This document shows, in pieces, positions 1 to 64,000 of a stretch of 64,000 bases of DNA; the first letter of the stretch is position 1, and every line of letters begins with the position of its first letter. The DNA comes from an uncultured Candidatus Saccharibacteria bacterium (lineage in GTDB: Bacteria; Patescibacteriota; Minisyncoccia; Phycocordibacterales; CSBR16-119). Location: assembly GCA_964557535.1 (NCBI GenBank), contig CAZLAD010000001.1, positions 58,482 through 122,481 of the forward strand, written 5' to 3'. The notes beneath the pieces were generated by a model that saw only the letters and a list, made by a program, of their open reading frames with translations, was not told the DNA's origin and did no database searches. The translations under genes and the position numbers were made by a program.

Positions 1-69
1 TCTTGCCATAAGTGGGTAAAAGATAACATAGAATAAAATTTCACGCAATAGGGTAAATGGGGAACGAAC

Positions 70-97
70 AAGGCCCAGCAGTTTACTGCTGGGCCTT
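70..97 (-). terminator. Rho-independent terminator for the 113..691 minus-strand gene
   Basis: Perfect 12-bp stem AAGGCCCAGCAG/CTGCTGGGCCTT with loop TTTA, just downstream of the minus-strand stop codon. Confidence 0.6.
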
Positions 98-112
98 GGT
101 GTCGTTATGTGC

Positions 113-691
113 TTAGGGTGCCAAGAAGTACATGACTTCACCCGAAAAGTAATTGAGTGATGTCCGGCTGTGAATGTCTCCGGCGCTAACGGATGTTTGT
201 CGGTGACCATCTTCTTGATTGTATAACCTGAAATTGGCCACCAAGATGTCATTTTCTTCGTTGCAGACAACAAAGTGTGTGGCTCTGCTGATCTCTTCTC
301 GAGACGGAGGTTGTTCTTGGTCGAATACCCATTCTGCCTGTAGTAGGGACATTGCGATACCACGCTCAACCAATGAAAGATTGAAGGTGTCGTGAGTCGC
401 TTTCTGGAGACCCGTTGCTCTTCTCATCAAGGAGCTGAGTGGAGTTGCTTTCTGGGCTTCCATTAGTGAAGTTGATTCGAGGTGTAGTCTTGCGAGACGG
501 CCTCCATTTCGCTTCGGGACGTATTTTCCAAATTGCTCTATGAGCTTTGGACGATTGACCCAGAATCGGGACCTGTCTCGAACACAACTTGTCAAAAAGG
601 TCCTGGGGGTTTGTGGTACGAGGATATCACTAACCTCGTAGCCGAATTCTTCAACGGCGTTCCATTTGGCAGTGGCTAAGGTGGTTGGCAT
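113..691 (-). CDS. Hypothetical protein (192 aa) in a GC-elevated segment
   Basis: Long ORF with coherent codon usage, about 50% GC against a 40% background, and its own terminator hairpin; no recognisable motifs. Confidence 0.4.
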   Translation of the reverse strand: MPTTLATAKWNAVEEFGYEVSDILVPQTPRTFLTSCVRDRSRFWVNRPKLIEQFGKYVPKRNGGRLARLHLESTSLMEAQKATPLSSLMRRATGLQKATHDTFNLSLVERGIAMSLLQAEWVFDQEQPPSREEISRATHFVVCNEENDILVANFRLYNQEDGHRQTSVSAGDIHSRTSLNYFSGEVMYFLAP

Positions 692-746
692 GGTTCATGG
701 TGTTTGTTCTGAAAGACAATACCATTTTGTTGAGTTTTTGTCAATC

Positions 747-2483
747 TTAAAAAAGATTTTCTGGGTTTACGCGGATTTGCCAGTCGGGGGTGAGGGAGGT
801 GAGAATTTCGGAGAGTTTGGGGTCTTGGAATTCTTCGTTCCAAATTTTCTTCGAAAGTTTTAAGATTATCAGACTTTCAAAAGTTCTCCCGCGTTTTATT
901 CGACGAGCTAGAGGATTCCAAATTGAAAGATGAGACACAAGAGGTGAGACATTAGAATCAAAATCATCCTTGTTTGACGTTCGTGAAATTCTCATCAGTG
1001 TCCCAAATGGTGGATAGCCGAATTTTTCACGCATGGATTTTTCAAATTCGTAAAATTCTTGCAAGTTTCCGTTCGCCAAAGTTTTTATGGCCAAATTTTC
1101 TATGTCGCGAGTTTGCAAAATTGCTTTCGGTGATAAATTTTTTACAGCGAATCCTAGCGAGAGAATTTTTTCGTAAATTTTATAACTTGGAATTGATAAA
1201 AGCGCGTCGAGAGAGATGATGGCGGTAACGTCGAGTGGTTTGTAGAGGTGGGGGATAGCGAGCTCCGTGCCAACCAAAATCGAATTTGGCGTTTCATAAA
1301 ACTTTTGGACGGTTTCGCGAACTTTTTTGTTAGTCTTCGTCACGTCACCATCGATTTGAAAGATTTTTTTCTTTGGAAAAAGTTTCTTCGCTTCGAGGGC
1401 GATAGTATCGGTGCCGATGCCGAGCGTGTCAAAATTCCAACTACCACAATTCCCACACCTGGTCTTTGGATCAAGTGTTGCACCAGTTTGCGGATTTAGA
1501 AGCACTCTTTCTCCCGCACGCTCTCGCAAAACGAGACCGATATCACCATCTTTTACAATTTGCCCACAATCATGACATACGACCGAGCTTCCGAGGCCCT
1601 TGCGCAAAGCAAAGGCAAAAGCTTTGTCGCTCGTCTTAAATTCCTCAAAAACTTTTTTGGAAAAAATAAAACTTTTTTTCTCTCGATTCTCCTTGTCACT
1701 CATATCAATCACACGAATGGAGGTCGGACCTTGGGTTTTGGTGATTTTCAAATTGTTTTCGACAATTGTTTCGAGTGAAAGTGGTGCGCCAATGAATTCT
1801 ATTTTGATTTTTAAATTTTCGGCCAAGGTACGGAAAAAATATCGCAGATCAAAATATGGTCGTTTGAGGCTTCGATACGCCGAAGAATGTTCATCGTGAA
1901 TTATGATTTTGCCCAAATCGTGTCGTGGCGTAAATGCAAATGATGGAGTCATGATGACGACTACGGGTCCAGGATTTTCCAAAATTTCTTGGTAACGAGC
2001 GAGCAATGTCTTTTTTCTCAAACTTCCGTGGATGACGAAAACATCTCTGTCTAAAGTTTCGGCTAGGCGTTCGACGGCACGGACGGTCGGCGCGATATGA
2101 AAAACTGATGAGCCGACCGTCCGTGATACTGGCTTCGGCAGATCTTCATAATGTTCCAAAAATTCTATTGGCAGAAAGTAGTTGACAATTTGTCCTAAAT
2201 TGCCGACAAAAAATCTTTTCGTTTTATCGCAGGCGATAAAAAATTCTTTGTAAAATTTGGTCTTACCTTTGACGCTTTCAATCTTTTTGAAACCAAATAT
2301 TGCTGTTTTGATTTCTTGTTTCAAGTCTTTGGCGTCGCGAACTCCGACGACCAGAGCGTCGTATTTTTTCTTTCTGACTTCGATCTCGACGACATCACCT
2401 ATAGAAATGTCTTTGGCCGAGAAATAGGTTAGAGAGTCTTTTTGGACTTTGGCGGATATTGGGCTGACTTCGACGAGTTTCAT
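747..2483 (-). CDS. priA: Primosomal protein N' (PriA)-like helicase with degenerate ATPase motifs
   Basis: Helicase motif II IIIHDEHSSAY matches DEEH. C-terminal Cys-rich Zn-binding region CHDCGQ...CGNCGS is present. The Walker A position reads VGSSVFHIAP instead of GxGKT, and motif III SAT reads GAP. The N-terminal 3'BD/WH region is short. Confidence 0.7.
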   Translation of the reverse strand: MKLVEVSPISAKVQKDSLTYFSAKDISIGDVVEIEVRKKKYDALVVGVRDAKDLKQEIKTAIFGFKKIESVKGKTKFYKEFFIACDKTKRFFVGNLGQIVNYFLPIEFLEHYEDLPKPVSRTVGSSVFHIAPTVRAVERLAETLDRDVFVIHGSLRKKTLLARYQEILENPGPVVVIMTPSFAFTPRHDLGKIIIHDEHSSAYRSLKRPYFDLRYFFRTLAENLKIKIEFIGAPLSLETIVENNLKITKTQGPTSIRVIDMSDKENREKKSFIFSKKVFEEFKTSDKAFAFALRKGLGSSVVCHDCGQIVKDGDIGLVLRERAGERVLLNPQTGATLDPKTRCGNCGSWNFDTLGIGTDTIALEAKKLFPKKKIFQIDGDVTKTNKKVRETVQKFYETPNSILVGTELAIPHLYKPLDVTAIISLDALLSIPSYKIYEKILSLGFAVKNLSPKAILQTRDIENLAIKTLANGNLQEFYEFEKSMREKFGYPPFGTLMRISRTSNKDDFDSNVSPLVSHLSIWNPLARRIKRGRTFESLIILKLSKKIWNEEFQDPKLSEILTSLTPDWQIRVNPENLF

Positions 2484-2600
2484 CCCGTTAGAGATAGCAA
2501 ACCTTAGTTTGCGTACCTTTGTTATTGTTTTGTAAATAATTTACGACCACGGCGATATTTCCATCAAGATTAATTGTAACCAAGTTATCTCTAACGGGAT
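2482..2600 (-). repeat. Intergenic IR-bounded element E1 (119 nt), reverse orientation, abutting the priA start codon
   Basis: Terminal inverted repeats ATCCCGTTAGAGAT (2482-2495) and ATCTCTAACGGGAT (2587-2600). Read on the minus strand it ends TACGCAAA-hairpin-TTTGCTATCTCTAACGGG followed directly by the priA ATG. Confidence 0.75.
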
Positions 2601-2661
2601 TCATGCCTTCATCATAGCATTTTGGAAATTCGACACGAAAAGGTAAGATAGACACGTAATT

Positions 2662-3981
2662 ATGAGTGACATATTCAAGATCAAGGGCGGGAAAAAACTA
2701 AAAGGCACCATTAGACCACAAGGCTCGAAAAACGAGGCTTTTCAGGTTATCGCCGCGACGCTTCTGACTGACGAAGACGTGGTTATTGAAAATATTCCAG
2801 AAGTTTTGGATATCTTGAATTTGTTCGAAATCCTAAAAATTTTGGGCGTCGAAATTACGAAGCTCGGTCACGGTTCTTACAAACTAAACGCAAGCGCCGT
2901 CGATGTCGAGAAAATGAAATCGGAAGAATTTTCAAAACTTTTCTCCAAACTTCGCGGATCACTTTTGGTTGCGGGTGCGATGCTTGGGCGATTTGGAAAA
3001 AGTGTCATTCAACAGCCAGGCGGAGACAAAATCGGAATTCGTCCAATCACAACTCACGTCAAAGCCTTTGCCGATATTGGTGCGGATGTAGAAACAAAAG
3101 GAGATTTTCAGGAACTTGTTTTGAAAAATATTGTTTCGAAAAGGATCACTTTGAGCGAAACTTCGGTTACTGGAACAGCCAACGCAATCCTCTCGGCTGT
3201 TTTGGAAAAAGAATCTCCGCATGTTTTGGAAATTTATAACGCCGGTTGCGAAACTTATATCCAGCAGCTTTGCAAAATGTTAAACAATATGGGCGCCAAG
3301 ATTTCTGGTGCAGGCACGAATCTTGTCGTTATCGAATCAGTCAAAAAACTACACGCTACAAATCACACTCTTTTGCCGGACATGCTCGAAATCGTCAGCT
3401 TGATCGTGCTTGGAGTTGTGTGTGGCGAAGGAATTTTTATAGAAGGTGCCAAGAGAGAACACATCGGCGAAATTACAAATATTGTTTTGAAGAAACTCGG
3501 TGTGCGTTTCGAAGAGCGAGAAGATGGATTTTTCGTTCCCGAACACAAAGAATATGAAATCCAAAAACCGAGAACTCCAGGAAAAAATATTCGTATCATT
3601 TATGATGACAAATGGCCGGGACTTTCGCCGGACCACATCAGTAGTCTGATTGTGCTTTGTGTTTATGCCAAGGGCATGGTGACTATTCGTCAACGCATGT
3701 TTGATCGACGACTTCTGTTCTGTGACGTTTTGAACACCATGGGCGCAGAAATTGTCATGTCGCATCATCAGGAAGTTACGGTTGTTGGGAATAATCGAAG
3801 TCGAACTTTGGTTGGTCTCGAGATGGCATCACCTGATATTCGCGCCGGCATGGCACTACTTATCGCCGCGCTTTCAGCCAAAGGCGAAAGTATTATCCAA
3901 AATGCGCATCAGATAAATCGTGGTTACGAACAAATCGTTGAGCGACTTCAAACTCTCGGCGCCGATATAGAATATGCCTAA
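2662..3981 (+). CDS. murA: UDP-N-acetylglucosamine 1-carboxyvinyltransferase (MurA), active-site Cys replaced by Asp
   Basis: Full-length MurA similarity (KGGKKLKGTIRPQGSKNEA...). The active-site loop reads QPGGDKIGIRP where E. coli has LPGGCAIGARP. Confidence 0.95.
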   Translation: MSDIFKIKGGKKLKGTIRPQGSKNEAFQVIAATLLTDEDVVIENIPEVLDILNLFEILKILGVEITKLGHGSYKLNASAVDVEKMKSEEFSKLFSKLRGSLLVAGAMLGRFGKSVIQQPGGDKIGIRPITTHVKAFADIGADVETKGDFQELVLKNIVSKRITLSETSVTGTANAILSAVLEKESPHVLEIYNAGCETYIQQLCKMLNNMGAKISGAGTNLVVIESVKKLHATNHTLLPDMLEIVSLIVLGVVCGEGIFIEGAKREHIGEITNIVLKKLGVRFEEREDGFFVPEHKEYEIQKPRTPGKNIRIIYDDKWPGLSPDHISSLIVLCVYAKGMVTIRQRMFDRRLLFCDVLNTMGAEIVMSHHQEVTVVGNNRSRTLVGLEMASPDIRAGMALLIAALSAKGESIIQNAHQINRGYEQIVERLQTLGADIEYA

Positions 3982-4996
3982 CATCGAAGAAAATGTTTCT
4001 CTAAAAGAATTTACGACCTTCAAAGTTGGCGGCAACGCCAAATACTTTTTTGTTCTAAAAGACAAGTCGGAAGTTCCCGAAGTTGTGAGATTTGCTCGCG
4101 AGAAAGAAATCCCTCTTTTCGTTTTAGGCGGAGGATCAAATATTATTGTTGCCGACGAAGAATTGAATGCATGCGTAATAAAAAATGAAATCCTTGGACG
4201 CGAAATTTTAAACGAAAACGATAACCAGGTTTTGATTTCTGTTGGCGCGGGCGAGAATTGGGATGAGTTTGTTGGCTTTTGTGTTGAGCGAGGATTTTCT
4301 GGGGTTGAGGCACTATCGGCAATTCCAGGAACCGTTGGTGGGGCACCGATTCAAAACATTGGAGCCTATGGCGCCGAAGCAGGGAACACCATCGACTCAG
4401 TCTTGGTCTATGATATTGAAAAAGAAAATTTTGAAACTTTGTTAAAGACCGATTGCGAGTTTGCTTATCGCGACAGTATCTTCAAGAAATTTCCAGGAAG
4501 ATTTGTTGTGCTTGAAGTGGTTTTTAAATTATCTAAAAATCAAATTATAACCGTTCCAAATTATCCGGGAGTTTCTGAAAAGTTGGCTGAAAAAAACGTT
4601 ACAAATCCAAATCTTACGGATATACGTCAAACAATTACTGAAATCCGCGCCAATAAACTTCCTGATCCACGAGTTATTCCAAACGTCGGATCATTTTTCA
4701 AAAACCCAATTGTCTCAAAAGAAGTTTTTGAAAAAATAAAATCTATATTTCCAAATGTAAAATATTTTGAAATGGGCCCAGACTTCAAGATTCCGGCAGG
4801 CTGGCTTATTGAGACGGCCGGTCTTCGGGGTGTGGATTTTGGAAAGGTGGGTACTTATGCGAACAATGCTTTGGTTTTGGTAAACAAAGGCGACGCCGGG
4901 TACGAAGACGTGCTGGCAGCTCAGGGGAAAATTGTCTCTACTATAGAAGATAAATTCGGTATAAAATTAGAACGGGAGCCGATTTTAGTTGATTGA
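3974..4996 (+). CDS. murB: UDP-N-acetylenolpyruvoylglucosamine reductase (MurB)
   Basis: FAD-binding N-terminus KEFTTFKVGGNAKYFF...LGGGSNIIV. Overlaps the murA stop by 8 nt. Confidence 0.9.
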   Translation: MPNIEENVSLKEFTTFKVGGNAKYFFVLKDKSEVPEVVRFAREKEIPLFVLGGGSNIIVADEELNACVIKNEILGREILNENDNQVLISVGAGENWDEFVGFCVERGFSGVEALSAIPGTVGGAPIQNIGAYGAEAGNTIDSVLVYDIEKENFETLLKTDCEFAYRDSIFKKFPGRFVVLEVVFKLSKNQIITVPNYPGVSEKLAEKNVTNPNLTDIRQTITEIRANKLPDPRVIPNVGSFFKNPIVSKEVFEKIKSIFPNVKYFEMGPDFKIPAGWLIETAGLRGVDFGKVGTYANNALVLVNKGDAGYEDVLAAQGKIVSTIEDKFGIKLEREPILVD

Positions 4997-6432
4997 ATAT
5001 GAAATTAGAAGAGATTTTAAAAAACATTGAAGTCCTCGAAACCGTTGGCTCGGCCGATGTTATGGTCGAGCACCTTTCTCTTGATTCTCGAAATATAAAA
5101 CCAGATACTTTGTTTTTTGCCGTGTCGGGGACGAAAGTCGACGGACATGCTTTTATCGATACGGCGATTTCGGCTGGTGCCAAAATAATTGTTTGTGAAA
5201 AATTTCCAGAAAATTTAAATTCTGAAGTTACTTACGTTCGCGTCGAAAATACGAGTGAAATTGTCGGGCTTGTGGCTAAAAATTTTTTCGGCAACAACGA
5301 TTTTGAAATGAAAATTGTCGGTGTGACAGGCACGAACGGCAAAACCACGATTGCGACAATGCTTTATCAATTATTTACTTTGCTTGGCCACAAAGGCGGA
5401 CTACTTTCGACGGTTGAAAATATTATCGGGACAGAAGTTCTTCCGGCGACGCATACGACAGGCGATGCAATTCAAATCCAAGAAAATTTGGCCAAGATGC
5501 GCGAGGCCAAGACGAAATATTGCTTCATGGAGGTGAGCTCGCATGCGATTGATCAGAATAGAATTGCCGGAATTGATTTTACCGGCGGAATTTTTACAAA
5601 CTTGACCCAAGACCATCTCGATTACCATCAGACCCTTGATGAATACGCCAAAGTCAAGAAAGCTTTTTTCGATTCTTTAACCAATCAAGCTTTTGCACTT
5701 TATAATTCTGACGATAATCGGGGAAGTTTTATGGTTGCTGATACTCACGCAAAAATAATTTCATACGGTAAAGTTGCCGCAGATTTTATTTTTAAAGTAA
5801 AAAAATCTTCTGCCGACGGACTCGAGCTCGTCATTAACGATACGATAGTTGTAACGTCGCTTGTCGGAGAATTCAATGCGTACAATATCACAGCAATATT
5901 TGCGGCCGCCGTGACACTCGGCGCCAAGCCAGACGACGTCGTAACCGCAATCGCGAAGCTTTCCGGCGCGCGCGGACGCATGGAAAAAGCAACGAGCGCT
6001 TCGGGAATTTTTGGCTTGGTTGATTATGCGCACACGCCGGACGCTCTCGAAAATGTTTTGAAGACGATCAATACTTTCAAACAAGGTCGTGTCGTTACGG
6101 TTTTTGGTGCGGGTGGCGACAGAGATAAAACCAAGCGTCCCATAATGGGTGAAATCGCCTCAAGACTTAGTGATGTTGTTGTCGTTACATCAGATAATCC
6201 GCGAAGCGAACGACCCGAAGACATCGCCGATGACATTCTCGCCGGGATCAAAGATAAAACAAATGTCGAGACGATTCTCGATCGTCGTGAAGCGATCAAG
6301 CGGGCGGTCGAGATCTCAAAGCCTGGGGACATTGTTTTGGTCGCGGGCAAAGGCCACGAAGATTATCAGGATGTCGCCGGAGTCAAAAGTCATTTTTCTG
6401 ATTTAGAAGTTTTGAGAGAATTTTTATCATGA
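4993..6432 (+). CDS. murE: UDP-MurNAc-L-Ala-D-Glu:meso-DAP ligase (MurE)
   Basis: Mur ligase P-loop VGVTGTNGKTT. The DNPR motif (VTSDNPRSE) indicates meso-diaminopimelate specificity. The first ATG is at 4999; 4993 is a TTG. Confidence 0.92.
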   Translation: MNMKLEEILKNIEVLETVGSADVMVEHLSLDSRNIKPDTLFFAVSGTKVDGHAFIDTAISAGAKIIVCEKFPENLNSEVTYVRVENTSEIVGLVAKNFFGNNDFEMKIVGVTGTNGKTTIATMLYQLFTLLGHKGGLLSTVENIIGTEVLPATHTTGDAIQIQENLAKMREAKTKYCFMEVSSHAIDQNRIAGIDFTGGIFTNLTQDHLDYHQTLDEYAKVKKAFFDSLTNQAFALYNSDDNRGSFMVADTHAKIISYGKVAADFIFKVKKSSADGLELVINDTIVVTSLVGEFNAYNITAIFAAAVTLGAKPDDVVTAIAKLSGARGRMEKATSASGIFGLVDYAHTPDALENVLKTINTFKQGRVVTVFGAGGDRDKTKRPIMGEIASRLSDVVVVTSDNPRSERPEDIADDILAGIKDKTNVETILDRREAIKRAVEISKPGDIVLVAGKGHEDYQDVAGVKSHFSDLEVLREFLS

Positions 6433-7751
6433 GTAATTGGCAAGAATTTTTCAAAGGAAAAAAAGTAACGGTCATGGGACTCGGACTTTTGGGTCGGGGG
6501 ATTAACGATGTGAAATTTTTAGCGAAATATTGCGCTGAAGTCTTGGTGACCGATTTAAAATCTGCCGAAGAATTAAAAACCTCGCTTGATGAGATAAAAG
6601 ATTTTCAAAATATAAAACTAGTTCTTGGCGAGCATCGATTGGAAGACTTTGAAAATCGTGATTTTGTTCTAAAAGCCGCTGGGGTGCCGATTGACTCTCT
6701 ATATATAGAACATGCCAAGAAAAATAATGTGCCGGTTTATATGGATGAGGCGCTTTTTGTGAAGTTGGCTGGAGATATTCTAACCATCGGCGTGACTGGT
6801 ACGCGTGGCAAGACAACGACGACAATGATGATTGAGAAAATTTTGTCTGACGCGGGCAAACCAATACTTCTCGGAGGCAATATTCGCGGAATGGCGACAT
6901 TGCCACTTCTCGAAACTTTCAAATCCGGCGATATCATACTTATGGAACTGTCTTCGTGGCAACTTCAAGGCTTTGGTGACATAAAATTGAGTCCGCATAT
7001 TTCCGTCTTCACTAATTTCTACGATGATCATTTAAATTATTACAAGAACGACAAGAATTTGTATTTTGCCGACAAAGCTTTGATTTACAAAAATCAAACA
7101 CCACAAGATTTTCTAGTATATGGAGCGGATATTTCCGAAAATTTCAAAGAGGACATCAGAAATTCTGCCGGAAATAAATTTGAAATTTCTATCAAAGACT
7201 TTCCAGAGAATTTGGATTTGCGAATTCCGGGCGAGCACAACAAGATAAATGCGGCGCTCGCCCGACAAGTCGGTCTCGTTCTTGGTATTGACGAAGATTC
7301 GATTCAAAATTCCCTAAAAAATTTTTCTGGAGTTGCGGGACGTCTAGAATTTGTTCGAAATTTCAAGGGAATTGATTTTTACAACGACACGACAGCGACG
7401 AGCCCCGTTGCGACCATAACTGCCATCAATTCGCTTCACCAAAAAGATAAAAATTTGATTTTGATAATGGGTGGTGCGGACAAAAAGTTAGTCATGGATG
7501 AACTCTTGCCGGTCATAAAAAACAAAGTTTCAAAAGTTGTAATGCTTCCTGGGACAGGAACAGATTTGATAAAAGATAAATTTGAAACTAAAATTGAGGT
7601 GTCAAATATGAAGGAGGCAGTTTCGAAGGCCTTGGAAATATCGGAAAGTGGCGATACGGTGCTTTTGTCTCCAGCTTTTGCTTCGTTTGGTTTGTTTAAA
7701 AATGAATTTGATCGCGGAGATCAATTTGATGAAGCAGTAAAATCTTTATGA
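6429..7751 (+). CDS. murD: UDP-MurNAc-L-Ala:D-Glu ligase (MurD)
   Basis: N-terminal Rossmann-like VTVMGLGLLGRG and P-loop GVTGTRGKTTTT. ATGA overlap with murE. Confidence 0.9.
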   Translation: MSNWQEFFKGKKVTVMGLGLLGRGINDVKFLAKYCAEVLVTDLKSAEELKTSLDEIKDFQNIKLVLGEHRLEDFENRDFVLKAAGVPIDSLYIEHAKKNNVPVYMDEALFVKLAGDILTIGVTGTRGKTTTTMMIEKILSDAGKPILLGGNIRGMATLPLLETFKSGDIILMELSSWQLQGFGDIKLSPHISVFTNFYDDHLNYYKNDKNLYFADKALIYKNQTPQDFLVYGADISENFKEDIRNSAGNKFEISIKDFPENLDLRIPGEHNKINAALARQVGLVLGIDEDSIQNSLKNFSGVAGRLEFVRNFKGIDFYNDTTATSPVATITAINSLHQKDKNLILIMGGADKKLVMDELLPVIKNKVSKVVMLPGTGTDLIKDKFETKIEVSNMKEAVSKALEISESGDTVLLSPAFASFGLFKNEFDRGDQFDEAVKSL

Positions 7752-9046
7752 TAGAAAATTTCGACAAGTTTAAAAAAGTGCATTTCATCGGCATTGGCGG
7801 AATCGGTATTTCGGCTGTTGCCCAGATGTTTTTAGGAGAAGGCAAGAAAGTTTCTGGTTCAGATATTAGTGAATCAATGGTTACGGAAACTTTGCGAGAT
7901 TTGGGTGCAAAGATAAGTCTCGGTGCGTCGGCCAACAATATTTCTCCGGACACGGATTTGGTTGTCTATACGATTGCTATTGCGTCCGATAATCCGGAAA
8001 TGCTCGAGGCCAAGAAACGTAATCTGCCAATCATTTCTTATCCGGAGACACTCGCCGTAATTTCAAAAAATAAAAAAACTATTGCCGTTACTGGGACGCA
8101 CGGTAAAACGACGACGACGTCAATGATTGCCAAGGTGATGAAAGATTCTGGTTTCGATCCGACGGTCATCGTCGGGAGTTTCTTGAAAGAATGGAAAAGT
8201 AATTTCTTGCCGGGCAAAAGCGCGTATTTTGTTGTCGAGGGCTGCGAATATCGCAGGTCATTTTTAAATCTTCATCCATACATTTTGGTCATCAACAACA
8301 TCGAAGCCGATCATTTGGATTACTATAAAGATTTGGCTGATATAAAAAGTGCTTTTCGAGAACTTGCTGAGCGCGTTCCGTCGGATGGATTTATTGTTAC
8401 AGATTTGTCGAGTGATGCCGTCCGTGAAGTTGTCCAAGGACTTTCTTGTCAGGTGATTGATTATCGAAAAGTCGATTTGTCGGGCTTTGTTCTAGACAAA
8501 ATGCCAGGCGAGCACAATCTAAACAACGCTCGAGTTGCTCTCTCGGTTTTAGAAATTCTCGGCGGTAAAAGAGAAGAGGTAAAAAAATCTTTGAAAGATT
8601 TTGGCGGAGTGTGGCGACGGTTTGAGTTCAAAGGCCAAACGCAGTCTGGTGCCGTGGTCTACGACGATTACGCGCATCATCCAACCGAGATTCGGGCGTT
8701 TTTGTCCGGGGCGCGAGAAAAGTTTTCTGACAAGAAAATTTTGGCAGTTTTCCAACCGCATATGGTTTCTCGAACCAAAGATTTCTTGGACGAATTTGCC
8801 GAGGCACTTTCGGGATTTGATAAAGTTCTAATTCTACCGATTTTCAAGGCCCGTGACGAAGAAGAGCAAAACATTTCTTCGAAAGATTTGGTTGAAAAAA
8901 TAAATAAATTAAAAAATGTCGCCGAGACGGTGTCGGATTTTGATGGGGTTAAGAAAATTGTTGGAGAGCTGACAGACGAAGGCTGGGTCGTTGCCACAAT
9001 CGGTGCTGGCAAAACCAATATTTTAGCCGAAGAATTAGTTATATGA
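7748..9046 (+). CDS. murC: UDP-MurNAc:L-alanine ligase (MurC)
   Basis: N-terminus HFIGIGGIGISAVAQ...VSGSD and P-loop VTGTHGKTTTT. ATGA overlap with murD. Confidence 0.92.
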   Translation: MIENFDKFKKVHFIGIGGIGISAVAQMFLGEGKKVSGSDISESMVTETLRDLGAKISLGASANNISPDTDLVVYTIAIASDNPEMLEAKKRNLPIISYPETLAVISKNKKTIAVTGTHGKTTTTSMIAKVMKDSGFDPTVIVGSFLKEWKSNFLPGKSAYFVVEGCEYRRSFLNLHPYILVINNIEADHLDYYKDLADIKSAFRELAERVPSDGFIVTDLSSDAVREVVQGLSCQVIDYRKVDLSGFVLDKMPGEHNLNNARVALSVLEILGGKREEVKKSLKDFGGVWRRFEFKGQTQSGAVVYDDYAHHPTEIRAFLSGAREKFSDKKILAVFQPHMVSRTKDFLDEFAEALSGFDKVLILPIFKARDEEEQNISSKDLVEKINKLKNVAETVSDFDGVKKIVGELTDEGWVVATIGAGKTNILAEELVI

Positions 9047-10290
9047 CATTAAACGAGCTTTACAAAATTTTTTCTGAGAAAAATCTCAATATCTCGACCG
9101 ACACTAGGAAGATTTCACCCGGCGATATTTTTATCGCGCTTCGGGGGGAAAATTTTGATGGTGGAAAATTTATCGATGAAGCTTTTGAAAAAGGCGCGAG
9201 TTTCGTTGTGTCGGAAAATTCTGACATGCTGATGGATCGAAGTGTGTACGCGACGGACTCGCTTATGGCGCTTCAAGAATTTGCGAAAATGCACCGCGAC
9301 AGTCTGCAGATTCCGATAATTGCCATCACCGGTTCGAATGGTAAGACGACGACCAAAGAACTGGTCAGAGTTGTGCTTGCGAAAAAATACAAAGTTCTCG
9401 CAAGTCCAGCAAGTTTTAACAATCACATCGGCGTACCACTTACGATTCTTTCTATCAAACCAGAACATGAAATCGCCGTGATTGAAATGGGGGACAATCA
9501 CGAAGGTGAAATCAGACGTCTTTGCGAAATTGCGCGACCGACGCACGGACTTATTACGAATATCGGGCGTGATCACATTGGCGAAGCGGGCGGGGTAGAG
9601 GCAAATGTTCGGTCAAAACTTGAATTTTATGAATATTGTAAAAATTCCGGAGCGATAAACTTCCTCAATAAAAATGATGAAATTCTATTCCAACATTCGT
9701 ACGAATGTGCGAATGAATTTTATGTAGAGGGAAAAGTTTTGGAGGCGAATGATTATTTGAAAGTCGAAATCGATGGTCAAGAAATCAAAACCAAACTTGT
9801 CGGCGACTACAATCTCGACAATATTCGCGCAACTTTCACAATCGGCCGACATTTTGAAGTTCCAGTAGAAGAAATTGTTTCGGCTCTCGAGAATTACGAA
9901 CCGACAAACAATCGTTCGCAGAAAGTTATGACCGAGAAAAATGAAATTATTCTCGATGCTTACAATGCAAACCCGGACAGCATGAAGCTCGCACTAGAAA
10001 ATTTCGCCAAAATAAAAACCGATCGTAAGAAAATTGCAATCTTGGGCGATATGTTTGAGCTTGGAAGTTTCGCGGGGGAAGAACACCAAAAAGTTTTGGA
10101 CCTTGTGTCTGATTTAAAAATTGAAAGCTATTTCGCTGGCGTAGAATTTAAAAAGCTTGGAGTTGGATTTGAAACAACAAACGAACTTATCGAACATTTA
10201 AAAGAAAACAAAATTGAAAATTCTCTCATCCTCATCAAAGGCTCGCGAGGTATGAAGATGGAAAAAGTTTTGGAAGAAAATCTTTTATAG
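9043..10290 (+). CDS. murF: UDP-MurNAc-tripeptide:D-Ala-D-Ala ligase (MurF)
   Basis: P-loop ITGSNGKTTTKE and Mur ligase central and C-terminal domains. ATGA overlap with murC. Confidence 0.9.
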   Translation: MTLNELYKIFSEKNLNISTDTRKISPGDIFIALRGENFDGGKFIDEAFEKGASFVVSENSDMLMDRSVYATDSLMALQEFAKMHRDSLQIPIIAITGSNGKTTTKELVRVVLAKKYKVLASPASFNNHIGVPLTILSIKPEHEIAVIEMGDNHEGEIRRLCEIARPTHGLITNIGRDHIGEAGGVEANVRSKLEFYEYCKNSGAINFLNKNDEILFQHSYECANEFYVEGKVLEANDYLKVEIDGQEIKTKLVGDYNLDNIRATFTIGRHFEVPVEEIVSALENYEPTNNRSQKVMTEKNEIILDAYNANPDSMKLALENFAKIKTDRKKIAILGDMFELGSFAGEEHQKVLDLVSDLKIESYFAGVEFKKLGVGFETTNELIEHLKENKIENSLILIKGSRGMKMEKVLEENLL

Positions 10291-10302
10291 CTCAAATGAA
10301 AA

Positions 10303-10327
10303 ACCCGTCACATGGACGGGTTCTTCT
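10303..10327. terminator. Bidirectional intrinsic terminator between murF (+) and the 10345..10659 gene (-)
   Basis: Stem ACCCGTC/GACGGGT with loop ACATG, followed by TCTTCT on the + strand and an A-run on the other side. Confidence 0.6.
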
Positions 10328-10344
10328 GCGTTGTCATGGGTTGC

Positions 10345-10659
10345 TCAACGTGCGATCTTGCCCTTGAGGGCCCCACTCCACCGACCTTGCTTGTAGGCAA
10401 TGATCACGGTGTCACCAGGCTTGATCACCTCGTAAAGTTCCTTCGAGATGAAGACGCCGATCTCTCCCGCTTCCGTCGTGGCGTAGAAGAGCGCAACGTC
10501 ATCGTAAGTCGGATAGCCATTCAAGGCCAGCCGGAGTCGTCTTGTCCGATTCAGGTGGGTGATCGTGACCTTTTCGTAGCGGCTCTCGACGAACAGAAGT
10601 TCCAGCCAGCTAGGGACAGGAAGCGGGGTGTTTGAAAAAGCGAAGGGGACGTGTGTCAT
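10345..10659 (-). CDS. Hypothetical protein with a C-terminal AbrB/MazE-like (swapped-hairpin) motif, in a GC-rich islet
   Basis: About 55% GC. The C-terminal GEIGVFISKELYEVIKPGDTVII fits the G.v.iPkeiR..lgi..GD.v.i pattern of AbrB/SpoVT/MazE domains. A minus-strand promoter TTGACG-17-TATTTT lies at 10688-10716, so the second Met (MTHVPF, 10659) is the likely start; the ORF track extends to 10716. Confidence 0.45.
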   Translation of the reverse strand: MTHVPFAFSNTPLPVPSWLELLFVESRYEKVTITHLNRTRRLRLALNGYPTYDDVALFYATTEAGEIGVFISKELYEVIKPGDTVIIAYKQGRWSGALKGKIAR

Positions 10660-10687
10660 TGTTGGGGTGCGTTGGTTTCTTAAATAC

Positions 10688-10716
10688 AAAATATCAGAAG
10701 GATTACAAAACGTCAA
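10688..10716 (-). promoter_or_regulatory. Sigma70-like promoter for the 10345..10659 gene
   Basis: On the minus strand: TTGACG, a 17-nt spacer, then TATTTT, about 30 nt upstream of the ATG. Confidence 0.45.
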
Positions 10717-10740
10717 GGGTATTTAGCCTTCGCTTAAAAA

Positions 10741-10749
10741 TGCTATACT
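10741..10749 (+). promoter_or_regulatory. Extended -10 (TGcTATACT) 9 nt upstream of the mreB ATG; leaderless-type promoter
   Basis: TGcTATACT at 10741-10749, ATG at 10759, and no Shine-Dalgarno. Confidence 0.55.
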
Positions 10750-10758
10750 CCATTCCAC

Positions 10759-11772
10759 ATGGCATTTTTTTCAAAGAAAATCGGAGTTGATTTAGGCACG
10801 GCCAATATTTTGGTCTATGTGCCGGGCAAGGGCGTCGTTTTGAACGAACCGTCGGTTGTGGCCGTGTCTGAACAAGACAACCGTATCCTCGCCATTGGTG
10901 ATGCCGCCAAACAAATGATTGGTAGAACGCCCGAAAATATCGTTGCGCATCGTCCGATGAAAGACGGCGTGATTGCCGACTATCGTATGACCGAGGCAAT
11001 GCTCAAATATTTCATCGGTCGGGCAATGGGAAGTTTCTCGCTTTGGAAACCAGACGTAATGGTGTCGGTGCCGGCTGGAGTTACTTCGACCGAACGTCGT
11101 GCTGTTGTCGAAGCGACCATGAAAGCTGGTGCTAGAAACGCATATATTGTAAAAGAACCAATTCTCGCCGCAATCGGCGCCGGAATTCCAATTTATGAGT
11201 CGCGTGGGCACATGATTGTCGACATCGGCGGAGGTACAACCGACGTGGCGGTGATATGCCTCGGCGGAATTGTCGCATGTACGTCGGTCAAAGTCGCTGG
11301 AGATAAAATTGATTCTGCGATTGCGGATTTTATCAAGAAAACTTTTAATCTCGCGATTGGTGATCGCACTGCCGAACAAGTGAAAATCAAAATTGGTTCA
11401 GCCGTTGTGATGGAAGAACCACTTCTCGCAACTATCAAAGGCCGGGATTTTGTCCAGGGACTTCCACGCACCGCGCAGGTGTCGACGAACGATATAGTGA
11501 AAGCAATTGATAAAGAACTCCGTGCCATCGTGCGTGCTATCAAAGATGTACTCCAAGAAACTCCGCCGGAACTTGCCTCTGACATCATCGATCAGGGTAT
11601 AATTCTGACAGGCGGATCATCTTTGCTTCGAAATCTTCCAGAACTCATCTATCAGAAAACTGGCGTGAAGGCGAGGCTTGCCGATGAACCGCTTTATTGT
11701 GTCGTGCGGGGAACGGGCGTCGCGCTTGATCACTTGGATACCTACAAACGTTCGATTATTTCTAAACGTTAA
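10759..11772 (+). CDS. mreB: Rod-shape-determining actin homolog MreB
   Basis: IGVDLGTANILVYV, DIGGGTTDVAVI and LTGGSSLLRNL actin-fold motifs. Confidence 0.93.
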   Translation: MAFFSKKIGVDLGTANILVYVPGKGVVLNEPSVVAVSEQDNRILAIGDAAKQMIGRTPENIVAHRPMKDGVIADYRMTEAMLKYFIGRAMGSFSLWKPDVMVSVPAGVTSTERRAVVEATMKAGARNAYIVKEPILAAIGAGIPIYESRGHMIVDIGGGTTDVAVICLGGIVACTSVKVAGDKIDSAIADFIKKTFNLAIGDRTAEQVKIKIGSAVVMEEPLLATIKGRDFVQGLPRTAQVSTNDIVKAIDKELRAIVRAIKDVLQETPPELASDIIDQGIILTGGSSLLRNLPELIYQKTGVKARLADEPLYCVVRGTGVALDHLDTYKRSIISKR

Positions 11773-11775
11773 ACT

Positions 11776-12447
11776 ATGGGACTTGAAGAATTGAAAAATG
11801 GTTTGAATCATCACGCGTATCTGATCGAAGGTGATTTGGAGCTTTCTTTCAAGGAACTTTTGCTTGCACTCGAACGACTGGAGATACCGACGCTTGGTAA
11901 TCCAGACCTTTTTATGAAAGAATACGAAAACCTGCTCATCGATCACGCGCGTGAGATCAAAGATTTCCAAAGTGAATCAGCTTCCGAGAAAAACAAAAAG
12001 AAAATCATGATTTTAAAAACACGGATGTTTTCTTATCCGGCCCAGAACGCACTTCTGAAAGTTTTCGAAGAACCACGTCCGGGCGTGGTCGTGTTTCTCA
12101 TCATGCCGGATTCGACAAAACTTTATCCGACGCTTCGTTCTAGACTTCTTGGCACTGTCGGTGAATACGCCCCGCATGATCAGCTAAAAAAAGATGCGAA
12201 AGTTTTCTTGAAGGGGACAATCAAAAATCGCTTGGACTTCCTGAAAAAGTTTTTGGATATCGAATCAAAGCCCAAGCTCAAAGAAGTCGCACTTAATTTT
12301 CTAAACCAACTCGAAGAAGAACTGGCCAAAAGCGATACTTTGGCGGACAAGGACAAAGTCAAAGACATTTATATGGTCAAAAAATACATCGGCGATCAGG
12401 GTTCGAGCCCAAAGATTCTCCTTGAGCATTTGGCAGCGATTTTGTAA
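11776..12447 (+). CDS. holB: DNA polymerase III delta'-like clamp-loader subunit (HolB-like)
   Basis: NALLKVFEEPRPGVVVFLI...TLRSRL matches the delta' sensor and SRC region. No P-loop is present, which is typical of delta'. Confidence 0.6.
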   Translation: MGLEELKNGLNHHAYLIEGDLELSFKELLLALERLEIPTLGNPDLFMKEYENLLIDHAREIKDFQSESASEKNKKKIMILKTRMFSYPAQNALLKVFEEPRPGVVVFLIMPDSTKLYPTLRSRLLGTVGEYAPHDQLKKDAKVFLKGTIKNRLDFLKKFLDIESKPKLKEVALNFLNQLEEELAKSDTLADKDKVKDIYMVKKYIGDQGSSPKILLEHLAAIL

Positions 12448-12477
12448 GTTTTGGGTATAACATTTGAAAATGTCGTA

Positions 12478-12582
12478 TTGTTAAAAGTTCGCGTACGCGG
12501 ATTTTTAACAATATTTAGATTTATTAATATATTAATAAATTCATAAATCCGTAAATTCATAAACTAATTTATGAATTTACGG
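12478..12582. repeat. Cluster of three consecutive palindromes in the holB-to-GC-island spacer
   Basis: (1) TTGTTAAAA...TTTTAACAA enclosing the palindrome CGCGTACGCG (12478-12511). (2) A perfect 22-nt palindrome ATTTATTAATATATTAATAAAT (12519-12540). (3) CCGTAAATTCATAAA-ctaa-TTTATGAATTTACGG with 15-bp arms (12549-12582). Confidence 0.8.
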
Positions 12583-12638
12583 ATCTTAATACCTTACATC
12601 AGTTAGGTGATGCAAAGGTATTGAACTATTACGGAGAC

Positions 12639-12666
12639 TTGACAAGAATTTTGATTCGTGTATAAT
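12639..12666 (+). promoter_or_regulatory. Near-consensus sigma70 promoter (TTGACA-16-TATAAT)
   Basis: TTGACA at 12639-12644 and TATAAT at 12661-12666. An AAAGAGG RBS-like motif lies 10 nt upstream of the ATG at 12724. Confidence 0.7.
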
Positions 12667-12723
12667 ACCCCACGAACCAAAGCTCTTGTGGCAATATCGC
12701 CACATACAAAAGAGGTTCGCAAA

Positions 12724-13215
12724 ATGCCCCAATTCCTCAAGCGACCGTGGCACGTCCTCGGTCTGGTGGCCTTGTTGGCCATCGGTTATACGATCCCACT
12801 GCAGATGAAGGCCGCCAAGTTCGACAGCTACACCGCCAGCGCGCTGACCGTTCCGGATGATCCGGCGCTCGTGACCCACGACCGGTTGGCCGTGAGCTAC
12901 GAGAACCATTTCGCCAATTGGACCCTGATCGACGGCCGCGGCACCAGCACGGTGAGCGTGACCACGGATGACCCGTGGAGCGTGAGCACCAGCGAAAGCC
13001 CGCATTTCGAAGGATATCAGCATTACATCATCGAGAACTTCAAGCACGACGTGAACTTCAGCATTTCGGATGTGAACGTGAGCGCCCAGGTGGCCGGTGG
13101 CCTGCTGGTGCCCATCGTGGGCCCGGCGGACAGCGATCATCAGCGATGGAGCAGTACGGCCCGCGATTACCGTTTGGCAGTGCGCGTGGTGAACCTGCGA
13201 ACGTGTCGGTGCTAG
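12724..13215 (+). CDS. Secreted or exported hypothetical protein (about 164 aa) in a 60% GC cassette
   Basis: N-terminal hydrophobic signal/TM (WHVLGLVALLAIGYTIPLQ). GC3-rich, E. coli-like codon usage (ctg, ggc, agc, acc, ccg), which is foreign to the host. It has its own promoter upstream and a terminator downstream. The antisense ORF 12586..13221 is judged an artefact. Confidence 0.55.
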   Translation: MPQFLKRPWHVLGLVALLAIGYTIPLQMKAAKFDSYTASALTVPDDPALVTHDRLAVSYENHFANWTLIDGRGTSTVSVTTDDPWSVSTSESPHFEGYQHYIIENFKHDVNFSISDVNVSAQVAGGLLVPIVGPADSDHQRWSSTARDYRLAVRVVNLRTCRC

Positions 13216-13285
13216 AAGCACGAGCTTCCTAGCACCTTCACTCTTTCCGCCCGCACGGGAACCCCCGAGCGAGTAGGAAACCCCG

Positions 13286-13319
13286 AACCCCGGCCCGTAA
13301 GCCGGGGTTCTTCTTTTTT
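13286..13319 (+). terminator. Rho-independent terminator of the GC-rich cassette
   Basis: Stem AACCCCGGC/GCCGGGGTT with loop CCGTAA, followed by TCTTCTTTTTTA. Confidence 0.8.
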
Positions 13320-13333
13320 ATAAAACAAATTTC

Positions 13334-13342
13334 TGCTACAAT
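13334..13342 (+). promoter_or_regulatory. Extended -10 TGcTACAAT 6 nt upstream of the frr ATG (leaderless)
   Basis: TGCTACAAT, then ttgccc, then ATG at 13349. Confidence 0.55.
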
Positions 13343-13348
13343 TTGCCC

Positions 13349-13903
13349 ATGCAATTTAATTTCAAACCTTTCGAAGACGCGGTCAAAAATACCAAAGATT
13401 GGCTTACCAAAGAATACGCCTCGCTTCATACCGGCGCTGCGAGTCCGATGGTTCTTGACGGTATCATGGTTGATTCTTATGGTACGCGTCAGCCGATCAA
13501 AAACGTCGCCTCGATTTCGATCGAAGACCCAAAAACTTTGCGTGTGATGCCGTGGGACAAGGGTCAGCTCAAAGAAATCGAAAAAGAAATCATGACTTCG
13601 GACCTTGGACTTTCTGTTGTAATCGATGCCACCGGGCTTCGCGTGATTTTTCCCATGCTTACGACCGAGACCCGTGAAAAACTTGTTAAGGTTTTAAAAA
13701 CCAAACTCGAAGACGCGCGAGTAACTGTTCGCAAGGAGCGCGAAAACAATTTACGAGAAATTGATCGTATGGCGCGCGAAGGTGAAATGTCCGAGGACGA
13801 GAAAATCCGCGCCAAGGATCGTTTGCAGGGTATAGTCGATGAAGCCAATACCGATCTTGAAAAGATATTTTTAGCCAAAGAAGCCGTTGTAATGGGTAAA
13901 TAA
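13349..13903 (+). CDS. frr: Ribosome recycling factor
   Basis: Full-length RRF similarity (…HTGAASPMVLDGIMVDSYG…TREKLVKVLKTKLEDARVTVRKERENNLREI…). The ORF track starts at a TTG at 13343. Confidence 0.9.
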   Translation: MQFNFKPFEDAVKNTKDWLTKEYASLHTGAASPMVLDGIMVDSYGTRQPIKNVASISIEDPKTLRVMPWDKGQLKEIEKEIMTSDLGLSVVIDATGLRVIFPMLTTETREKLVKVLKTKLEDARVTVRKERENNLREIDRMAREGEMSEDEKIRAKDRLQGIVDEANTDLEKIFLAKEAVVMGK

Positions 13904-13907
13904 TTTT

Positions 13908-15011
13908 GTGTCCGTTATTATTTTTATAATCATTTTGGCCGTTCTTATTATCGTTCATGAATACGGGCACTTTATTGTGGCGAAAAAAAGCGGAATTCGG
14001 GTTGACGAATTTGGATTGGGCTACCCACCAAAAGCCAAAACATTATTTAGAAAAAACGGAACAGATTTTACTTTAAACTGGCTTCCGTTTGGCGGATTTG
14101 TAAAAATCTTTGGTGAAAATCCGGACGATGAATCACTCGAAGGAATTCATAAAAACTCTGCATTTGTAAACAAGCCAAAACTTATTCAAGCAGGGGTTCT
14201 TTTTGCTGGTCCGGCGTTTAATTTTATTTTCGCTTGGCTCATTATCATCATTACACTGTTCGTCGGACTCCCAACAACTATCAATGATTCTATGCAGGAA
14301 CGATTTGTTTCTGATCAGGCGACAATTGTTACTCAGGTCGTGTCTGGTTCGCCGGCCGAAGTCGCCGGACTTGTCGTGGGTGACAAGATTTCTTCGGTTG
14401 TGGTTGGTGTTGAAAAATACGATCATATAAATACCAAAGATTTGCGTGATTTAGTTATTGCCAATCCTGAAAAAACATTTGTTATAAATTACAAAAGAGT
14501 CGACGCAGAAAATAGCGTGGAATTAACACCAAAATTAGATGTCGAAACGGGCGAAAAATTATTGGGTGTTGGGATAGATAATTACGGTATTTATAAACCA
14601 AATTTTAGCAATGCTGTCCTCGACAGTTTTAAATTTACGGGCGCAATGATTGCTAACATATCTGTGGCTTTGTGGTCGCTTATCAAAGGGGTTTTTGTTG
14701 GTGGGGCAGATATTGCAAATTTGACTGGCCCGATTGGAATTGTCGGACTCGTGGGAGATGCAAGCAAAATGGGCTTGGCGTACGTTTTGACATTTACCGC
14801 TCTTATATCGATAAACCTAGGACTCATCAATTTGATACCTTTTCCGGCTCTAGATGGCGGAAGACTATTGTTTTTGCTTATTGAGAAAATAAAGGGTGGA
14901 CGAGTGAACTACAAAATTTTAAATTTTTTGAATTTAATTGGTTTTTCAATTTTGATACTTCTGATGTTGTTTATAAGCTACAAAGACATTGGGAGACTCA
15001 TAGGATCCTAG
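13908..15011 (+). CDS. rseP: Site-2 zinc metalloprotease RseP/RasP family (M50) with PDZ domain
   Basis: HEYGHFIVAK HExxH motif in TM1, a central PDZ-like region, a C-terminal LDGG motif, and multiple TM helices. GTG start. Confidence 0.85.
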   Translation: MSVIIFIIILAVLIIVHEYGHFIVAKKSGIRVDEFGLGYPPKAKTLFRKNGTDFTLNWLPFGGFVKIFGENPDDESLEGIHKNSAFVNKPKLIQAGVLFAGPAFNFIFAWLIIIITLFVGLPTTINDSMQERFVSDQATIVTQVVSGSPAEVAGLVVGDKISSVVVGVEKYDHINTKDLRDLVIANPEKTFVINYKRVDAENSVELTPKLDVETGEKLLGVGIDNYGIYKPNFSNAVLDSFKFTGAMIANISVALWSLIKGVFVGGADIANLTGPIGIVGLVGDASKMGLAYVLTFTALISINLGLINLIPFPALDGGRLLFLLIEKIKGGRVNYKILNFLNLIGFSILILLMLFISYKDIGRLIGS

Positions 15012-15127
15012 CCCAAATCTCTGGGGTTGACAGGTATTTGACATTAATTTGCTTTAATGATAGTATACAAACTACAAAGATTTTGAATTTAAAAAGAATA
15101 AATTATTAGCAATTTAAAGGTATATTT

Positions 15128-16165
15128 ATGGCAATTATTTCCTTCAGACCAAAACAAGTTAGTAAGAAGCTTTTGTCCTCCCTCAAGGACCGTTCTTTTG
15201 ATGTCATTGCGAACCGCTATGGTCTCACGGATGATGCCGAAAGAAAGACTCTAGAGGCTATTGGACAGAAGTACGGAATTACCCGCGAACGTGTTCGACA
15301 GATTGAAAATACCGCTTTGGCCACGATTCGCAAGTCAAAGGAAATGTCCGAATCACAAGAGGTTTTTGATGAATTAAAAAATCTTTTACACTCTCTCGGT
15401 GCTATTGTGTCCGAAGAAGAGTTTTTGGAACATGTTTCGAAAGATAAATCGACACAAAACCACATCCATCTATATTTGGTTTTGGGTGATGAATTTGAGA
15501 AGTCTAAAGAAGATGACGATTTCAACGCGCGTTGGTCCTTAAATCACGAAATTGTCGAAAACGTTCACGAGGCTTTGCGTAAACTCTATGCATCTTTGGG
15601 TGACGACGAACTTCTTCCAGAATCGAAAATCGTAGAAAAATTCCTCAGTTTCATCAAGACTGTTTCTGAAGAGCATCGCGATGCTGAAATTGCTAAACGA
15701 TGGTTGCGATTATCAAAGAAGGTTGGCAAAAATCCTTTGAATGAATGGGGCAAGGCTGAATCTAAAAATGTCAAAACTCGCGGTGTCAAAGACTACACAT
15801 TCCTCGTGATGCGAAGACATGGTGAACCTATGCACTTCCGAGAAGTCGCCGAGGCCATCACAAAAACTTTCAACAGAAAGACTTTGGCTGCCACTACTCA
15901 TAACGAACTAATCAAAGACCCTCGTTTTGTTCTTGTTGGACGTGGACGATATGCGTTACGTGAATGGGGTTACAAACCAGGAATAGTGCGCGAAGTCATC
16001 GAAGGCATTATCCGAGAAAATGGTCCAATGACCAAAGACGAAATTGTCGACGCAGTTCTAAAAGAAAGATTTCTAAAAAGAAACACTATCCTCGTAAATC
16101 TCCATAACCCAAAATATTTCAAGAAACTCAAAGACGGACGATACGATAACGTTTCAAGTAAGTAA
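15128..16165 (+). CDS. Sigma-70 region-4 HTH fused to a C-terminal HARE-HTH winged helix; putative transcription factor
   Basis: The N-terminus LTDDAERKTLEAIGQKYGITRERVRQIENTALATIRK is an excellent sigma region 4.2 match. The C-terminus FREVAEAI...HNELIKDPRFVLVGRGRYALREWGY matches the HARE-HTH signature of the RNAP delta subunit. No sigma regions 2 or 3 are present. Confidence 0.6.
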   Translation: MAIISFRPKQVSKKLLSSLKDRSFDVIANRYGLTDDAERKTLEAIGQKYGITRERVRQIENTALATIRKSKEMSESQEVFDELKNLLHSLGAIVSEEEFLEHVSKDKSTQNHIHLYLVLGDEFEKSKEDDDFNARWSLNHEIVENVHEALRKLYASLGDDELLPESKIVEKFLSFIKTVSEEHRDAEIAKRWLRLSKKVGKNPLNEWGKAESKNVKTRGVKDYTFLVMRRHGEPMHFREVAEAITKTFNRKTLAATTHNELIKDPRFVLVGRGRYALREWGYKPGIVREVIEGIIRENGPMTKDEIVDAVLKERFLKRNTILVNLHNPKYFKKLKDGRYDNVSSK

Positions 16166-16173
16166 GAAAGAAC

Positions 16174-16262
16174 ACAAAAAGCCGTTTATAAATTTTTTCC
16201 CCTGCGAAAGCGTGTCTACGCACTAAAGTCCTCGGGTTCAAAAATTTATAAACGGCTTTTTG
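16174..16262. repeat. Long inverted repeat (23-bp AT-rich arms around a 42-nt GC-richer loop) between 15128..16165 and the next gene
   Basis: CAAAAAGCCGTTTATAAATTTTT ... AAAAATTTATAAACGGCTTTTTG. The loop contains GCGTGTCTACGCAC. It is immediately followed by a TGcTACAAT -10. Confidence 0.7.
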
Positions 16263-16265
16263 CTA

Positions 16266-16274
16266 TGCTACAAT
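16266..16274 (+). promoter_or_regulatory. Extended -10 TGcTACAAT 6 nt upstream of the ATG at 16281 (leaderless)
   Basis: TGCTACAAT, then tattcc, then ATG. Confidence 0.5.
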
Positions 16275-16280
16275 TATTCC

Positions 16281-17528
16281 ATGGAATTTTTTGCAATGTT
16301 TTCTGAACCACTTTTACCGAAGGTTTTTTCTATGCTTACTAAAGCCCTACTTTATCTTTCTCCCATTATTTTAATTTTCGTGGGTTGGCATCTGTGGGTT
16401 AGACATCGAAATGCCGAATGGATATCTGAGCTTAAATGGGTATTACTTGAAATAAAAGTGCCCAAAGATATTTACAAAACTCCGCGTGCGATGGAGATAG
16501 CCCTTGGCAATGCATTGTCCCAGACCGGGGGCATAGGCACACGATACAAGAAATATTGGGAGGGTAGGGTACTTTTTTGGTTTTCTCTGGAGATAATTTC
16601 TATTGAAGGGGAAATTCGTTTTTTGATTCGAACTCCTAAAAATTTTCAAAACATAATTCAGTCACAAATTTATGCCCAATATCCTCAAGCAGAAATATTT
16701 GAGGTGCCGGATTATACTTTGGATGTTTTGCGTTCCATGCAGGAAGAAGAATGGGGTATGTGGGGTTGTGAACAACATCTTAAAAAACCCGATGCTTATC
16801 CAATAAGAACATATTCGGATTTTGGTTTGGATAAAGCCACCACCAAAATCGAAGAAGAGGCCGGACTTATAGATCCGATCGTCTCACAAATTGAATGGAT
16901 GGGAACAATGGGAAAGGGCGAGCATTTTTGGATGCAAATACTCGTTCGATCTACAAAAGATAGTTATATCAATCCTTATTCTCTCATACCTAAAACAGAA
17001 GACTGGAAAGACAAAGCCAAGAGGGAAATGGAAAAAATCAAAGCAAAATATGACGGCGCTGACGCGATAGATAAACTTGGCAAGGCTTTGAAAATGTCCA
17101 AAGCCGAACAAGAAGTAATAAATGCCATTGAACGAAGTCTAGACAAGCCAGCTTTTGACGTTGGAATCAGGACTTTGTATGTGGCCAAAAAAGATAATTT
17201 CCGCCCAGAACATATTGCTGGCCTGGTCGGGTTTATGAGACCATATGGTTCGAACAATTTAAATAGTTTTAAAATTGCCAATGAAACTGATTTTGACAAT
17301 CCGTGGGAAGATATATCTGGAGACGGTAAAATTGGCAAGAAACTAGATATGTTGAGAGCATATGTCGAACGAGGTTATTTTTATCCGCCTTTCAAGGGGC
17401 AATACTATGTTTTGACTGCCGAAGAATTGGCCACGATTTATCACTTTCCAGGACGAGTATCCACGACTCCGACATTCAAACGCATCGAGTCTAAAAAGTC
17501 CGAACCGCCAGTCAATTTACCGCTTTAA
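16281..17528 (+). CDS. Hypothetical membrane-anchored protein (about 415 aa)
   Basis: N-terminal TM (ALLYLSPIILIFVGWHLWV) followed by a large soluble domain with a conserved-looking C-terminus (LTAEELATIYHFPG). No recognisable family. The start is chosen after the -10; the ORF track gives 16260. Confidence 0.55.
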   Translation: MEFFAMFSEPLLPKVFSMLTKALLYLSPIILIFVGWHLWVRHRNAEWISELKWVLLEIKVPKDIYKTPRAMEIALGNALSQTGGIGTRYKKYWEGRVLFWFSLEIISIEGEIRFLIRTPKNFQNIIQSQIYAQYPQAEIFEVPDYTLDVLRSMQEEEWGMWGCEQHLKKPDAYPIRTYSDFGLDKATTKIEEEAGLIDPIVSQIEWMGTMGKGEHFWMQILVRSTKDSYINPYSLIPKTEDWKDKAKREMEKIKAKYDGADAIDKLGKALKMSKAEQEVINAIERSLDKPAFDVGIRTLYVAKKDNFRPEHIAGLVGFMRPYGSNNLNSFKIANETDFDNPWEDISGDGKIGKKLDMLRAYVERGYFYPPFKGQYYVLTAEELATIYHFPGRVSTTPTFKRIESKKSEPPVNLPL

Positions 17529-17531
17529 TTT

Positions 17532-18527
17532 ATGTACGAATTTTATACAGAAGACGAACAGTATAAAACTGCTCGAAAACCCAACTGGAAAACTATCATT
17601 TTATTGTCTCTAGTGACGGGCGTTTTGATCTTTGGTGGTTTTTCTATATCTTCCCCAAGAGATTTTCCAACAGACAAAGTGATAACCATCAGAAGTGGTT
17701 CATCTTTGGATGCTATTGCCAAACAGTTCGAGGAGGCTGGAGTTGTGAAGTCTGCGGGAATTTTCAAGACTTTCGTCGTCGCGCTTACCAGTGATAGAAA
17801 TATTTCTGACGGGGATTATCTATTTAATCGACGTTTAAATGCATGGCAGATCGCTGAACGGTTGGCGTTTGGTCGGTTTGGAGTTGAGAAAATCACGATA
17901 ACTTTGTTCGAAGGATTGTCGAACAAGGAAATGTCAGAAATTCTGGCGAGTAAACTCGAATCATTTAATCAAGAAGAATTTCTATATCTTACAAAAAATT
18001 TAGAAGGGTATATGTTTCCTGATACATACTACTTTTTCGGATCGGCTACGGCCGTAGATGTGGTCAAAGCCATGCGAGATAATTTTAATAAAAAGGTTAC
18101 CGAGGGTTTACGAGAAGAAATTGAATCATCAGACAAAACCATGGATGAAATCATAACAATGGCATCTATTATCCAAGACGAAGCGCACGACGGATATACC
18201 GAGAAGCAGATGATTTCTGGAATACTTTGGAAAAGAATCAAAATGGGGATGCTTCTACAAGTTGATGCCAGTTTACGTTATGCAAACGGCAAAGACTCAA
18301 AAAGCCTCACGTTGAAAGATTTAGCCGAAGATCATCCTTACAATACTTATGTGCACAAAGGTCTGCCACCGACACCTATTGGCAATCCTGGCGTTGACGC
18401 GATAAGAGCCGCCATGAATCCCGTAGAATCACCATATTTGTTTTATTTACATGATAAAAATGCTAAGATTCACTACGCCAAAAATTACACAGAACACAAA
18501 CAAAACATTGCTAAATACTTAAAATAA
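17532..18527 (+). CDS. mltG: Endolytic murein transglycosylase MltG (YceG-like)
   Basis: N-terminal TM, and a YceG domain with the ASIIQDEA motif and a C-terminal NTYV..GLPPTPIGNPG region. Confidence 0.85.
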   Translation: MYEFYTEDEQYKTARKPNWKTIILLSLVTGVLIFGGFSISSPRDFPTDKVITIRSGSSLDAIAKQFEEAGVVKSAGIFKTFVVALTSDRNISDGDYLFNRRLNAWQIAERLAFGRFGVEKITITLFEGLSNKEMSEILASKLESFNQEEFLYLTKNLEGYMFPDTYYFFGSATAVDVVKAMRDNFNKKVTEGLREEIESSDKTMDEIITMASIIQDEAHDGYTEKQMISGILWKRIKMGMLLQVDASLRYANGKDSKSLTLKDLAEDHPYNTYVHKGLPPTPIGNPGVDAIRAAMNPVESPYLFYLHDKNAKIHYAKNYTEHKQNIAKYLK

Positions 18528-19072
18528 TGAACAAAGAAGATTTAATTTTTGTAGACATTGAAACAACCGGTTTTGATCCGGAGAAACACGAGATCATTGA
18601 GCTCGCGTACATCCTCGTTCGTCAGAAAGGTGGAGAAGGCAAAGAGTTTGAAATAATCGAAGAGAGAGAATTCCGTATAAAGCCAGAACATATTGAAACC
18701 GCCGAACCCCAAGCCTTGAAAGTAAATGGATATGACGAAGGTCAGTGGCTTTTTGCGAACAGCTTGGCTGAAGTCATGAAAGTTTTTGCTGAGAAGTCAA
18801 AGGGTGCGGTGTTTTTGTCTCACAATGTAACGTTTGATTATTCATTTATTGAAAGAGCTTTTACAAAAACTGGTATCAAAAATGAAATGTTCTATGCCAA
18901 AATGGATACTATTTCCATCGCCTACGCCAAACTTCATGCCAATAAACACATTGAGCGATTCGCTCTCCAAAAGCTGTGTGAATTTTTCGGTATCGAAAAC
19001 ACTCGGGCACATTCCGCTCTCGCTGACACTCGCGCTTTGTTCGAAATCTACAAAAAATTGATGCAATTGTAA
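18527..19072 (+). CDS. DEDDh 3'-5' exonuclease (DnaQ/epsilon-like)
   Basis: Exo I IFVDIETTGFD, Exo II FLSHNVTFDYSFI, Exo III HSALADTRALFEIY. Confidence 0.8.
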   Translation: MNKEDLIFVDIETTGFDPEKHEIIELAYILVRQKGGEGKEFEIIEEREFRIKPEHIETAEPQALKVNGYDEGQWLFANSLAEVMKVFAEKSKGAVFLSHNVTFDYSFIERAFTKTGIKNEMFYAKMDTISIAYAKLHANKHIERFALQKLCEFFGIENTRAHSALADTRALFEIYKKLMQL

Positions 19073-19116
19073 TTCGCCAAAAATCTGTTAGTATTGTCGG
19101 CAAAACCACCACCGCC

Positions 19117-19788
19117 ATGACCAGCGAAAGCTACGAGAAACTCTGCGTGCTCTTGCTGAAAGAGAGACGCGCCCTCGAAGAATCTTTGGGCCGATCGATG
19201 GGACGTTTCGGTCTCATTATGGACGAGCTCGAGGTTACGTTCGTTACCTGGAACTGGATAAGAATTTCTTTCACGGCTAGCATCGTGGGTAAGGGTTCCA
19301 GTAAGCTCTCTTTCATGTTCGTGCCTTCTCCAGCCATGAAAAGTAAGGCGGTCGTTCGTACGCAAGTTGGATCACCCCACTTCGTGATGGGCGCTGACTG
19401 TGAACCGAAGGACCTCTTACTTGCCATCCGTCGCGATGTGTCGTACTCCTACGTAGGTTATCGTGCCGAACGTCTGGCTGTCCGATACTTCGAGAAGCTT
19501 GCCAAGACCTATCCACACATTCTGTCTGTGCGATTGGCTACGCTAGAAGAAGACGCCAAGCGTATGGACGTGATCGTTCGTGCGCGATTCCCGGGATTTC
19601 CAGAGACCGATGTGCCAATACAGATCAAATCAAGAGAGAGGGAACAGAAATACCATCGTGCCGACAAAGAGAAGGCGGGAGTTCCTTCAATTCTTATGCC
19701 CAGGAAGGTCTCGTTTGATCGACTCTGTCCGGGGATGAAAGGAATTCTGCGAGCCTTTGTTTGCAAGGGGCAGGCAATGCACATCTGA
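19117..19788 (+). CDS. Hypothetical protein (223 aa) in a GC-elevated islet
   Basis: About 52% GC. Coherent ORF with a downstream terminator. No recognisable motifs. Confidence 0.45.
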   Translation: MTSESYEKLCVLLLKERRALEESLGRSMGRFGLIMDELEVTFVTWNWIRISFTASIVGKGSSKLSFMFVPSPAMKSKAVVRTQVGSPHFVMGADCEPKDLLLAIRRDVSYSYVGYRAERLAVRYFEKLAKTYPHILSVRLATLEEDAKRMDVIVRARFPGFPETDVPIQIKSREREQKYHRADKEKAGVPSILMPRKVSFDRLCPGMKGILRAFVCKGQAMHI

Positions 19789-19800
19789 GCTGTAGCAACG

Positions 19801-19840
19801 GCTCACCAATGACCTTGGTGAGCTTTGCTTTTTATTGTTT
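19801..19840 (+). terminator. Rho-independent terminator
   Basis: Stem GCTCACCAA/TTGGTGAGC with loop TGACC, followed by TTTGCTTTTTATTGTTT. Confidence 0.75.
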
Positions 19841-19860
19841 TTGTTTTAGATTATCTTTAC

Positions 19861-20910
19861 ATGCATAAGTTCAAGACGGTATTTGTCGGTGTCTCGGGCG
19901 GAGTCGATAGCTCCGTTTCTTTGGCGTTGCTTAAAGAACAGGGGTTCAATGTCGTTGGGTGTTTTATCAAGACCTGGCAACCGGATTTTATAACTTGTAC
20001 TTGGCGTGAAGAACGTCGCGATGCCATGCGTGTCTGTGCTGCACTTGATGTGCCTTTTATAACTATTGATGCTGAAAAAGAATACAAAGAGTTGGTGGGG
20101 GAATATTTTATAAATGAATACCGCGCCGGTCGCACGCCAAATCCAGACGTAATGTGCAACAAAGAAATAAAATTCGGAGTATTTTTAAAATACGCCCTGG
20201 CACATGGAGCTGACTTTGTGGCAACGGGCCATTATGCAATTTCTAAAGAAGGCCAACTTTTTGCTGGCATAGATAAAACGAAAGACCAGAGTTACTTTTT
20301 GTGGACTTTAAAAAAAGATCAAATAGAAAAAATAATTTTCCCAGTTGGGAATTTACAAAAATCCGAAGTTCGAAAATTGGCCGACAAATATAACTTACCG
20401 ACCGCGACAAAAAAAGATTCTCAGGGCGTGTGTTTCCTTGGGCCAATCGATATGAAAGAATTTTTGGCACATTATATCCCGAAAAAAGTTGGCGACGTCT
20501 TAAATATCTCGGGCGAAGTTATCGGAACTCACGACGGAGCGCTCTTTTTCACACTGGGCGAACGCCACGGATTTACGATTACGAAAAAGGGAAATGATGA
20601 CGAGCGACTGTATGTTGTTGATCGGGACTTGAACAAAAACACGATTACGGTTTCAAGCAATACGATTAGAGGTCGGACCTCTAATCGTGGAGAGAAAATA
20701 AAAATCGAAAATATAAATTGGATTTCGGGTGTTGGGCCGGAGCCGACCAAGAAACTTGGGGCCCGGATTCGCTATCAGCAACCGTTACAATCATGTCGAA
20801 TCGAAAACGACGTCGTGATTTTTGACGAGCCGCAAATTGCTGTTAGTTCAGGACAGTCAATCGTCATATACGACGATGAAAAAGTTCTCGGAGGAGGAAT
20901 TATTGCTTAA
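19861..20910 (+). CDS. mnmA: tRNA-specific 2-thiouridylase MnmA
   Basis: PP-loop VGVSGGVDSSV, catalytic Cys region and a C-terminal barrel. The start is chosen at MHKFKTV; the ORF track gives 19825. Confidence 0.9.
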   Translation: MHKFKTVFVGVSGGVDSSVSLALLKEQGFNVVGCFIKTWQPDFITCTWREERRDAMRVCAALDVPFITIDAEKEYKELVGEYFINEYRAGRTPNPDVMCNKEIKFGVFLKYALAHGADFVATGHYAISKEGQLFAGIDKTKDQSYFLWTLKKDQIEKIIFPVGNLQKSEVRKLADKYNLPTATKKDSQGVCFLGPIDMKEFLAHYIPKKVGDVLNISGEVIGTHDGALFFTLGERHGFTITKKGNDDERLYVVDRDLNKNTITVSSNTIRGRTSNRGEKIKIENINWISGVGPEPTKKLGARIRYQQPLQSCRIENDVVIFDEPQIAVSSGQSIVIYDDEKVLGGGIIA

Positions 20911-20970
20911 TTGACTCTTAAAATTACACGTGGTATAAGTTGGTAAACATAACCCCTAAACCCCGAAGTC

Positions 20971-21360
20971 ATGAAAGAATATCTGGATCGGCTTGAGGGT
21001 ATAGACTTGCCCCTCGCCATCAAGGAAAATGACCTGATTCCGCAACTCGTTGATATCGGTATTGAAGCCAGGCGTATAGTGCTGGCTTGTGCTGATCGTC
21101 ACTTTTACTATAAAAGCGACGGCGGACACTTTCTTCCGGCCATTACTCATCTGAAGCCGGTTTACAATGGAAGCGGTAATCTCTCCGCGATCTTACGCCG
21201 AGACTATCCGCCATCATACGATGATGCTGTCGCGAGTTTAGAAGACATACTGAGCGACGGAGTTGGTAAGAAGGTTTACGTCAGAGTTGACCTGAGTGTT
21301 TCTGGCAGAAGCGTCGCCGTGCAGGTGTACGTTTATGTCGGCGTATGGGCCAAGAAGTAG
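20971..21360 (+). CDS. Hypothetical protein (129 aa)
   Basis: Coherent ORF with slightly elevated GC and no motifs. Its 3' end lies upstream of the alaS promoter. Confidence 0.4.
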   Translation: MKEYLDRLEGIDLPLAIKENDLIPQLVDIGIEARRIVLACADRHFYYKSDGGHFLPAITHLKPVYNGSGNLSAILRRDYPPSYDDAVASLEDILSDGVGKKVYVRVDLSVSGRSVAVQVYVYVGVWAKK

Positions 21361-21436
21361 CTCTCTCGAACGACGGCCACAAAGGCCAAGTGAGACAGCC
21401 CCGGGCAGGGGGCTTTTTCATTTCCTGTATTTCCGC

Positions 21437-21442
21437 TATACT
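21437..21442 (+). promoter_or_regulatory. -10 TATACT 7 nt upstream of the alaS ATG (leaderless)
   Basis: gcTATACT, then ttcactc, then ATG at 21450. Confidence 0.45.
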
Positions 21443-21449
21443 TTCACTC

Positions 21450-23168
21450 ATGACAAGCAACGAAATTCGCAATAGATTTCTAAAATTCTTTGAATCAAAA
21501 GGCCACACAATTTTGCCTTCGGCTTCTCTTGTGCCTCAGGGCGATTCCTCGGTCCTATTTACGACGGCTGGTATGCAACCACTCGTGCCGTATCTTTTGG
21601 GTGAGAAGCATCCCGGTGGAACACGTTTGGCAAGTGTCCAGAAATGTTTGCGCACGGGCGACATCGACGACATAGGAGACAATCGTCACCTAACATTTTT
21701 TGAAATGCTCGGGAACTGGTCATTGGGAGACTATTTCAAAGATGAATCAATTGCTTGGAGTTATGAATTTTTGACGGACAAGAATGTTGGACTCGGGCTT
21801 GATCCGACGCGGCTTTATATCACATGTTTTGAGGGTGATGCCAATGCGCCTCGCGATCTCGAATCTGCTGAACTTTGGAAGAAATCTGGAATTCCCGAAT
21901 CGCGAATCTATTTTTTGGGTAAAGAAGATAACTGGTGGGGACCGGGTGACAATGGCCCGTGTGGACCGGATACGGAAATCTTTTACGATGTCACTGGAAA
22001 ATGCGGGGAACTTTCGCATGAAGAATTTTTACGTGCTCAAAAAGAAGAAAAGGTGATCGAGATCTGGAACAACGTTTTCATGGAATATCGATCCGAGAAC
22101 GGCAAAGTCGTCGGCAAACTCGAACAGAAAAATGTCGACACCGGAATGGGATTGGAACGCATTACGGCGGTGGTAAATGGACTGGATAATGTTTACGAAA
22201 CAGATCTTTTCTTCGGAGAAAAAACCAAAGAAGAAAGAATTGTTGTTGATCACGTCAAAGCCGCACTTTTCTTGATTACTGACGGAATTTTGCCAGGAAA
22301 TACCGGTCAAGGCTACATCTTGCGTCGTTTGATTCGTCGGGCTGCCCGATTTTCCAAAGAACAACTCACAGAAATGATTACTAAAGTAAAAGAAATCTAT
22401 AAAGGAATTTACGATTTGGATGACAAAGGTGAAATCACTAAAGAAGAAGTTAAATTCCGCGAAACTCTGGAAAAAGGTTTGAAAGAATTTGAAAAAGGAA
22501 CTGATCCTTTTGTTTTGTTTACGACATACGGTTTTCCAATTGAATTGACGGACGAACTTGCAAAGGAGAAAGGTAGAATAATTGATCATAAAGACTTTTA
22601 TATAAAAATGAAGAACCACCAACAACTCTCCCAAACCTCGTCTGCTGGAATGTTCAAGGGAGGTCTAGCGAACCACAACGAAGCGACGATCAAACTCCAC
22701 ACTGCGCACCATTTGCTACTCGCAGCACTACAGAGTATCCTTGGTCCTGAGGTTAAACAGCGGGGAAGTAACATCACCGAAGAACGTCTGCGCATCGATT
22801 TCTCTTTTGATCGTAAAATGACTGATGAAGAAAAAGCTCGTGTCGAAAATATTGTAAACGACGCTATCCAAAAAGATTACAAAGTCGTCAGACGCGAAAT
22901 GACGAAAGATGAAGCGGAAAAAATTGGCGCCCAGATGGAATTTGGCGCGAAGTATGGTGACATGGTCTCGGTTTATTTTATTGGCGGGGAAAGGTCGGAC
23001 CTTAAAGACGTCAAAGGTCCGATCTTGAGGAGCCAAGAAAATCCTTTCAGTATCGAATTCTGCGGTGGGCCTCATGTGGAACACACGGGTCTTCTGGGTA
23101 AATTTAAAATTCAAAAAGAAGAAGCTTCTTCGGCCGGCGTTCGAAGAATAAAAGCAATTTTGGAGTAA
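21450..23168 (+). CDS. alaS: Alanyl-tRNA synthetase, short form lacking the C-terminal C-Ala domain
   Basis: Class II catalytic core (FTTAGMQP, GNWSLGDYFK), an editing domain with HxxxH...CxxxH (HTAHHLL...CGGPHV), and about 570 aa against about 870 for the canonical enzyme. The start follows the -10; the ORF track gives 21345. Confidence 0.9.
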   Translation: MTSNEIRNRFLKFFESKGHTILPSASLVPQGDSSVLFTTAGMQPLVPYLLGEKHPGGTRLASVQKCLRTGDIDDIGDNRHLTFFEMLGNWSLGDYFKDESIAWSYEFLTDKNVGLGLDPTRLYITCFEGDANAPRDLESAELWKKSGIPESRIYFLGKEDNWWGPGDNGPCGPDTEIFYDVTGKCGELSHEEFLRAQKEEKVIEIWNNVFMEYRSENGKVVGKLEQKNVDTGMGLERITAVVNGLDNVYETDLFFGEKTKEERIVVDHVKAALFLITDGILPGNTGQGYILRRLIRRAARFSKEQLTEMITKVKEIYKGIYDLDDKGEITKEEVKFRETLEKGLKEFEKGTDPFVLFTTYGFPIELTDELAKEKGRIIDHKDFYIKMKNHQQLSQTSSAGMFKGGLANHNEATIKLHTAHHLLLAALQSILGPEVKQRGSNITEERLRIDFSFDRKMTDEEKARVENIVNDAIQKDYKVVRREMTKDEAEKIGAQMEFGAKYGDMVSVYFIGGERSDLKDVKGPILRSQENPFSIEFCGGPHVEHTGLLGKFKIQKEEASSAGVRRIKAILE

Positions 23169-23176
23169 ATTTTCTT

Positions 23177-24358
23177 TTGTTTTCAAAATCTATTCTTGCT
23201 ACAATTAGACAATCTATGGGATTGTTTTCTAGTAAAATAGAAGAAGAATTTGTTGTTGTGCTAGACATTTTTTCCGGTGGAGTTTCTGGGGCGGTTGTTT
23301 TGAAAAATAGAAAAAAGTTACCACTTGTCTTGGCGACAAACACCAAAACTTTTCGCACTCGGGAGAAAATTTCACCCGACAGATTTTATCGAGAGATGAT
23401 CGAAGCAATCGATGGTGTTTGTTTGGCGTTGCAGAGCAAGACGAAGATAATACCAGCAAAAATTTATTGCATTTTATCTGTACCTTGGTCGCATGGCGAA
23501 ATCAAATCCGTTTATGTCGTGCGAGACAGAGAATTTTATTTCACTGATACTTTTGCAGAGAAAATCCTGAACGAAGAGATTTCTAAATTTCAGAAAAATA
23601 ATTCAAAGTATTCCAAAATCATTGACAAAAAAATAACAAAAATTTCTCTAAACGGCTATACCGTAAAATCTCCTCACGGACAAAAGACCAAAAGTGTTGA
23701 AATAGATTTTTTCTTGAGCGTGTCCCCAAACGCTGTCGTAGAAGCCATACAAGATAAAATCAACAAAACATTTAAATCAAAAATTTTGTTTACATCACAA
23801 ATGCTTTCTGATTATATTTTCGTCAGAAATTTTTTGCCGACAACAAAAGAATTTGCGGTTTTAAATGTTGGAGCGGAGGTTTCTGAAGTTTTGATTTCAA
23901 AAAACGAATTTTTGGTTGGCACAGCATTTTTTCCTTTTGGTACAAAAAGCATCTTACGTAAAATATCTGAGATTTTAAATAAAACCGAAGGAGAAACAGA
24001 ATCTTTGCTTCGTCTGCATGTAAGTGGCCTATTAGACGAAGATATTAGTGTCGATTTCAAAAAAGCACTAAATGTTGCTCTCGATATGTGGCAATCAGAG
24101 CTAAAACAAATATTTTTAGACATTTTGCCAAACAGACATATTCCACATCAGATATTTCTTCTCACAGATCGAGTAACTTCGGTGTGTTTGGGTGAAAGAT
24201 TTAATTTCCGGTTTTTTCCAGAATTCACAGCCGGAAGTATGGACTTTGATGTTATAATAAATGACACAAATACCCTGAGAGATTTCTATAACAAAACGGA
24301 GTACGTAACACCAGATCTAAATATTTTGATTAAAGCAATTTATATAAATCAAATTTAA
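23177..24358 (+). CDS. Hypothetical protein, possibly a divergent actin-fold ATPase (FtsA/PilM-like)
   Basis: VVVLDIFSGGVSGAVV resembles a phosphate-1 motif and LNVGAEVSEVLI...GTAFFPFGTKSI resembles a phosphate-2 or adenosine motif. The match is weak. Confidence 0.4.
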   Translation: MFSKSILATIRQSMGLFSSKIEEEFVVVLDIFSGGVSGAVVLKNRKKLPLVLATNTKTFRTREKISPDRFYREMIEAIDGVCLALQSKTKIIPAKIYCILSVPWSHGEIKSVYVVRDREFYFTDTFAEKILNEEISKFQKNNSKYSKIIDKKITKISLNGYTVKSPHGQKTKSVEIDFFLSVSPNAVVEAIQDKINKTFKSKILFTSQMLSDYIFVRNFLPTTKEFAVLNVGAEVSEVLISKNEFLVGTAFFPFGTKSILRKISEILNKTEGETESLLRLHVSGLLDEDISVDFKKALNVALDMWQSELKQIFLDILPNRHIPHQIFLLTDRVTSVCLGERFNFRFFPEFTAGSMDFDVIINDTNTLRDFYNKTEYVTPDLNILIKAIYINQI

Positions 24359-24359
24359 T

Positions 24360-25685
24360 ATGAATCGTAACTATATTCACGACATCAAACCATCGTCACG
24401 AACACAAAAACGTCGCGAGGCTTTGGCGTTGGAGGAAAGTTTGCGTTTAAAGAAACTCTCAGGGGCGCGACCTCGTGCGCGTGTTGCCAAACATGAATAC
24501 GAAGACTACGGCATGCAAAAAGATTCTTCTGGTCGTGGTGTTTGGTATGTCGCCGGACTTGCGATTATAATTTTGGTTTTTGCGCTCACGTATGTTTTTG
24601 CTGGTGCGACCGTATATATAACTCCACGAGAAGGTTCTGTTGAGCTAACAGGGCCGTTACTTGCTGAAAAAGTACCTCAGGACGGTCTCGGATTTCAGAT
24701 GTTGGTTATCGAAGACACCGCTTCTGCGACAGTTGCCGCCTCGGGAACATCATATGTCGAGAAAAAGGCTACTGGTACTGTTAGACTTTTTAATAATCAC
24801 AGCACTTCTCCACAAAAACTTTTAATCGACACGAGACTCGTGGCGCCAAATGGAAATATTTACAAAACCAAAGTCGCCACAACTATTCCAGGACAGAAAA
24901 TGGTTTCTGGTAAACTTACTCCTGGTACGGTGGATGTAGAGGTCTACGCCGACGAATCAGGAGAAAATTACAATGCCAAAGATTTAGATTTAAAAATACT
25001 TGGATTCAAAGGTGGTCCAAAATACGAAACCATTTATGCTCGCACGACGACCGAAATAAAAGGTGGTTTCAAGGGAGAATCTTCAAATATTTCTGAAGAA
25101 GAGTTAGAAAATCAAACAGAAGTTTTGCGAACACAACTCTCAAAATCTCTTATAGAGAAAGCGCGAGCACAGTTACCAGAAAGTTTTGTCATGTATGATA
25201 AAGTCACGGTAATTAATTTTGATGAACCAGCAATTTCGACATCACTTGATGGGTCTGGCGCAGAGATAAAACAGCGAGCTGTTATGAACGCGATTCTTTT
25301 CAAAGAATCAGATTTAACCAAAGCGCTCGTTTCTGGGGTTGTGGCTGATGACGACAAAGAAAAAGTCGCAGTTTCAAATATTCGAGATTTAAATATCGAA
25401 TTAGATCCGGCTTATAAGATTGGCGATCCGTCGACAATGCAGAGTATAAAAATCATCATAAATGACAAAGTAAACGTTGTTTGGCTGGTTGATTATGATG
25501 AATTAAAAACTGTACTTGCTGGAACAAAGAAAAGGGAATTTGAATCTAAAATGCTTCAATTTAAAAATATCGACAAGACAGAACTTAGTTTGAAACCATT
25601 TTGGAAGAGTCGTTTACCAGAAAAACTAAACGCGATAAATATAGTCAATACTTTGGACAAAGAATCCGCATTGACCAACGAATAA
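24360..25685 (+). CDS. Hypothetical membrane-anchored protein (441 aa)
   Basis: N-terminal basic segment, a single TM (VWYVAGLAIIILVFALTYVFAG), and a large extracytoplasmic domain. Immediately follows the previous gene. Confidence 0.5.
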   Translation: MNRNYIHDIKPSSRTQKRREALALEESLRLKKLSGARPRARVAKHEYEDYGMQKDSSGRGVWYVAGLAIIILVFALTYVFAGATVYITPREGSVELTGPLLAEKVPQDGLGFQMLVIEDTASATVAASGTSYVEKKATGTVRLFNNHSTSPQKLLIDTRLVAPNGNIYKTKVATTIPGQKMVSGKLTPGTVDVEVYADESGENYNAKDLDLKILGFKGGPKYETIYARTTTEIKGGFKGESSNISEEELENQTEVLRTQLSKSLIEKARAQLPESFVMYDKVTVINFDEPAISTSLDGSGAEIKQRAVMNAILFKESDLTKALVSGVVADDDKEKVAVSNIRDLNIELDPAYKIGDPSTMQSIKIIINDKVNVVWLVDYDELKTVLAGTKKREFESKMLQFKNIDKTELSLKPFWKSRLPEKLNAINIVNTLDKESALTNE

Positions 25686-25712
25686 TTTACTGATATTATT
25701 TGACCGCTGAAA

Positions 25713-25931
25713 ATGAGTGAAAATAATCAAGCGAAAATAATCACGGGTACTGTATTGGAATCACTTCCTAATACTACTTTTCGGGTTGAATCTGACGATG
25801 GTGCCAAAATTATTTTGGCATATTTGTCTGGTAAAATGCGCAAATTTAGGATCAAGATTATGATAGGTGACAGGGTCGAAGTTGTTACCGATGAGGCCCA
25901 AGAAAAGGGACGCATCTCAAGGAGGCTGTAA
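25713..25931 (+). CDS. infA: Translation initiation factor IF-1
   Basis: S1-like fold: IITGTVLESLPNTTFRVESDDGAKIILAYLSGKMRKFRIKIMIGDRVEV. Confidence 0.9.
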   Translation: MSENNQAKIITGTVLESLPNTTFRVESDDGAKIILAYLSGKMRKFRIKIMIGDRVEVVTDEAQEKGRISRRL

Positions 25932-25942
25932 GAGAGTAAAAG

Positions 25943-26083
25943 GGGGGCTTGCCCACACACCAAGTTAAAACGAAAATCGCCAGATAGCCCAATGTTAATT
26001 TATTACCCTAAAGCATAAAACCACTTCCAGAAATCATTAACTTGGTGTGAGGGCTTGCGTTAATTTTTGATTTGGGTTAGTAT
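25943..26083 (+). repeat. Structured intergenic element A (GGGGGCTTGCCC + long-range IR + GGGCTTGC/-35 + -10) between infA and rpmJ
   Basis: GGGGGGCTTGCCC at 25943-25955. IR CCACACACCAAGTT (25953-25966) and AACTTGGTGTGAGG (26039-26052) with one mismatch. Then GGGCTTGCGT containing a -35 TTGCGT (26055-60), a 17-nt spacer, and TAGTAT (26078-83). It is a homolog of element B at 39980-40151. Confidence 0.65.
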
Positions 26084-26149
26084 ATAAACCTATATTAAGG
26101 GTTACACCTTAATTTTAAATTTTAGGCCTAAAACCTTTTAATAAAGAAC

Positions 26150-26272
26150 ATGAAAATAAAGGCGTCCATTAAAAGAAGCGGTTTGGTCCAGGGTGATCAA
26201 ATCGTCAAAAGGAGAGGAAAAATTTATAGGATAAACAAGAAAAACCCTCGTCGTAAAGCTAGACAGGGATAA
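26150..26272 (+). CDS. rpmJ: Ribosomal protein L36 (non-zinc form)
   Basis: A 40-aa [43 protein letters not shown], matching L36 and sitting in the canonical infA-rpmJ-rpsM position. The ORF track missed it because of its length. It lacks the C/C/C/H zinc ligands. Confidence 0.75.
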
Positions 26273-26280
26273 TTTTAAAT

Positions 26281-26661
26281 ATGCGAATTTCAGGTATAAC
26301 AATAAAAGACAATGTTCGACTAGAAATGGGATTAACTGCCCTTTTTGGGGTTGGACGATCTCGAGCAAGAAAAATTTTAGACGAATCTGGGGTTGAATAT
26401 GGTAAAAAATCAAAAGACCTCACTACCGAAGAAGAAAATACAATCCGAAAAGTCGTCGAACAATACAATATCGAAGGAAATCTTAAGCGCGAAATTTCTA
26501 GTAACATAAAGCGATTAAAAGACATCGGTTCTTATAGAGGTTCTCGACACGCAAAGAGACTTCCTGCTCGTGGTCAGCGAACCAAGACTAACTCTCGCAC
26601 TATTCGAGGAAACGTTAGAAAAACAATGGCATCTGGACGAGTAACCGCAACTAAGACATAA
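26281..26661 (+). CDS. rpsM: Ribosomal protein S13
   Basis: MRISGITIKDNVRLEMGLTALFGVGRSRARKIL... Confidence 0.93.
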   Translation: MRISGITIKDNVRLEMGLTALFGVGRSRARKILDESGVEYGKKSKDLTTEEENTIRKVVEQYNIEGNLKREISSNIKRLKDIGSYRGSRHAKRLPARGQRTKTNSRTIRGNVRKTMASGRVTATKT

Positions 26662-26664
26662 AAT

Positions 26665-27090
26665 ATGGGAAAGAAAAGAATTGTAAAATCTGGTGGATCG
26701 TCTGAGGCGAAATCAAAATCGTCTTCTAAAGGCACAAAAAAGAAAATCGCCGAAGGCGTATTGTTTGTCGAAGCAACATTTAACAATACCAAAGTGTCTC
26801 TTGCGGACAAAAAGGGAAACATTATTTTTTGGTCATCCTCGGGGTCTCTCGGTTTCAAGGGCGCCAAAAAGGGAACTCCGTTTGCTGCCGCCAAGGTCGG
26901 AGACTTGCTTGCTGAAAAAGCCGAGACAATTGGCCTCAAAGAAGTTGACGTGATTGTCAAAGGTGTCGGAACAGGCCGAGAATCAGCCATAAGATCTTTT
27001 ATGTCCCGAGGGGTTGAAATATTGTCAATCAAAGACAAAACTCCAATACCTTTTAATGGACCAAAACCTAAAAAACCTCGAAGAGTATAA
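26665..27090 (+). CDS. rpsK: Ribosomal protein S11
   Basis: GVLFVEATFNNTKVSLADKKGNIIFWSSSGSLGFKGAKKGTPFAA... Confidence 0.93.
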   Translation: MGKKRIVKSGGSSEAKSKSSSKGTKKKIAEGVLFVEATFNNTKVSLADKKGNIIFWSSSGSLGFKGAKKGTPFAAAKVGDLLAEKAETIGLKEVDVIVKGVGTGRESAIRSFMSRGVEILSIKDKTPIPFNGPKPKKPRRV

Positions 27091-27119
27091 AAATTATTAA
27101 CAAGAAGAATGATTGAGTT

Positions 27120-27728
27120 ATGAAAATAGGACCTAAATATAAAATCGCAAGACGTCTCGGATCACCTGTGTTTGATAAAACTCAAACACAGAAATTTACT
27201 CTTTCCGAAAGTCGTCGCGCTAAAAGCGGAAAAGGTAAAAAGAAAAAACAACTCTCAGAATACGGACAACAGTTGATTGAAAAACAAAAAATTCGTTACA
27301 CCTACGGGGTTTCTGAAAAACAATTTAAAAATTATGTAGAAGAAGCAATTTCCACAAAAGGAGCAAATGCCTCCGAACTTCTACAGCACCTCCTTGAAAT
27401 ACGCCTTGATAACGTTGTCTACCGCTTTGGTCTCGCTCCATCACGTCAGGCTTCACGACAAATGGTCTCCCATGGACATTTTTTGGTCAACGGTAAGCGT
27501 GTCACTGTTCCATCATATCGTCTGAAAGTCGGAGATGTTATCGGTGTTCGAGAAGGTTCAAAGAAAAGTGTCATGTTCGCAGATCTAAACACCAAACTCG
27601 ATAAATACATGTATCCAGCCTGGCTTTCTTTTGATCCAAGTGCGATGTCAGGGACACTTAAAAGCAATCCTACTCGCGAAGGCTCGTTGCTTGATTTTGG
27701 TCGCGTTCTTGAATTCTACAGTCGTTAA
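27120..27728 (+). CDS. rpsD: Ribosomal protein S4
   Basis: S4 N-terminus and S4 RNA-binding domain (LDNVVYRFGLAPSRQASRQMVSHGHFLVNGKRV). Confidence 0.93.
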   Translation: MKIGPKYKIARRLGSPVFDKTQTQKFTLSESRRAKSGKGKKKKQLSEYGQQLIEKQKIRYTYGVSEKQFKNYVEEAISTKGANASELLQHLLEIRLDNVVYRFGLAPSRQASRQMVSHGHFLVNGKRVTVPSYRLKVGDVIGVREGSKKSVMFADLNTKLDKYMYPAWLSFDPSAMSGTLKSNPTREGSLLDFGRVLEFYSR

Positions 27729-27759
27729 AATTTAATTATTTATTATTAATAAAAATTCT

Positions 27760-28746
27760 ATGGTTGAATCAAATATTATATTGCCATCGAAACCACGACT
27801 GGTTTTGGAAGAGGGGAACAAGGGGGTATACGAGATAGACAATCTCTATCCGGGTTATGGACATACTCTGGGTAATTCTTTGCGACGCATAATTTTGTCG
27901 TCTTTGACTGGCGCGGCTATTACGAGTTTGAAAATCGACGGTGTCGATCATGAATTTGCCGTCATGGATGGTGTCAAAGAAGATGTTTTAAATATTATCT
28001 TGAACCTAAAGAAAGTACGTTTTAAAGTAATTGGTGATGAACCACAAGTTGTAAACCTCAAATGGAAAGGCGTTGGTCAAGTTACCGCCAAAGATATCGA
28101 AGTTTCTGGACAAGTCGAGATTCTTTCGGGAGATCAATACATTTGCGAAGTCACGGACAAGAAAGCTGAATTAAATATTGAAATCTATGTTCAGAAAGGC
28201 TTGGGCTATGTTTCCAAAGAAGAAATTCAAAAAGAAAAGATGTCTATCGGTCATATTGCCGTTGACGCCATCTTTACACCAATCCGCCGAGTTTCTTATG
28301 AAGTCGAAAACATGCGCGTAGGTGATTCAACAAACTACAACAGACTTCGTATTTCAGTTGAAACAGACGGTACTTACACGCCTCGAGAAGCCGTCGAAAG
28401 ATCAATCGAAATTATGATTCTTCAGCTTCAGTCAATTCATGATTTCAAAGGACTTGATGAAAAGCCAGAAGCGATAATTGAAGCAGTTGAGAAAGAGATC
28501 AAAGATGTTCACAATGAAAAAGAGCTTGCCGAAGGCGAAGAAGAGAAAGAGGTCATGAAAACACGCATCGAAGACCTAAATCTTTCTACTCGCACATTGA
28601 ACGCCCTAACAAATGCGAAGATTAGGACAGTCGGTGGCATTGCCAGAAAGACAAGTGAGGATTTGCTCGCCGTCGAGGGTATGGGGGACAAGGGCTTACA
28701 AGAAATTAAGCGCACCTTGAGTAATTTTGGAATTCTGCTAAAGTAG
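27760..28746 (+). CDS. rpoA: DNA-directed RNA polymerase alpha subunit
   Basis: Alpha NTD plus CTD (LNLSTRTLNALTNAKIRTVGGIARKTSEDLLAVEGMGDKGLQEIK). Confidence 0.93.
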   Translation: MVESNIILPSKPRLVLEEGNKGVYEIDNLYPGYGHTLGNSLRRIILSSLTGAAITSLKIDGVDHEFAVMDGVKEDVLNIILNLKKVRFKVIGDEPQVVNLKWKGVGQVTAKDIEVSGQVEILSGDQYICEVTDKKAELNIEIYVQKGLGYVSKEEIQKEKMSIGHIAVDAIFTPIRRVSYEVENMRVGDSTNYNRLRISVETDGTYTPREAVERSIEIMILQLQSIHDFKGLDEKPEAIIEAVEKEIKDVHNEKELAEGEEEKEVMKTRIEDLNLSTRTLNALTNAKIRTVGGIARKTSEDLLAVEGMGDKGLQEIKRTLSNFGILLK

Positions 28747-28767
28747 AGCAATTGATAAAATCAAGCC

Positions 28768-29124
28768 ATGAGACATCATAACAAAAACCGAAAATTTGGA
28801 CGAAATAGAGCTCAGCGAGGAGCCCTTCTAAAGGGTTTGGCGGTTAACTTAATTCGTGCCGGACGTATCAAGACAACCGAAGCCAAGGCCAAGGAACTTC
28901 GTCCGTATATGGAGAAACTTGTTACTCGTGCAAACATCGGAACTCTCGCTTCCAAGAGAATTATAATTTCTCGTCTCATGAATCGTGCCAAAGAATCAAA
29001 AATGCTGATCGAGGAAATTGCCCCAAAGTTCAAAGGTGTCGCTGGTGGATATACTCGAGTGCTTAAATTACCACCACGAAAATCTGACGGAGCAAAGCTC
29101 GCCTTAATCGAATTTGTTAAATAA
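28768..29124 (+). CDS. rplQ: Ribosomal protein L17
   Basis: MRHHNKNRKFGRNRAQRGALLKGLAVNLI... Confidence 0.92.
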   Translation: MRHHNKNRKFGRNRAQRGALLKGLAVNLIRAGRIKTTEAKAKELRPYMEKLVTRANIGTLASKRIIISRLMNRAKESKMLIEEIAPKFKGVAGGYTRVLKLPPRKSDGAKLALIEFVK

Positions 29125-29125
29125 T

Positions 29126-29470
29126 ATGGAATACAAGATAGACGCAAAAGGCAAAAAACTAGGACGAGTCGCAGCAGAAGCGGCGTCAATTTTGATGGGC
29201 AAAAATGATCCTAGTTTTGAAAGAAATAAAGTTTCTGACAATAAAGTCGTTATTGAAAATGCTTCACAGGCTGACATTTCAATCAATAAGCTTGAAACCA
29301 AAGAATACGATAGCTACTCTGGTCACCCAGGAGGTCTGAAATACGAGAAAATGAAAAGAACGATTGAGAAGAAGGGTTATGCCGAGGTGTTTCGATTGGC
29401 CGTTGTTGGTATGTTGCCAGCCAACCGCATTGCGGCGGAAATGATGAAGAATCTAACTGTCAAAGAATAA
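29126..29470 (+). CDS. rplM: Ribosomal protein L13 (short form), fused to the alpha operon
   Basis: KLGRVAAEAASILMGK...GHPGGLKYE L13 signature. Starts 2 nt after the rplQ stop. Confidence 0.85.
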   Translation: MEYKIDAKGKKLGRVAAEAASILMGKNDPSFERNKVSDNKVVIENASQADISINKLETKEYDSYSGHPGGLKYEKMKRTIEKKGYAEVFRLAVVGMLPANRIAAEMMKNLTVKE

Positions 29471-29476
29471 ATTTAT

Positions 29477-29887
29477 ATGACAACAACAAACAAAGACAAA
29501 TATTTTGAAGCCGTTGGACGCAGAAAAACTGCAACCGCTCGTGTGCGCCTAACTCCGGCTTCCAAGACTTCTGTTGTGGTTAACGACAAGACTTTGGTCC
29601 AATACTTCCCAGTCGTCGACATGCAGATGGTCGTGAGTGAGCCTTTCGAAAACAGTAATCTCGAAAAGAAATTTTCCGTTACGGCAAAAGTTTCTGGTGG
29701 CGGGATGAATGCTCAAGCCGAAGCTGTTCGACACGGAATCACTCGATGTCTAGTCGAATTTGACGAAACACTTCGAACATCTTTGAAAAAATCAGGATTC
29801 CTTAAACGTGATCCTAGGTCACGTGAACGACGAAAAGCGGGCTTGGCTCAAGCCGCTCGAAAGAGAAAACAATGGAGTAAACGCTAA
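29477..29887 (+). CDS. rpsI: Ribosomal protein S9
   Basis: GRRKTATARVRL...C-terminal KRDPRSRERRKAGLAQAARKRKQWSKR. Confidence 0.92.
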   Translation: MTTTNKDKYFEAVGRRKTATARVRLTPASKTSVVVNDKTLVQYFPVVDMQMVVSEPFENSNLEKKFSVTAKVSGGGMNAQAEAVRHGITRCLVEFDETLRTSLKKSGFLKRDPRSRERRKAGLAQAARKRKQWSKR

Positions 29888-29893
29888 GAAAAA

Positions 29894-29922
29894 GCCCCGC
29901 GTCAAACGTGGGGCTTTTTCTT
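29894..29922 (+). terminator. Rho-independent terminator after rpsI
   Basis: Stem GCCCCGCG/CGTGGGGC (one G-U wobble) with loop TCAAA, followed by TTTTTCTTATC. Confidence 0.8.
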
Positions 29923-30180
29923 ATCTGTGAAAAGTTATACACAGAAATATCAATTTATTGCTTTAAATATTTCAAGGAGAGTTATAATAAACGCAAGTAT
30001 AAGTTCTGTCTCCCTTGCGAAATAACCAAGGTCAAAAGACCTTATTAACATAATGGCAGTTCCGAGGAGGTTCTGTCAGAGTAGGTGGAAGAGGGTTCTT
30101 GGTAAGCTAGGTGGCCAGAGAGGGCCAAAGGGGGACAAAGGGCGTCCAGTTCTGGCGCCCTTTGTTCTACCTGGGATGCA

Positions 30181-30209
30181 TTGACAAATAACAGATAATA
30201 TGCTATTTT
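30181..30209 (+). promoter_or_regulatory. Promoter, copy 1 of the TTGACAAATAA-N5-AATATGCTA module
   Basis: TTGACA at 30181-86, a 17-nt spacer, and an extended -10 TGcTATTTT. A near-identical 25-nt motif occurs at 43084-43112. Confidence 0.55.
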
Positions 30210-30269
30210 ATATTTGAGTAACTACGTACAAACCGCCGATGGTAAAACATTGGCTTCAAACTTAAAAAC

Positions 30270-30722
30270 ATGGACACCTTCACCATTGACTACGGAGTTA
30301 ATATTGTGGATATGTTGAAGATCCACAATATTAAGGTAAATACAAGTATCAAGACGAACAGCTTCGAGATGCTCCATGAAGGAAAAGGGATACAGGATAT
30401 CCAGTATGAAGTCTTCAAAGCAACGCGGAGCCACCGAAGTCATTGGGCTGGCTATGTGGGTATTCGTACTCATGAAGTTCGTGAGGAAATGGCAGAAAAG
30501 GGTTTCCGGAATGCTACGCTCCAAGAACTGATAGCTTATGGCGTCTCCGAGAAATGCCCACCAACCAACTCGGGCATAAGAATTCTTGATTGGGCTCTAG
30601 AAGGCCTTCCAGGATACATCCCTCGTTTTGATAAAGGTAAGTACAGTACCTGGCTCACTGTTGATAAAAACGAATGGTCGTGGCACGGCCAAGAAAAGTT
30701 CCTCGGCATTCGTACACAGTAA
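30270..30722 (+). CDS. Hypothetical protein (150 aa)
   Basis: Coherent ORF with its own promoter (30181) and terminator (30739-30768). No motifs. Moderately GC-elevated. Confidence 0.45.
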   Translation: MDTFTIDYGVNIVDMLKIHNIKVNTSIKTNSFEMLHEGKGIQDIQYEVFKATRSHRSHWAGYVGIRTHEVREEMAEKGFRNATLQELIAYGVSEKCPPTNSGIRILDWALEGLPGYIPRFDKGKYSTWLTVDKNEWSWHGQEKFLGIRTQ

Positions 30723-30738
30723 GCTACAAAGTGCAGCA

Positions 30739-30768
30739 GGCCCCGCAAGTCGGGGCCTTTTGCTTTTA
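30739..30768. terminator. Bidirectional intrinsic terminator
   Basis: Stem GGCCCCG/CGGGGCC with loop CAAGT, then TTTTGCTTTT. It sits between convergent genes. Confidence 0.75.
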
Positions 30769-30773
30769 ATTTA

Positions 30774-31298
30774 TTACATCCCAAAAGTTTCTCTGAGAGA
30801 CTTTTCGGTCACGGGGTCGATGTGTTGCGTGACGATGATCATGATTTCGTCAGCGAGATTCATGTCAGTTTTTATATTCATAAACAAATGTTCAAAAGGG
30901 TAGGGCGAGATCCACACAGAATTTTTCATACACAAAAATCCAGCTTTTTTGAGGATGTAGCGGATCGAGTCGCGCTCGCTTTTTCTCGATTCGGGGAAGT
31001 CCAGCATAACCATGCGCCAGTAGCCATCCCAGCGTGTATCGACGAGGCTGGTCGGAGTGCTAAGTTTGATATTTCGGAGTTTGTTTCGTCCCTCAGCTGT
31101 TAGACGTAGAAAAGACGACCGGTCGGTTGGGATTTCCTCTATAAGCCCGGATTCGGCCATGTTTTTGAGGCTTCGAGTTATGGCATATTTCTCGGCCGAA
31201 TCGCTTTCTAGGGCGAAAATTTCGCGGTTTATGGCCTTCTTGGAGCCCAATTTCTCGAGAATTTGCTTTTGGAGATTGGATTTTCTTGACATGCCCAA
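30774..31298 (-). CDS. PaaX-family winged-helix regulator-like protein (paralog 1), divergent from grpE
   Basis: C-terminal WDGYWRMVMLDFPESRKSERDSIRYILKKAGFLCMKNSVWISPYPFE matches the PaaX_C-type signature W..W..v.fD.pe....R..lr..L...GF..lq.SvW..P. It is paralogous to 35886..36455. Confidence 0.6.
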   Translation of the reverse strand: MGMSRKSNLQKQILEKLGSKKAINREIFALESDSAEKYAITRSLKNMAESGLIEEIPTDRSSFLRLTAEGRNKLRNIKLSTPTSLVDTRWDGYWRMVMLDFPESRKSERDSIRYILKKAGFLCMKNSVWISPYPFEHLFMNIKTDMNLADEIMIIVTQHIDPVTEKSLRETFGM

Positions 31299-31349
31299 AA
31301 TGTAGCATATAATACTTTAACTAGCAAGTTTTCCACGGTCGTGAAAAAC

Positions 31350-31377
31350 TTGTCAAAATTATAAAATTGATTATAAT
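31350..31377 (+). promoter_or_regulatory. grpE-dnaK operon promoter (TTGTCA-16-TATAAT), 6 nt from the ATG; leaderless
   Basis: TTGTCA at 31350-55 and TATAAT at 31372-77, with ATG at 31384. It is preceded by the palindromic motif CACGGTCGTG (31339-31348), which also occurs in element E7. Confidence 0.65.
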
Positions 31378-31383
31378 TGGCCC

Positions 31384-31926
31384 ATGAATGATGAATTAGA
31401 TAATGAAATAGAATTTACTGACGAGGACGGAGAATCGAGCCAAGCTGACAAGATCAAAAAGCTTCGGTCCGAACTCAAGGAGTCCAAAGACCAGTCGCAA
31501 AAGAATCTAGATGGCTGGCAACGCGCTCTCGCGGACTATGCGAACCTCCAGAAGACTTCGAACGAGCAGATGAAGGAACTCAAAAGTTATGTGCTCGAGG
31601 GTTTTGTCGAAGAACTTCTGCCTACGCTCGATGCGTTTGAGATGGCGATGAAGAACAAGGAGACGTGGGAATCAGTTTCAGAGAATTGGCGCAAGGGAAT
31701 CGAATACATTTACGAGCAACTTCGCGCGATTCTCACGAACAATGGAGTGACCGAAATTGGCGATACGAAAGAAAAGTTTAATCCAGAACACCATCACGCG
31801 ATCGAAGAAATTGAAACGAGCGATGCTTCTAAAGATCACACCATTTCCGAAGTTGTTCAGAAAGGTTACAAGTCGGCGAAGGGTGTCATCAGGCCAGCGA
31901 AAGTGAAAATATTTATTAAAAAATAA
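31384..31926 (+). CDS. grpE: Nucleotide exchange factor GrpE
   Basis: Acidic N-terminus, coiled coil, GrpE core (YANLQKTS...LPTLDAFEMA...FNPEHHHAI). Confidence 0.9.
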   Translation: MNDELDNEIEFTDEDGESSQADKIKKLRSELKESKDQSQKNLDGWQRALADYANLQKTSNEQMKELKSYVLEGFVEELLPTLDAFEMAMKNKETWESVSENWRKGIEYIYEQLRAILTNNGVTEIGDTKEKFNPEHHHAIEEIETSDASKDHTISEVVQKGYKSAKGVIRPAKVKIFIKK

Positions 31927-31948
31927 TTATTAGCATAATTCAAAAAAT

Positions 31949-33835
31949 ATGAGCAAAATTATTGGAATCGATTTAGGAACTACAAACAGTGCTGTCGCCA
32001 TCATTGAGGGTGGTCAGCCGAAAATTATTGAGAATGCGGAGGGGATGAGAACGACGCCCTCGATTGTTGCTTTGGCCAAAAACGGCGACACGATGGTGGG
32101 TGTAACAGCCAAGCGCCAATCAATCACAAATCCGAAAAACACGATCTACCAAATCAAACGCTTTATCGGCCACAATTTCGACGAACCAGAAGTCCAGAAG
32201 GATATAAAAGCCGTGCCTTTTGAAACGCGAAAATCTGCAAATGGCGGTATCGAAGTAAAATTCGGTGAAGACTGGAAACGTCCAGAAGAAATCTCGGCGA
32301 TGATTCTCCAGAAAATCAAAGCCGACGTTGAAGCGAAAATCGGCCAGAAAGTTACCGAAGCTGTCATCACTGTTCCGGCATATTTCAACGACGCACAACG
32401 CCAAGCGACAAAAGATGCCGGTAAAATTGCCGGACTCGACGTCAAACGCATCATCAACGAACCGACTGCGGCGGCCCTCGCGTACGGATTTAACAAGAAA
32501 AAAGATGAAAAGGTAGTCGTCTTTGACTTTGGAGGTGGAACATATGACGTATCTATTCTTGAAGTATCCGAAGACACGATCGAGGTCAAGTCTACCGACG
32601 GCGACGCGCACTTGGGCGGCAAGGATATCGATCAGAAAATCATGGACTGGCTAGCTGAAGGATTCCAAAAGGAAAATGGTATTGATTTGCGTAAAGATCC
32701 ATTGGCTAAACAGCGTCTCGACGATGCCGCGGAGAAAGCGAAAATCGAACTCTCAACTGCTGTGCAGTCAGAAATCAACATTCCATTTATCACATCTGGT
32801 GAAGCCGGACCACTTCACCTCGTTCGCACTATGAAGCGTGCCGAGCTCGAAGAACTAACACGTGAATTTATTGATCGTGCGATGATGATCACCAAGCGTG
32901 CGATGGAAGCTTCGCCGTTCAAAATTTCTGATATCAACGAAGTTATTCTCGTCGGCGGTCAGACTCGCATGCCGGCTATTCAGGAAGCTGTCGAAAAATT
33001 CTTTGGCAAAAAGGTAAACCTATCTGTTAACCCAGACGAAGTTGTAGCACTCGGCGCAGCGATTCAGGGCGGAGTTTTGCAGGGTGATGTCAAAGACGTT
33101 CTCTTGCTCGACGTGATCCCGCTCTCACTCGGTATAGAGACTTTGGGAGGTGTTGCGACAAAACTCATCGAGAAAAATACGACAATTCCCGCAAGCAAGT
33201 CACAAGTGTTCTCAACCGCAGCTGACAATCAGACTTCAACAGAGATTCACATCGTTCAGGGCGAGCGACCAATGGCAACGGACAACAAATCTCTCGGACG
33301 ATTCGTCCTCGAAGGAATTCCGCCGGCGCCACGAGGCGTACCGCAAATTGAAGTTACGTTTGATATCGACGCGAACGGAATCTTGAATGTTAAGGCGAAA
33401 GACAAAACTTCCGGCAAAGAACAGTCTATCCGTATCGAAGCCTCGTCCGGTCTCTCTGATGCTGAAATTGAGAAGATGAAGAAAGATGCCGAGCTCAATG
33501 CCGAAGCAGACAAGAAAAAGAAAGAACTTGTTGATATAAAAAATAATGCCGAGATGACGATATTCACTGCAGAAAAAGCAATGAAAGACGCCGAAGGCAA
33601 AATTGGCGATGATGTGAAGAAGTCTGTTGAAGAAAAAGTTGCTAAACTAAAGGAGGTCAAAGAGTTGCCAGATCACCATACCGATGACGGTGGACGCCTA
33701 AAGTCTGCGACAGATGAGCTTATGACCGAAATGCAGAAAATCGGCGAGGCGATGAGTAAGGCGCAGGCCGCTGAACCAAAAGCCGAAGAAACAAAAAAGG
33801 ATGACAATATTCAAGACGCTGAGGTTCAAAACTAA
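31949..33835 (+). CDS. dnaK: Chaperone DnaK (Hsp70)
   Basis: [25 protein letters not shown] and [11 protein letters not shown] motifs. Full length. Confidence 0.97.
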
Positions 33836-33837
33836 TT

Positions 33838-34488
33838 ATGAGTCTTGTTAGTGATGTAAAAGATAATATTGTAGACTTTGTGAAAGAAAGAGGGTCAAGT
33901 CCCTTTTGGGTGCCGTATGTTATTGCATGGGCATTTCTTCACTGGAAAGCAGTCTATGTAACAATTTTTGTTGGTTCGGATAGTTTGGAAGGTATAACTA
34001 AGTTGGATTATGTGATAAAAAATTTACCTCGAATGGAGTGGTGGTGGACGACACTTGTTGCGCTTGGGATTACTTACTTTTACTACATATTCATACGTTT
34101 TATTGTTAATCCAACATACTGGCTTAAATATTGGGCAATAAAACATAGGTTTAAGATAAAAGAGGAAGCTGACAGAGAAATAATCGAGGAAAAAATAAAA
34201 ACAGAACAAGCTCAGGATAGTTTAGACAACCAGTGGATTCAAGATTATGAGGAATTCACCATAAGTGCTGAGAATAGAGTAAAACTAGATTCGCTAATAA
34301 ATCTTATCTACAGCGATTCGGCTGGAAATTTACAGCACTCAGGTAACTATAATCTCAATAGATCTGATGTTGCCTTTTTTGATGCTTTAAAAATAGTTCA
34401 CATCGAGGAAGATAAATACGGTAATAAAAGAGCTTCTTTAACCGACAAGGGTAAATATTTCTATAGTCTGTCGAAAAAAAATAAATAA
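33838..34488 (+). CDS. Hypothetical two-TM membrane protein embedded in the dnaK operon
   Basis: Starts 3 nt after the dnaK stop. Two hydrophobic helices, an Arg/Glu-rich cytoplasmic segment, and about 35% GC, which is lower than dnaK (about 46%). Confidence 0.55.
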   Translation: MSLVSDVKDNIVDFVKERGSSPFWVPYVIAWAFLHWKAVYVTIFVGSDSLEGITKLDYVIKNLPRMEWWWTTLVALGITYFYYIFIRFIVNPTYWLKYWAIKHRFKIKEEADREIIEEKIKTEQAQDSLDNQWIQDYEEFTISAENRVKLDSLINLIYSDSAGNLQHSGNYNLNRSDVAFFDALKIVHIEEDKYGNKRASLTDKGKYFYSLSKKNK

Positions 34489-34489
34489 A

Positions 34490-34942
34490 ATGTCAAAAGA
34501 TCACAGAGATAAAATTATTGAGATGACTTCTGGGTTAGATGTTAAACATTCAGTTCATGAACCAGTCGGAAAGAGTAAGGAAGCTTCAGAGCTTCGTGGT
34601 GTTCCACTTTCTTCGGGAGCGAAAGCTATCCTTATCCAAGGCAAGAAAACAGACAAAAGATATTTGTTTGTCGTACCGGCCCATAAAAGATTAGACTCAA
34701 AAAGTGTCCAAAATACGATCGGAGAAAAGTTTTCGTTTGTCTCGGATGTTGAAAAGGAGTTTGATTGCGTTCCGGGATCAGTATCGCCGTTTGGTAGTGT
34801 CTTGGGTCTTCAAACGTATGCCGATGAGGGACTTGAAGATGTGCTAAACTTTAACATCGGTCTTCTGACAGAATCTCTACAAATGAAGAAAGAAGATTAT
34901 TTGAAATTAGAAAACCCGATTCTTGGAAATTTCACTGAATAA
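34490..34942 (+). CDS. YbaK/ProX-family aminoacyl-tRNA trans-editing deacylase-like protein
   Basis: [11 protein letters not shown]...[16 protein letters not shown]...[22 protein letters not shown] fits the YbaK/EbsC fold signature. Translationally coupled between the membrane-protein ORF and dnaJ. Confidence 0.6.
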
Positions 34943-34943
34943 A

Positions 34944-35825
34944 ATGTCAAAAGACTATTACAAAATTCTAGAAGTTGATAAAAGCGCTTCCAAAGAAGAG
35001 CTGAAAAAAGCTTTTCGTAAAAAGGCGCACGAATATCATCCGGACAAGAAAACTGGCAATGAAGCCAAGTTCAAGGAAGTGAACGAGGCTTACCAGGTTC
35101 TTTCTGACGACCAGAAACGCGCACAGTACGATCGGTTTGGTTCTGCCGGACCGCAGTTTGGCGGTCAAGGAAGTCAGGGCTTTGGTGGATTCGATTTTGG
35201 CGGATTCAATATCAACTTCGACGGTTTCCAGAATGGTCAGGAATTTGATTTGAACGACTTGTTCTCGGCTTTTGGTGGCGGAGGATTCGGCCGCCGCGTC
35301 AAACGCGGCAGGGACATAATTTTGTCACTTAGTATTTCGTTTAAAGAATCTGTTCAGGGAACTTCCAAAACTATCAAAGTTCCGTCCGAAAGCGCACAGA
35401 AAGGAAAGGGTGAAGTCGAATTCAAAATCCCAGCCGGTATCGAGTCAGGACAGATGATGAAGCTCCAAGGCTATGGCGAGCCAGTTGCCGATGGTCAGCC
35501 AGGAGATCTACTTCTCAAAATCTACGTCGAGTCACATAAATCTTTGCGCAAAGAGGGAATTCATCTTGTCACGAATCTCTCTGTCAAACTTACCGACGCC
35601 ATCCTCGGCGCGACGTATGACGTCGAAGGTGTTGATGGTCCGATCAAAATCAAAATTCCAAAAGGCATAAACACTGGCAAAATTCTCCGCATCAAAGGCG
35701 CCGGCGTCGCCGCAGGGCGTTTCCAGCATGGCGACCTGCTCGTCGTTGTCGAAGTTGAAATTCCAGATTCACTTTCTCGCGAACAAAAGAAAATCATTGA
35801 AGATCTCCAAAAATCCGGTTTGTAA
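34944..35825 (+). CDS. dnaJ: DnaJ-class co-chaperone (CbpA-like, no zinc-finger domain)
   Basis: J-domain with HPD (YYKILEV...YHPDK), a G/F-rich region, and C-terminal substrate-binding domains. No CxxCxGxG repeats. Confidence 0.85.
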
Positions 35826-35885
35826 ACAAGAAACCCATATATCTATCGGTGGTTTATAATTTACATATGTTACACTTAGACCACC

Positions 35886-36455
35886 ATGAAAAAGGTTTTT
35901 CGGAAGGCTAAAATAGATTACAAAGAAATCGTATTGAAATCACTTTTAGCTCTTGGTATTGTCGGACTTGCTACTCTAGCTCCAAATGCATTACAAATAA
36001 TAAAACTATTCCAAAACGACAAGGATTACAAATACCGAAAATATAATTTAAACAAAAAGATTTTTCTTTTACAAAAACAAGGCTATATTTATTTTGTCAC
36101 GAGAAATGGACAAAAGTTTGTGACGCTGACACCAAAAGGTAAGAAAGAAGTTGATAAATATTTACTTGGAGATCTGCAAATAAAAAAGCCCAAGAAGTGG
36201 GACAAGAAGTGGCGGATTGTTAGTTTTGATGTGAAAAATACCAGAACACCGCTTCGCAATCTCTTACGGCATCACTTGCGCCGTCTTGGATTTGTGCAAT
36301 ATCAGAAAAGTATTTGGATTCATCCGTATGATTGTGAGGAAATTATCATTATGATGAAATCGTATTTTAAATTCGGCAAGGAAGTAATGTATATAGTGGC
36401 TGAGCATTTAGAAAATGATAAAGATCTTCAGAAACATTTTGAAATAAAACGATAA
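35886..36455 (+). CDS. PaaX-family regulator-like protein (paralog 2)
   Basis: WDKKWRIVSFDVKNTRTPLRNLLRHHLRRLGFVQYQKSIWIHPYDCEE aligns with the C-terminus of 30774..31298. About 36% GC. Confidence 0.6.
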   Translation: MKKVFRKAKIDYKEIVLKSLLALGIVGLATLAPNALQIIKLFQNDKDYKYRKYNLNKKIFLLQKQGYIYFVTRNGQKFVTLTPKGKKEVDKYLLGDLQIKKPKKWDKKWRIVSFDVKNTRTPLRNLLRHHLRRLGFVQYQKSIWIHPYDCEEIIIMMKSYFKFGKEVMYIVAEHLENDKDLQKHFEIKR

Positions 36456-36500
36456 TTAAGGTTGCTTATCTTGAACATATGTAAATAATAAGCAACTTGG

Positions 36501-36569
36501 GGTAAAGGTAAAATCGAAATTCCAGAAAGTCTTTCAAGAGAGCAGAAGAAGTTGGTGAAGGAGGTATAA
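36501..36569 (+). pseudogene. Displaced 3'-terminal fragment of a dnaJ gene
   Basis: Translates to [22 protein letters not shown]. There are 12 identities in 17 residues with the current DnaJ C-terminus [17 protein letters not shown], many synonymous nucleotide differences, and no upstream ORF. Confidence 0.5.
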
Positions 36570-36596
36570 AAGCGAGACCTCTAAGATTTAATTAAT

Positions 36597-37082
36597 TTAA
36601 TATCCAACACAATCACCCATTGACGCGCCTAATATTGGAATACCCAAAAGACTTGTATTTTTTGTGTAGGTAGAAACCCCTTTATTTTTGTATATCGTAT
36701 GAACAGTTATGTAATTTTCCCCTGTGCCTTCGATGTAGACTATTTTTTCTTCATTTTCGACTAATTTCAAAAGCGGGACATTAGTGATTGTTTTAGTTGC
36801 ATCAATATAGCTTAATTGACCCGTTTCGCTATTTTCTAGATCAGAGAACGTAAAAATTAAAGGATTGGTTTCGGGTTTGTTTAATGAATGAGAAATAAAG
36901 TTGTCAGAATAATTTGCACTTAAGGTTTGGGGGTAAGTACAGGTTATTTGTTGACCAAACGATAGATTTGTGTCCCAGAAGGGTCTCCTTGCTTCACTGT
37001 AATTAATAAAATTATAATGAAAAATTATATATCCAATCAACACTCCAACACTTATAAATCCGATTATTTTTAATATTTTCAT
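36597..37082 (-). CDS. Hypothetical exported or membrane-anchored protein (161 aa), AT-rich
   Basis: N-terminal TM/signal (ILKIIGFISVGVLIGYIIF). About 33% GC. No motifs. Confidence 0.5.
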   Translation of the reverse strand: MKILKIIGFISVGVLIGYIIFHYNFINYSEARRPFWDTNLSFGQQITCTYPQTLSANYSDNFISHSLNKPETNPLIFTFSDLENSETGQLSYIDATKTITNVPLLKLVENEEKIVYIEGTGENYITVHTIYKNKGVSTYTKNTSLLGIPILGASMGDCVGY

Positions 37083-37103
37083 ATAAATTTACTTATAATA
37101 ATT

Positions 37104-38468
37104 TTATATCTTCCTCACCTCAAATTCCTCTCCCAAGTCTTTAATCTCGTAACCAAGAGACTTTATTTTATCGCGAAGCTCGTCTGATTTGTCCCAGTCT
37201 TTGGCGAGGCGGGCGGAGTTGCGTTCACGGGCGAGAGACAGGACTTCATCAGGAATTTCGTCACGGGTCCATGTGTCCATTCCGAGTCCGAGGACCTGGT
37301 CAAAGTCGAGAAGTGTCGCGCGTTTGTCGGCGAGGAGTGTTTCTTTGTCATTTACAAGTTCCCACATGACGGCCAAGGCTTTCGGCGTATTCAAATTGTC
37401 TTCCAAGGCCTCGGTAAATATTTTTTTATAATGCGCGCTCACGGTTCCGATGTCGGTTCCGAGATCGAGAAAATTATTTTTGAGTTTCTTCAGAGCATTT
37501 TGCGAAGCTTCGAGTGACTCCCAAGTGAAGTTTACAAGGCTTCGATAGTTGGCCTGGAGCAAAAAGTAGCGGTAGTCGATCGGACTGAAACCTTTTTCTT
37601 CCAAAGTTTTTAAGTAGACATCATTGCCCAAAGATTTGGAAATTTTTTCATCGTTTACGTTTAGGAAATTGTTGTGAAGCCAGAAGTTTACATATTTTTG
37701 ACCAGTGGCGTTTTCGGACTGGGCGATTTCGTTGTTGTGATGGATGGAGATGTGATCAATCCCGCCGGTGTGGATATCAAAATGCTCGCCCAAATATTTC
37801 ATCGACATACCGGAACATTCGATGTGCCAACCAGGAAAGCCTTTACCCCATGGCGTGTCCCAGCCGAGTTCGGAATTGAATTTCCAAAGCGCAAAGTCAC
37901 GCGGGTTTTTCTTTTCATTGTTTGTCTCCACACGTGCGACATTTTCATCTGAGAGTCCGCCAAGCGCGCCGTATTTGGAATCTTTGGAAGTATCAAAATA
38001 AAGTCCGTCAGAAGTTTTGTAGACGAAACCTTTTTCTTTCAGCTTTTTGATAATCTCAATGTCCTCGGCAATGTGATCAGTCGCGCGAGGGAACTTGTCG
38101 GCGAGAATTATGTTTAGTTTTTGTAAGTCTTCGATATAAGCTTTTTCGTATTTTTCGGCAACTTCTTTCATGGCTTCCACGGTCATTGGCAGACCCTCAC
38201 GTTTCAGGGCCTTGGTCATTTTGTCCTCGCCATCATCGCCGTCCGAAACGAGATGCCCGACGTCGGTTATGTTGATGACGTGTTTTACTTCCAGTCCTTC
38301 GTACCTTAGGGTTCGTTTCAAAATATCGGCGAAAACATACGAACGGAGATTTCCGATGTGGGCATAATTGTAAACGGTCGGTCCGCACGAATACATCTTG
38401 ACCAGACCTTCGGTCCGGGGCTTAAATTCTTCCTCGGTTTTTGAAAGGGTATTGTAAATTTTCAACAT
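37104..38468 (-). CDS. cysS: Cysteinyl-tRNA synthetase
   Basis: CGPTVYNYAHIGNLRSY (HIGH) and KMSKSLGN motifs, with Zn-binding Cys/His positions. Confidence 0.93.
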   Translation of the reverse strand: MLKIYNTLSKTEEEFKPRTEGLVKMYSCGPTVYNYAHIGNLRSYVFADILKRTLRYEGLEVKHVINITDVGHLVSDGDDGEDKMTKALKREGLPMTVEAMKEVAEKYEKAYIEDLQKLNIILADKFPRATDHIAEDIEIIKKLKEKGFVYKTSDGLYFDTSKDSKYGALGGLSDENVARVETNNEKKNPRDFALWKFNSELGWDTPWGKGFPGWHIECSGMSMKYLGEHFDIHTGGIDHISIHHNNEIAQSENATGQKYVNFWLHNNFLNVNDEKISKSLGNDVYLKTLEEKGFSPIDYRYFLLQANYRSLVNFTWESLEASQNALKKLKNNFLDLGTDIGTVSAHYKKIFTEALEDNLNTPKALAVMWELVNDKETLLADKRATLLDFDQVLGLGMDTWTRDEIPDEVLSLARERNSARLAKDWDKSDELRDKIKSLGYEIKDLGEEFEVRKI

Positions 38469-38474
38469 TTGTAA

Positions 38475-38480
38475 ATTATA
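38475..38480 (-). promoter_or_regulatory. -10 TATAAT 6 nt upstream of the cysS ATG (leaderless)
   Basis: Minus strand: gatgaTATAAT, then ttacaa, then ATG. Confidence 0.5.
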
Positions 38481-38552
38481 TCATCAAAAGTTTTTAAACC
38501 TCGGCGTTGACTAAAGTAAGAATTTAAGATAAAAATAAGCCAAACCCCAGAT

Positions 38553-38951
38553 TTGATCATGACCACCTTCACACAACCAATCCGCTCTGCTGTTACTTCC
38601 ATCTTTCTCTGTCCCGCGGAGCGCCTTCATTGGATCCCCATCATGGACAGGTTGGCCCACGAACAACCGACTTTTCCAAGACACATGCATCGCGTGGCCG
38701 ACAAGGTTCTTGATATGATCCCAGAAAAGGGTCCGTGCATTGTGATCACCGACTCGCTTGTATCGGGTACTATGAAAGACGCTGCAGAATTTGCCCGGCT
38801 TTGCCGTGAGCGAAATGCTTTGTGCAGGGTGATTCTGTACACCGGAGAATCTTACGATCTCAATCCGAAAGACTTCGACTGTCACATCAATGCCTTTGAT
38901 TCAGAAGGCTATGATGAGCTCTTCAAGAAGATCGCGGAGTACATTTCATAA
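38553..38951 (+). CDS. Hypothetical protein (132 aa) in a GC-elevated islet; weak receiver-domain-like pattern
   Basis: About 50% GC. CIVITDSLVSGTM...RVILYTGES loosely resembles a CheY-like D...T fold. A downstream bidirectional terminator is present. The antisense ORF 38511..38885 is judged an artefact. Confidence 0.35.
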   Translation: MIMTTFTQPIRSAVTSIFLCPAERLHWIPIMDRLAHEQPTFPRHMHRVADKVLDMIPEKGPCIVITDSLVSGTMKDAAEFARLCRERNALCRVILYTGESYDLNPKDFDCHINAFDSEGYDELFKKIAEYIS

Positions 38952-38970
38952 GTGAGATCGGACGATAAGA

Positions 38971-39006
38971 AATGGCGGACCGTACCCGGTCCGCCATTCC
39001 GCTTTT
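38971..39006. terminator. Bidirectional terminator between the 38553 ORF (+) and corA (-)
   Basis: 12-bp stem AATGGCGGACCG/CGGTCCGCCATT with loop TACC, then CCGCTTTTC. Confidence 0.75.
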
Positions 39007-39926
39007 CACATCCATTTCTTGCCTTTGAAATAGATTATAGTTATGAGTCCGACGATGACCATAAGAACCAAAACCAAGAAAAAGTCATTTGGACTATGGA
39101 TGAAAAGCACGTTTTCAGAAGTGTTCATACCGAAAATTCCAGTAATAAGCGTGACGGGCAGAAGAACCGACGTCATGGCGGTGAGGCGACCCATGGCCGT
39201 GTTTGTCTTTGTGGTCAAAAGTGAGTCGTTCGTGTCTCGCAAGTCAGTTAAAATCTCTTTGCCAACATCGAGGGTGTTTTTGACCCGGTTGTATTCTGAA
39301 GTAGCGATACCGAGAAGGTGATGAAAATTCTGTCCAAATAATTCGACAGACGATATTTCGAAAGATTTAAAAATTTCCCCATGATGACGCAAGGCTTGTT
39401 TGAAATTCAAGAATTTTCTATTCGTTTCAGAGATTTGTGAGACAGCCTCGACTTGTTTTTCTTTGAAAATATTTTTCTCGATCATTTTGAGTGAGTCATT
39501 GATATTTTCGAGGTTGTCGAGAGAGTTTTTGTAAATTTCGCGCAATAAATGTACAAAAAGATATCCGGCATTCTCGCCAATATTTGTTTTGTCGAGGTAT
39601 GATTCGCGTTCAAACATCCGAGAAAAATTGTTTACGGGATCGATTTTTTCATATCGAGTCGTGATTAGAAAATTTTGACCGATAACAAAATCGATTTCTT
39701 GTTCCACGGAATCTTCACCTTGGCCGATGACAGGAAAATGGAGAACCAGATATATAAGACCAAGTTTTTTATAATAATCGACTTTTGAACGAATCGTGCA
39801 AGTCCCGAGTTCTTCAGCGATTGTCTCCGGCAACTTGTATTCTTCGGCAATATCTAGAATCTCGCCACGGGTCGGAGATTCAAGATCAACCCAAGTAGTA
39901 TTTTTATATTTGTATTTGAAAATCAT
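39006..39926 (-). CDS. corA: Magnesium/cobalt transporter CorA
   Basis: C-terminal two TM helices with the signature FGMNTS (GMN) motif. Confidence 0.85.
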   Translation of the reverse strand: MIFKYKYKNTTWVDLESPTRGEILDIAEEYKLPETIAEELGTCTIRSKVDYYKKLGLIYLVLHFPVIGQGEDSVEQEIDFVIGQNFLITTRYEKIDPVNNFSRMFERESYLDKTNIGENAGYLFVHLLREIYKNSLDNLENINDSLKMIEKNIFKEKQVEAVSQISETNRKFLNFKQALRHHGEIFKSFEISSVELFGQNFHHLLGIATSEYNRVKNTLDVGKEILTDLRDTNDSLLTTKTNTAMGRLTAMTSVLLPVTLITGIFGMNTSENVLFIHSPNDFFLVLVLMVIVGLITIIYFKGKKWM

Positions 39927-39979
39927 TTAAAAATTATAACACCCAAACTATGAAAAAACGTCAAAAATATGGGGAATTC

Positions 39980-40151
39980 GGGGGCTTGCCCCCACACCTA
40001 TATTTCCATTATTCTGCTTTTTCAAAATAAGCTTTCAAAATTATCAAAATTATTGGCAATATCAACGGTTGGACTAGTCAAATTTGCAGAATAAAAAGCC
40101 ATGGAAACATAGGTGTAGGGGGCTTGCAATTTTTTGGATTTCATATAGAAT
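39980..40151 (+). repeat. Structured intergenic element B (homolog of element A) carrying the rplU promoter
   Basis: GGGGGCTTGCCCCC hairpin at 39980-39993. IR ACACCTATATTTCCAT (39994-40009) and ATGGAAACATAGGTGT (40101-40116). Then AGGGGGCTTGC with a -35 TTGCAA (40124-29), a 16-nt spacer, and TAGAAT (40146-51), 9 nt before the rplU ATG. Confidence 0.65.
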
Positions 40152-40160
40152 ACTTCCGTT

Positions 40161-40475
40161 ATGAAATTTGCTGTAATCAAAACCGGCGGAAAGCAATATA
40201 AAGTCGCTGAAGGCGAGATTCTAAAGATCGAGAAGCTCGACGGTGACTTCCAAAAAGGTGACAAAGTAACTTTTGATCAAGTTATGGCTGTTATCGATGG
40301 CGACAAAATCGAAGTCGGGACTCCAACGCTTGCCAAGAAAGTTGAGGCCACCTTCGAAGAAGCTGGACGCAACAAAACCATCGACGTTATCAAATACAAA
40401 GCGAAATCAAACTATTTCAAAAAGCGTGGTCACCGACAGCCATTTATAAAGGTAAAAATTGGAAAAATAGCTTAA
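40161..40475 (+). CDS. rplU: Ribosomal protein L21
   Basis: MKFAVIKTGGKQYKVAEGEILKIEKL... No rpmA follows. Confidence 0.92.
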   Translation: MKFAVIKTGGKQYKVAEGEILKIEKLDGDFQKGDKVTFDQVMAVIDGDKIEVGTPTLAKKVEATFEEAGRNKTIDVIKYKAKSNYFKKRGHRQPFIKVKIGKIA

Positions 40476-40481
40476 AGAAAA

Positions 40482-40520
40482 AGCAAAAATCCGCCAGACA
40501 GGCGGATTTTTGCTTCGTTT
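40482..40520. terminator. Intrinsic terminator after rplU
   Basis: 14-bp stem AGCAAAAATCCGCC/GGCGGATTTTTGCT with loop AGACA, then TTCGTTT. Confidence 0.8.
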
Positions 40521-40575
40521 ACAAAATTTGGTAAATATGGTACTTTGATTGATAAAGAACCAAACACGACCAGCC

Positions 40576-40932
40576 ATGAACACCAAGCTTTTCGGCATTT
40601 TCTTTTTCCTCGTCCTGTGTACAATCTCTCCAGCACGGGGTCAGACCTACATCGAGCCCAAGATGCCCATCGATAGCCTCGATATCGCCCTCGACAAGGA
40701 CGGGTGTATGAGCATCATTGTTGAATATGAAAGTGACATCCTGTGTTTCTTCACGGAAGACGGCCAACAATACAACCCAAGTGGTTATGTTGGGTTTCGT
40801 CCGGGGACGAAGATGCGCGATGTTTCGTTCTGCAACAACTCGGCGTTCATATATGATCCCGCGAGCAAGACATTGTCCTTGGGTGGACGTGTGATCAAGC
40901 AGTGGGCGTATCGGGCACGAGGCAGGCGTTAG
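40576..40932 (+). CDS. Small secreted hypothetical protein (about 118 aa, 4 Cys) in a GC-elevated islet
   Basis: Signal peptide MNTKLFGIFFFLVLCTISPARGQ. About 50% GC. Flanked by strong terminators on both sides. Confidence 0.5.
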   Translation: MNTKLFGIFFFLVLCTISPARGQTYIEPKMPIDSLDIALDKDGCMSIIVEYESDILCFFTEDGQQYNPSGYVGFRPGTKMRDVSFCNNSAFIYDPASKTLSLGGRVIKQWAYRARGRR

Positions 40933-40952
40933 CGATCGATCATGGTCATTTG

Positions 40953-40988
40953 AAGGGCCCCGGATTCCGGGGCCCTTCTTGTTTATTT
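40953..40988. terminator. Bidirectional terminator between the secreted ORF (+) and recR (-)
   Basis: 11-bp stem AAGGGCCCCGG/CCGGGGCCCTT with loop ATT, then CTTGTTTATTT. Confidence 0.8.
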
Positions 40989-41603
40989 ACGATTCGAAAA
41001 TGCTGATTCAAATGTTTCTTTGTCAGAGTATTCAAGTTCGGTGCCGGTTGAGAGTCCACGTCCGAGAATTGAAATCTTGATTCCTTTTTGTTCGAAGTCT
41101 GCTAACTTTTCTTTTAAATATTCGAGCGTATATTCACCTTGTGGATTGACCGAGAGTCCCAGAATTATTTCTACCAATTCTCCAGCGGCAATTTTTTTCT
41201 CAATAATTTTTTTTAACTCATTTATACGGATGAGATTTTCTGGATCTTTGGCGAGTACTGGAATCGAGCCCCCGAGGACGAAGTAAAGCCCGCGATAAAA
41301 ATGCATTGATTCTAGGTTTTCCAAATCAGAATCTTTTTCGACTACAAGCAGGAGACTTCGATCGCGATTTGGATCGCGCGCGATAGGGGAAAGCGTGGCC
41401 TTTGGGTCGCTTGAATAAAAGTATTGAAAAGATTCTTGGCACAAGTGAATGTTTTCTTTCAGTCTTGAAATTGCTGTCGCAAGGTCGCGATTGAAATTTA
41501 CATTTTTGCGAAGTAAGTAATAAACGAAACGCTTGGCCTGGCGTTTGCCGACGCCTGGGAACTTCTCAAATATTTCTGCTAAGTTTTCAATGCTATTTGG
41601 CAT
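40983..41603 (-). CDS. recR: Recombination protein RecR with degenerate zinc finger
   Basis: HhH (FPGVGKRQAKRFVYYLL) and Toprim (SLLLVVEKDSDLENLE) domains are conserved. The C4 zinc-finger region retains only one Cys (HLCQESFQYFYSS...). Confidence 0.8.
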   Translation of the reverse strand: MPNSIENLAEIFEKFPGVGKRQAKRFVYYLLRKNVNFNRDLATAISRLKENIHLCQESFQYFYSSDPKATLSPIARDPNRDRSLLLVVEKDSDLENLESMHFYRGLYFVLGGSIPVLAKDPENLIRINELKKIIEKKIAAGELVEIILGLSVNPQGEYTLEYLKEKLADFEQKGIKISILGRGLSTGTELEYSDKETFESAFSNRK

Positions 41604-41606
41604 AGG

Positions 41607-42998
41607 CTAAAAGCTATCAAATGCTTCGTCGGCATTAACTACCGGTCCGTAACCGCCACTTTTCTCGATCGGCAAGAATGTTGAATTTTTCTCGTCGAAA
41701 TACAAATCAACTTTTCCAACCGGACCGTTTCGGTGTTTTTCGATCAAGATCTCGGCGATACCAGTAGACTCGCTGTCGGTTCTGGTACCGGATCTGTCTT
41801 CGCGGTGGATGAACATGACGACGTCGGCGTCTTGTTCGATGGAACCGGAGTCGCGAAGGTCAGAAAGTCTCGGTTTACCACCACGAGATTCGACGGCACG
41901 CGAAAGCTGAGAAAGTGCAAGGACGGGGACGTTTAGTTCGCGAGCGAGGCCTTTGAGCGAGCGGGAAATTTCGGTAACTTGGTTGACCATCGAATCGTAA
42001 TTTTTGCTCGTGTTCATGAGTTGGAGGTAGTCGACGACGATGAGTCCGAGACCGAATTCGGTTTTCCAGCGACGGGCGACGGACTTCATTTTGATGATAG
42101 AGTTTCCAGCTTGGTCGTCGATGTAAATTGGCGCTTTTGAAAGTTCGTTCAAGGCGTCGCGGATTTTATTGAAATCTGACTCGGCGCTAAGTTTCCCGGT
42201 GCGGAGTTTCCAGGCATCGACGTGGGCTTGGGCAGAGAGCATGCGTTGGGTTAATTGTTGCGCAGACATTTCCAGAGAAAATACGCCGACCGGAACACCG
42301 GCTTTGACCGCGGCGTTTCTGGCGATGTCGAGCGCGAGAGTTGTTTTACCGACTGATGGACGCGCCGCGAGAATAATGAGATCGGATTTGTGAAGTCCAC
42401 CAAGCAGGTTGTCGAGACTTGTAAATCCAGTTGTGACGCCACCCAAGCCTTCTTTGTTGTCGTGAAGTTTTTCGAGATGCTCCCAAGTTTCGTGCAAGCT
42501 TTGTTTTAGACTAACGAATGTCTGACCTTTCGGATCGCCGGTAATAGCAAAAACTTTTTTCTCGGCTTCGTCCATCAAGTCTTCGACGGGTACATCGGAT
42601 TCGGAAAATCCAACATTGGCCAAATGTTCTCCGGCTTCGATAAGCCTCCTCATCAAACTTTTCTTGTAAACGATGCGAGCGTAATGCTTCACATTGGTCG
42701 AAGCGGGAACGGAATTTGTCAGATCGGTCAGATATGTGCGGCCACCGATTTGTTCGAGTTGTCCGCGATTTTTTAGAGATGTTGAAAGTGACAAGAGATC
42801 AATCGGTTCGTTTTTGGAAAACAGATCAATCATCGCTTTGAAAATTATGCGATGTTTTTCGGAATAAAAAGTTTCAGCTTGGACGATGTCGATGATTTCG
42901 TTTAGGGCTTGCGGATTTAGCATAATCGAACCCAAAGTTGCTTGCTCGGCATCGAGATCGTGGGGCGGAATGCGTACATGTTTTTTGACTTCAGACAT
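41607..42998 (-). CDS. dnaB: Replicative DNA helicase DnaB
   Basis: Walker A LIILAARPSVGKTTLAL, Walker B VVDYLQLM, and a RecA-like C-terminal domain. Confidence 0.93.
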   Translation of the reverse strand: MSEVKKHVRIPPHDLDAEQATLGSIMLNPQALNEIIDIVQAETFYSEKHRIIFKAMIDLFSKNEPIDLLSLSTSLKNRGQLEQIGGRTYLTDLTNSVPASTNVKHYARIVYKKSLMRRLIEAGEHLANVGFSESDVPVEDLMDEAEKKVFAITGDPKGQTFVSLKQSLHETWEHLEKLHDNKEGLGGVTTGFTSLDNLLGGLHKSDLIILAARPSVGKTTLALDIARNAAVKAGVPVGVFSLEMSAQQLTQRMLSAQAHVDAWKLRTGKLSAESDFNKIRDALNELSKAPIYIDDQAGNSIIKMKSVARRWKTEFGLGLIVVDYLQLMNTSKNYDSMVNQVTEISRSLKGLARELNVPVLALSQLSRAVESRGGKPRLSDLRDSGSIEQDADVVMFIHREDRSGTRTDSESTGIAEILIEKHRNGPVGKVDLYFDEKNSTFLPIEKSGGYGPVVNADEAFDSF

Positions 42999-43083
42999 AG
43001 GCTGATTTTAGCACGACCGTCGAAACCCAACTCATTGCCAAAAGTTTGTGGATTGTGTGGAGAAGGGGGATAAAGACAGGTGC

Positions 43084-43112
43084 TTGACAAATAATTTCTA
43101 ATATGCTACATT
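43084..43112 (+). promoter_or_regulatory. Promoter, copy 2 of the TTGACAAATAA-N5-AATATGCTA module
   Basis: TTGACA at 43084-89, a 17-nt spacer, and an extended -10 TGcTACATT at 43107-12. Confidence 0.5.
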
Positions 43113-43327
43113 TAACCAGCTTGCATTTCGCTTGCAATAACCGGCCTAGGGCCACAAACCCGCCCTTTCACAACTATCGTCATTTGGGCTGATAACCCCA
43201 CAGATGGTCTTCGGACCCCAGACCTACCAAGGAATCTGTGTTTGACATACGATTACACGGCTCGAAGTTTTCTGTCGGCCATTAATCTTCCGCCCCGCGC
43301 AGCAATGTGCGGGGCAACTTTTTTGTA
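43113..43327 (+). ncRNA. Candidate small non-coding RNA or leader of about 200 nt (promoter to intrinsic terminator), class unknown
   Basis: Lies between the promoter at 43084 and a strong terminator at 43292-43327. There is no ORF. It contains hairpins GGCCTAGGGCC and GGTCTTCGGACC. trpS downstream has its own -10 right after the terminator. Confidence 0.3.
43292..43327 (+). terminator. Rho-independent terminator immediately upstream of the trpS promoter
   Basis: Stem GCCCCGC(g)CA/TG(t)GCGGGGC with a 4-nt loop, followed by AACTTTTTTG. Confidence 0.75.
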
Positions 43328-43341
43328 TAAACCCTAAACTT

Positions 43342-43350
43342 TGCTAAAAT
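43342..43350 (+). promoter_or_regulatory. Extended -10 TGcTAAAAT 6 nt upstream of the trpS ATG (leaderless)
   Basis: TGCTAAAAT, then taggca, then ATG at 43357. Confidence 0.55.
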
Positions 43351-43356
43351 TAGGCA

Positions 43357-44331
43357 ATGGAAAAAAAGATTCTAGTTTCGGGGGCCAAGCCGACAGGCAG
43401 ACTTCATATCGGTAATTATTTTGGCGCGTTGAAACAATTTGTTGATTTACAAAAAGACTACAAAGTCCATATTTTTTTGGCTGACTATCACGCGCTCACA
43501 AGCATTCACGACCGACAAGAAATGCAGAGACTTTCTTTTGATCTTATTTGCGCATACCTCGCTATTGGAATCGATCCCAAAAAATCTATTTTATATCGTC
43601 AGTCAACGCTTCCCGAACACGCAGAGCTCGCCTGGATATTTAACTGCCTTATCAGTGTTCCTTGGCTTGAGCGCGCGCATGCCTTCAAAGATGCTCAAGC
43701 GAAAAAATCAGACATAAACGTTGGAACTTTTGATTACCCGGTTCTCATGGCTGCGGACATCCTCATGTACGATGGTGAGGTGGTGCCGGTCGGTAAAGAT
43801 CAGGTTCAGCACATCGAAATGGCGCGCGAGATAGCGAACAAGTTCAACAACACGTTCGGCGAAACTTTCAAAACACCCAAAGAACTGCTCGTCAAAGAAG
43901 TTGAAATTGTGCCAGGCACTGATGGACAAAAAATGTCCAAAAGCTACGGCAACGTCATTCCGCTTTTTGGAACTGACGCCGAGATTGAAAAGGCGGTTAA
44001 GAGCATTGTCACAGATTCGAAATCTCCAGCCGAGAAAAAAGTCGCCGAGGAAAATAATATTTACAAAATTTACAAGCTCGTCGCAACAGCAGAAGAGCGC
44101 GAAGCGATGCGTGCCGGATTTGAGCAGGGCGGACTTGGGTATGGCGAAGCGAAAAAGATGCTTCTTGCGAAAATTTTGGAATACTTTGGACCCATGAGAA
44201 AAGTATATGACAAGTTTCAAGCCAATCCGAAAAAGGTGTATAATATCTTGGCCCGCGGTGAGAAAAAGATGCGCAAACTCGCCGAGAAGAAAATGGCCAC
44301 AGTGCGCAAGTTAACGGGTTTGAGAAATTAA
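43357..44331 (+). CDS. trpS: Tryptophanyl-tRNA synthetase
   Basis: HIGH-class motif (GRLHIGNYFGA) and KMSKSYGN. Confidence 0.93.
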   Translation: MEKKILVSGAKPTGRLHIGNYFGALKQFVDLQKDYKVHIFLADYHALTSIHDRQEMQRLSFDLICAYLAIGIDPKKSILYRQSTLPEHAELAWIFNCLISVPWLERAHAFKDAQAKKSDINVGTFDYPVLMAADILMYDGEVVPVGKDQVQHIEMAREIANKFNNTFGETFKTPKELLVKEVEIVPGTDGQKMSKSYGNVIPLFGTDAEIEKAVKSIVTDSKSPAEKKVAEENNIYKIYKLVATAEEREAMRAGFEQGGLGYGEAKKMLLAKILEYFGPMRKVYDKFQANPKKVYNILARGEKKMRKLAEKKMATVRKLTGLRN

Positions 44332-44344
44332 TAAAAAAGATGGG

Positions 44345-44459
44345 TCCCGTAAGAGATGTTTTGTTAAAAACAATCACTTCGCGGGTAGGGGTTCGAAGAG
44401 TTATTTAATTACAAAAATTAACAGGGTACGCAAATTAATAATTTGCTATCTCTAACGGG
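44345..44459 (+). repeat. IR-bounded element E2 (115 nt) ending at the ATG of a 49-aa membrane ORF
   Basis: TCCCGTAAGAGAT ... TACGCAAATTAATAATTTGCTATCTCTAACGGG followed by ATG. It begins 14 nt after the trpS stop. Confidence 0.75.
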
Positions 44460-44609
44460 ATGAAAAATTTTGTTTTGGGTTTGGTTTTTGTTTTGATTTT
44501 GATTGCGGTTATCGTTTTATTCAAGAGAATGGGCGAAGAGAAAGAACCAGAACTTAGGAGCTTGGACGAATTTTCAAATATTCAGGAGGGCGACATATTG
44601 CCACAATAG
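44460..44609 (+). CDS. Small hydrophobic protein (49 aa), putative
   Basis: MKNFVLGLVFVLILIAVIVLFKRMGEEKEPELRSLDEFSNIQEGDILPQ. The start codon is the ATG that terminates element E2. A terminator follows. It is below the ORF-track length cutoff. Confidence 0.4.
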   Translation: MKNFVLGLVFVLILIAVIVLFKRMGEEKEPELRSLDEFSNIQEGDILPQ

Positions 44610-44628
44610 ATTTATATAAAAACGAATG

Positions 44629-44652
44629 AAGGCGGACCATGTGGTCCGCCTT
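44629..44652. terminator. Bidirectional hairpin terminator
   Basis: AAGGCGGACCA-TG-TGGTCCGCCTT perfect palindrome, between the small ORF (+) and the 44681 gene (-). Confidence 0.65.
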
Positions 44653-44680
44653 CGCGTTTCGCTCTATGAGCGAGGTTGTT

Positions 44681-45373
44681 CTATGAACCTGCCGGCCGAA
44701 TACCGTTGTTCACGAAGCCGCTTCCGTTGCCCATCTGTACTTCGACTCGTGTTCCTTTCGGAACAGAGAAGAGATACTGGTCATTTCCAGCGATTGTCCC
44801 CGTGGGGACGGCCGTCGGGGCAGGTGCTGAAGCCTGTTGTGTCGGCGGGGGCTGATGGCTTGTCGCTGGCGATGTGCTGGTCTGCCAGAAACGATTCCAT
44901 GCGTCACGTAACACTCCGAGCAATGCCAATGCCAGGGCCAACAGAAAAAGGCCGACCAAGATGGCGAGAACAGGCGGCACCCAATCGAAGTGTTTACCCC
45001 AGTTGATACCGGAGTATTTCGTTCGAGCGTTACAGCCGTCGGCTGCCATCTTGGCATCCAACGGCTTGCCTTGGACCACGAAGGTCGTATCCACGTGTTG
45101 CGACACGCAGATATCCTTTTCGTAGGCCGTGCCGGAGCACCACCTGCGGGTTTCCTTGCTGGGCACCGCTTTCTCGTAGGAGAGATGCACGGTGTCTCCG
45201 CGCAGGTGCAGGCCCTCGAAGTTCTCCTTGGTGAAGGGCGAGGGATTGTTGCAGGCGCTCGCGAAGAGCAGGATGATGCCCAAAAGGGCGATCACTGGGA
45301 GCTTCCAGGTCGGTTTCAGGTTGTTCATGATCATTGGGAATGTGCCGGTCAGGGCGGTTTGGTTTATAAGCAT
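44681..45373 (-). CDS. Putative lipoprotein or membrane protein with a Pro/Thr/Gln-rich linker, in a 57% GC island
   Basis: Signal plus lipobox-like ...LLFASAC. A second TM (VLAILVGLFLLALALALLGVL) and a low-complexity PATSHQPPPTQQASAPAPTAVPT segment. Foreign codon usage. The start is probably at an internal Met (45334 or 45328). Antisense ORFs are artefacts. Confidence 0.5.
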   Translation of the reverse strand: MLINQTALTGTFPMIMNNLKPTWKLPVIALLGIILLFASACNNPSPFTKENFEGLHLRGDTVHLSYEKAVPSKETRRWCSGTAYEKDICVSQHVDTTFVVQGKPLDAKMAADGCNARTKYSGINWGKHFDWVPPVLAILVGLFLLALALALLGVLRDAWNRFWQTSTSPATSHQPPPTQQASAPAPTAVPTGTIAGNDQYLFSVPKGTRVEVQMGNGSGFVNNGIRPAGS

Positions 45374-45558
45374 ACTAGCATATTAAATTGTTTATGTCAA
45401 TAGTTTAAAAGGGAAGTCAATTTTACCCCTTGCTTTTTTAAAACAAGTGTGTTACTATGCATCCACAATCAAATATTGTTCTGTAGATTTCCGAAAACGT
45501 TAATTATTTCGATGTTCTAGAGAGCTTTCGAGATTAATTAATATTTTAGGAATTTTCT

Positions 45559-46902
45559 ATGAATAATTCTCATAAACCAAAGCCTTCGGGCGGTTCACAT
45601 TACAAATCACGGGGTACGGGCGGATTTAGAAAAGGTCCCGCTAAGTCTCCAGTTAAATACACGTCAACTCCAGGATCGCGACCAGCATCGGCGGGTTCTT
45701 ATTCTGCACGACCAGGATCGGGCGGAGGTCGTCCATCTCGTCCAAGTTTCCATCGCGGTGGAAATTCTGGCGGTACACGCAAGAAATTTGAACGTAAATC
45801 AACGCTCGATTTTACAAAGCTTGTTCGCAAAGCGACTCCGATAAAGGAAGCGATTATTCCAGCAATCAAACACAAGTTTACTGATTTCAAACTAGATAAA
45901 GTTTTGGAAGCGAACATTTTGAAAAAAGGTTACAACACTCCAACGCCAGTTCAGGATCAATCAATTCCACACGTCATGACAGGAAGTGACGTAATTGGAC
46001 TTGCAAACACAGGAACGGGTAAGACCGGTGCATTTCTTATTCCACTTATTGAGAAAGTGAACAAAGATCGCACTCAGAAAGTTCTCATCCTCGCTCCCAC
46101 ACGCGAACTTGCAGTTCAGATAGAAAAAGAGTTCCGTGAGTTTTCTGCGACGATGAGAATATTTTCAACTCTCGCTGTCGGTGGTATGCCGATTTATAAT
46201 CAAATCCAAGGATTGGCCCGTAATCCAAACTTCGTCATCGGCACGCCGGGACGTATCAAAGATCTGAGTCAGCGAGGCAATATCAAATTTGCGCAATTCA
46301 ACAACATCGTGCTCGACGAGGTTGATCACATGCTCGACATGGGATTCATCGAGCCGATTACCGAAATTCTCGGTAAAATTAATCCTGATCGCCAGTCGCT
46401 CTTCTTTTCAGCTACAATGCCGATCAAAATTCGCGAACTCATCAAGAAATTTATGAAGTCACCCGTGACTGTCGAAATCGCTTCACGTGATCATGTTACG
46501 TCTATTGATCAAGATATAGTCAAAGTTTCTTCGGAGACAGAGAAATTTCCCGAACTCAAGAAGATTTTGGCTAAACCCGGATTTGACAAAGTGCTCATTT
46601 TCTCTGAGACAAAACGCCAAGTTGATAAATTGACCAAAGCTCTCGTTGCCGATGGTTTCAAAGCCGAATCGATTCATGGCGACAAACGTCAGAGTCAGAG
46701 ACGCAAAGCGTTATCGATGTTTGATGACAACAAGGTAAAAATTCTCGTCGCGACCGACGTTGCTGCGCGAGGACTTGATATCAAAAATATCACCCACGTT
46801 ATAAACTACACGGCCCCAAAAACAACCGAAGATTACACACATCGCATCGGCCGAACTGGTCGGGGTTCGAACAAGGGAATGGCGCTAACGTTTGTTCACT
46901 AA
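45559..46902 (+). CDS. DEAD-box ATP-dependent RNA helicase with N-terminal RG/S-rich tail
   Basis: Q-motif, AxTGTGKT, DEVD(H), SAT and HRIGRTGR motifs. An approximately 80-aa disordered Gly/Arg/Ser-rich N-terminus. Confidence 0.9.
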   Translation: MNNSHKPKPSGGSHYKSRGTGGFRKGPAKSPVKYTSTPGSRPASAGSYSARPGSGGGRPSRPSFHRGGNSGGTRKKFERKSTLDFTKLVRKATPIKEAIIPAIKHKFTDFKLDKVLEANILKKGYNTPTPVQDQSIPHVMTGSDVIGLANTGTGKTGAFLIPLIEKVNKDRTQKVLILAPTRELAVQIEKEFREFSATMRIFSTLAVGGMPIYNQIQGLARNPNFVIGTPGRIKDLSQRGNIKFAQFNNIVLDEVDHMLDMGFIEPITEILGKINPDRQSLFFSATMPIKIRELIKKFMKSPVTVEIASRDHVTSIDQDIVKVSSETEKFPELKKILAKPGFDKVLIFSETKRQVDKLTKALVADGFKAESIHGDKRQSQRRKALSMFDDNKVKILVATDVAARGLDIKNITHVINYTAPKTTEDYTHRIGRTGRGSNKGMALTFVH

Positions 46903-46925
46903 TAGCAAATTTTTATAAATTAGTT

Positions 46926-46931
46926 TAGAAT
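46926..46931 (+). promoter_or_regulatory. -10 TAGAAT 6 nt upstream of the ATG at 46938 (leaderless)
   Basis: tttTAGAAT, then attgcc, then ATG. Confidence 0.45.
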
Positions 46932-46937
46932 ATTGCC

Positions 46938-47087
46938 ATGGCAAAAAGAGCAAGTCAGGATATCAAGCCTCAGAATGCGAATCCACGCAAGACCAAGAAG
47001 CGTCTCGCAGTGAAGAAAGCAATGCTCGAGGCGCGAGCAGCCAAGAAAGAAGCTAATAAAAAGCCTTGGCTCAAAAAGAAGAAATAA
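46938..47087 (+). CDS. Lysine-rich small protein (49 aa), putative
   Basis: MAKRASQDIKPQNANPRKTKKRLAVKKAMLEARAAKKEANKKPWLKKKK. It has its own -10 and a downstream terminator (47098-47140). Below the ORF-track length cutoff. Confidence 0.45.
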   Translation: MAKRASQDIKPQNANPRKTKKRLAVKKAMLEARAAKKEANKKPWLKKKK

Positions 47088-47097
47088 TTATAAGAAA

Positions 47098-47140
47098 CAA
47101 AATCCGTCTCTCGAATACTCTCGGGACGGATTTTGTTTTT
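47098..47140 (+). terminator. Rho-independent terminator
   Basis: Stem AATCCGTC/GACGGATT followed by TTTGTTTTT. Confidence 0.7.
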
Positions 47141-47157
47141 GGTGGTAAAATATATGT

Positions 47158-47355
47158 ATGAAAAATTCTGAAGGTGGATATGTTGGTTTGGTAATACTTT
47201 TACTCAGTCTTTGTTTCATCGTATTTTTTATACTACGGACAGATATTTTTTCTGGAACTGATGGCAATATGATTGAGCGTGGTAATAGTTCTATAGATAG
47301 AGCAAATGACGTGACTACTCAAATAGAATTTCGGAATCAACAATCGGGAGAATAA
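47158..47355 (+). CDS. Small membrane protein (65 aa), putative
   Basis: TAAAAT -10 6 nt upstream (leaderless). One TM (YVGLVILLLSLCFIVFFIL). Confidence 0.4.
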   Translation: MKNSEGGYVGLVILLLSLCFIVFFILRTDIFSGTDGNMIERGNSSIDRANDVTTQIEFRNQQSGE

Positions 47356-47358
47356 TTT

Positions 47359-47637
47359 ATGAAAGACAAGCTAACCGATATTCCAAACGTGGGGAAAAGA
47401 GTTGAAAAAGATTTGTTGGCACTTGGAATTAAAAAGATTTCCGATCTCAAGAAAAAGGATCCATACAAAATGTATGTCGATTTGTGCAAGAAAACAAAAG
47501 TTCGGCATGATCCGTGCCTGCTCGACGTCTTCATGTCGGCTGTTGACTACGCGAACGGCGCTCCCAAAACTCCATGGTGGTTTTATACTCCGGAGAGAAA
47601 AAGAAAATATCCTGATTTGAAATTTGTGTTAAAATAA
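47359..47637 (+). CDS. Helix-hairpin-helix motif protein (Cdd1/TfoX-C-like), putative DNA-binding
   Basis: LTDIPNVGKRVEKDLLALGIKKISDL HhH motif. GGAGA SD-like sequence 7 nt upstream. Confidence 0.45.
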   Translation: MKDKLTDIPNVGKRVEKDLLALGIKKISDLKKKDPYKMYVDLCKKTKVRHDPCLLDVFMSAVDYANGAPKTPWWFYTPERKRKYPDLKFVLK

Positions 47638-47641
47638 AATT

Positions 47642-48175
47642 ATGGAAACTAAAGCAACAAAACTTTGGCAAGTAATTCTAGGGGTTATTGTCGTGGCAAT
47701 TTTGGCAATCATTTTGATTTCCAAACCAGTGCCTGTCGCACAAACTCCCGGAGAATATGACGAATCCGTTCTTGAAAATCCAAGCGTAAATGCTGTGCAA
47801 ATGTGTTACATCTGGAATACCGAAGCTGGCGACAAAGCAATGCTTTCAATGGATATCCGTGGAGAAAATGTCGTCGGCGAATTTAATTGGCTTCCGGCCG
47901 AGAAAGATAAAAAAACGGGAATCTTCAAGGGAACCGTTGGACCGCTCAATCAAATGGAGATGGCGCGAACAGTCAACGCTTGGTGGGAGACGACAGCCGA
48001 GGGTGTGAAAAATACCGAGCAGATCATCATTAAGTTCGGTGATGGGTCAGCCGGAGTCGGATTTGGTGAGATGGTCGAAGATGGGCAGGGCAGATGGGTT
48101 TATGTTGACCCGAACAAATTATCTTTTGAACCAAATTTGTCTCAGACAGATTGTGGTGACGAAGCAATGGATTAA
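47642..48175 (+). CDS. Hypothetical membrane-anchored protein (177 aa)
   Basis: TAAAAT -10 6 nt upstream. N-terminal TM (LWQVILGVIVVAILAIILI) followed by a soluble domain. Confidence 0.5.
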   Translation: METKATKLWQVILGVIVVAILAIILISKPVPVAQTPGEYDESVLENPSVNAVQMCYIWNTEAGDKAMLSMDIRGENVVGEFNWLPAEKDKKTGIFKGTVGPLNQMEMARTVNAWWETTAEGVKNTEQIIIKFGDGSAGVGFGEMVEDGQGRWVYVDPNKLSFEPNLSQTDCGDEAMD

Positions 48176-48267
48176 TTATTAGTTTAATTTTTAAATTTAT
48201 GGGAAAAGGAGATTTTAGTCAGAGGAAAGAGAAGAAGAAGCCAAAAAAGGTGAAATAAAGATACGGA

Positions 48268-48292
48268 AGAGCCCCGGCAATTGCCGGGGCTC
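48268..48292 (-). terminator. Hairpin terminator for the 48323..48946 gene
   Basis: Perfect palindrome GAGCCCCGGCAA/TTGCCGGGGCTC. T-rich on the minus strand after the stem. Confidence 0.6.
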
Positions 48293-48322
48293 AAGTGCTA
48301 CTTCGTTGCCATGAAAAGGATC

Positions 48323-48946
48323 TTACGCTGCCCTCCGTCGTTTCTGTTCGCCACCGTGTAGGGTCCTTAGAGCAGCTTCGGCAATAGTTCCGACACCAAC
48401 CACGCGAATGTTTCTTTCTGTCGCGTAGTCGAGTAGTTCGCGCAGGTCCGTTGGAATCAATCCATCGTAGAGATGGACTTCTTGGATGAATCCGCGTCGC
48501 AACAGGTCTCGAGTCAAAGCTGGGTCTTCCGGATATAGGACCAAGTAAGAAACCATCTTTTTGTGGGAGGTTTCTCGGTTGGCGACCTCGCGTAGTTCTT
48601 CTGGCCCGCGTTTGCCGGAGACCAATAGTACAATCTTGCGACTCCCGTGCGATGGCATGTTCTGGTCGGCGCTGAAGATTGGCCCACCAGGATACAGCTG
48701 GAGATATGTTCGAAAGATCAACGCCTTGTTCTTTTTGGCTCTTTTTAGGGCGTCAACGTCATCCTTTTTTACTCGCCAAAGGCGTACCTCGTGCTGAATG
48801 TCGGTCACGGTGGCCGATTGGAGGAAATCCTCATCGTGACGACCGTCGATCGTCAGAAGTTCTACGATGACCCTGTCGGTATGGGTATCGTTGGTGTAGA
48901 CATACCATGTTGGTGCGTATGTCAACTTGTCCGTGAGCTTTTTCAT
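48323..48946 (-). CDS. Hypothetical protein (207 aa) in a GC-elevated islet
   Basis: About 52% GC. Coherent ORF. No recognised motifs. Confidence 0.45.
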   Translation of the reverse strand: MKKLTDKLTYAPTWYVYTNDTHTDRVIVELLTIDGRHDEDFLQSATVTDIQHEVRLWRVKKDDVDALKRAKKNKALIFRTYLQLYPGGPIFSADQNMPSHGSRKIVLLVSGKRGPEELREVANRETSHKKMVSYLVLYPEDPALTRDLLRRGFIQEVHLYDGLIPTDLRELLDYATERNIRVVGVGTIAEAALRTLHGGEQKRRRAA

Positions 48947-49071
48947 CGTGGCTATGTTGTTGTGTTGTTTACGTGTCTAAAATCACTATAAAAATAATTA
49001 CCTCTTATGTCAATAATTTGTTTAGCACAATATACAAAATTCAATTTCTGTATTAGAATGTAGATCATACA

Positions 49072-49151
49072 ATCCCGATAGTGAAAGCGGTCGCTTTCGG
49101 GAGAATTACTGGTATTTATTAATCTAAAGACCGCAAACTATCACTATCGGG
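49072..49151 (+). repeat. IR-bounded element E3 (short variant, 80 nt) ending at the aspS ATG
   Basis: AATCCCGATAGTGA ... TCACTATCGGG followed by ATG. Internal palindrome GAAAGCGGTCGCTTTC. Confidence 0.7.
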
Positions 49152-50573
49152 ATGCAATCAAGAACTTATATCCGCGATCTTTCGAGTCGCGCTGGGGAAG
49201 AAGTCGTCATAAAAGGCTGGATTCAGATTCGCCGTGACCAGGGGAAAATGATTTTCTTTGATTTTCGTGACGCCACCGGCGTCGTGCAGGGCGTCGTCCT
49301 TCCGGGTTCTAATGCTATGGATACGGCCAAAGAAACTCGCTCCGAATGGGTGGTTGCGGTCACGGGAAAAGTAAATGCTCGCCCTGAAAAAAATATCAAA
49401 GTCGGGGTTTTAAACGGTGACATCGAACTTGAAGTTTTGGGTATGGAAGTTTTAAACAAGGCCGAGACTCCGCCATTTGATATTTTGGCCGATACGCGCG
49501 AAGTCAACGAAGAAACACGTCTGACCAATCGTTACATCGATATTCGTTCCGAACGCCTCCAGAAAAATCTGCGCATGCGTCACAAGGTTCAGAATTTTGT
49601 GCGAGCAAATTTGGACGCGCAAAATTTCGTGGAAGTTGAAACTCCAATTTTCACCAAATCCACTCCCGAAGGCGCTCGCGATTATGTCGTACCATCTCGC
49701 ATTTATCCGGGAAACTTTTACGCGCTTCCACAATCTCCGCAACAATACAAACAACTTCTCATGGCTGGTGGCATGGAACGCTACTATCAATTCGCTCGTT
49801 GTATGCGTGACGAGGACCTGCGCGGTGATCGCCAACCAGAATTTACTCAGCTCGACATGGAAATGTCTTTTGCGACCGAAGAAGATGTCATGGCGGTGAC
49901 CGAAAATCTGCTCATAAAAATTGTCACAGAGCTTTATCCTGAGAAAAAAATTCAAGCAATTCCTTTCCCGAGAATTCCTTATAAAGAAGCGATGGAAAAA
50001 TATGGATCCGATCGGCCGGACATTCGCGAAAACAAAGAAGACCCAAACTCTCTCGCGTTTTGCTGGGTAGTGGATTTTCCATTTTTCGAAAGAACTGACA
50101 AATCTGACAATCCTCAGGCCGAGGGAGAATGGACATTTACTCACAATCCGTTTTCGATGTGCAAACCAGAGCATTTACCAAATGTTATGAACAAGGAAAA
50201 TATTGGTGATGTTCTCGCGGCGCAATACGACATCGTCCTCAATGGTTATGAAATCGGCGGGGGATCGATTCGTGCGCATGATCCGGAGATTTTGAAAAAT
50301 ATTCTCGGCATCCTCGGCTACACTCCAGAGAAAATCGAAACCGACTACGGCCACATGCTTCGGGCGCTTGCATCCGGCACGCCTCCGCACGGCGGACTTG
50401 CTTGGGGCTTTGATCGTCTGATGATGATTCTCCAAAACGAACCGAACATCCGCGAAGTTATTGCATTTCCGAAAACTCGAGAGGGAAGAGATCCAATGAT
50501 GCAATCACCGTCACCAGTTTCGGATAAACAACTCGCGGAACTAAATATTTCGATAAATAAAAGAAGGGAATAA
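49152..50573 (+). CDS. aspS: Aspartyl-tRNA synthetase (short form without GAD insertion domain)
   Basis: N-terminal OB anticodon-binding domain. Class II motifs (FRDATGV...; GGGSIR; GLAWGFDRL). 473 aa. Confidence 0.93.
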   Translation: MQSRTYIRDLSSRAGEEVVIKGWIQIRRDQGKMIFFDFRDATGVVQGVVLPGSNAMDTAKETRSEWVVAVTGKVNARPEKNIKVGVLNGDIELEVLGMEVLNKAETPPFDILADTREVNEETRLTNRYIDIRSERLQKNLRMRHKVQNFVRANLDAQNFVEVETPIFTKSTPEGARDYVVPSRIYPGNFYALPQSPQQYKQLLMAGGMERYYQFARCMRDEDLRGDRQPEFTQLDMEMSFATEEDVMAVTENLLIKIVTELYPEKKIQAIPFPRIPYKEAMEKYGSDRPDIRENKEDPNSLAFCWVVDFPFFERTDKSDNPQAEGEWTFTHNPFSMCKPEHLPNVMNKENIGDVLAAQYDIVLNGYEIGGGSIRAHDPEILKNILGILGYTPEKIETDYGHMLRALASGTPPHGGLAWGFDRLMMILQNEPNIREVIAFPKTREGRDPMMQSPSPVSDKQLAELNISINKRRE

Positions 50574-50644
50574 TCGCTGGTTGAGGTCGGACCTTGCACA
50601 CTTAACGAACTCTTTTAAAGTTGTAAAAAGATATTAAAAGTGAG

Positions 50645-50680
50645 CGAGCCCCCGTGATACGGGGGCTCGAATCGTTTGTT
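50645..50680. terminator. Bidirectional intrinsic terminator after aspS
   Basis: Stem CGAGCCCCCG/CGGGGGCTCG with loop TGATA. Confidence 0.75.
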
Positions 50681-50986
50681 CTATGGCAGGGCATCAAGTC
50701 GGTTTCTCAGTTCTCTAGTGTCATTTAGCGATGCCCAGAAAAAGAGCAATGTTGCGATGTTGCCACCGATGCTTATCACCAAGCTTCCGAAACCAAGAAT
50801 AAGGCTATGGGCCGTTGCTTGATTGGAAAGTATTTTCATCTTCAGCACATAGAAGCTCTCGTATACTACAAAACCCAGATGCCATGCACATATTGGCATT
50901 GCAAACACTACGATAACCGTAAAGACGAGTTGAATTTTAATGTTACGGCTCAAGACAGGGGTTCTCATGGTGTTCGGTTTTCCCAC
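50681..50986 (-). CDS. Hypothetical small membrane protein (101 aa)
   Basis: Two or three TM helices. No motifs. Confidence 0.45.
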   Translation of the reverse strand: MGKPNTMRTPVLSRNIKIQLVFTVIVVFAMPICAWHLGFVVYESFYVLKMKILSNQATAHSLILGFGSLVISIGGNIATLLFFWASLNDTRELRNRLDALP

Positions 50987-51042
50987 ACAATAATTGAATA
51001 ATTTGGATAAGTCAACAAGTCGTTCGTGTTAAAATATCCCTA

Positions 51043-51771
51043 ATGACCGAAACGTCTTATCAGGTAAAAACAGTAGGTTTTGAGGGCCCTCTCGAGGTCC
51101 TTTTGGGTCTTATCGAAAAGCGCAAATTGTTCATCAACGAAATCTCGCTTGCCTCGATTACCGACGACTTCATCACGTATATTAAAAGTCTGCCGAAAAC
51201 GGATTTGGATTCCTACGCATCTTTTATCGCAATTGCGGCAACGCTCATTCTCATCAAGTCCCGCTCGCTTATTCCAAATCTCGAACTTTCGCCCGAAGAA
51301 GAACAAGACGTGTCGATACTCGAACGCCGACTCGAACTTTATAAAGTTATAAAAGACATTGGCGTAGAAATTGCCGAACAATTCGGTAAGCAGATTATTT
51401 TCCCTCGCCTTGAGACCAAAATCGAAATGAAAGTTTTCGCGCCACATGCCGGGGTTACAATTGATTCGATGTTTGCGAATATGCAGGATGTCATCCATGC
51501 GATTCCTGAACCCGAAGCCGTAAAACCAGAAGTCAAAGTTTTGAAAATCAAATCACTCGAAGAAACAATCAACGAAGTGATCGAACGCGTCACTCGTGCC
51601 ATCAAGACAAGTTTCAAAGAAATTTCCGCAAGTGTCCCGGGCGAGGGCAAGGAGAAAAAGGTTGGTGTTATCGTCTCATTCTTGGCCATGCTAGAATTGG
51701 TACGTAACGGATTTATGCACGCCGAGCAGGAAAATGATTTTGCAGATATAAACTTAGAGAAAATAAACTAA
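51043..51771 (+). CDS. scpA: Segregation and condensation protein A
   Basis: FEGPLEVLLGLIEKRKLFINEISLASITDDFITYI kleisin N-terminal domain. Confidence 0.85.
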   Translation: MTETSYQVKTVGFEGPLEVLLGLIEKRKLFINEISLASITDDFITYIKSLPKTDLDSYASFIAIAATLILIKSRSLIPNLELSPEEEQDVSILERRLELYKVIKDIGVEIAEQFGKQIIFPRLETKIEMKVFAPHAGVTIDSMFANMQDVIHAIPEPEAVKPEVKVLKIKSLEETINEVIERVTRAIKTSFKEISASVPGEGKEKKVGVIVSFLAMLELVRNGFMHAEQENDFADINLEKIN

Positions 51772-51773
51772 TG

Positions 51774-51875
51774 AATCCCGATAGTGATTATAAGTCGGGT
51801 TAAATAATTTACTTAGATAAAGTTTGTAATTTGTTGTAAAATGAAAAAATCTCTTAATCAATAATCACTATCGGG
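51774..51875 (+). repeat. IR-bounded element E4 (102 nt) filling the scpA-scpB spacer
   Basis: AATCCCGATAGTGATTA ... AATCACTATCGGG followed by the scpB ATG. It begins 2 nt after the scpA stop. Confidence 0.75.
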
Positions 51876-52430
51876 ATGAATTTGGAATCAAAAATCGAAT
51901 CTTTTTTGTTTTGGAAAGGTGAACCGCAGACAGAGTGGGAGATAGCTGTTGCTATGCGAGTTGATCCGGCTGAAATTCCGGGAGCCCTGGCAAAGCTCGA
52001 AGAATCGCTAAAAGGCCATGGTGTTACACTTGTCCGTCATGGAAACAAGGTGATGCTTGGCACGAATCCCGAAATGTCACATTTTTTTGAAGAACTTCAG
52101 AAAGAAGAACTGAGCAAAGAACTTTCCAAAGCTGCGCTCGAGACACTTTCGATAATTCTCTACAAGGATTCGGTGACGCGAAGCGAGATAAATTTTATTC
52201 GCGGAGTGAACTCAGGATACATCTTGAGAAATCTGGAAATTCGCGGATTGGTGGAGAAAGCAAACCAAAAAAACGATGCCCGCACGTATGTTTACAAGCC
52301 GACTCTCGAATTGTTATCATATCTCGGGGTTTCCAAGGTCTCCGATTTGCCACAGTTCGAAACGATCAGAAATACACTCGAGACCAAGCTCTCCGGTCAG
52401 CCAGATCAGGAAGGAAATGAATCCCGTTAG
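51876..52430 (+). CDS. scpB: Segregation and condensation protein B
   Basis: Tandem winged helices (ALETLSIILYKDSVTRSEINFIRGVNSGYILRNLEIRGLVEK). Confidence 0.85.
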   Translation: MNLESKIESFLFWKGEPQTEWEIAVAMRVDPAEIPGALAKLEESLKGHGVTLVRHGNKVMLGTNPEMSHFFEELQKEELSKELSKAALETLSIILYKDSVTRSEINFIRGVNSGYILRNLEIRGLVEKANQKNDARTYVYKPTLELLSYLGVSKVSDLPQFETIRNTLETKLSGQPDQEGNESR

Positions 52431-52539
52431 AGATTGATTGGTTACAAATTCAGAAAAAAGCGGGTAGAATACGAAGGGTAAATTAATTATAAATTTTAAT
52501 ACAAGCTACGTCGCGCCGGGTGCGACTATCTCTAACGGG
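52421..52539 (+). repeat. IR-bounded element E5 (119 nt); left IR overlaps the scpB stop codon
   Basis: ATCCCGTTAGAGAT at 52421-52434 contains the scpB TAG. ...GTCGCGCCGGGTGCGACTATCTCTAACGGG is followed by ATG (dacA-like). Confidence 0.75.
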
Positions 52540-53481
52540 ATGAAGATTAGAATTAAAGAATCCGAAAGACAAATTATATTTGCGATGGTCTTACTGGCCA
52601 TCGTGGGTGTTTTTTATGTTCGTCAAATAAATCAAGAAATTATTTTAGGTGAAATAAAAGACAAAGAAATTCTCGCATACGAGGAATCGATTAAACCGTT
52701 TTTGAACTTGGCGCTCGAGGCCAAATCTTTCGCTATTTATGACGCTGATATAAATAATTTTGTTTACAAGAAAAACGCCGAGAGCGCCATGCCGCTTGCA
52801 AGTCTGGCCAAAGTCATGAGCGCGATTGTGGTGATGGAGAATGCACCGGCCGACACGGTGTTTGAAATTTCCAAAGAATCGCTTGACCAAGCCGCCGATC
52901 ATGGACTTCTACTTCATGAGAAATGGACTCGTGACGAACTTTTGAAATTTGCGCTACTTGTCTCTTCAAATGACGCTATTCACGAGCTTGCACTTGAAAC
53001 AGGCCAGATCATGGATCCCGAAGCCAAAGACTCGCTCCAAGTTTTCGTAGCGCGTATGAATACCAAAGCATCCGAACTAGGGCTCAAAAGTTTTGTCTTC
53101 AAAAACGAATCAGGACTTGATCTAAATGAAGCAGAAAATGGTGCGTATGGTTCGGCGCGCGACATGGCCAAACTTTTTGCTTACGCGGTCAAAACCTATC
53201 CAGAAATTTTTGACGTAACTCGCACCAAGATTGCGACGATTGCCTCACTTGATAAATCGCACAACATCGACAACACCAACACTGTCGTCGAAGAAATTCC
53301 TGGAATTGTCGCTTCAAAGACTGGATTTACGACTCTCACTGGTGGGAATTTGGTCGTAGCGACAACCCCCGATGCCAAATCAACTCGCGTTATGATAGTC
53401 ATGGGATCGACATATGATGAACGCTTTACCGACATGAAAACTCTCACCAGTGCCGTGGCCCATAGTAACAATAATTTATGA
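52540..53481 (+). CDS. dacA: D-alanyl-D-alanine carboxypeptidase (S11, PBP5/6-like)
   Basis: SLAKVMS (SxxK), SSND (SxN) and KTGFT (KTG) motifs. N-terminal TM or signal. Confidence 0.8.
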   Translation: MKIRIKESERQIIFAMVLLAIVGVFYVRQINQEIILGEIKDKEILAYEESIKPFLNLALEAKSFAIYDADINNFVYKKNAESAMPLASLAKVMSAIVVMENAPADTVFEISKESLDQAADHGLLLHEKWTRDELLKFALLVSSNDAIHELALETGQIMDPEAKDSLQVFVARMNTKASELGLKSFVFKNESGLDLNEAENGAYGSARDMAKLFAYAVKTYPEIFDVTRTKIATIASLDKSHNIDNTNTVVEEIPGIVASKTGFTTLTGGNLVVATTPDAKSTRVMIVMGSTYDERFTDMKTLTSAVAHSNNNL

Positions 53482-54548
53482 TGCTCGACCTCGTTAAAAT
53501 TTTCGTACCTGTCGTTCTGACTTTTACAATCGGGATTTTGATCACGCCTTTTTTCACGGGAATTTTTTACAAATATCGCATGTGGAAGCGTGTGGCTAGA
53601 AACGTCGATGGTGAAAGAAAAGACGATACGATGTCGGACGCTTTCAAAGCTTTAAAGACCGATAACGCCGAGAAAAAAACGCCGCGCGTTGGCGGGATTA
53701 TCATTTGGGCTTCAATAGTTCTGTCTACGCTTCTGCTTTTGCTTGTGGCGAAATTCCACCCAACGTATGTCACGACCAAACTAAACTTTGTTTCAAAAAA
53801 TCAAACATACTTGCCGTTCGTGGCACTACTTATCGGCGCCTTGTTTGGGCTCATAAATGATCTGATGACGATTTATGTCAAAAAGGGAATTTTCGTGAAC
53901 GGCTTTCCGAGGGGCTACATGATAAGTTTTGTCACGATTATCGGACTTGTCTTTGCTTCGTGGTTTTACTGGAAGCTTGGTGTTGATTATGTGATGTTGC
54001 CACTCACTCATCACTACATGTTTTTGGGAATTTGGTTTATTCCGGCGTTTGTCGGAGTTTTCTTGGCGACGTTTTCGTCCGGCGTGATTGACGGCATTGA
54101 TGGACTGGCTGGTGGCGTCATGGCAATTATTTTTGCCGCGCTTTCGGCTATTGCATATTTCCAAAACCAAATCGACATTGCGGCGTTTGCGCTCGTTATT
54201 GCCGGTGCCATCTTGGCATTTCTTTGGTTTAATATTCCGCCTGCACGTTTCTGGATGGGGGAGACGGGGATGCTCGGGCTTATGTTTGCGCTTGTCGTGA
54301 TCGTCTTTCTAACTGACACGGTGCTCATCCTCCCAATTATTGGATTACCACTCGTTCTCACTTCAGCATCGTCTTTTATCCAAATTATTTCCAAGAAGCT
54401 GCGTGGCCCGCAGGGTAAGGTGTTTCGCATTGCGCCACTCCATCATCACTTCGAAGCCCTCGGCTGGTCTCGTGAAAAAATCACCATGCGTTACTGGATC
54501 CTCTCGCTTATGTTTGCCGTCGTCGGTGTAATCGTAGCGCTCCTCTAG
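53478..54548 (+). CDS. mraY: Phospho-N-acetylmuramoyl-pentapeptide transferase
   Basis: 10 TM helices. DGIDGLAGG and HHHFE motifs. ATGA overlap with dacA. Confidence 0.9.
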   Translation: MMLDLVKIFVPVVLTFTIGILITPFFTGIFYKYRMWKRVARNVDGERKDDTMSDAFKALKTDNAEKKTPRVGGIIIWASIVLSTLLLLLVAKFHPTYVTTKLNFVSKNQTYLPFVALLIGALFGLINDLMTIYVKKGIFVNGFPRGYMISFVTIIGLVFASWFYWKLGVDYVMLPLTHHYMFLGIWFIPAFVGVFLATFSSGVIDGIDGLAGGVMAIIFAALSAIAYFQNQIDIAAFALVIAGAILAFLWFNIPPARFWMGETGMLGLMFALVVIVFLTDTVLILPIIGLPLVLTSASSFIQIISKKLRGPQGKVFRIAPLHHHFEALGWSREKITMRYWILSLMFAVVGVIVALL

Positions 54549-54613
54549 GTCTATTGACTTTTTTCAAAAAAACAAGATATAAAAAATACGAAAACCAACA
54601 AAGAACCTTCCCA

Positions 54614-55333
54614 ATGAAACTCAATCCCAACTTCGTCTTCGGGGCGGTTCTCGCCCTCGTCTTTACCTGCTTCCTTGCTGGCATGAAGGATAGCACGCTT
54701 CCATTCGTGCCGACACTCATCGTATCCTTCCTGGTGTGCTATCCCTGGAAGATCGGTAAGAATGTCTGGTCCGTCTTTGGCGGATTCAATGATGATGGGA
54801 GTGTCTATTCGCTTTTTGGTGTAGTCCAAATGGCTTCTGGTAGCGCCATTTCCGGTGGAGGAATCAGTCTTTTCCAATATGCTGGCGACAACTCTTTTCA
54901 GGCCATCGGACTCTGTCTCTATCAATATGCCGAAGGCCCAAGCCCCTTAAAAGTACAAGGCCAAGGTGTCGGCATAGCTGTGTGTATGAGGACTCGAGGT
55001 GGCTCTCTAGGACAACTCGTTGGCCTAACTCTATTCATGGAGTGTGAAAACGATAACGCAGTCCAAATTGCAGGCGTTGTCCTGTTTCAGAGAGGCATGC
55101 AGGTCTTTCAGGGTGTTGGTTTGTGCGGTGTGCAAATCTCTACCGAAACAAAGCTTAGTCAGTCGGATGATGGTGAAGCCATACAACGAGCTGGTCTGGT
55201 CCTGTATCAAAAGGCAAATCAGAGAGCTTATCAGGATATTGGCCTAAGGCTGTTCGTCAGTGGCGCCATCAAACGAGGAACATTCCTTACCATCACGATC
55301 TTTGAGAAGGAGAAGGAGGTGGTTCTGGCATAG
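54614..55333 (+). CDS. Membrane-anchored tandem-repeat protein (about nine 16-residue repeats), GC-rich insertion between mraY and ftsW
   Basis: About 54% GC. N-terminal TM (FVFGAVLALVFTCFLAG), then repeats with the core xQxxGLxL[FY]Q (FQAIGLCLYQ, GQLVGLTLFM, VQIAGVVLFQ, FQGVGLCGVQ, IQRAGLVLYQ, YQDIGLRLFV). It has its own terminator (55358-55392). The start is chosen at MKLNPN; the ORF track gives 54554. Confidence 0.5.
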   Translation: MKLNPNFVFGAVLALVFTCFLAGMKDSTLPFVPTLIVSFLVCYPWKIGKNVWSVFGGFNDDGSVYSLFGVVQMASGSAISGGGISLFQYAGDNSFQAIGLCLYQYAEGPSPLKVQGQGVGIAVCMRTRGGSLGQLVGLTLFMECENDNAVQIAGVVLFQRGMQVFQGVGLCGVQISTETKLSQSDDGEAIQRAGLVLYQKANQRAYQDIGLRLFVSGAIKRGTFLTITIFEKEKEVVLA

Positions 55334-55357
55334 AACACCATTGAACATAAGCGTTAC

Positions 55358-55392
55358 GCGCCCCGGAGAATACCGGGGCGCTATCGTTTTTC
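55358..55392 (+). terminator. Rho-independent terminator
   Basis: Stem CGCCCCGG/CCGGGGCG with loop AGAATA, then CTATCGTTTTTC. Confidence 0.8.
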
Positions 55393-55410
55393 TATGCTAA
55401 AATTTAGTCT

Positions 55411-56514
55411 ATGTCATCTCTTGGAAAAGTCGACAAGTTTTTTCTTTATACGGTTATTGCGCTACTCGTACTTGGCTACGTCAGTTTCGTATCCGCGTCT
55501 TTTGGTGTACTCGCCAAAAGTTCTTCTAAGTTTTGGAGCATGATCATTTCACAATCAATTGGACTTGTTCTCGGAGGATTTTTCATGTATTGGTTTTCGC
55601 GCATTGATTATAAGGTCTGGCGCAAATACGCCTTTTTTATTTTTATCGCTTCAATCGGACTCACACTTCTCGTTTTTATACCAGCGATCAGTCTCGAGCA
55701 TGGCGGAGCGAGGCGTTGGATTGATATCGGACCATTTTCTTTTCAGCCCGTCGAAGTTTTAAAAATCGCATTTGTGATGTACTTTGCCGGCTGGCTCTCG
55801 TGGGTCAAAGGTCGCGCCAAAGAGATAAAATATGGAATCTTGCCAATGCTTATCATGCTTGGAATTGTTGCGGGAATACTTTTACAACAACCAGACACAA
55901 AAAGCATAATTCTTTTGTTTGTTGCCGGATCATCAATGTTGCTTTTGTCTGGCGTACCATGGAAATATGTTTTGTATGGAATGATAATCGCAGTTTTGTT
56001 TTTCGGGGTCTTGGCTTTTTCGAAATCTTATCTGATGAATCGCGTAAAAACTTTTCTTGATCCAAGTGCCGACAGATTGGGTTCTTCTTACCAGTTAAAT
56101 AATGCAATTATCGCCGTTGGTTCTGGGGGAATTTTTGGTCGTGGTTTGGGTCAAAGTATTCAAAAATTTACTTATTTGCCAGAACCCCAGGGCGACTCGA
56201 TTTTCGCCGTAATTGGTGAAGAATTTGGCCTCGTCGGATCTCTAATCATCGTATTGCTCTTTATTATTTTTGGTCTAAGGGGTCTCCGGATAGCTTATCG
56301 AGCACCGGATTCGTTCGGTAGACTAATGGTCGCCGGAATTGTTATACTGATGGTAGGGCAATCATTTTTAAATATTGCTTCGATTATTGGTCTTTTCCCT
56401 TTGACGGGAGTTCCGCTTGTTTTTATAAGTCAGGGGGGGACAGCTCTGATTGTCGCCATGATGGCCACAGGGATTATTCTAAACGTTTCTAGATATCAGT
56501 TACAAAATCGGTAG
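55411..56514 (+). CDS. ftsW: SEDS-family peptidoglycan glycosyltransferase FtsW/RodA
   Basis: 10 TM topology. Conserved loop NAIIAVGSGGIFGRGLGQSIQKFTYLPEPQGDSIFAVIGEEFG. Confidence 0.88.
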   Translation: MSSLGKVDKFFLYTVIALLVLGYVSFVSASFGVLAKSSSKFWSMIISQSIGLVLGGFFMYWFSRIDYKVWRKYAFFIFIASIGLTLLVFIPAISLEHGGARRWIDIGPFSFQPVEVLKIAFVMYFAGWLSWVKGRAKEIKYGILPMLIMLGIVAGILLQQPDTKSIILLFVAGSSMLLLSGVPWKYVLYGMIIAVLFFGVLAFSKSYLMNRVKTFLDPSADRLGSSYQLNNAIIAVGSGGIFGRGLGQSIQKFTYLPEPQGDSIFAVIGEEFGLVGSLIIVLLFIIFGLRGLRIAYRAPDSFGRLMVAGIVILMVGQSFLNIASIIGLFPLTGVPLVFISQGGTALIVAMMATGIILNVSRYQLQNR

Positions 56515-56521
56515 GATATAA

Positions 56522-56638
56522 ATCCCGTTAGAGATGTCGTAGTCAAAATTATTCAGGAAGGTTATAAAATAATGGTCGTCAATTACTTACAAAATATTAA
56601 GTCAGATACGCAAACCAAAGTTTGCTATCTCTAACAGG
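56522..56638 (+). repeat. IR-bounded element E6 (117 nt) filling the ftsW-murG spacer
   Basis: ATCCCGTTAGAGAT ... GGTCGTCAATTACTTACAAAAT...GATACGCAAACCAAAGTTTGCTATCTCTAACAGG followed by the murG ATG. Confidence 0.75.
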
Positions 56639-57769
56639 ATGAAAATTGTTATTACAGGCGGTGGTTCGGGAGGGCATTTTTATCCTGCTATCGCAATAGC
56701 AGAGAAGTTGAACGAACTTGCATTGGCTGAAAAAATTTTAGATCTTGAGCTTTTTTATATTGCCGACACCCCATACGACAAACGCGCGCTCGACGACAAT
56801 CGAATGACTTTTTTGGAACTAAATACTGGAAAACAAAGAACATATTTTTCTGTTCAAAATTTTTTTGATATCTTCAAAACTTTTTTCGCGACAATTCGAG
56901 CAATTTTTATCCTTTATAAAATTTTTCCAGATGTTGTTTTCTCCAAAGGTGGCTATCCGTCGGTTCCGGTGACTATTGCTTCGAGAGTGCTTGGGATACC
57001 TGTCGTTATCCACGAATCAGATTCTGTACCTGGACGCGCCAACAAAATGGCTGGTAAGTGGGCAAAACGTATTGCGATTTCTTACAAAGAAGCTTCGGAT
57101 TATTTCCCCAAAGAAAAAACCGCTTTCGTTGGACACATTGTCAGAAAAGAAATTCGAACACCGCTTAGAGAGGGGGCTTTTGAATATCTAAAATTAAAGT
57201 CTTCTTTGCCTGTTATTTTTATTTTGGGTGGTTCGCAAGGTGCCAAGATAATAAACGAGACGATTTTAAATGCTTTGCCAGAGCTTGTCACGAGATATCA
57301 AATTATCCATCAGACAGGAGTAAAAAATTTTGAAGAAGTGAAAATTATTGCCGATCTAAATCTAAAAGAATCAGAAGCCAAACAAAATTATTATCCATAT
57401 CCATATCTAAACAAACTAGCCATACGTATGGCGGCGGGGGTCGCGGAGCTTGTCGTCTCTCGTGCGGGAGCAAATTCTATTGCCGAAATAGCATCATGGG
57501 GACTACCGTCTATCATCATCCCGATAACAAAAACAAATGGTGATCACCAGCGCAACAATGCGTTTAACTATGCTGAAACAGGAGCATGTGTAGTAATCGA
57601 AGAATCCAATTTGGCTCCGAATGTTTTGATCGAAGAAATAGATAGGCTTTTTGCTGATACAGCGACCTTTAAAAACATGAAGGAAGCAACATCAAAATTT
57701 GTTTTTCCAGACGCCGAAGAAAAAATTGCCCGAGAGATAATTAATATCGGACTTTCCCATGAGCAATAA
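56639..57769 (+). CDS. murG: UDP-GlcNAc:MurNAc-pentapeptide GlcNAc transferase
   Basis: N-terminal GGGSGGHFYPA loop. GT-B fold. C-terminal UDP-binding region. Confidence 0.9.
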   Translation: MKIVITGGGSGGHFYPAIAIAEKLNELALAEKILDLELFYIADTPYDKRALDDNRMTFLELNTGKQRTYFSVQNFFDIFKTFFATIRAIFILYKIFPDVVFSKGGYPSVPVTIASRVLGIPVVIHESDSVPGRANKMAGKWAKRIAISYKEASDYFPKEKTAFVGHIVRKEIRTPLREGAFEYLKLKSSLPVIFILGGSQGAKIINETILNALPELVTRYQIIHQTGVKNFEEVKIIADLNLKESEAKQNYYPYPYLNKLAIRMAAGVAELVVSRAGANSIAEIASWGLPSIIIPITKTNGDHQRNNAFNYAETGACVVIEESNLAPNVLIEEIDRLFADTATFKNMKEATSKFVFPDAEEKIAREIINIGLSHEQ

Positions 57770-59060
57770 TATTGTCACAAGAATGGCGCCGTCCCCGACG
57801 GGGAAATTTCATATCGGTTCTGCTCGAACGGCGCTTTTTTCATATCTTTTTTCTCGACACCATAATGGCAAATTTATTCTGCGTATCGAAGACACCGACA
57901 AAGAACGTTCGAAACCAGAATTTGAGGCGAACATTATCGAATCTTTCGAATGGCTTGGTCTTAAGTACGATGAATTTTATCGACAATCAGAGCGCACCGA
58001 AATATACAAAGAACAATTGAAAAAATTGATTGATTCTGGTTCGGCTTATGTTTCCAAAGAAGAAATTAAAGAAGTTGGCGACAGGGAAGAAGTAATCCGT
58101 TTCAAAAATCCGAACATCAAGATTAAATTCGAAGACGTTGTCCTCGGAGATATTGAATTTGATACGACTGACCTTGGGGATTTTGTTATTGCCAAAGATT
58201 TAGAAACACCTCTTTATCATTTAACTGTGGTTGTTGATGACGGTCTCATGGGAGTAAGTCATGTAATCCGCGCTCAGGAACACCTGTCAAATACTCCAAG
58301 ACAAATACTTATCCTCGAGGCGCTGGGCTTTGCTAGGCCGATTTATGCGCATATTCCGCTTGTCCTCGCTCCGGATAAGACCAAGATGTCGAAAAGGCAT
58401 GGTGCGACGGCGCTCCTTGATTTTCGCGATATGGGATATCTGCCGGAGGCCGTTTTGAACTTCTTGGCATTTCTCGGCTGGAATCCTGGAACGGAACAAG
58501 AGCTTTTCTCACTTGAAGAATTAGTCAAAGAATTTTCACTCGAAAAAGTCCAGAAATCGGGTGGCGTTTTCAATATCGAAAAATTAAATTGGTACAACAA
58601 AGAATACATCAAGAAAATGTCACAGGAAGTATTGCTTACCGAGATCAAAAAATATTTGGATTGGCCAGAAGACATGATTATGCGCGCCAAAGAGGCCATC
58701 GTTGAACGTATCAATAAATTCTCTGATTTGTCGGACGAGGCGGAATTTGGATTTTACAAAACTTTGCCAGATTACTCGGCCGAAAATCTGATTTGGAAAA
58801 AGTCTGACAAGGAAAAAACTTTGGTTCACTTAGAAAAAATGCGGGACATGCTTTCGAACGCTGATTTCACTTCTGTTGATTCTATAAAAAATGCTGTTTG
58901 GGATTATGTCGAAGTGAATGGCAGGGGTGACGTCTTGTGGCCAACCCGATTTGCACTTTCTGGCAAGGATAAATCTCCCGATCCAATAACGCTTGCGTAT
59001 ATTTTTGGAAAAGAAGAAACAATAAAGCGAATTAGTTTAGCCATAGATAAAATTAAATAG
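57759..59060 (+). CDS. gltX: Glutamyl-tRNA synthetase (short form)
   Basis: PSPTGKFHIGSART (HIGH) and KMSKR motifs. 433 aa. Overlaps the murG end by 11 nt. Confidence 0.92.
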   Translation: MSNNIVTRMAPSPTGKFHIGSARTALFSYLFSRHHNGKFILRIEDTDKERSKPEFEANIIESFEWLGLKYDEFYRQSERTEIYKEQLKKLIDSGSAYVSKEEIKEVGDREEVIRFKNPNIKIKFEDVVLGDIEFDTTDLGDFVIAKDLETPLYHLTVVVDDGLMGVSHVIRAQEHLSNTPRQILILEALGFARPIYAHIPLVLAPDKTKMSKRHGATALLDFRDMGYLPEAVLNFLAFLGWNPGTEQELFSLEELVKEFSLEKVQKSGGVFNIEKLNWYNKEYIKKMSQEVLLTEIKKYLDWPEDMIMRAKEAIVERINKFSDLSDEAEFGFYKTLPDYSAENLIWKKSDKEKTLVHLEKMRDMLSNADFTSVDSIKNAVWDYVEVNGRGDVLWPTRFALSGKDKSPDPITLAYIFGKEETIKRISLAIDKIK

Positions 59061-59317
59061 CAGAAAACCTCGGCGAACGCCGAGGTCTAGCAGAAGCAAT
59101 TCCTTTAGGGTTAGGTGTTTGGGGCACCCACATTCAATACCAGACATCACCGAAGTGACTGCCGTCTAGTACATACTCCAGCCCGAAGGCTTTGCCCTGT
59201 TCGTGTGCGAGGCGCATACCCAAATTATCGCACGTGAATCAGCATTGCTTTTCTTGGAAGAACTTCTGCCGTACAGAAGATTATCAAAAGCCGTAATTCC
59301 TGTCAATTGAATCAAAA

Positions 59318-59326
59318 TGCTATACT
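59318..59326 (+). promoter_or_regulatory. Extended -10 TGcTATACT 6 nt upstream of the GTG start of the M23 peptidase gene
   Basis: TGCTATACT, then tggttc, then GTG at 59333. Confidence 0.5.
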
Positions 59327-59332
59327 TGGTTC

Positions 59333-60649
59333 GTGAGATCAGGATTCTTTAAGATTTTCGTAATTCTCGTTTTGATTGTGACGGTAATAAATACTGGCAA
59401 GGTAATTCTCTTTGCCCAAAATTCCGACATCCAGGCTGAACTCGACGCCAAAGCGAAAGCCAAAGCTGAACTCGAAGAACAACTTCGAAAAGATCAGGCG
59501 AAACTAGATGCTATCAGTGCCGAGAAAAATACGCTAGACAAGACTGTTAAAGAACTTGATCTAACCGGCAAAAAACTCACCACCGAAGTAAAACTTACTC
59601 AGTCAAAAATTGGTGTTGTCGCCGAAAATATTCAGATTTTGAATTCAACGATCTCTGAGCGCCAAAAAACTATAAATAATTTCAAAAAGACAATCGGTCA
59701 AAACATCAAAAGTCTAGATGAATCAAGCAATGAACCATTCGTGTTGCGTGTATTGTCAAAGGGCAACATAACAGACGCAATCAAAGAATCCGAAGAGCAG
59801 AGAATTTTGAATGAAAAAATGGGTGAAGCGATTAATTCACTTTTGACCGAGACCGAACGACTGAATCGCGACAAAGAAGATCGCGAAGCCAAGAAGCAGG
59901 ATCTGGAAGAATACAAGGGCGAAGTTGTTGATCAGAAGAATCAGGTTGACGCCAACAAGAAAGAAAAAACTGTTCTCCTGACTCAAACCAAGAGCCAAGA
60001 AGCCGCTTACAAAAAAATTATTGAGGAAAAACTAAAACTAAAAGCTCAGTTCGAATCAGATTTGGCGGCGCTCGAAGCCAAACTTAGTTTTGATTCTGGT
60101 TCGGCCAATTATCCAAAAGCCAAGCACGGACTTTTGGCTTGGCCACTCGAACACGTACTTATCACCCAAGGGTTTGGTCTTACGGAAAGTTCATACAGAC
60201 TTTATTCATATCGCACGGGGCCATTTCGTGGTCGTCATGCTGGGGTAGATTTTCGGGCGAATTCTGACAAAGTTTTCGCCATGGCTGATGGAGTGGTGGT
60301 GGGGGCGGGCAATACCGATACTGTTTGTCCGAAAGCCTCGACCGGTATCTGGGTGCTTCTCAAATACGACAACGGTTTAGCTAGTACTTACTTTCATCTG
60401 TCGCAGACCTTGGTCAAAGCCGGTCAGCGTGTCAAAACGGGCGATCTCATCGCATATAGTGGTAATACCGGGTATTCGACCGCACCACATTTGCATGTGG
60501 GTGTCATGCCAGCTCAGGCCGTGTCCGTGACAACTTGGGCCTCGGCGGGGTGCCCCGGCAAGAACTATACGACGCCGGTTGTGGCGAACTCTTTCTATCT
60601 CAACCCGCTTGATTATCTACCTCAGGCAACCGATGCAATGTTTAAATAA
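59333..60649 (+). CDS. M23/LytM-family peptidoglycan metalloendopeptidase with N-terminal coiled coil (EnvC-like)
   Basis: N-terminal TM, an approximately 230-aa coiled-coil region, and a C-terminal LytM domain (HAGVDFRA...YFHLSQ...HLHVGV). Confidence 0.8.
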   Translation: MRSGFFKIFVILVLIVTVINTGKVILFAQNSDIQAELDAKAKAKAELEEQLRKDQAKLDAISAEKNTLDKTVKELDLTGKKLTTEVKLTQSKIGVVAENIQILNSTISERQKTINNFKKTIGQNIKSLDESSNEPFVLRVLSKGNITDAIKESEEQRILNEKMGEAINSLLTETERLNRDKEDREAKKQDLEEYKGEVVDQKNQVDANKKEKTVLLTQTKSQEAAYKKIIEEKLKLKAQFESDLAALEAKLSFDSGSANYPKAKHGLLAWPLEHVLITQGFGLTESSYRLYSYRTGPFRGRHAGVDFRANSDKVFAMADGVVVGAGNTDTVCPKASTGIWVLLKYDNGLASTYFHLSQTLVKAGQRVKTGDLIAYSGNTGYSTAPHLHVGVMPAQAVSVTTWASAGCPGKNYTTPVVANSFYLNPLDYLPQATDAMFK

Positions 60650-60656
60650 TTTATTT

Positions 60657-60914
60657 ATGAAAAGTTTTTCTGATAAAGTTTTAGATATTGTTCGGCACAT
60701 CAAAAGAGGCCAAACTTTGACGTACAAACAAGTTGCAAAGAAAGCGGGGAATGAGAAAGCCTCGCGCGCGGTTGGTACGATCATGGCGCACAATTTCCGA
60801 CCAGATGTCCCATGTCATCGCGTCATCAGATCGGATGGGACTATCGGAAACTATAATCGTGGCGGAACACTTGCAAAAAAGAGGCTGTTGAGAACTGAGG
60901 GCGCATTGGCGTAG
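60657..60914 (+). CDS. Methylated-DNA-protein-cysteine methyltransferase family DNA-binding domain protein (MGMT/Ogt C-terminal domain, 85 aa)
   Basis: The active-site motif PCHRVI is present together with an HTH (TYKQVAKKAG). The start is chosen at MKSFSDK; the ORF track gives 60579. Confidence 0.7.
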   Translation: MKSFSDKVLDIVRHIKRGQTLTYKQVAKKAGNEKASRAVGTIMAHNFRPDVPCHRVIRSDGTIGNYNRGGTLAKKRLLRTEGALA

Positions 60915-60937
60915 ATTTGCTATTATTTAAGTACGTG

Positions 60938-61056
60938 TCCCGGTAGTGATACCTCGGTTTTGGATGGGATAATTAGTAATCTAACCACGGTCGTGAATTC
61001 TTTACAAAAAACTAACTTCGATACGCAAATTTAATAAATTTGCTATCACTATCGGG
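60938..61056 (+). repeat. IR-bounded element E7 (119 nt) ending at the ATG of the 61057 gene
   Basis: TCCCGGTAGTGATA ... CCACGGTCGTGAATTCTTTACAAAAAACTAACTTCGATACGCAAATTTAATAAATTTGCTATCACTATCGGG followed by ATG. It contains the same CACGGTCGTG motif as the grpE promoter region. Confidence 0.75.
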
Positions 61057-61386
61057 ATGATAAAAATCCTCGTCGGTGTGATTCTCTTGCTTGTTGTGCT
61101 CGGACTTTTGGGTGTATCTGTCCAGCACGATGTTATCGAACATGAAGGTGTTCAAGAAAACGTCTCGTATGTCTCGACAGGGGTCGTGGGATTTTGGAAT
61201 ACATATTTATCTCAACCCGCGCAATGGTTATGGCAAGAACTCATTGTAAATATTCTCTGGGAAACTTTTGCTCGAAATATGGAACGTCTACGTGACGGCG
61301 AGACTCCGACTGACTTCACCAATTCGCACCTCGACGACTGGCCAAGTATCCCGGAACTTATCGACAATTACAACGCGAATAATTAA
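61057..61386 (+). CDS. Hypothetical membrane-anchored protein (109 aa)
   Basis: N-terminal TM (IKILVGVILLLVVLGLLGV). No motifs. Confidence 0.45.
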   Translation: MIKILVGVILLLVVLGLLGVSVQHDVIEHEGVQENVSYVSTGVVGFWNTYLSQPAQWLWQELIVNILWETFARNMERLRDGETPTDFTNSHLDDWPSIPELIDNYNANN

Positions 61387-61401
61387 AAATAGATTCAAAA
61401 C

Positions 61402-61911
61402 ATGCAATATAACATTCACCCGCTCTTCGTTCATTTTCCGATAGCTTTTTTATTGTTTTATTCCGCCATAAGAATTTTGCCACTCGAGCGATGGCTCTCA
61501 AACATTAACTGGAAATCTACAAGACTGGTTCTCTTGGTATGTGGTGTCGCTGGAGCAATTTTTTCAAATCTGACTGGCGAGATTGCCGAACATATTGCAA
61601 GACCAAATCATGACATTGTCGAAACCCACGCGTTCTTTGCATTGACCTCTAGCTGGATATATGGAATCTTGCTTGTTGGTGAATTAATTTCTGTCATTAA
61701 ATCTTATGTTCGCAAGGTAATTTCCATTGATTGGTTAATGAAAGTTCTTGATTTCGTTGACCGTATTTTGAATAATAAATACATAGCTATTCTGCTTTCT
61801 TTGGCTGGGGTTTTGGCTATTTCTGTCACCGGCCTTCTAGGCGGAGTAATGGTCTACGGCGTATCGGCAGACCCACTCGCGCCATTTGTACTACGGATCC
61901 TTGGTTTGTGA
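61402..61911 (+). CDS. Hypothetical integral membrane protein (169 aa, about 4 TM)
   Basis: Multiple hydrophobic helices. No recognised motifs. Confidence 0.5.
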   Translation: MQYNIHPLFVHFPIAFLLFYSAIRILPLERWLSNINWKSTRLVLLVCGVAGAIFSNLTGEIAEHIARPNHDIVETHAFFALTSSWIYGILLVGELISVIKSYVRKVISIDWLMKVLDFVDRILNNKYIAILLSLAGVLAISVTGLLGGVMVYGVSADPLAPFVLRILGL

Positions 61912-61969
61912 TAAAATGAGTGTATTAAAGGTTTCGTAACCAATATGGTAAAACCACGGAGTAAATTTT

Positions 61970-62383
61970 ATGGAATATTCCAAGTACAATAAAATAATCT
62001 TTTTCGTGAGCCTTGGGGGACTCCTGTTTTCTGGATATCTAAGCGCGATAAAATTATTTACTTCTACCTGTGCCTTTAACGAAACCTGTCCGTACTTTTT
62101 GGGCTATCCGACATGTTTCTATGGATTCTTTATATTCCTCGTCATTTTTGTCGCCTCGCTTCTCGGAATGTTTAAAAATGCGAGAAGAGAAACCGTGATA
62201 CTTGCTCATGTCATTGTCTCGATTTTGGGCATTATGTTTGCTGGTTATTTTGTCGTCCATGAAATCGATCTTACTGTCGGCAATTTCATGCTCGGTCTTC
62301 CAACATGCGTTTACGGATTTGTTTTTTATGTCGCGATTTTTATCTTCTCAATTAAACAATTTGTAAAAAGCAAAGGTTATTAA
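61970..62383 (+). CDS. Hypothetical 4-TM membrane protein with Cys pairs (possible VKOR/DsbB-like thiol oxidoreductase)
   Basis: Four TM helices. TCAFNETC loop Cys pair. Repeated PTCFYGF and PTCVYGF motifs inside TM helices. Weak resemblance to VKOR topology. Confidence 0.35.
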   Translation: MEYSKYNKIIFFVSLGGLLFSGYLSAIKLFTSTCAFNETCPYFLGYPTCFYGFFIFLVIFVASLLGMFKNARRETVILAHVIVSILGIMFAGYFVVHEIDLTVGNFMLGLPTCVYGFVFYVAIFIFSIKQFVKSKGY

Positions 62384-62399
62384 AAATAATTTTAATGTT

Positions 62400-62903
62400 A
62401 TGACAACCAAGAAACAAAGCCTCGCCGCAAAAAAGAATATAAAGAAAGCTCAAGCGGTATGGAATGGTATGACCAAGAGACAACATTCTCTAGCCCAGCC
62501 AGAAGGGCGAATGCGTCAAAAACCTGGCGCAACAGGGAAGGGTGAATTTTATAGAATCGAAGTTCGGCCAAAGGGCGAGTTCAAGACTTTTCGCGTTCAG
62601 GACGTCGGAGGCAAAGGCGGACTTGAGCGGCTGGCCGGCAAGAGGACCTCTGGATCATGGGACACTGTTTCGTGGCTGGTATCAAAGAAAGATGCGAAAG
62701 TCGTAGACAAGAAATTGGTCATCACTGGTACAAAAGCCAAATCAGTTTTGAAAAGTTTGCGTGGCCCGATAGTTTGGGTCAAGGGAGATATCTTCAAATC
62801 TCATCCCGTAAAGAATGTTCCCGAGTCCAAAAAACCAACTCCAGCAATGCGTAAGGCTCAAATGTCTAATATCAAAAAAGCCCAGGCAGTCCGACGGAAA
62901 TAA
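62400..62903 (+). CDS. Hypothetical basic protein (167 aa) with matching N- and C-terminal KKAQAV repeats
   Basis: AAKKNIKKAQAVWNG at the N-terminus and KAQMSNIKKAQAVRRK at the C-terminus. Lys/Arg-rich. Confidence 0.45.
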   Translation: MTTKKQSLAAKKNIKKAQAVWNGMTKRQHSLAQPEGRMRQKPGATGKGEFYRIEVRPKGEFKTFRVQDVGGKGGLERLAGKRTSGSWDTVSWLVSKKDAKVVDKKLVITGTKAKSVLKSLRGPIVWVKGDIFKSHPVKNVPESKKPTPAMRKAQMSNIKKAQAVRRK

Positions 62904-63003
62904 AAATTCTCGAGAACTTCGTAATCGGATTTTAAATGAAAAAATGAAAAAGAAGAAGCCCGGCATAACCGGGCTCTCCAAAAGTACGTAAGTGTTGGTC
63001 TTG

Positions 63004-63765
63004 CTAGAATCTTCCTCCAGCGCCACCACCACCAAAGCTTCCGCCTCCGAAACCACCTCCGCCAGAGTAACCACCGGAAGATCCACTACTGTAGCCACCA
63101 CTGTATCCTCCGTAACTTCCGCCGCCGCCTGACTGGTTGCTTACCCAGACTATGAACAAGATTGCGACGACGACAACGATTGCCAGTATCACGATCAACC
63201 ACACCGCCATCCGTGTTGTGGCTTCTTCACGAAGCCTCTTCACTTCAGCGCGCTCCTCTGGCGTCATCAGGATGTTCCTGTTGATTTCCTGGAGTCCTGC
63301 TTGTAGACCTTCGAACCACTTCTCCTCCTTCAAAAAGGGGATCATAGTGTCCTCGATGATTTGCTTGCAAGTCGCATCGGGCAAGTCGTCCTCATGGCCG
63401 TATCCTGTGGCAATGAAAAGATCTCGGTCGCCTTCGCCTTGACCCATGGATAAAAGGATCAGAATTCCGCTGTCGCGGTCTTTGCGGCCGACGCCCCATT
63501 TGTTGCCGATCTCGAATGCCGTGGTTGCAACATCAGCACCGTCAAGATCAGATAGAATGACGATGACGATCTGACTCAACGTGCTATCGCTATATGCGCG
63601 CAGTTGTTGTTCGAGACTCGCCACCTCTTCGGGCGTGAGTACGCCAGCGATGTCGTTCATGAACGTAGCGGGCTCGGGTCGTTCGGGGATGTTGTTGCCC
63701 CGCATGTTCGAAGTTCCAAGCATGCTGAGCATGACAAGGAAGAAAGACAAAAGGCGTGTTTTCAT
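63004..63765 (-). CDS. TPM-domain protein (YgcG/TLP18.3-like) with C-terminal TM and Gly/Ser/Tyr-rich tail
   Basis: Signal peptide. TPM fold signature (IVIVILSDLDGADV...GNKWGVGRKDRDSGILILLSMG...IATGYGHE). TM. GGYSGG repeats. GC about 52%. Confidence 0.75.
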   Translation of the reverse strand: MKTRLLSFFLVMLSMLGTSNMRGNNIPERPEPATFMNDIAGVLTPEEVASLEQQLRAYSDSTLSQIVIVILSDLDGADVATTAFEIGNKWGVGRKDRDSGILILLSMGQGEGDRDLFIATGYGHEDDLPDATCKQIIEDTMIPFLKEEKWFEGLQAGLQEINRNILMTPEERAEVKRLREEATTRMAVWLIVILAIVVVVAILFIVWVSNQSGGGGSYGGYSGGYSSGSSGGYSGGGGFGGGSFGGGGAGGRF

Positions 63766-63895
63766 GAGTGTTGGTTCGGTTTGGTTTGTCAGAGGTCAAA
63801 AATCCTTATGCCTTATATCATATAAACAGTATAATGTCAATACAAAAAGATAGGGAATTATGAGAAGAAAAGTTTAATACAAAAGAAGAAGCCCC

Positions 63896-63926
63896 GGCAT
63901 TGCGCCGGGGCTTCGTTCGAAAACGA
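63896..63926 (-). terminator. Hairpin terminator for a minus-strand gene entering from the right edge
   Basis: Stem GCCCCGGC/GCCGGGGC with loop ATTGC. T-rich on the minus strand after the stem. Confidence 0.5.
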
Positions 63927-64000
63927 CCGTTCTCAACTTCTCACCGAGGAAGAGCCTCTTGTGTTTTTGGACGCGGTTCACTCCGTTGTTGCTGTGTGCT

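Follow-up and report, generated by a model that had tools for sequence, protein, structure and literature searches.

A displaced dnaJ 3'-end relic as a scar of gene exchange beside a short PaaX-like regulator gene in a Candidatus Saccharibacteria genome

Results

The window analyzed here, 64,000 nucleotides of DNA from an uncultured Candidatus Saccharibacteria bacterium (contig CAZLAD010000001.1), carries two copies of the 3' end of the chaperone gene dnaJ: the working end of the intact gene, and a displaced, damaged copy on the far side of a small cassette that encodes a PaaX-like protein. This relic is a genuine trace of gene exchange, if not a very unusual one, in a bacterium with a tiny genome that belongs to the Patescibacteria, a group of ultra-small, uncultured organisms with few classical mobile elements. 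The arrangement probably (with a probability that we put at roughly 0.6) reflects the joining of a segment of ∼0.76 kb into dnaJ, ∼25 codons ahead of the stop, through recombination anchored in homology to dnaJ.

A damaged second dnaJ end

The dnaJ gene (34947-35825, forward strand) encodes a 292-residue protein in which Pfam recognizes a J domain (PF00226, 9.6e-24) and a DnaJ_C domain (PF01556, 9e-38); it has no zinc-finger domain. Its orthologs are 79-86% identical and share the synteny grpE-dnaK-dnaJ ... cysS-corA, so that dnaJ forms the left conserved flank of a variable interval whose right flank, assigned by synteny, is the convergent cysS (37104-38468, reverse strand). An exact-protein look-up of the window's DnaJ for other contexts found nothing on record.

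The last 24 codons and stop of dnaJ (35751-35825, forward strand; the left repeat copy) are matched by 75 bases at 36510-36584 on the same strand, in register at a constant offset of 759 nt and with no indel. We identified this pseudogene fragment by the in-register match, by shuffle tests, and by comparison with relatives. The preliminary description, made from the sequence without database searches, had drawn attention to a frame of 22 residues at 36501-36569, which reads as given there, and had counted 12 identities in 17 residues with the DnaJ C-terminus; the likeness stands, but the count is 11 of 18. Because the homology runs past the first TAA to a second TAA at the position of the dnaJ stop, we take the relic to span 36510-36584: beyond the internal TAA the register is kept (K R D L versus K S G L), and the terminal TAA (36582-36584) is in exact register with the stop of dnaJ. 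The damage consists of the in-frame TAA at 36567-36569 (Gln to stop), a Ser-to-Arg change and a Gly-to-Asp change. The relic has no dnaJ body upstream; stops precede it, and no continuous open reading frame joins it to a J-domain gene.

To judge the match quantitatively, we compared it with the rest of the window and with shuffled sequence. At 44 of 74 identical nucleotides, it is the top ungapped match to the dnaJ tail on either strand of the whole window (runner-up 38; background 19.3±4.1). Its ungapped BLOSUM62 score is 71, and the per-window maximum in 200 shuffles is 33.0±2.9 and reaches 48 at most. The similarity thus survives the comparison with shuffled sequence by which it could have failed, and both the nucleotide and the protein shuffles rule out a chance resemblance. 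When both ends of 70 genes in the window were scanned, dnaJ was unique in bearing such a relic. The many synonymous differences noticed earlier are confirmed: 8 of the 9 nucleotide differences in a 13-codon core are synonymous, including TCA to AGT and CGC to AGA. The short direct repeats suggested at 35826 and 36510 did not materialize; there is none besides the dnaJ-tail repeat itself, and a 23-nt candidate (D4) proved to be merely pal1 aligned with pal2, the two palindromes described below. The Rfam search of the relic gave nothing relevant, terminator prediction over 35600-37200 gave none, and no notable promoter was predicted in the relic.

The PaaX-like cassette

Between the dnaJ stop and the relic lie 684 nt that hold the PaaX-like gene (35886-36455) and two palindromes only, as expected from the earlier reading of an AT-rich segment with the PaaX-like gene alone. 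[quoted passage not shown] The gene, paaX2 (forward strand), encodes 189 residues with a Pfam PaaX_M match (PF20803, 3e-18), and it scores 29 bits against TIGR02277, for which the cut-off is 264.55. The AlphaFold model of its product (pLDDT 78) shows a winged helix-turn-helix (H48-64 plus wing) followed by a beta-alpha-beta-beta-alpha-beta unit; Foldseek ranks E. coli PaaX (8a39) first and Cas2 structures next. PaaX2 is therefore PaaX-like, a short protein that combines a winged helix-turn-helix with a Cas2-like domain, and is not PaaX. It shares with E. coli PaaX, a phenylacetyl-CoA-responsive repressor, the winged helix and the central Cas2-like domain, and its flanking dyad-symmetric sites are as expected of a dimeric repressor. 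In contrast to E. coli PaaX, it has 189 residues rather than about 305-316 and lacks the C-terminal domain; it falls far under the TIGR02277 cut-off, and no paa genes are near, its neighbors being dnaJ and cysS.

The first dyad-symmetric site, pal1 (35848-35885, centered on CATATG at 35864-35869), occupies a position that is conserved in 13 related loci. It abuts the paaX2 start codon, contains TATAAT, and its outer half-sites covary; from these sequence features, pal1 is probably the PaaX2 operator and promoter. The second site, pal2 (36461-36496, centered on CATATG at 36476-36481), marks the right edge of the cassette and shares 34 of its 36 positions with pal2 of the related locus L096; between the two, a T-A to C-G change is compensatory. 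The half-site types of the two palindromes differ (GGTGGT in pal1, GCTTAT in pal2), which points to a recombinant paaX2 cassette in the window. The paaX2 orthologs are invariably downstream of dnaJ; where homologs occur in other contexts, the second palindrome precedes the gene that comes next. A phage or defense origin of paaX2 is unsupported: there was no PHROG match, none in phage records or viral contigs, and PADLOC returned marginal Cas2 matches only (E about 0.006).

Between the relic and cysS lies an open reading frame of 161 residues (36597-37082, reverse strand; GC 0.29-0.35), a lineage-specific cargo gene of unknown function with no Pfam, PHROG or PADLOC match and no homolog in the related loci.

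Occupied and empty sites in relatives

The comparison set comprised 102 related loci, and a metagenome scan gave at least 3 loci. Relics occur at the same place, 3' of pal2, in at least 4 other lineages (L009, L082/L089, L084/L085 and, marginally, L096), and they are disabled in ways that differ by lineage: by a P-to-S change, a 1-nt frameshift, or stop codons. The marginal L096 copy is decayed and contains stops, with a score of 31 against a null maximum of 30. Apparent vestiges in L086 and L101 failed the shuffle test, and that in L005 is better read as dnaJ post-stop flank. Because relics are present in several lineages, each damaged differently, the relic is neither an artefact nor chance; an assembly artefact is also ruled out by its recurrence, with differing damage, in independent NCBI, JGI, ENA and Logan assemblies.

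Two genomes without paaX2, L001 and L004, have one dnaJ end followed by a terminator (an empty site). The dnaJ end and terminator of L004 align through the stop codon with the relic and terminator of L082, and the stop and terminator flank of L001 aligns with the DNA directly after pal2 in L098 and L005. The alignment with dnaJ-downstream regions of relatives, which had been put forward as a check, thus brings empty and occupied sites into correspondence. Given this correspondence of empty-site ends with relics, each together with its terminator, we read the relic as the original dnaJ end, still on its original downstream DNA.

Seven genomes keep paaX2 and have no relic (L003, L005, L086, L098, L099, L088 and L090); all of them keep pal2 except L003, where it is degenerate. 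The presence of dnaJ-paaX2 without a relic in the deeper-branching L088 and L090 indicates that paaX2 was at the locus before the relic-forming event, and what we call insertion may, on this comparison, have been a re-insertion or replacement. The distance from pal2 to the relic, counted from the alignment, is 28-54 nt across lineages, so the junction may not be a single shared event. At four-fold degenerate sites, paaX2 and dnaJ have reached saturation between lineages (identity 0.17-0.49), yet the relics are 60-72% alike and only lightly damaged. Saturated silent sites together with well-kept relics are not what one old event and subsequent free drift would leave; the account also requires recurrent events, selection, or refreshment of the relics by recombination with alleles from empty sites.

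Two alleles of the dnaJ end

The divergence between relic and working end has the character of allelic divergence. In L082, a codon count gives 9 synonymous codon differences, 4 missense differences and 1 frameshift between the two, and the synonymous differences include two Ser TCN/AGY and two Leu switches. The working end nearest to each relic belongs to another genome: L082 for the window's relic, L002 for that of L009, L096 for that of L084, and L009 for that of L082. Because the divergence is mostly synonymous and each relic is nearest another genome's end, relic and working end are two alleles which, to judge from these codon patterns, diverged under coding constraint. The preliminary description had raised the possibilities that incoming DNA supplied a replacement 3' end or that dnaJ recombined with a divergent allele, and had asked whether the dnaJ of relatives ends in remnant-type sequence; the allelic divergence and the cross-genome nearest ends are what either idea predicts.

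We infer that the working dnaJ 3' end probably came in with the insert. The window's working end clusters with the working ends of other genomes that carry paaX2, with which it shares 57-65 of 75 nt; with those of the paaX2-less L002 and L004 it shares 48-55 of 75. In the last 75 nt of dnaJ, the identity is 70% to L002 and 64% to L004, compared with 85-88% and 73-80% just upstream; against paaX2-bearing relatives there is no such drop. This pattern is only suggestive of a recombination breakpoint at -75 in dnaJ. A sorting of dnaJ ends into two types (AAA-TCC-GGT versus AAG-AGT-GGN) is fuzzy, with L096 in between, and gives a hint at most of two sequence classes.

An exchange hotspot between dnaJ and cysS

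The cargo between dnaJ and cysS is unlike among L001, L002, L003, L004, L007 and the window, and the flanks (dnaJ ... cysS-corA) are conserved. Mosaic genes are found in and around the interval: the dnaJ of L034 falls from 80% identity in the N-terminal part to 55% in the C-terminal part, the dnaK of L008 is mosaic, and so is the window's own paaX2. The identity of cysS to relatives is 51-87% (59-87% for the closest, L001-L005 and L009) and is uncoupled from that of dnaJ and corA, which indicates allelic replacement of cysS. By these comparisons, the dnaJ-cysS interval is a mosaic hotspot of variable cargo.

A distant genome, L028, has a 97-nt direct repeat of the dnaJ 3' end that is 87% identical overall and identical over its last 63 nt. 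The repeat flanks a 2.4-kb cassette with a radical-SAM protein and two unknown open reading frames, without a recombinase; over the first 34 nt, the relic in L028 is ∼65% identical and still encodes DnaJ in frame. Read from its sequence, L028 is an independent and fresh case of a dnaJ-end repeat. The identical core shared by the window's two dnaJ ends is GAAATTCCAGA (11 nt, against 63 nt in L028), and junction distances vary by lineage.

Discussion

The reading that we consider best supported is recombination anchored in dnaJ homology. In the incoming segment, the final ∼75 nt of dnaJ from a divergent allele would have been followed by a 22-nt spacer, pal1, paaX2 and pal2. Its dnaJ tail would have left dnaJ intact, and the resident tail would have been displaced past the cassette, where it would still lie beside the former dnaJ-downstream DNA and would later have gained a stop codon and missense changes. 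Two routes are conceivable: in one, a homologous crossover within dnaJ would be combined with illegitimate joining of the other end of the incoming DNA; in the other, a circular molecule bearing a dnaJ tail would enter by one crossover. Neither would involve an element-encoded recombinase, and the setting is a lineage in which relatives exchange cassettes at the dnaJ-cysS hotspot. Both the direction of the event (an insertion and not the reverse) and the route we infer from the comparisons above. Several observations sit less well with this reading: besides the well-kept relics, the varying distance from pal2 to the relic and the relic-free deeper-branching genomes described above, the perfect 63-nt block of L028 suits a site-specific core better than illegitimate joining, and the -75 breakpoint signal is suggestive at most.

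It is instructive to compare the locus with known systems of cassette exchange. Minimal mobile elements are variable cassettes between conserved flanking genes that are swapped by homologous recombination after transformation. The dnaJ-cysS interval resembles them in its conserved flanks (dnaJ and cysS-corA), in cassettes that differ between close relatives, and in its mosaic flanking genes; it differs in that two homologous crossovers do not duplicate a gene end. Such elements have been reviewed for Neisseria (PMC3787668). Because the classical two-crossover exchange leaves no relic, an illegitimate or single-crossover step is needed.

Phages and integrative elements that enter at tRNA or tmRNA genes, and integrative and conjugative elements that enter at the 3' ends of protein genes, carry a replacement end for the gene they interrupt. 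Could the cassette be such an element, or part of one, with the dnaJ 3' end as its attachment site and a recombinase encoded elsewhere, so that the dnaJ tail and the relic would be attL and attR, as in cis-mobilisable elements without an integrase of their own? The likeness is considerable: direct repeats of the target's 3' end bracket the insert, the gene is kept intact, relatives have empty sites, and the dnaJ target was struck independently in L028, an unrelated lineage, with its 63-nt perfect block. The relic position is also alike in all cases, about 25-32 codons before the stop, and relics that remain recognizable despite neutral saturation are expected if attachment sites are selected or integration is repeated. 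We nevertheless consider this reading unlikely and favor homology-driven recombination over site-specific integration. No integrase or recombinase was found by Pfam domains in or beside the 0.76-kb insert, and none in the 2.4-kb L028 insert; the window contains no tRNA gene to serve as target, and the cassette has no relatives in viral contigs or phage records. The cargo is one gene for a 189-residue regulator, the repeats are allelically divergent with only 11 nt perfect, and junction distances differ between lineages. In addition, paaX2 orthologs are found at one locus only, with seemingly vertical inheritance over deep divergence. The close analogy to integrase-driven elements at tRNA genes that had been drawn from the sequence is thus not upheld.

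Long target duplication offers another precedent. It was described for restriction-modification units (Nobusato, Furuta and Kobayashi; Furuta et al. 2010), is typical of naturally transformable bacteria, and is recognized by repeats of >30 bp around an insert of <20 kb without mobility genes, with one copy in the empty genome (PMC2853133). The geometry here is of that kind, with a repeat of 74-75 nt, an insert of 684 nt, and a single copy, to which both repeats align, in empty-site genomes; the published repeats are tens to hundreds of bp long, flank small units without mobility genes, sometimes overlap gene 3' ends, and occur mostly in competent species (PMC2853133). On this model, a resident dnaJ tail of ∼75 nt would have been doubled on entry of the cassette and the copies would then have diverged in place. 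The 87% identical L028 repeat, with its 63-nt identical block, agrees with this, but the first 34 nt of its relic, ∼65% identical and yet in-frame DnaJ, do not. In the published cases both copies derive from the resident target, whereas here they are two different dnaJ alleles: the divergence is biased to synonymous changes and includes multi-step Ser and Leu switches, which are not expected of a freely drifting dead copy, and the working end most like any given relic is found in a different genome. The cargo differs as well, a PaaX-like regulator in place of restriction-modification. In-place duplication is thus quite improbable as the origin of the window's relic.

A different kind of reading is that the relic is kept for a function, as part of a paaX2 3' UTR or terminator, or as a recombination handle by which the cassette could be reversibly lost and regained; its descent from dnaJ would then be mere history. 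Its conservation is far above that of the four-fold sites of adjacent genes; pal2 and the junction are near-identical in the window and L096 although the silent sites of paaX2 are saturated; and in L082 and L096 a terminator hairpin after the relic would now end the paaX2 transcript. All the same, the seven paaX2 keepers without a relic point to frequent independent loss, the damage and the retained length differ from copy to copy, and the window's copy has neither an Rfam match nor a notable predicted terminator or promoter. We find this reading very doubtful.

More speculative still is that pal1-paaX2-pal2 might form a self-contained reversible cassette, with the dnaJ-tail repeats as attachment sites and PaaX2, bound through its winged helix and Cas2-like fold to the two co-evolving palindromes, aiding excision and re-insertion. 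If true, this would explain fresh relics beside saturated silent sites, a diversification of operator and recognition helix like that of an immunity system, and homologs elsewhere that are bracketed by paired palindromes between housekeeping genes; we regard it as a long shot. The relic can hardly be the remnant of a deleted paralogous dnaJ-like gene downstream of paaX2, with pal2 as the promoter-operator of the vanished gene (compare the second palindrome of homologs elsewhere), since a second dnaJ follows paaX2 in 0 of 102 related loci and the relic runs directly into the terminator found after the only dnaJ in empty-site genomes; a chance match and an assembly artefact fall to the shuffles and to recurrence in independent assemblies.

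On the preferred reading, homology-anchored recombination, the locus illustrates cleanly, by comparison of relatives, how Patescibacteria change their gene content: at the very end of an essential chaperone gene, a cassette comes in with a replacement end and without its own recombinase. The dnaJ-cysS interval, and the dnaJ tail in general, would be a recurrent entry point, which helps to spot transferred cargo, and recognizing the relic avoids its mis-annotation as a small open reading frame.

The regulator may outweigh the scar in worth. A literature search for PaaX in Patescibacteria or CPR bacteria, or for PaaX with a Cas2-like domain, found nothing, and the family appears unstudied in these bacteria. 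As a separate observation, the PaaX2 recognition helix co-varies with both flanking palindromes, so that these short PaaX-like regulators offer a natural specificity series.

Organization of the dnaJ locus

Gene order in this region is that of a heat-shock locus of the Patescibacteria type. The locus starts with a PaaX-like gene on the minus strand (paaX1, 30774-31298), followed by grpE, dnaK, a 216-aa ORF with no assigned function (33838-34488), a YbaK-like editing-domain gene and dnaJ (34947-35825), whose 292-aa product has a J domain and a DnaJ_C domain; the zinc-finger (CxxCxGxG) domain is absent from the window's DnaJ. A DnaJ of about 359 aa with the zinc finger occurs in remoter Patescibacteria relatives such as L028 (related loci and genomes are designated L001-L101). 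Beyond dnaJ lies a second PaaX-like gene (paaX2, 35886-36455, 189 aa), which together with two flanking dyad-symmetric sites, pal1 (35848-35885) and pal2 (36461-36496), we call the paaX2 cassette. Three genes on the minus strand complete the locus: a 161-aa ORF, also of unassigned function, cysS and corA. GC content falls from 0.44-0.51 in the flanks to 0.29-0.36 in the island bounded by the stop codons of dnaJ and cysS. The 216-aa ORF is likewise low in GC (0.32-0.37), with no Pfam match and no homolog in any related locus, and may be a second lineage-specific insertion, within the chaperone operon.

A relic of the dnaJ 3′ end

The 130 nt separating paaX2 from the 161-aa ORF contain a disabled copy of the dnaJ 3′ end, here termed the relic. 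The preliminary description had reported a dnaJ remnant in a frame at 36501-36569; frame and translation are as described and the derivation from dnaJ holds, but the remnant was drawn too short, its true extent being 36510-36584. Past the TAA at 36567 the relic frame runs K-R-D-L-stop, facing K-S-G-L-stop in DnaJ, and the match to the working end of dnaJ (35751-35825) keeps a constant offset of 759 nt through the terminal stop. We count 11 identities in 18 residues, rather than the 12 in 17 given earlier. At the nucleotide level 44 of 74 positions are identical, and no other stretch on either strand of the 64-kb window matches the dnaJ tail as well (38 for the runner-up, 19.3 ± 4.1 for the background); the ungapped BLOSUM62 score of 71 compares with whole-window maxima of 33.0 ± 2.9 (highest, 48) in 200 shuffles. 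The many synonymous differences remarked on before are also real: in the 13-residue core, 8 of the 9 nucleotide differences are synonymous, including TCA to AGT and CGC to AGA. Damage to the relic consists of one stop and two missense changes. No other gene-end relic of this kind was found at either end of 70 window genes.

A DnaJ genome scan yielded 80 loci, the nearest relatives having DnaJ identities of 79-86%. Close relatives share the order paaX1, grpE, dnaK, dnaJ ... cysS, corA, and the content of the dnaJ-cysS interval varies by genome: L001, L002, L004 and L007 have unrelated genes there and lack paaX2, while in L003, L005 and L009 paaX2 follows dnaJ immediately. Seven of the eight paaX2 orthologs that we looked at (63-82% identity; L084-L089, L096-L100) sit between dnaJ and cysS, as does the 52% homolog of L090. 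The exception is P0015 (L101, 1-2396; about 65-68% identical to paaX2), where the preceding gene encodes an NHL-repeat protein of 1290 aa in place of DnaJ; what lies to the left of paaX2 is thus not fixed. Both palindromes are retained at L101.

A dnaJ-tail relic directly 3′ of the cassette is also found in L009, L082 (= L089) and L084 (= L085), and a decayed, marginal one in L096 (score 31; null maximum, 30). The L009 relic has a Pro-to-Ser change, its 3′ half being unreadable owing to a run of N (1269-1368) that starts within it and spans the cysS 3′ end. In L082 there is a 1-nt frameshift in an otherwise continuous V-E-I-P-D-S-L-T-R-E-Q-K-(K)-L-T-E-E-L-Q-K-S-G-L-stop; three stop codons interrupt the L084 relic, and L096 has stops and a 3-nt deletion. 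With distinct damage in each, the relics behave as pseudogene fragments, and their recurrence across lineages with differing damage excludes a chance match or assembly error as their origin. When each of 79 dnaJ loci was scanned with its own tail, a second dnaJ tail appeared only in L009, L082 and L028, the window being the fourth case. The relic is absent from the paaX2-bearing L003, L005, L086, L098 and L099, and the deeper genomes L088 and L090 have dnaJ-paaX2 with no relic.

Identity of the resident copy

Alignment with dnaJ-downstream DNA of relatives shows that the dnaJ ends of empty sites, those without paaX2, match the relic side of occupied genomes. On both sides of the stop codon, the dnaJ end and hairpin terminator of L004 align with the relic and following hairpin of L082, and the stop codon and terminator of L001 align with the post-pal2 DNA of L098 and L005, both of which have paaX2 and no coding relic. 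These alignments mark the relic side as resident: the relic, or at least the DNA formerly 3′ of dnaJ, would be resident sequence displaced downstream, and the working dnaJ tail would lie on the insert side.

The two copies are also different alleles. This is clearest in L082, where relic and working end differ by nine synonymous codons against four missense changes and one frameshift; the synonymous set includes two Ser TCN/AGY and two Leu CTN/TTR switches, which build up under coding constraint and not in a dead copy. The synonymous bias in the window points the same way. Moreover, the working end closest to each relic belongs to another genome (window to L082, L009 to L002, L084 to L096, L082 to L009). 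Working ends of paaX2-bearing genomes are alike at 57-65 of 75 nt, compared with 48-55 of 75 against L002 and L004. The identity of the window's dnaJ to these two genomes drops in the last 75 nt, with no drop against paaX2-bearing relatives, a result that is no more than suggestive.

Recombination and the origin of the relic

Judged by sequence comparison, the locus is a recombination hotspot. The dnaJ of L034 (1766-2805) is 80% identical to the window's in its J-domain half and 55% in its C-terminal half, and identity in the dnaK of L008 (3260-5150) changes from 96% to 77%; both mosaics are signs of recombination between divergent lineages. The identity of cysS to the window's (51-87%; 59-87% among the closest relatives) is uncoupled from that of dnaJ and corA. 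In L081 a second, decayed cysS 3′ end (278-367, minus strand; score 74 against the window's CysS tail) lies 5′ of pal1-paaX2, at the usual place of dnaJ, with the true cysS 1 kb beyond, indicating that the gene at the other edge of the interval likewise leaves end relics.

The best explanation, to which we give a probability of roughly 0.6, is that the relic is the displaced original dnaJ tail and that the working tail arrived with the small paaX2 cassette through recombination at dnaJ. The preliminary description had proposed that incoming DNA supplied a replacement 3′ end, or that dnaJ recombined with a divergent allele; the allele and empty-site evidence supports this in substance. The window insert has no recombinase, the window no tRNA gene, and no relatives of paaX2 were found in phage records or viral contigs. 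The simplest route would be recombination anchored in dnaJ homology. In one version, incoming DNA from a relative would pair with dnaJ upstream of -75 and its far end, just beyond pal2, would be joined illegitimately to the resident dnaJ at about -75, leaving the resident tail downstream; in another, a single crossover would take in a circular piece bearing a dnaJ tail. Both would yield the order seen: working tail, pal1, paaX2, pal2, relic. The event is a variation on known kinds: 3′-end insertion with end replacement, inserts that have long repeats but lack mobility genes, and the swapping of cassettes within conserved flanks.

An independent and recent case of a dnaJ-end repeat comes from the genome L028, only distantly related within the Patescibacteria (its DnaJ and the window's share 39% identity). 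Its dnaJ 3′ end is directly repeated over 97 nt (3369-3465 and 5851-5947) on either side of a 2.4-kb insert encoding a radical-SAM protein and two ORFs of unassigned function (235 and 55 aa), possibly a peptide-modification cassette, with no recombinase in the insert. The two copies match perfectly over their final 63 nt and at about 65% of positions over the first 34 nt, which still translate in frame as DnaJ. Site-specific integration by a recombinase encoded elsewhere would be the better fit to the identical 63-nt block, and we consider it unlikely overall. [quoted passage not shown] It is known from competent bacteria, where the inserts are restriction-modification units and the repeats at times overlap gene 3′ ends (PMC2853133). 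It derives both copies from the resident gene, and the codon evidence contradicts this. That the palindrome-bracketed PaaX-like gene is a reversible cassette with the dnaJ tail as its attachment site is highly improbable.

Displacement of the resident tail by an incoming one leaves a puzzle. In comparisons of the window with every relative, paaX2 and dnaJ have reached saturation at four-fold degenerate sites (identity 0.17-0.49), yet the relics are 60-72% identical among themselves and lightly damaged, so that one old event followed by free drift cannot account for them. Spacing also differs by lineage, with 28, 31, 37, 44 or 54 nt separating the centre of pal2 from the relic's GAAATYCC motif. 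The relic-forming event may have happened repeatedly, in several lineages; recombination with empty-site alleles, which share homology with the relic plus the DNA beyond it, may have kept relics fresh; or some selection may act on the relic, although its loss in five paaX2-bearing genomes (L003, L005, L086, L098, L099) argues against a strong function. The relic-free arrangement in L088 and L090 indicates that paaX2 was at the locus before the relic formed, and the relic-forming event may have been a re-acquisition or replacement.

PaaX2 and its palindromes

PaaX2 is a short PaaX-like protein, matching Pfam PaaX_M (3e-18) with a score far under the PaaX equivalog cut-off. Its AlphaFold model (pLDDT 78) places a Cas2-like fold after a winged helix made up of H33-43, H48-64 and a beta wing, the top structural match being E. 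coli PaaX (8a39), then Cas2 chains. We found no literature on such proteins in Patescibacteria.

Both palindromes are present at 12 of 14 paaX2 loci; L081 lacks pal2, and L003 has a degenerate version of it, with pairing at 10 of 22 arm positions. We compared 26 sites of about 38 nt, the window's two and 24 from L003-L101. The CATATG centre is nearly invariant (ATATG at all 26 sites, preceded by C at 25), while the 7-bp outer half-sites vary by genome yet remain symmetric. Pairing holds in 71.7% of cells, a level that none of 500 shuffles reached (50.4% for shuffles, 34-42% for slid controls), and several column pairs have three pair types with zero mismatches. Half-site types (GGTGAT, CGCTTAT, CACTTAG, CACGTAA and others) track hypervariable PaaX2 residues ~40-56, the start of the predicted recognition helix; the remainder of the protein is 72-94% identical among close orthologs and 53-59% to L090, the most distant. 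This covariation argues that pal1 and pal2 are very likely PaaX2 binding sites, and it looks like co-diversification of operator and repressor specificity. Pal1 overlaps the predicted paaX2 promoter.

The window's cassette is itself recombinant: pal1 and the first third of paaX2 (~58 N-terminal residues) group with L009, L003 and L081 (GGTGAT group), and pal2 and the last two thirds with L005 (94% amino-acid identity) and L096 (89%) (GCTTAT group), so that pal2 is mismatched to the protein's own specificity group. Two strong palindromes at 12472-12587, in the intergenic gap between ORFs that end at 12447 and 12586, pair at 17-19 of 22 arm positions and have no relation to the paaX2 sites.

The other PaaX-like gene, paaX1, may regulate the grpE-dnaK-dnaJ operon in place of HrcA. 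Between the divergent paaX1 and grpE lies a 28-nt palindrome, CAAGTTTTCCACGGTCGTGAAAAACTTG (31325-31352), overlapping a promoter-like TTGTCA; its 10-nt centre, CACGGTCGTG (31334-31343), recurs at 60986-60995, upstream of a membrane-protein cluster (2 window matches against 0.14 expected). PaaX-like homologs at other sites (L092, rpmE-prfA; L094, obg-gatB) are bracketed by palindromes centred not on CATATG but on CACGRYCGTG, the same centre as that of the paaX1-grpE palindrome.

Follow-up and report, generated by a model that had tools for sequence, protein, structure and literature searches.

RESULTS

Features between dnaB and trpS

We analyzed a 64-kb stretch of DNA, referred to throughout as the window. 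The unit studied here has dnaB on one side (minus strand, 41607-42998) and trpS on the other (plus strand, 43357-44331). Pfam confirmed the two genes, and the Pfam-assigned neighbors of the unit are recR, dnaB, and trpS. The features of the intergenic region, together with two related promoters elsewhere in the window, are the following.

42996..43013, minus strand: start of dnaB with a leaderless-type promoter (TGCTAAAAT, 6 nt, ATG at 42998-42996), kept in all relatives
43047..43073, no strand assigned: G-rich block of three adjacent DnaA-box-like 9-mers (TGTGGATTG, TGTGGAGAA, and GGGGGATAA) between the dnaB promoter and P1, read from the sequence
43084..43112, plus strand: promoter P1 by consensus scan (-35 TTGACA at 43084-43089, 17-nt spacer, TG at 43104-43105, -10 TACATT at 43107-43112)
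43109..43316, plus strand: strain-specific cargo without a counterpart in locus L164, where the alignments of the flanks stop at 43108 and restart at 43317
43119..43324, plus strand: predicted transcript of ~206 nt, its start placed ~7 nt past the -10 and its end within the T-run
43155..43164, plus strand: CA-rich leader motif CAAACCCGCC, found by motif search
43204..43245, plus strand: first AUG, which opens a 13-codon ORF (MVFGPQTYQGICV) and then a stop; the AUG lies in a predicted stem, CACAGAU/AUCUGUG
43292..43324, plus strand: intrinsic terminator (10-bp stem at 43292-43315 with 8 GC pairs, AAC, and a T-run of six T at 43319-43324)
43323..43359, plus strand: trpS promoter P2, overlapping the T-run (TTGTAT at 43323-43328, 16-nt spacer, TG at 43342-43343, TAAAAT at 43345-43350, 6 nt, ATG at 43357)
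30181..30209, plus strand: twin of P1, ahead of a 150-aa ORF (30270-30722) that is followed by a terminator (30738-30758)
45372..45400, minus strand: third promoter copy (3 mismatches), upstream of an ORF of ~217 aa

The original prediction was of an independent small RNA (sRNA) gene, and it began from a 25-nt motif said to occur at 30181 and 43084 and, at the first of these sites, to drive an ORF at 30270. Our motif scan of the 64-kb window agrees on each point: TTGACAAATAA-N5-AATATGCTA is exact at 30181-30205 and 43084-43108, and the 150-aa ORF and its terminator lie behind the first copy. The scan added the third copy, on the minus strand at 45400-45376. Only 0.01 matches were expected from shuffles, and 0 of 100 shuffles reached 3. 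P1 is of the extended -10 type, with TGcTACATT at 43104-43112. Neither the 150-aa ORF nor the ~217-aa ORF behind the third copy had a Pfam match. All three promoter copies in the window have CAAACC(C)GCC downstream, and CAAACCGCC, a variant of CAAACCCGCC, occurs just twice in the window (30229-30237 and, on the minus strand, 45361-45353), each lying 39-48 nt past the first base of the -35 hexamer in one of the other two promoter copies. That CAAACCGCC stands behind the other two TTGACA...AATATGCTA promoters and CAAACCCGCC within the cargo points to a shared promoter-plus-leader module preceding units without a Pfam match.

A strong intrinsic terminator had been placed at 43292-43327. We found it there, with its stem at 43292-43315 and T-run at 43319-43324, and the stem folds at -22.2 kcal/mol. 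With the terminator's 3' arm left out of the folded segment (43190-43303), the 5' arm (GCCCCGCGCA) was essentially unpaired (z = -0.15). An arm left unpaired in this way indicates that no antiterminator would form, and the terminator thus looks constitutive in the folding predictions.

It had also been claimed that trpS starts from its own TGcTAAAAT -10 just after this terminator. Indeed, TGCTAAAAT occupies 43342-43350, its last base 6 nt before the trpS ATG, and this TGCTAAAAT-N6-ATG arrangement is kept in 12 of 13 distinct related loci; dnaB mirrors the same layout on the opposite strand. The general pattern TGNTAAAAT-N6-ATG (TGnTAAAAT) has 11 matches in the window against 2.7 expected, and the matches sit on gene starts. 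Examples are at 28753, 38483(-), 39941(-), 43013(-), 43342, and 47627. SD-like motifs precede only 3 of the 61 ORFs of at least 120 aa. The enrichment of this pattern and the rarity of SD-like motifs suggest that leaderless mRNAs are widespread in this genome and that translation proceeds without SD sequences. With a promoter of this form directly before its ATG, trpS is most likely made as a leaderless mRNA from a promoter that overlaps the upstream T-run. A literature search for leaderless mRNAs or sRNAs in Patescibacteria gave nothing relevant.

The G-rich block is kept at the same position in L164-L184, and the distant relatives L001, L013, L100, and L103 carry it as ATGTGGTAAAAATGGGGATAAA. 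As a marker of oriC it was not supported: GC skew is positive throughout the 64-kb window, with no sign switch. Since the skew does not change sign, the block is probably a regulatory site rather than oriC, and its DnaA-box-like 9-mers are putative binding sites.

Contents of the predicted transcript

We infer transcription from P1, and both ends of the transcript, from the consensus elements described above. The ~200 nt that follow P1 had been described as free of ORFs, and this is upheld in that the ~206-nt transcript contains none of more than 31 codons. The longest ORF within 43113-43327, of 31 aa, starts at a TTG; from the first AUG, only 13 codons can be read. A 73-codon open frame of the cargo, searched against 1.84 billion protein representatives, returned only three weak multi-stretch matches, which we judged spurious. 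CA-rich leaders ahead of an ATG are general for leadered genes of the window and are found also in the ORF-bearing cargos of relatives. With a CA-rich leader that holds CAAACCCGCC and a first AUG that opens 13 codons, the unit is closer in appearance to a small leadered mRNA, intact or as a remnant, than to a structured sRNA.

The stable hairpins reported for the transcript are both present (GGCC-TAG-GGCC at 43143-43153 and GGTC-TTCG-GACC at 43206-43217), but they do not amount to an excess of structure over chance. The body of the transcript without the terminator (43116-43288) folds with z = -0.99, and 30 of 200 shuffles fold at least as well. It is the terminator that brings the whole unit to a z of -2.3. 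The plus strand is C rich here, with a GC skew of -0.24.

Known RNA families and regulation of trpS

Searching Rfam for 6S, SRP, T-box, and other families had been suggested as a check. No known family was found at 43100-43330, even at an E value of ≤10, and no family reached the gathering score anywhere in the 64-kb window. At E ≤ 10, the interval 42950-43420 gave terminator look-alikes only, with no T-box, 6S, SRP, tmRNA, or RNase P. ARAGORN found no tRNA and no tmRNA in the window. Rfam likewise gave no match on the cargos of 12 close loci and, on 20 distant trpS loci, tRNAs only, with no T-box. The earlier view that trpS has no T-box here is therefore sustained: there was no RF00230 match, no GGTGG-type core on reading, and no antiterminator.

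We asked whether the unit could nonetheless be a cis-acting leader or attenuator of trpS, be it a T-box, a leader peptide, or a riboswitch, with the terminator as a regulated switch. Its position directly 5' of an aminoacyl-tRNA synthetase gene speaks for this, as does the order of promoter, short ORF, terminator, and gene, which is the classical layout of an attenuator. However, the 13-codon ORF MVFGPQTYQGICV has no Trp codon, nothing else is available for the 5' arm of the terminator to pair with, and folding did not reveal mutually exclusive terminator and antiterminator hairpins. In addition, the conserved leaderless promoter belongs to trpS itself. A T-box would be expected to keep a lasting link to the synthetase gene, but the cargo is unrelated among L164-L184, where sister strains hold unrelated sequences that include ORFs of 57-146 aa, and it is missing in more distant relatives, whose gap is ~100 nt. 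Together with the lack of a T-box match even at E ≤ 10, these results largely refute the idea, and we give it very little credence.

Replacement of the cargo among relatives

Among the species representatives of GTDB and JGI, TrpS identity was at best 52-59%. The divergent dnaB/trpS pair was present in 8 distant loci, 7 of which have a gap of ~100-166 nt and no cassette, and none of the distant relatives showed DNA similarity to the candidate. Closer relatives (TrpS identity of 97-76%) came from a large protein collection, and we compared ~20 related loci. dnaB and trpS are divergent in all of the closer relatives. We found that P1, a terminator, and P2 are co-located in L164-L172 and L176-L184 (12 of the 13 distinct loci). 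In these 12 loci, the TTGACA -35 lies 85-87 nt from the dnaB start and is usually followed by a TG-extended -10, and the trpS promoter TTTTTGTATAAA...CTGCTAAAAT-N6-ATG is common to all of them. L173-175 have neither P1 nor the TTTTTGTATAAA...CTGCTAAAAT promoter. Judged from these alignments, dnaB and trpS do seem to be separated by a genuine promoter-to-terminator unit, whose independence from trpS is well supported by the positional conservation.

What lies between the promoter and the terminator is a different matter. Every cargo closes with its own GC hairpin and T-run. From the -10 to the terminator, the sequence of one genome bears no relation to that of the next. L164 is the closest relative with a different cargo; its identity to the window is 95.5% as far as 43108 and 95.0% from 43317 onward, and nothing in between aligns. 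Apart from near-identical copies in L081-083 and L181/L182, blastn of the cargo against 179 loci and the rest of the window gave no match. That the cargo is swapped for unrelated sequence in sister strains argues for a strain-specific accessory transcript rather than a conserved sRNA or a trpS leader. We distinguished eight types of cargo.

Type A (window, L081-083, L181/182): 208 nt, 13-codon ORF
Type B (L164, L183): 340-390 nt, 5-codon ORF
Type C (L165/167, L184): 70-80-aa ORF and 12-codon ORF
Type D (L166/168/171): 103-aa ORF
Type E (L169, L172): ~130 nt, 10-codon ORF
Type F (L173-175): GIY-YIG gene, without P1
Type G (L176-178): two tandem promoter-to-terminator units
Type H (L180): two tandem promoter-to-terminator units

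ORFs of 57-146 aa are carried by five types, a GIY-YIG gene by one, and only ORFs of 5-13 codons by three. Coding-type conservation was seen for just one of the 57-146-aa ORFs, that of 103 aa. Apart from GIY-YIG, the products of the relatives' cargo ORFs had no match in Pfam, and tblastn of every one of these ORFs against the cargo of the window gave nothing meaningful. Motifs like CAAACCCGCC are found in the leaders of types B and D. The two-cassette variants (L176, L180) have a second promoter of their own.

The copies of cargo A that are identical to that of the window are on three short contigs (L081-083). In L181/L182, cargo A has two substitutions, C43116A and G43150A (2 of 208 positions), and G43150A breaks the closing pair of the GGCC/GGCC hairpin. 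Between L181 and the window, the cargo is 99% identical and the flanking genes are ~95% identical, while the block at 43017-43080, upstream of P1, is only ~69% identical. A cargo with two differences beside a block of ~69% identity marks the region as a recombination mosaic, and the 99% identity of the cargo thus cannot be read as purifying selection. The cause could nevertheless be purifying selection, acting on a functional RNA, and not a recent transfer, and diverged forms of cargo A might exist beyond the ~20 loci compared.

We also observed that identity to L181 drops to 64-83% at 45254-45453 of the window, the intergenic region with the third promoter copy; the sequence on either side is mostly 93-100% identical, so that this is a second mosaic patch. 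Comparing the cargo with viral contigs gave no exact match, comparing it with phage records gave none, and plasmids yielded only chance 31-nt matches to Sinorhizobium plasmids. A 10-mer, TGATAACCCC, with an anticodon-like loop of the CUGAUAA type is shared with the L164 cargo, probably by chance.

The unit as a candidate sRNA gene

These comparisons bear directly on the original prediction. The part that stands is that the unit has its own promoter and terminator, apart from trpS; the sRNA gene itself gained no support from family membership, structure, or conservation. Of the generic marks of such a gene, a promoter and terminator separate from those of the neighbors are present and are conserved in position, but conservation of sequence or structure in relatives, or covariation, was not seen. 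Absence of conservation among relatives had been named beforehand as a sign against the sRNA, and it is what we observed: the only copies have 0-2 substitutions, and all other cargos are unrelated. Because cargo A has no homologue beyond near-identical strains, it offers no covariation to test.

We considered whether the transcript is a genuine trans-acting regulatory sRNA of this group of strains, whose C-rich single-stranded stretches (CCCGCCC, AACCCCAC, and GACCCCAG) would pair with G-rich targets. In favor of this are the promoter and terminator without a long ORF, the near-invariance of the cargo (2 of 208 positions) where the flanks differ by ~5%, and the whole-unit z of -2.3. However, the z of the body alone is -0.99, no family matched, homologues occur only in near-identical strains, and G43150A breaks a hairpin pair. 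The best duplex energy of the cargo with the 5' regions of the window's genes was equaled in 25 of 100 shuffles. The C-rich plus strand (GC skew of -0.24) is atypical of structured RNAs, and an anti-SD mode of action is unlikely because the organism hardly uses SD sequences. We therefore regard a trans-acting sRNA as unlikely, though not negligibly so.

Micro-ORFs in the slot and MITE-like elements

Comparison of the diverged copies within cargo types B and E shows conservation to be highest in the micro-ORF, and for this reason we kept a functional micro-ORF as an alternative. On this account, the transcript of the window would be the mRNA for a functional 13-residue peptide, MVFGPQTYQGICV (43204-43245), as one of several micro-ORF cassettes that use the slot. 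Its start is the first AUG of the transcript, stands behind a CA-rich leader, and has an ATGG context (ACAGATGG) like those of the ORF starts in other cargos, and the conserved islands of types B (MKKRR, with a synonymous change) and E (MEAAFQ[A/T]LFR) set a precedent. The AUG is sequestered in a predicted stem, however, and lies 91 nt past the -10 rather than 13-37 nt, as in most other leadered units (the distances are 61 and 96 nt at two further matches). MVFGPQTYQGICV is also unlike all other micro-ORFs, and its codons show no variation in which codon-level selection might be seen. On balance, we think there is only a small chance that the peptide is what the unit exists to make. More broadly, tiny ORFs or RNA motifs in the slot may be functional, and describing the cargo as a decayed remnant could be wrong.

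Several details of these cargos can be recorded here. The type B micro-ORF reads MKKRR and then TAG, with a synonymous change between the copies (L164, ~2650-2680; L183, ~1145-1175), and the frame is open beyond the TAG, with LVTE common to the copies. The type E micro-ORF, MEAAFQ[A/T]LFR, is at ~2870-2905 of L169 and ~1225-1260 of L172, and its peptide is similar to the second mini-ORF in type C (MKSAFGAVFRRR / MVIERHAVFRRR; L165, L184). In type C, the 3' 80 nt, including the hairpin GGAAGAACAYYTTGTTCC, are better conserved than the type C ORF (L165, L184).

The window also contains MITE-like elements of ~125 nt, at 2481-2601, 44343-44462, 52420-52542, and 56521-56641, bounded by the inverted repeats ATCCCGTTAGAGAT...ATCTCTAACGGGAT. 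The 17-nt repeat end has 9 matches against 0.07 expected, with single ends (2 mismatches) at 49138 and 61043. The outer end of an element often supplies or abuts the ATG of the neighboring gene, and Rfam had no match for these elements. The same repeats flank the 86-aa GIY-YIG gene that occupies the dnaB/trpS slot in L173-175 (L173, ~2720-3003). Given these shared repeats, the short copies appear to derive from a GIY-YIG mobile element and to lack its ORF.

DISCUSSION

We propose that 43084-43324 is a self-contained transcription unit in a strain-variable slot and that its cargo is an accessory cassette, which may be a micro-ORF transcript or what is left of a decayed gene; we put the probability of this reading at roughly 0.68. 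The slot lies where the promoters of dnaB and trpS diverge, in a lineage of Patescibacteria (Paceibacteria-like), and would have arisen by insertion into an ancestral divergent promoter region of ~100 nt. P1, as an extended -10 promoter of the sigma-70 type, would start the ~206-nt transcript, which the intrinsic terminator would halt without any alternative structure, and trpS would be read separately from P2 as a leaderless mRNA. If the terminator halts the P1 transcript and trpS has its own promoter, then the terminator would also insulate trpS from P1. The exchange of cargo between strains would proceed by recombination, probably anchored on the short conserved promoter and terminator-flank sequences. 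The cargo would have neither a housekeeping role nor one in regulating trpS. We infer both this recombination mechanism and the lack of a function, and the cargo of the window is most likely an accessory or decayed cassette.

A bolder version of this proposal is that the locus is a dedicated expression slot, in which a fixed promoter, the DnaA-box-like block, and a terminator that doubles as an insulator serve unrelated small genes, micro-ORFs, and RNAs that are exchanged through anchors in the flanks, much like integron cassettes but without an integrase. Diversifying selection, through host interaction or phage defense, might then act on the contents, and the 206-nt cargo would be a functional sRNA or micropeptide allele. 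We consider this speculative and improbable as it stands, and we prefer the accessory or decayed cassette described above.

Taken alone, the RNA is an uncharacterized strain-specific transcript of modest importance. The comparison with relatives removes a tempting annotation, in that the unit apparently represents no conserved CPR sRNA and no leader of trpS. It also documents the transcription layout of an uncultured Patescibacteria lineage, in which housekeeping genes, dnaB and trpS among them, apparently have leaderless promoters, SD sequences are almost absent, and leaders are CA rich. The hypervariable slot bounded by promoter and terminator is a possible marker of strain-level recombination and a possible source of small genes without known relatives in reduced genomes.

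Several known systems resemble parts of this arrangement. In the enterobacterial Spot 42 and RyhB class, free-standing sRNA genes are each transcribed from a sigma-70 promoter of their own and end in an intrinsic terminator. The unit is like them in being intergenic, with its own promoter and a Rho-independent terminator, ~200 nt long, and without a long ORF. It differs from them in that its conservation ends with near-identical strains, its folding does not rise above background, and neither a seed or target signal nor an Rfam family was found; sister strains hold ORFs in the same promoter-terminator frame. The T-box leader of trpS in Firmicutes (RF00230) likewise precedes trpS and has an intrinsic terminator at its end, whereas here there is no covariance-model match, T-box sequence, or antiterminator, conservation of the unit does not follow that of trpS, and the latter gene is served by a promoter of its own. 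Leader-peptide transcription attenuators of the trpL and pheM-pheST type share the succession of promoter, short ORF, and terminator before an amino-acid-related gene, but the unit has no Trp codons and no alternative hairpins, and its cargo is interchangeable between strains.

Further parallels are horizontal regulatory switching, in which recombination replaces intergenic or regulatory regions in a mosaic fashion, and the integrons, in which a fixed promoter expresses promoterless cassettes. The locus differs from an integron in that there is no integrase among its neighbors (recR, dnaB, and trpS) and neither attC-like sites nor shared boundary repeats were seen in alignments inspected by eye; the breakpoints coincide with the promoter and terminator-flank sequences. 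The two-cassette variants in L176 and L180, each with its own second promoter, are also unlike integron cassettes. With both systems, the locus shares conserved flanks, unrelated inserts in close genomes, and a fixed promoter for whatever follows it.

Follow-up and report, generated by a model that had tools for sequence, protein, structure and literature searches.

Within the 64,000-nucleotide stretch of DNA analysed here (the window) lie seven short repeats (E1–E7, 82–122 nt each), all bounded by inverted repeats and all meeting, at their right end, the ATG of a gene. What are these repeats, and why do they stop precisely at start codons? The initial annotation had left the choice between a MITE-like mobile element selected to land at leaderless starts, a modular promoter/terminator cassette and an RNA element whose stem would hide the AUG. 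The answer that we regard as highly probable is that the seven repeats are internally deleted, non-autonomous copies of a Patescibacteria element of about 280 bp, whose only gene encodes a GIY-YIG nuclease. This element is widespread in Patescibacteria (Paceibacteria-type CPR bacteria); a full-text literature search, which reached few subscription journals, returned no description of it.

The terminus pattern ATCCCGNTAGNGAT, with at most one mismatch, matches the window 13 times as compared with 0.12 expected matches, and 13 matches were reached in none of 100 shuffles. The termini are 13–14 bp long, are conserved in about 150 copies, and occur as two subtypes whose left and right ends covary (TTAGAGAT/ATCTCTAA and ATAGTGAT/ATCACTAT). 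All seven copies originally listed are present, with coordinates that shift by only 1–3 nt; as had been claimed, each ends at a start codon (the right end is CGGG followed by ATG in all of them, and that ATG opens an ORF each time), and each right-end motif in the window has its left partner. The extent assigned to the inverted repeats needed revision: the repeats are present, but the true ends lie one base further in, the outer bases being part of a 4-bp target duplication. The element proper then reads TCCCGTTAGAGAT...ATCTCTAACGGGA, its ends forming a perfect inverted repeat of 13 bp (TCCCG...CGGGA). The genes 3' of the copies are unrelated housekeeping genes with no common function.

E1 (2482–2600, element proper 2483–2599) is on the reverse strand; both its termini are exact, ATGAA is present on both flanks, and the copy precedes an ORF (747–2483, reverse strand) that had been labelled priA, a label for which Pfam gave no support at E ≤ 1e-4. 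The old ATG is retained at 2602–2604, and a native extended −10 box, TGCTATGAT (2611–2619, reverse strand), which fits the promoter pattern of the organism (TGnTAnAAT-N6/7-ATG), lies 6 nt upstream of it. All the other copies are on the forward strand. E2 (44344–44461, element proper 44345–44460), in which the left terminus and the left duplication copy are degenerate (ATGG followed by GTCCCGTAAGAGAT), stands before the gene of a 49-aa membrane peptide (44460–44609). E3 (49072–49153), at 82 nt the shortest copy and of the ATAGTGAT subtype, precedes aspS (49152–50573); the old start, now decayed to ATA, is found to its left, 7 nt downstream of the native aspS −10 box TAGAAT (49054–49059, forward strand), and the promoter scan placed the aspS promoter at 49031–49059 (TATACA-17-TAGAAT). 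E4 (51775–51877, 103 nt, subtype ATAGTGAT) separates scpA from scpB, whose ATG is at 51876, and E5 (52421–52541, element proper 52422–52540) lies in the spacer between scpB and a gene for a dacA-like S11 peptidase starting at 52540. The left terminus of E5 includes the scpB stop codon (TAG, 52428–52430), in agreement with the overlap first reported. E6 (56522–56640, element proper 56523–56639) lies in the ftsW/murG spacer (murG start at 56639), with the left duplication copy decayed to ATAA and one mismatch in the right terminus (CAGGAT). Finally, E7 (60937–61058, subtype ATAGTGAT) precedes a 109-aa ORF (61057–61386); its old start has decayed to ACG, 6 nt upstream of which a native extended −10 box, TGCTATTAT, is found (60918–60926, forward strand).

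An empty-site comparison had been proposed in the initial annotation, and exact empty sites were indeed found in relatives, whose ScpB is 73–87% identical to that of the window. At five of the seven sites (E2 and E4–E7), a single ATGA in syntenic relatives corresponds to ATGA, the element and a second ATGA in the window. The site of E2 is empty in the relative loci L250 and L251 (...aatcgATGAaaaatttt), where the downstream gene encodes 52 aa; that of E4 is empty in six relative loci (...ataatttaATGAatttagaatc), with stop and start overlapping by 1 nt; at that of E5 (...gaaaATGAaaatta) the two genes of the relatives overlap by 11 nt, which is what is predicted from removal of the element and of one duplication copy. 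The site of E6 is empty in L250, L251 and L252 (...gataaattATGAaaatactt in L252), and that of E7 in L251 (...tttgttattattaagccATGAttaaaac), in which the box orthologous to the −10 box of E7 reads TGTTATTAT-N6-ATGA. At the E3 site, the relatives have the native leaderless aspS promoter (TACTAAAAT-N7-ATGCAATCAAG) and no element. In total, all six testable insertion sites of the window are unoccupied in relatives, and L250 has an element copy of its own at another site. The window copies are insertions, and not a promoter consensus or a regulon: the case initially named as fatal to a discrete element, a motif that is simply the consensus of all promoters and has no left-hand repeat, does not apply within the window, as the ordinary promoters of the organism lack the motif and the left partners are always present.

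The bases flanking the element covary across about 150 copies from other Patescibacteria, a sign that a 4-bp stretch, TGNN, is duplicated at the (A)TGRA target. Identical ATGN was present on both sides in 22 of 36 copies in one set and in 81 of 118 in another; the fourth base was discordant in only two cases (Fisher p = 2e-17), and the fifth base also covaries (A/A 90, G/G 6, discordant 7; p = 8e-6). Immediately before the left TG, three copies have G or T; this base is therefore not duplicated, and a 4-bp ATGN duplication, considered at one stage, was refined to TGNN. GIY-YIG enzymes leave 2-nt overhangs, which a 2-bp duplication (GN) would match; covariation of the fifth base rules this duplication out. 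The target logo consists of ATG, R (95%) and A (94%), and nothing else, and the target is almost always a host start codon with the first two bases of the second codon. Because the last base of the element is A, the right junction always regenerates the host ATG. In the window, seven of seven copies are at starts, and the ATGRA sequences number 20 at starts, 22 in non-coding and 287 in coding DNA; specificity for start codons could in part reflect a survival filter, the p value being only 6e-3 if insertions in coding DNA are lethal.

Genome contigs were scanned with a 14-base pattern, too permissive for their 596 Gb; most of the 120 loci were chance matches, and about 25 Patescibacteria loci were usable. 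Four matches on viral contigs were discarded; they are coincidences, lying where structural genes of phages encode ...AISNGM.... The termini recur in Wolfe-, Lipton-, Campbell-, Ryan-, Nomura- and Zambryski-bacteria, as well as in Paceibacterota MAGs. A full-length class of 276–282 nt, to which about 30 of 118 metagenomic copies belong, encodes a GIY-YIG nuclease of 84–95 aa whose ORF fills the element from end to end. In the form of 279 or 282 nt, the ORF takes the host's old ATG, which is in the left duplication copy, as its start, and the TGA of the right copy, overlapping the regenerated host ATG (ATGA), as its stop. Such an arrangement is seen in 12 of the 30 copies, every one of 279 or 282 nt, and the nuclease start in this form is either leaderless behind the host promoter or internal to an operon. 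In the 280-nt variant, inserted at ATGG targets, the nuclease stops at a TAA within the right terminus. The left terminus, for its part, supplies stop codons (TGA, TAG) to upstream genes that had overlapped the start. Four intact ORFs have no internal Met. The dN/dS ratio of the nuclease ORF is about 0.19, which shows purifying selection, and more than 4,298 protein clusters match the nuclease, mostly of 95 or 86 aa. A search of the 118 copies up to 3 kb upstream revealed no longer class with the same termini. The window contains no intact nuclease gene, and neither tblastn nor nhmmer detected similarity to the nuclease in its copies.

The nuclease is a single domain, without any accessory or DNA-binding domain. 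It matches Pfam PF01541 (GIY-YIG) with E = 8e-18 and 64.9 bits (cut-off 22.6), the only Pfam domain above the curated cut-offs, T5orf172 and MUG113 being below theirs; in NCBIfam, a weak match to a group I intron endonuclease was obtained (23 bits, cut-off 56). No transposase of the DDE, DEDD, HUH, serine or tyrosine class is encoded, as judged by Pfam and NCBIfam. As for the catalytic residues (Y, Y-x-G, R, H and E), Y12/Y14, Y25-T26-G27, R33/R35 and E59 are invariant and H39 is at least 90% conserved. An AF2 model has a core with pLDDT above 84, and the tails encoded by the terminal repeats fall outside the confident fold. The only phmmer matches were 1ZG2 and 1YWL (E = 2.7e-5), and Foldseek ranked 1ZG2 first, followed by Slx1 (7CQ2, 6SEI, 4XM5 and 7CQ4; probability 1.00, TM ~0.6, rmsd 2–4 Å), the probability being 0.41 for UvrC and 0.38 for I-TevI. 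By sequence and fold, the nuclease belongs to the Slx1/UPF0213 lineage of GIY-YIG proteins.

The origin of the short copies is most directly seen in other genomes. The short copy at L174 aligns with a full-length element in three blocks (positions 1–27 with 1–27, 81–95 with 90–104 and 96–119 with 259–282), and in the mapped short copies the arms of the subterminal hairpin correspond to codons DLRKR and KRF of the full-length element, its inner inverted repeat, on either side of the internal deletion. The short copies in those genomes arose by deletion between these arms, which survive as a hairpin kept across genomes by compensatory changes (GGAAA/TTTCC, GCAAA/TTTGC, GGTCGC/GCGACC). In the window, the hairpin TACGCAAA..TTTGC first noticed in E1, E2, E6 and E7 was found again in these four; in E6 it reads GCAAAC-N4-GTTTGC (56610–56625, forward strand), with equivalents at 2497–2512 in E1, 44430–44446 in E2, 52510–52526 in E5 and 61025–61043 in E7. 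Judging from sequence, the window hairpins probably have the same origin, and the window copies would have arisen by the same kind of internal deletion. This derivation is based on their common termini, target and duplication, together with clear intermediates from other genomes; in their interiors, the window copies match full-length elements no better than shuffled controls (z ≤ 1.3), and the best interior matches of E1, E3 and E7 are all to the ARSRELYLKS codons. The uniform orientation of the short copies could mean that each of them is what is left of a full-length insertion at its site, rather than a short copy that transposed. In their size, lack of coding capacity, terminal repeats, target duplication, presence/absence among relatives and possession of a coding relative, the window copies have features by which MITEs are recognized.

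A small ORF or a translational coupling maintained in the short copies was also considered, and was rejected: in 45 of 79 copies, the frame of the old ATG meets an early stop. In the window, this frame is open to a TAA only in E1 and, behind a dead start, in E6; in E1 it comprises 38 open codons (MNPVRD...TQTKVCYL), and the TAA lies within the right terminus and precedes the host ATG by 4 nt.

The organism looks mostly leaderless, with TGnTAnAAT-N6/7-ATG as its promoter pattern, and the right end of the copies (TGCTATCTC-N7-ATG) resembles its extended −10 (TGCTAAAAT-N6/7-ATG). This likeness, the compensatory changes in the subterminal hairpin and the predicted folds, in all of which a long stem pairs the AU of the AUG (z −2.7 to −6.1), would suit a host regulatory device, either a leaderless promoter/operator cassette or an RNA leader hiding the AUG, in place of insertions. 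We nevertheless hold such a device to be very improbable, as relatives have no copy at the orthologous sites and show native promoters or overlapping genes there, host sequence and target duplication covary, and the linked genes have no function in common. The promoter/terminator cassette of the initial annotation fares poorly as an account of the element's nature: the −10-like box (TATCTC/TATCAC) lacks the conserved last T, the right ends gave no outward sigma-70 promoter in the scan, and none of the terminator-like sites falls on a window copy. The RNA stem is structurally possible, in that it closes in every fold, a closure due to the inverted repeats themselves; selection for it is not indicated, since the excess of G.U-compatible arm mismatches (24 vs 9) disappears (7 vs 9) without position 1, which is part of the target duplication. 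No Rfam match reached the gathering threshold in the whole window, where the tRNA scan was empty as well. An operator pair was likewise rejected, on the basis of the sequence and of the empty sites. It is a separate claim, and a possible one, that copies were secondarily co-opted as promoter or leader. E3, E6 and E7 have a dead old start and no canonical outward promoter, and a weak outward promoter at the right end is a possibility. The MITE-like element landing at leaderless starts is the proposal borne out by the empty sites, by the covarying duplication and by the mostly leaderless organism.

If the copies are mobile elements, what moved them? They might be MITEs mobilized in trans by a conventional (e.g. 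DDE) transposase, the GIY-YIG ORF being a passenger or an addiction/maintenance gene. A 4-bp duplication with perfect terminal repeats is the classic DDE signature, and integration by a GIY-YIG nuclease alone is without known precedent. We nonetheless think this unlikely, considering that the nuclease ORF spans the 276–282-nt element, leaving no room for a second gene, and is under purifying selection, that the 118 copies include no longer class, and that no transposase was seen adjoining copies. It is less likely still that the ORF is a free-standing homing endonuclease gene, copied into cognate empty alleles, with the many sites representing as many independent site-specific lineages. GIY-YIG is a classic homing-endonuclease fold, the NCBIfam match below cut-off is to an intron endonuclease, and presence/absence between relatives is also an outcome of homing. 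However, the copies have a target duplication, which homing does not leave, and terminal inverted repeats, for which it has no need; in addition, seven sites occur in 64 kb of one genome, they precede unrelated genes with ATGRA as their only common target, and the protein lacks a DNA-binding domain and is Slx1-like, not I-TevI-like, in fold. Least of all do we favour attC-like integron recombination sites flanking gene cassettes, to which we assign almost no weight. There is a loose likeness between GTTAGAG/CTCTAAC of the termini and the attC core (consensus GTTRRRY/RYYYAAC), but the last base departs from the consensus, the order of core and inverse core is reversed relative to the gene, the second subtype (GATAGTG) has no GTT, and the flanked genes (aspS, scpB, murG) are syntenic housekeeping genes rather than cassettes.

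We are inclined, if by a modest margin of confidence, to see here a new class of prokaryotic DNA transposon. A minimal Slx1-like GIY-YIG nuclease would be its only enzyme, encoded by an ORF that has no start or stop of its own and is completed by the host start codon ((A)TGAA); the host gene would be coupled to it stop to start, and the class would be present in thousands of Patescibacteria lineages, with many deletion derivatives. Such an element would land on a host start codon and rebuild the host ATG with its own last base, the nuclease itself presumably mobilizing it. The left duplication copy would provide promoter and ATG, and the right one the TGA, and in full-length copies translation of the host gene might be coupled to that of the nuclease through the ATGA overlap. 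Genes behind short copies may be expressed by termination–reinitiation (E1), by the weak outward promoter or by read-through. By analogy with Slx1, the nuclease may recognize branched or cruciform DNA formed by the nested inverted repeats. We know of no GIY-YIG nuclease that catalyses integration with duplication of 4 bp, and an enzyme that acts by hydrolysis would depend on the host for ligation or repair.

The short copies are similar to the Correia/NEMIS elements of Neisseria, ERIC/IRU and the RUP elements of pneumococcus, which are also small (~80–150 nt), multicopy MITEs with terminal repeats and a short duplication; like the window copies, these show presence/absence polymorphism, form a long hairpin when transcribed and lie in short operon spacers, and they alter the expression of neighbouring genes. 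Those MITEs derive from, or are moved by, conventional transposases, duplicate TA or similar and occupy varied intergenic positions, whereas the parent element described here has a GIY-YIG nuclease only, targets (A)TGRA at starts and rebuilds the ATG. With IS200/IS605 and PATE, and with RAYT and REP/REPIN, the element shares its tiny size, hairpin ends, a single small nuclease-type enzyme, a short specific target and plentiful non-autonomous hairpin derivatives; IS200/IS605 and RAYT use an HUH tyrosine enzyme on single-stranded DNA and cause no target duplication, unlike the 4-bp duplication and the GIY-YIG enzyme found here.

Selfish GIY-YIG genes that spread into empty sites are known, namely I-TevI of group I introns and the free-standing Seg genes of T4. 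These have a separate DNA-binding domain and a long specific target, without terminal repeats or target duplication; the present nuclease is a single domain with an ATGRA target, repeats and duplication, and its structural match to I-TevI is much the weaker (0.38). Eukaryotic Penelope-like retroelements are mobile elements that also rely on a GIY-YIG endonuclease, but they need a reverse transcriptase as well, for which there is no room here, and move through RNA. In minimal single-domain size, fold and catalytic residues, the nuclease resembles the UPF0213 proteins (BH0048, PDB 1ZG2; EF2693, PDB 1YWL; E. coli YhbQ). Stand-alone Slx1-like/UPF0213 proteins were described in a 2006 survey of the superfamily as vertically inherited repair proteins (PMC1564403); the gene reported here is bounded by repeats and a duplication, multicopy and missing from orthologous sites. 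Its modelled structure superposes on the nuclease domain of eukaryotic Slx1–Slx4 (probability 1.00, TM ~0.6). Slx1 cuts branched DNA (PDB entry titles), an activity that would suit nested inverted repeats able to branch at the exact ends of the element; the present protein has neither a RING domain nor an Slx4 partner, and a similar activity is suggested for it by analogy.

If this reading is correct, GIY-YIG nucleases of the Slx1 type join the short list of enzymes that move prokaryotic DNA transposons, and few of the autonomous mobile elements known to us would be as small as this one of about 280 bp. Should its activity be confirmed, the nuclease might also be turned into a tool, being compact and having both a short defined target and defined DNA ends. 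GIY-YIG ORFs have been reported in non-intron insertions of CPR rRNA genes (PMC11270868), and these may be the same element. Thousands of CPR database entries named "GIY-YIG nuclease family protein" or "putative endonuclease" would find their explanation in it, and annotation of these genomes calls for caution, as gene starts, short spacers and apparent "promoter motifs" would have been shaped by insertions. For its hosts, the element would be a near-harmless parasite of a streamlined, mostly leaderless genome, which, by inserting at the only site that offers all three, borrows promoter, start and stop from the host and gives the host start back.

All seven inverted-repeat-bounded copies reported in the initial annotation were read in the sequence: E1 at 2482-2600 on the minus strand and, on the plus strand, E2 at 44344-44461, E3 at 49072-49153, E4 at 51775-51877, E5 at 52421-52541, E6 at 56522-56640 and E7 at 60937-61058. 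The terminus pattern ATCCCGNTAGNGAT, allowing at most one mismatch, gave 13 matches in the window against 0.12 expected from shuffles, and occurs in two subtypes whose left and right arms covary. Every right end reads CGGG directly before an ATG, as had been claimed, and each of these ATGs opens an ORF. Downstream of the copies, Pfam identified aspS, scpB, a S11 D-Ala-D-Ala carboxypeptidase gene and murG; the 109-aa ORF at 61057, behind E7, gave no match in the Pfam search, and the priA label of the 578-aa ORF at 747-2483 (minus strand) lacks Pfam support, this ORF having no match at E<=1e-4. E2 stands before an ORF for a 49-aa membrane peptide with a hydrophobic N-terminal stretch (44460-44609), directly after a class I (W/Y-type) tRNA synthetase gene; because its counterpart is a called 52-aa gene in the same place in the syntenic relatives L250 and L251, the ORF probably encodes a genuine small protein. 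The interiors of E1, E2, E6 and E7 are 67-71% identical and have in common a lineage-specific GCAAA/TTTGC hairpin. Rfam and tRNA scans of the window gave no match.

A Shine-Dalgarno sequence is absent before almost all genes of the window, and in many of them an extended -10 box (TGCTAAAAT, TGATATAAT, TGTTATAAT, TGCTATACT) lies 6-7 nt 5' of the ATG (e.g. at 37104-38468, 39006-39926 and 41607-42998 on the minus strand, and at 43357, 51043 and 55411). On these grounds the organism appears predominantly leaderless, the position of the box implying that for many genes the start codon would be the transcription start as well. In other genes, the start overlaps the stop codon of the preceding gene (ATGA, TAATG). 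Between aspS and a convergent small ORF lies a GC-rich hairpin of 11 bp (50645-50669), flanked by T-rich tails on either strand, which looks like a bidirectional terminator.

Since E4 and E5 flank ScpB, the scpB region was compared with that of relatives whose ScpB is 73-87% identical, and in which gene order is kept. The E4 site reads ...aaactaATGA-element-ATGAatttgg in the window and ...aatttaATGAatttag in the relatives. At the E5 site, occupied in the window, the relatives read ...gaaaATGAaaatta, with scpB and dacA overlapping by 11 nt, exactly as predicted from removal of the element and one ATGA. The relatives likewise have a single ATGA where the window carries E2, E6 and E7. In front of aspS (E3), the window retains the native -10 box TAGAAT, followed by a decayed start, ATA, and then the element, while the relatives have a native leaderless promoter, TACTAAAAT-N7-ATGCAATCAAG, and no element. 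This empty-site comparison, proposed in the initial annotation, supports a discrete inserted element, and the window copies are insertions. Relative L250 carries a degenerate copy of ~80 nt (17798-17877, termini ATTTCTAATGGGAT / ATTTCTAACGGGAC) between murG and the next gene; the corresponding window genes overlap, so that presence and absence are reciprocal. The interval between the mraY-like gene and ftsW is a variable spot within the otherwise syntenic cell-wall cluster, holding a 985-aa DEAD/ResIII helicase gene in L250 (12571-15528), an unannotated ORF of ~250 aa in the window (54554-55333) and in relative L252, and nothing in L251.

Further copies were gathered by a genome scan and a metagenome scan using the right end only, with the left end unconstrained. 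In 22/36 and in 81/118 copies, the left terminus is preceded by the same ATGN as is found at the right end. Of these four bases, the last covaries between the two sides (A/A 60, G/G 18, C/C 2, T/T 1, discordant 2; Fisher p=2e-17). The next base does so too, the '14-nt' left terminus agreeing in its first position with position +4 of the host gene (A/A 90, G/G 6, discordant 7; p=8e-6). Before the left TG, G or T occasionally takes the place of A, which indicates that the old start was GTG or TTG. These data are most economically read as an element proper TCCCG...CGGGA that has perfect inverted repeats of 13 bp and is flanked by a 4-bp TGNN duplication; as it ends in CGGGA, its last A would form the regenerated ATG. 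A duplication model with a 2-bp overhang was ruled out, because the base after the fourth also covaries. The sole features common to reconstructed empty sites are the ATG and, after it, a purine (95%) and an A (94%). Of the ATGRA occurrences in the window, 20 are at called starts, 22 in non-coding sequence and 287 inside genes, yet 7/7 copies are at starts. Tandem elements sharing one ATGA (CGGGATGAATCCCG) occur in the loci L009 (4717-5014) and L013 (5897-6280) and in the left flanks of L161 and L164, so a regenerated start site can be hit again. In a subfamily lacking a separate subterminal hairpin, the inverted repeat includes a GC-rich stretch (GAGACCGCGGTCGC...) and reaches ~25 bp in length (L013 6158-6280, L076 1977-2094 and 5563-5684, L110 1109-1227, L119 133-248). 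The 17-mer CTATCTCTAACGGGATG in viral contigs L253-L256 was discarded as coincidence, since it encodes ...AISNGM... in phage structural genes.

By length, the copies group at about 80-100, 110-139, 180-219 and 270-289 nt, and the longest class varies at third codon positions and encodes a GIY-YIG domain (PF01541, E=8e-18, 64.9 bits vs a cut-off of 22.6). A single ORF that begins at the old host ATG and ends at a TGA is present in 12/30 full-length copies; each of these 12 is 279 or 282 nt in length and has an ATGA target. The N-terminus of the product is M-NPVRD, with NPVRD coded by the left terminus, and its C-terminus ...KRFLSLTG, with LSLTG coded by the right terminus; the TGA belongs to the right copy of the duplication, where it overlaps the regenerated ATG (GGG ATG A). 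Internal Met codons are absent from four intact ORFs, and the host-derived ATG must therefore be their start. At ATGG targets, the 280-nt copies are read in the other frame, which ends at a TAA within the right terminus. Purifying selection acts on the ORF (median dN/dS 0.19, dS 1.5), whose catalytic residues are invariant or nearly so. The protein family comprises >4,298 clusters, mostly of exactly 95 or 86 aa, from Paceibacterota and Patescibacteria, labelled merely 'GIY-YIG nuclease family protein' or 'putative endonuclease'. Among solved structures, the UPF0213 proteins 1ZG2 and 1YWL are the closest in sequence; the 2006 superfamily survey assigns both to the bacterial Slx1 family, which it describes as a minimal stand-alone domain with mainly vertical inheritance (PMC1564403). 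For the AlphaFold model (pLDDT 84, low confidence in the tails that the terminal repeats encode), the best match is 1ZG2, followed by the Slx1 nuclease of Slx1-Slx4 (probability 1.00, TM about 0.6), with far lower structural scores for UvrC and I-TevI.

The short copies of other genomes retain positions 1-~104 and ~258-282 of the full-length element (in locus L174, 1-27 maps to 1-27, 81-95 to 90-104 and 96-119 to 259-282). Their deletion is bounded by two complementary segments, coding DLRKR and KRF, which persist as a subterminal hairpin whose pairing is kept across genomes by compensatory changes; this mapping identifies these short copies as deletion derivatives of the full-length element. 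The 180-219-nt class (23 copies, L129-L248) keeps positions 1-~104 and the right end, and has an interior of ~70 nt without mapping to the full-length element. The window copies are more decayed, and the similarity of their interiors to full-length elements was not above shuffled controls. For E1, E3 and E7, the best interior matches are all to the codons of ARSRELYLKS; this would explain the GGTCGT.AATT..TTTACAAAA motif noted initially. No intact nuclease gene was found within the 64-kb window.

Insertion also affects the host genes. Upstream genes that had extended across the start receive stop codons from the left terminus, in which one frame reaches TGA at once; the described overlap of a left repeat with the scpB stop is real, scpB now ending in the frame GAA TCC CGT TAG. 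Through the ATGA overlap of full-length copies, translation of the host gene should be coupled to that of the nuclease. At E1, the native promoter (TGCTATGAT-N6) and the old ATG are intact, and termination-reinitiation is plausible because the old frame (38 codons) ends at a TAA 4 nt before the host ATG. The old frame stops early in E2, E4 and E5, and the old start has decayed in E3, E6 and E7 (to ATA, ATA and ACG respectively).

Of the explanations initially offered, a promoter cassette would fit the resemblance of the right end to an extended -10 (TGCTATCTC-N7-ATG), but the conserved last T is absent and the promoter scan makes no call. An RNA stem sequestering the start codon agrees with the predicted read-through fold, in which the AU of the AUG is paired; the mismatches in its arms give no evidence of selection on the stem. 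The mobile-element explanation proved correct, as evidenced by the empty sites, the duplication and the inverted repeats, and the window copies agree with a MITE in every testable respect. Transposition is favoured over classical homing by the inverted repeats, by the duplication and by the large number of unrelated targets. The GIY-YIG ORF, which fills the element and is conserved, would be its obvious mobility gene. Its modelled Slx1-like fold suggests recognition of branched DNA, and the nested repeats (13-bp termini and a 12-14-bp inner repeat by the right end) could form a branched structure exactly at the element ends.

The parent element fits none of the recognized insertion-sequence enzyme classes, and differs from GIY-YIG homing endonucleases in having terminal repeats and a target duplication and in lacking a DNA-binding domain and a long target. 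No description of such an element was found in the full-text literature, in which few subscription journals were covered. GIY-YIG ORFs occur in non-intron insertions of CPR rRNA genes (PMC11270868), which may belong to the same or a related element family. The ~280-nt GIY-YIG element appears uncharacterized so far and is widespread in Patescibacteria. Behind the window copies stands something less usual than a family of MITEs: a mobile element of very small size that relies on the start and stop codons of its host.
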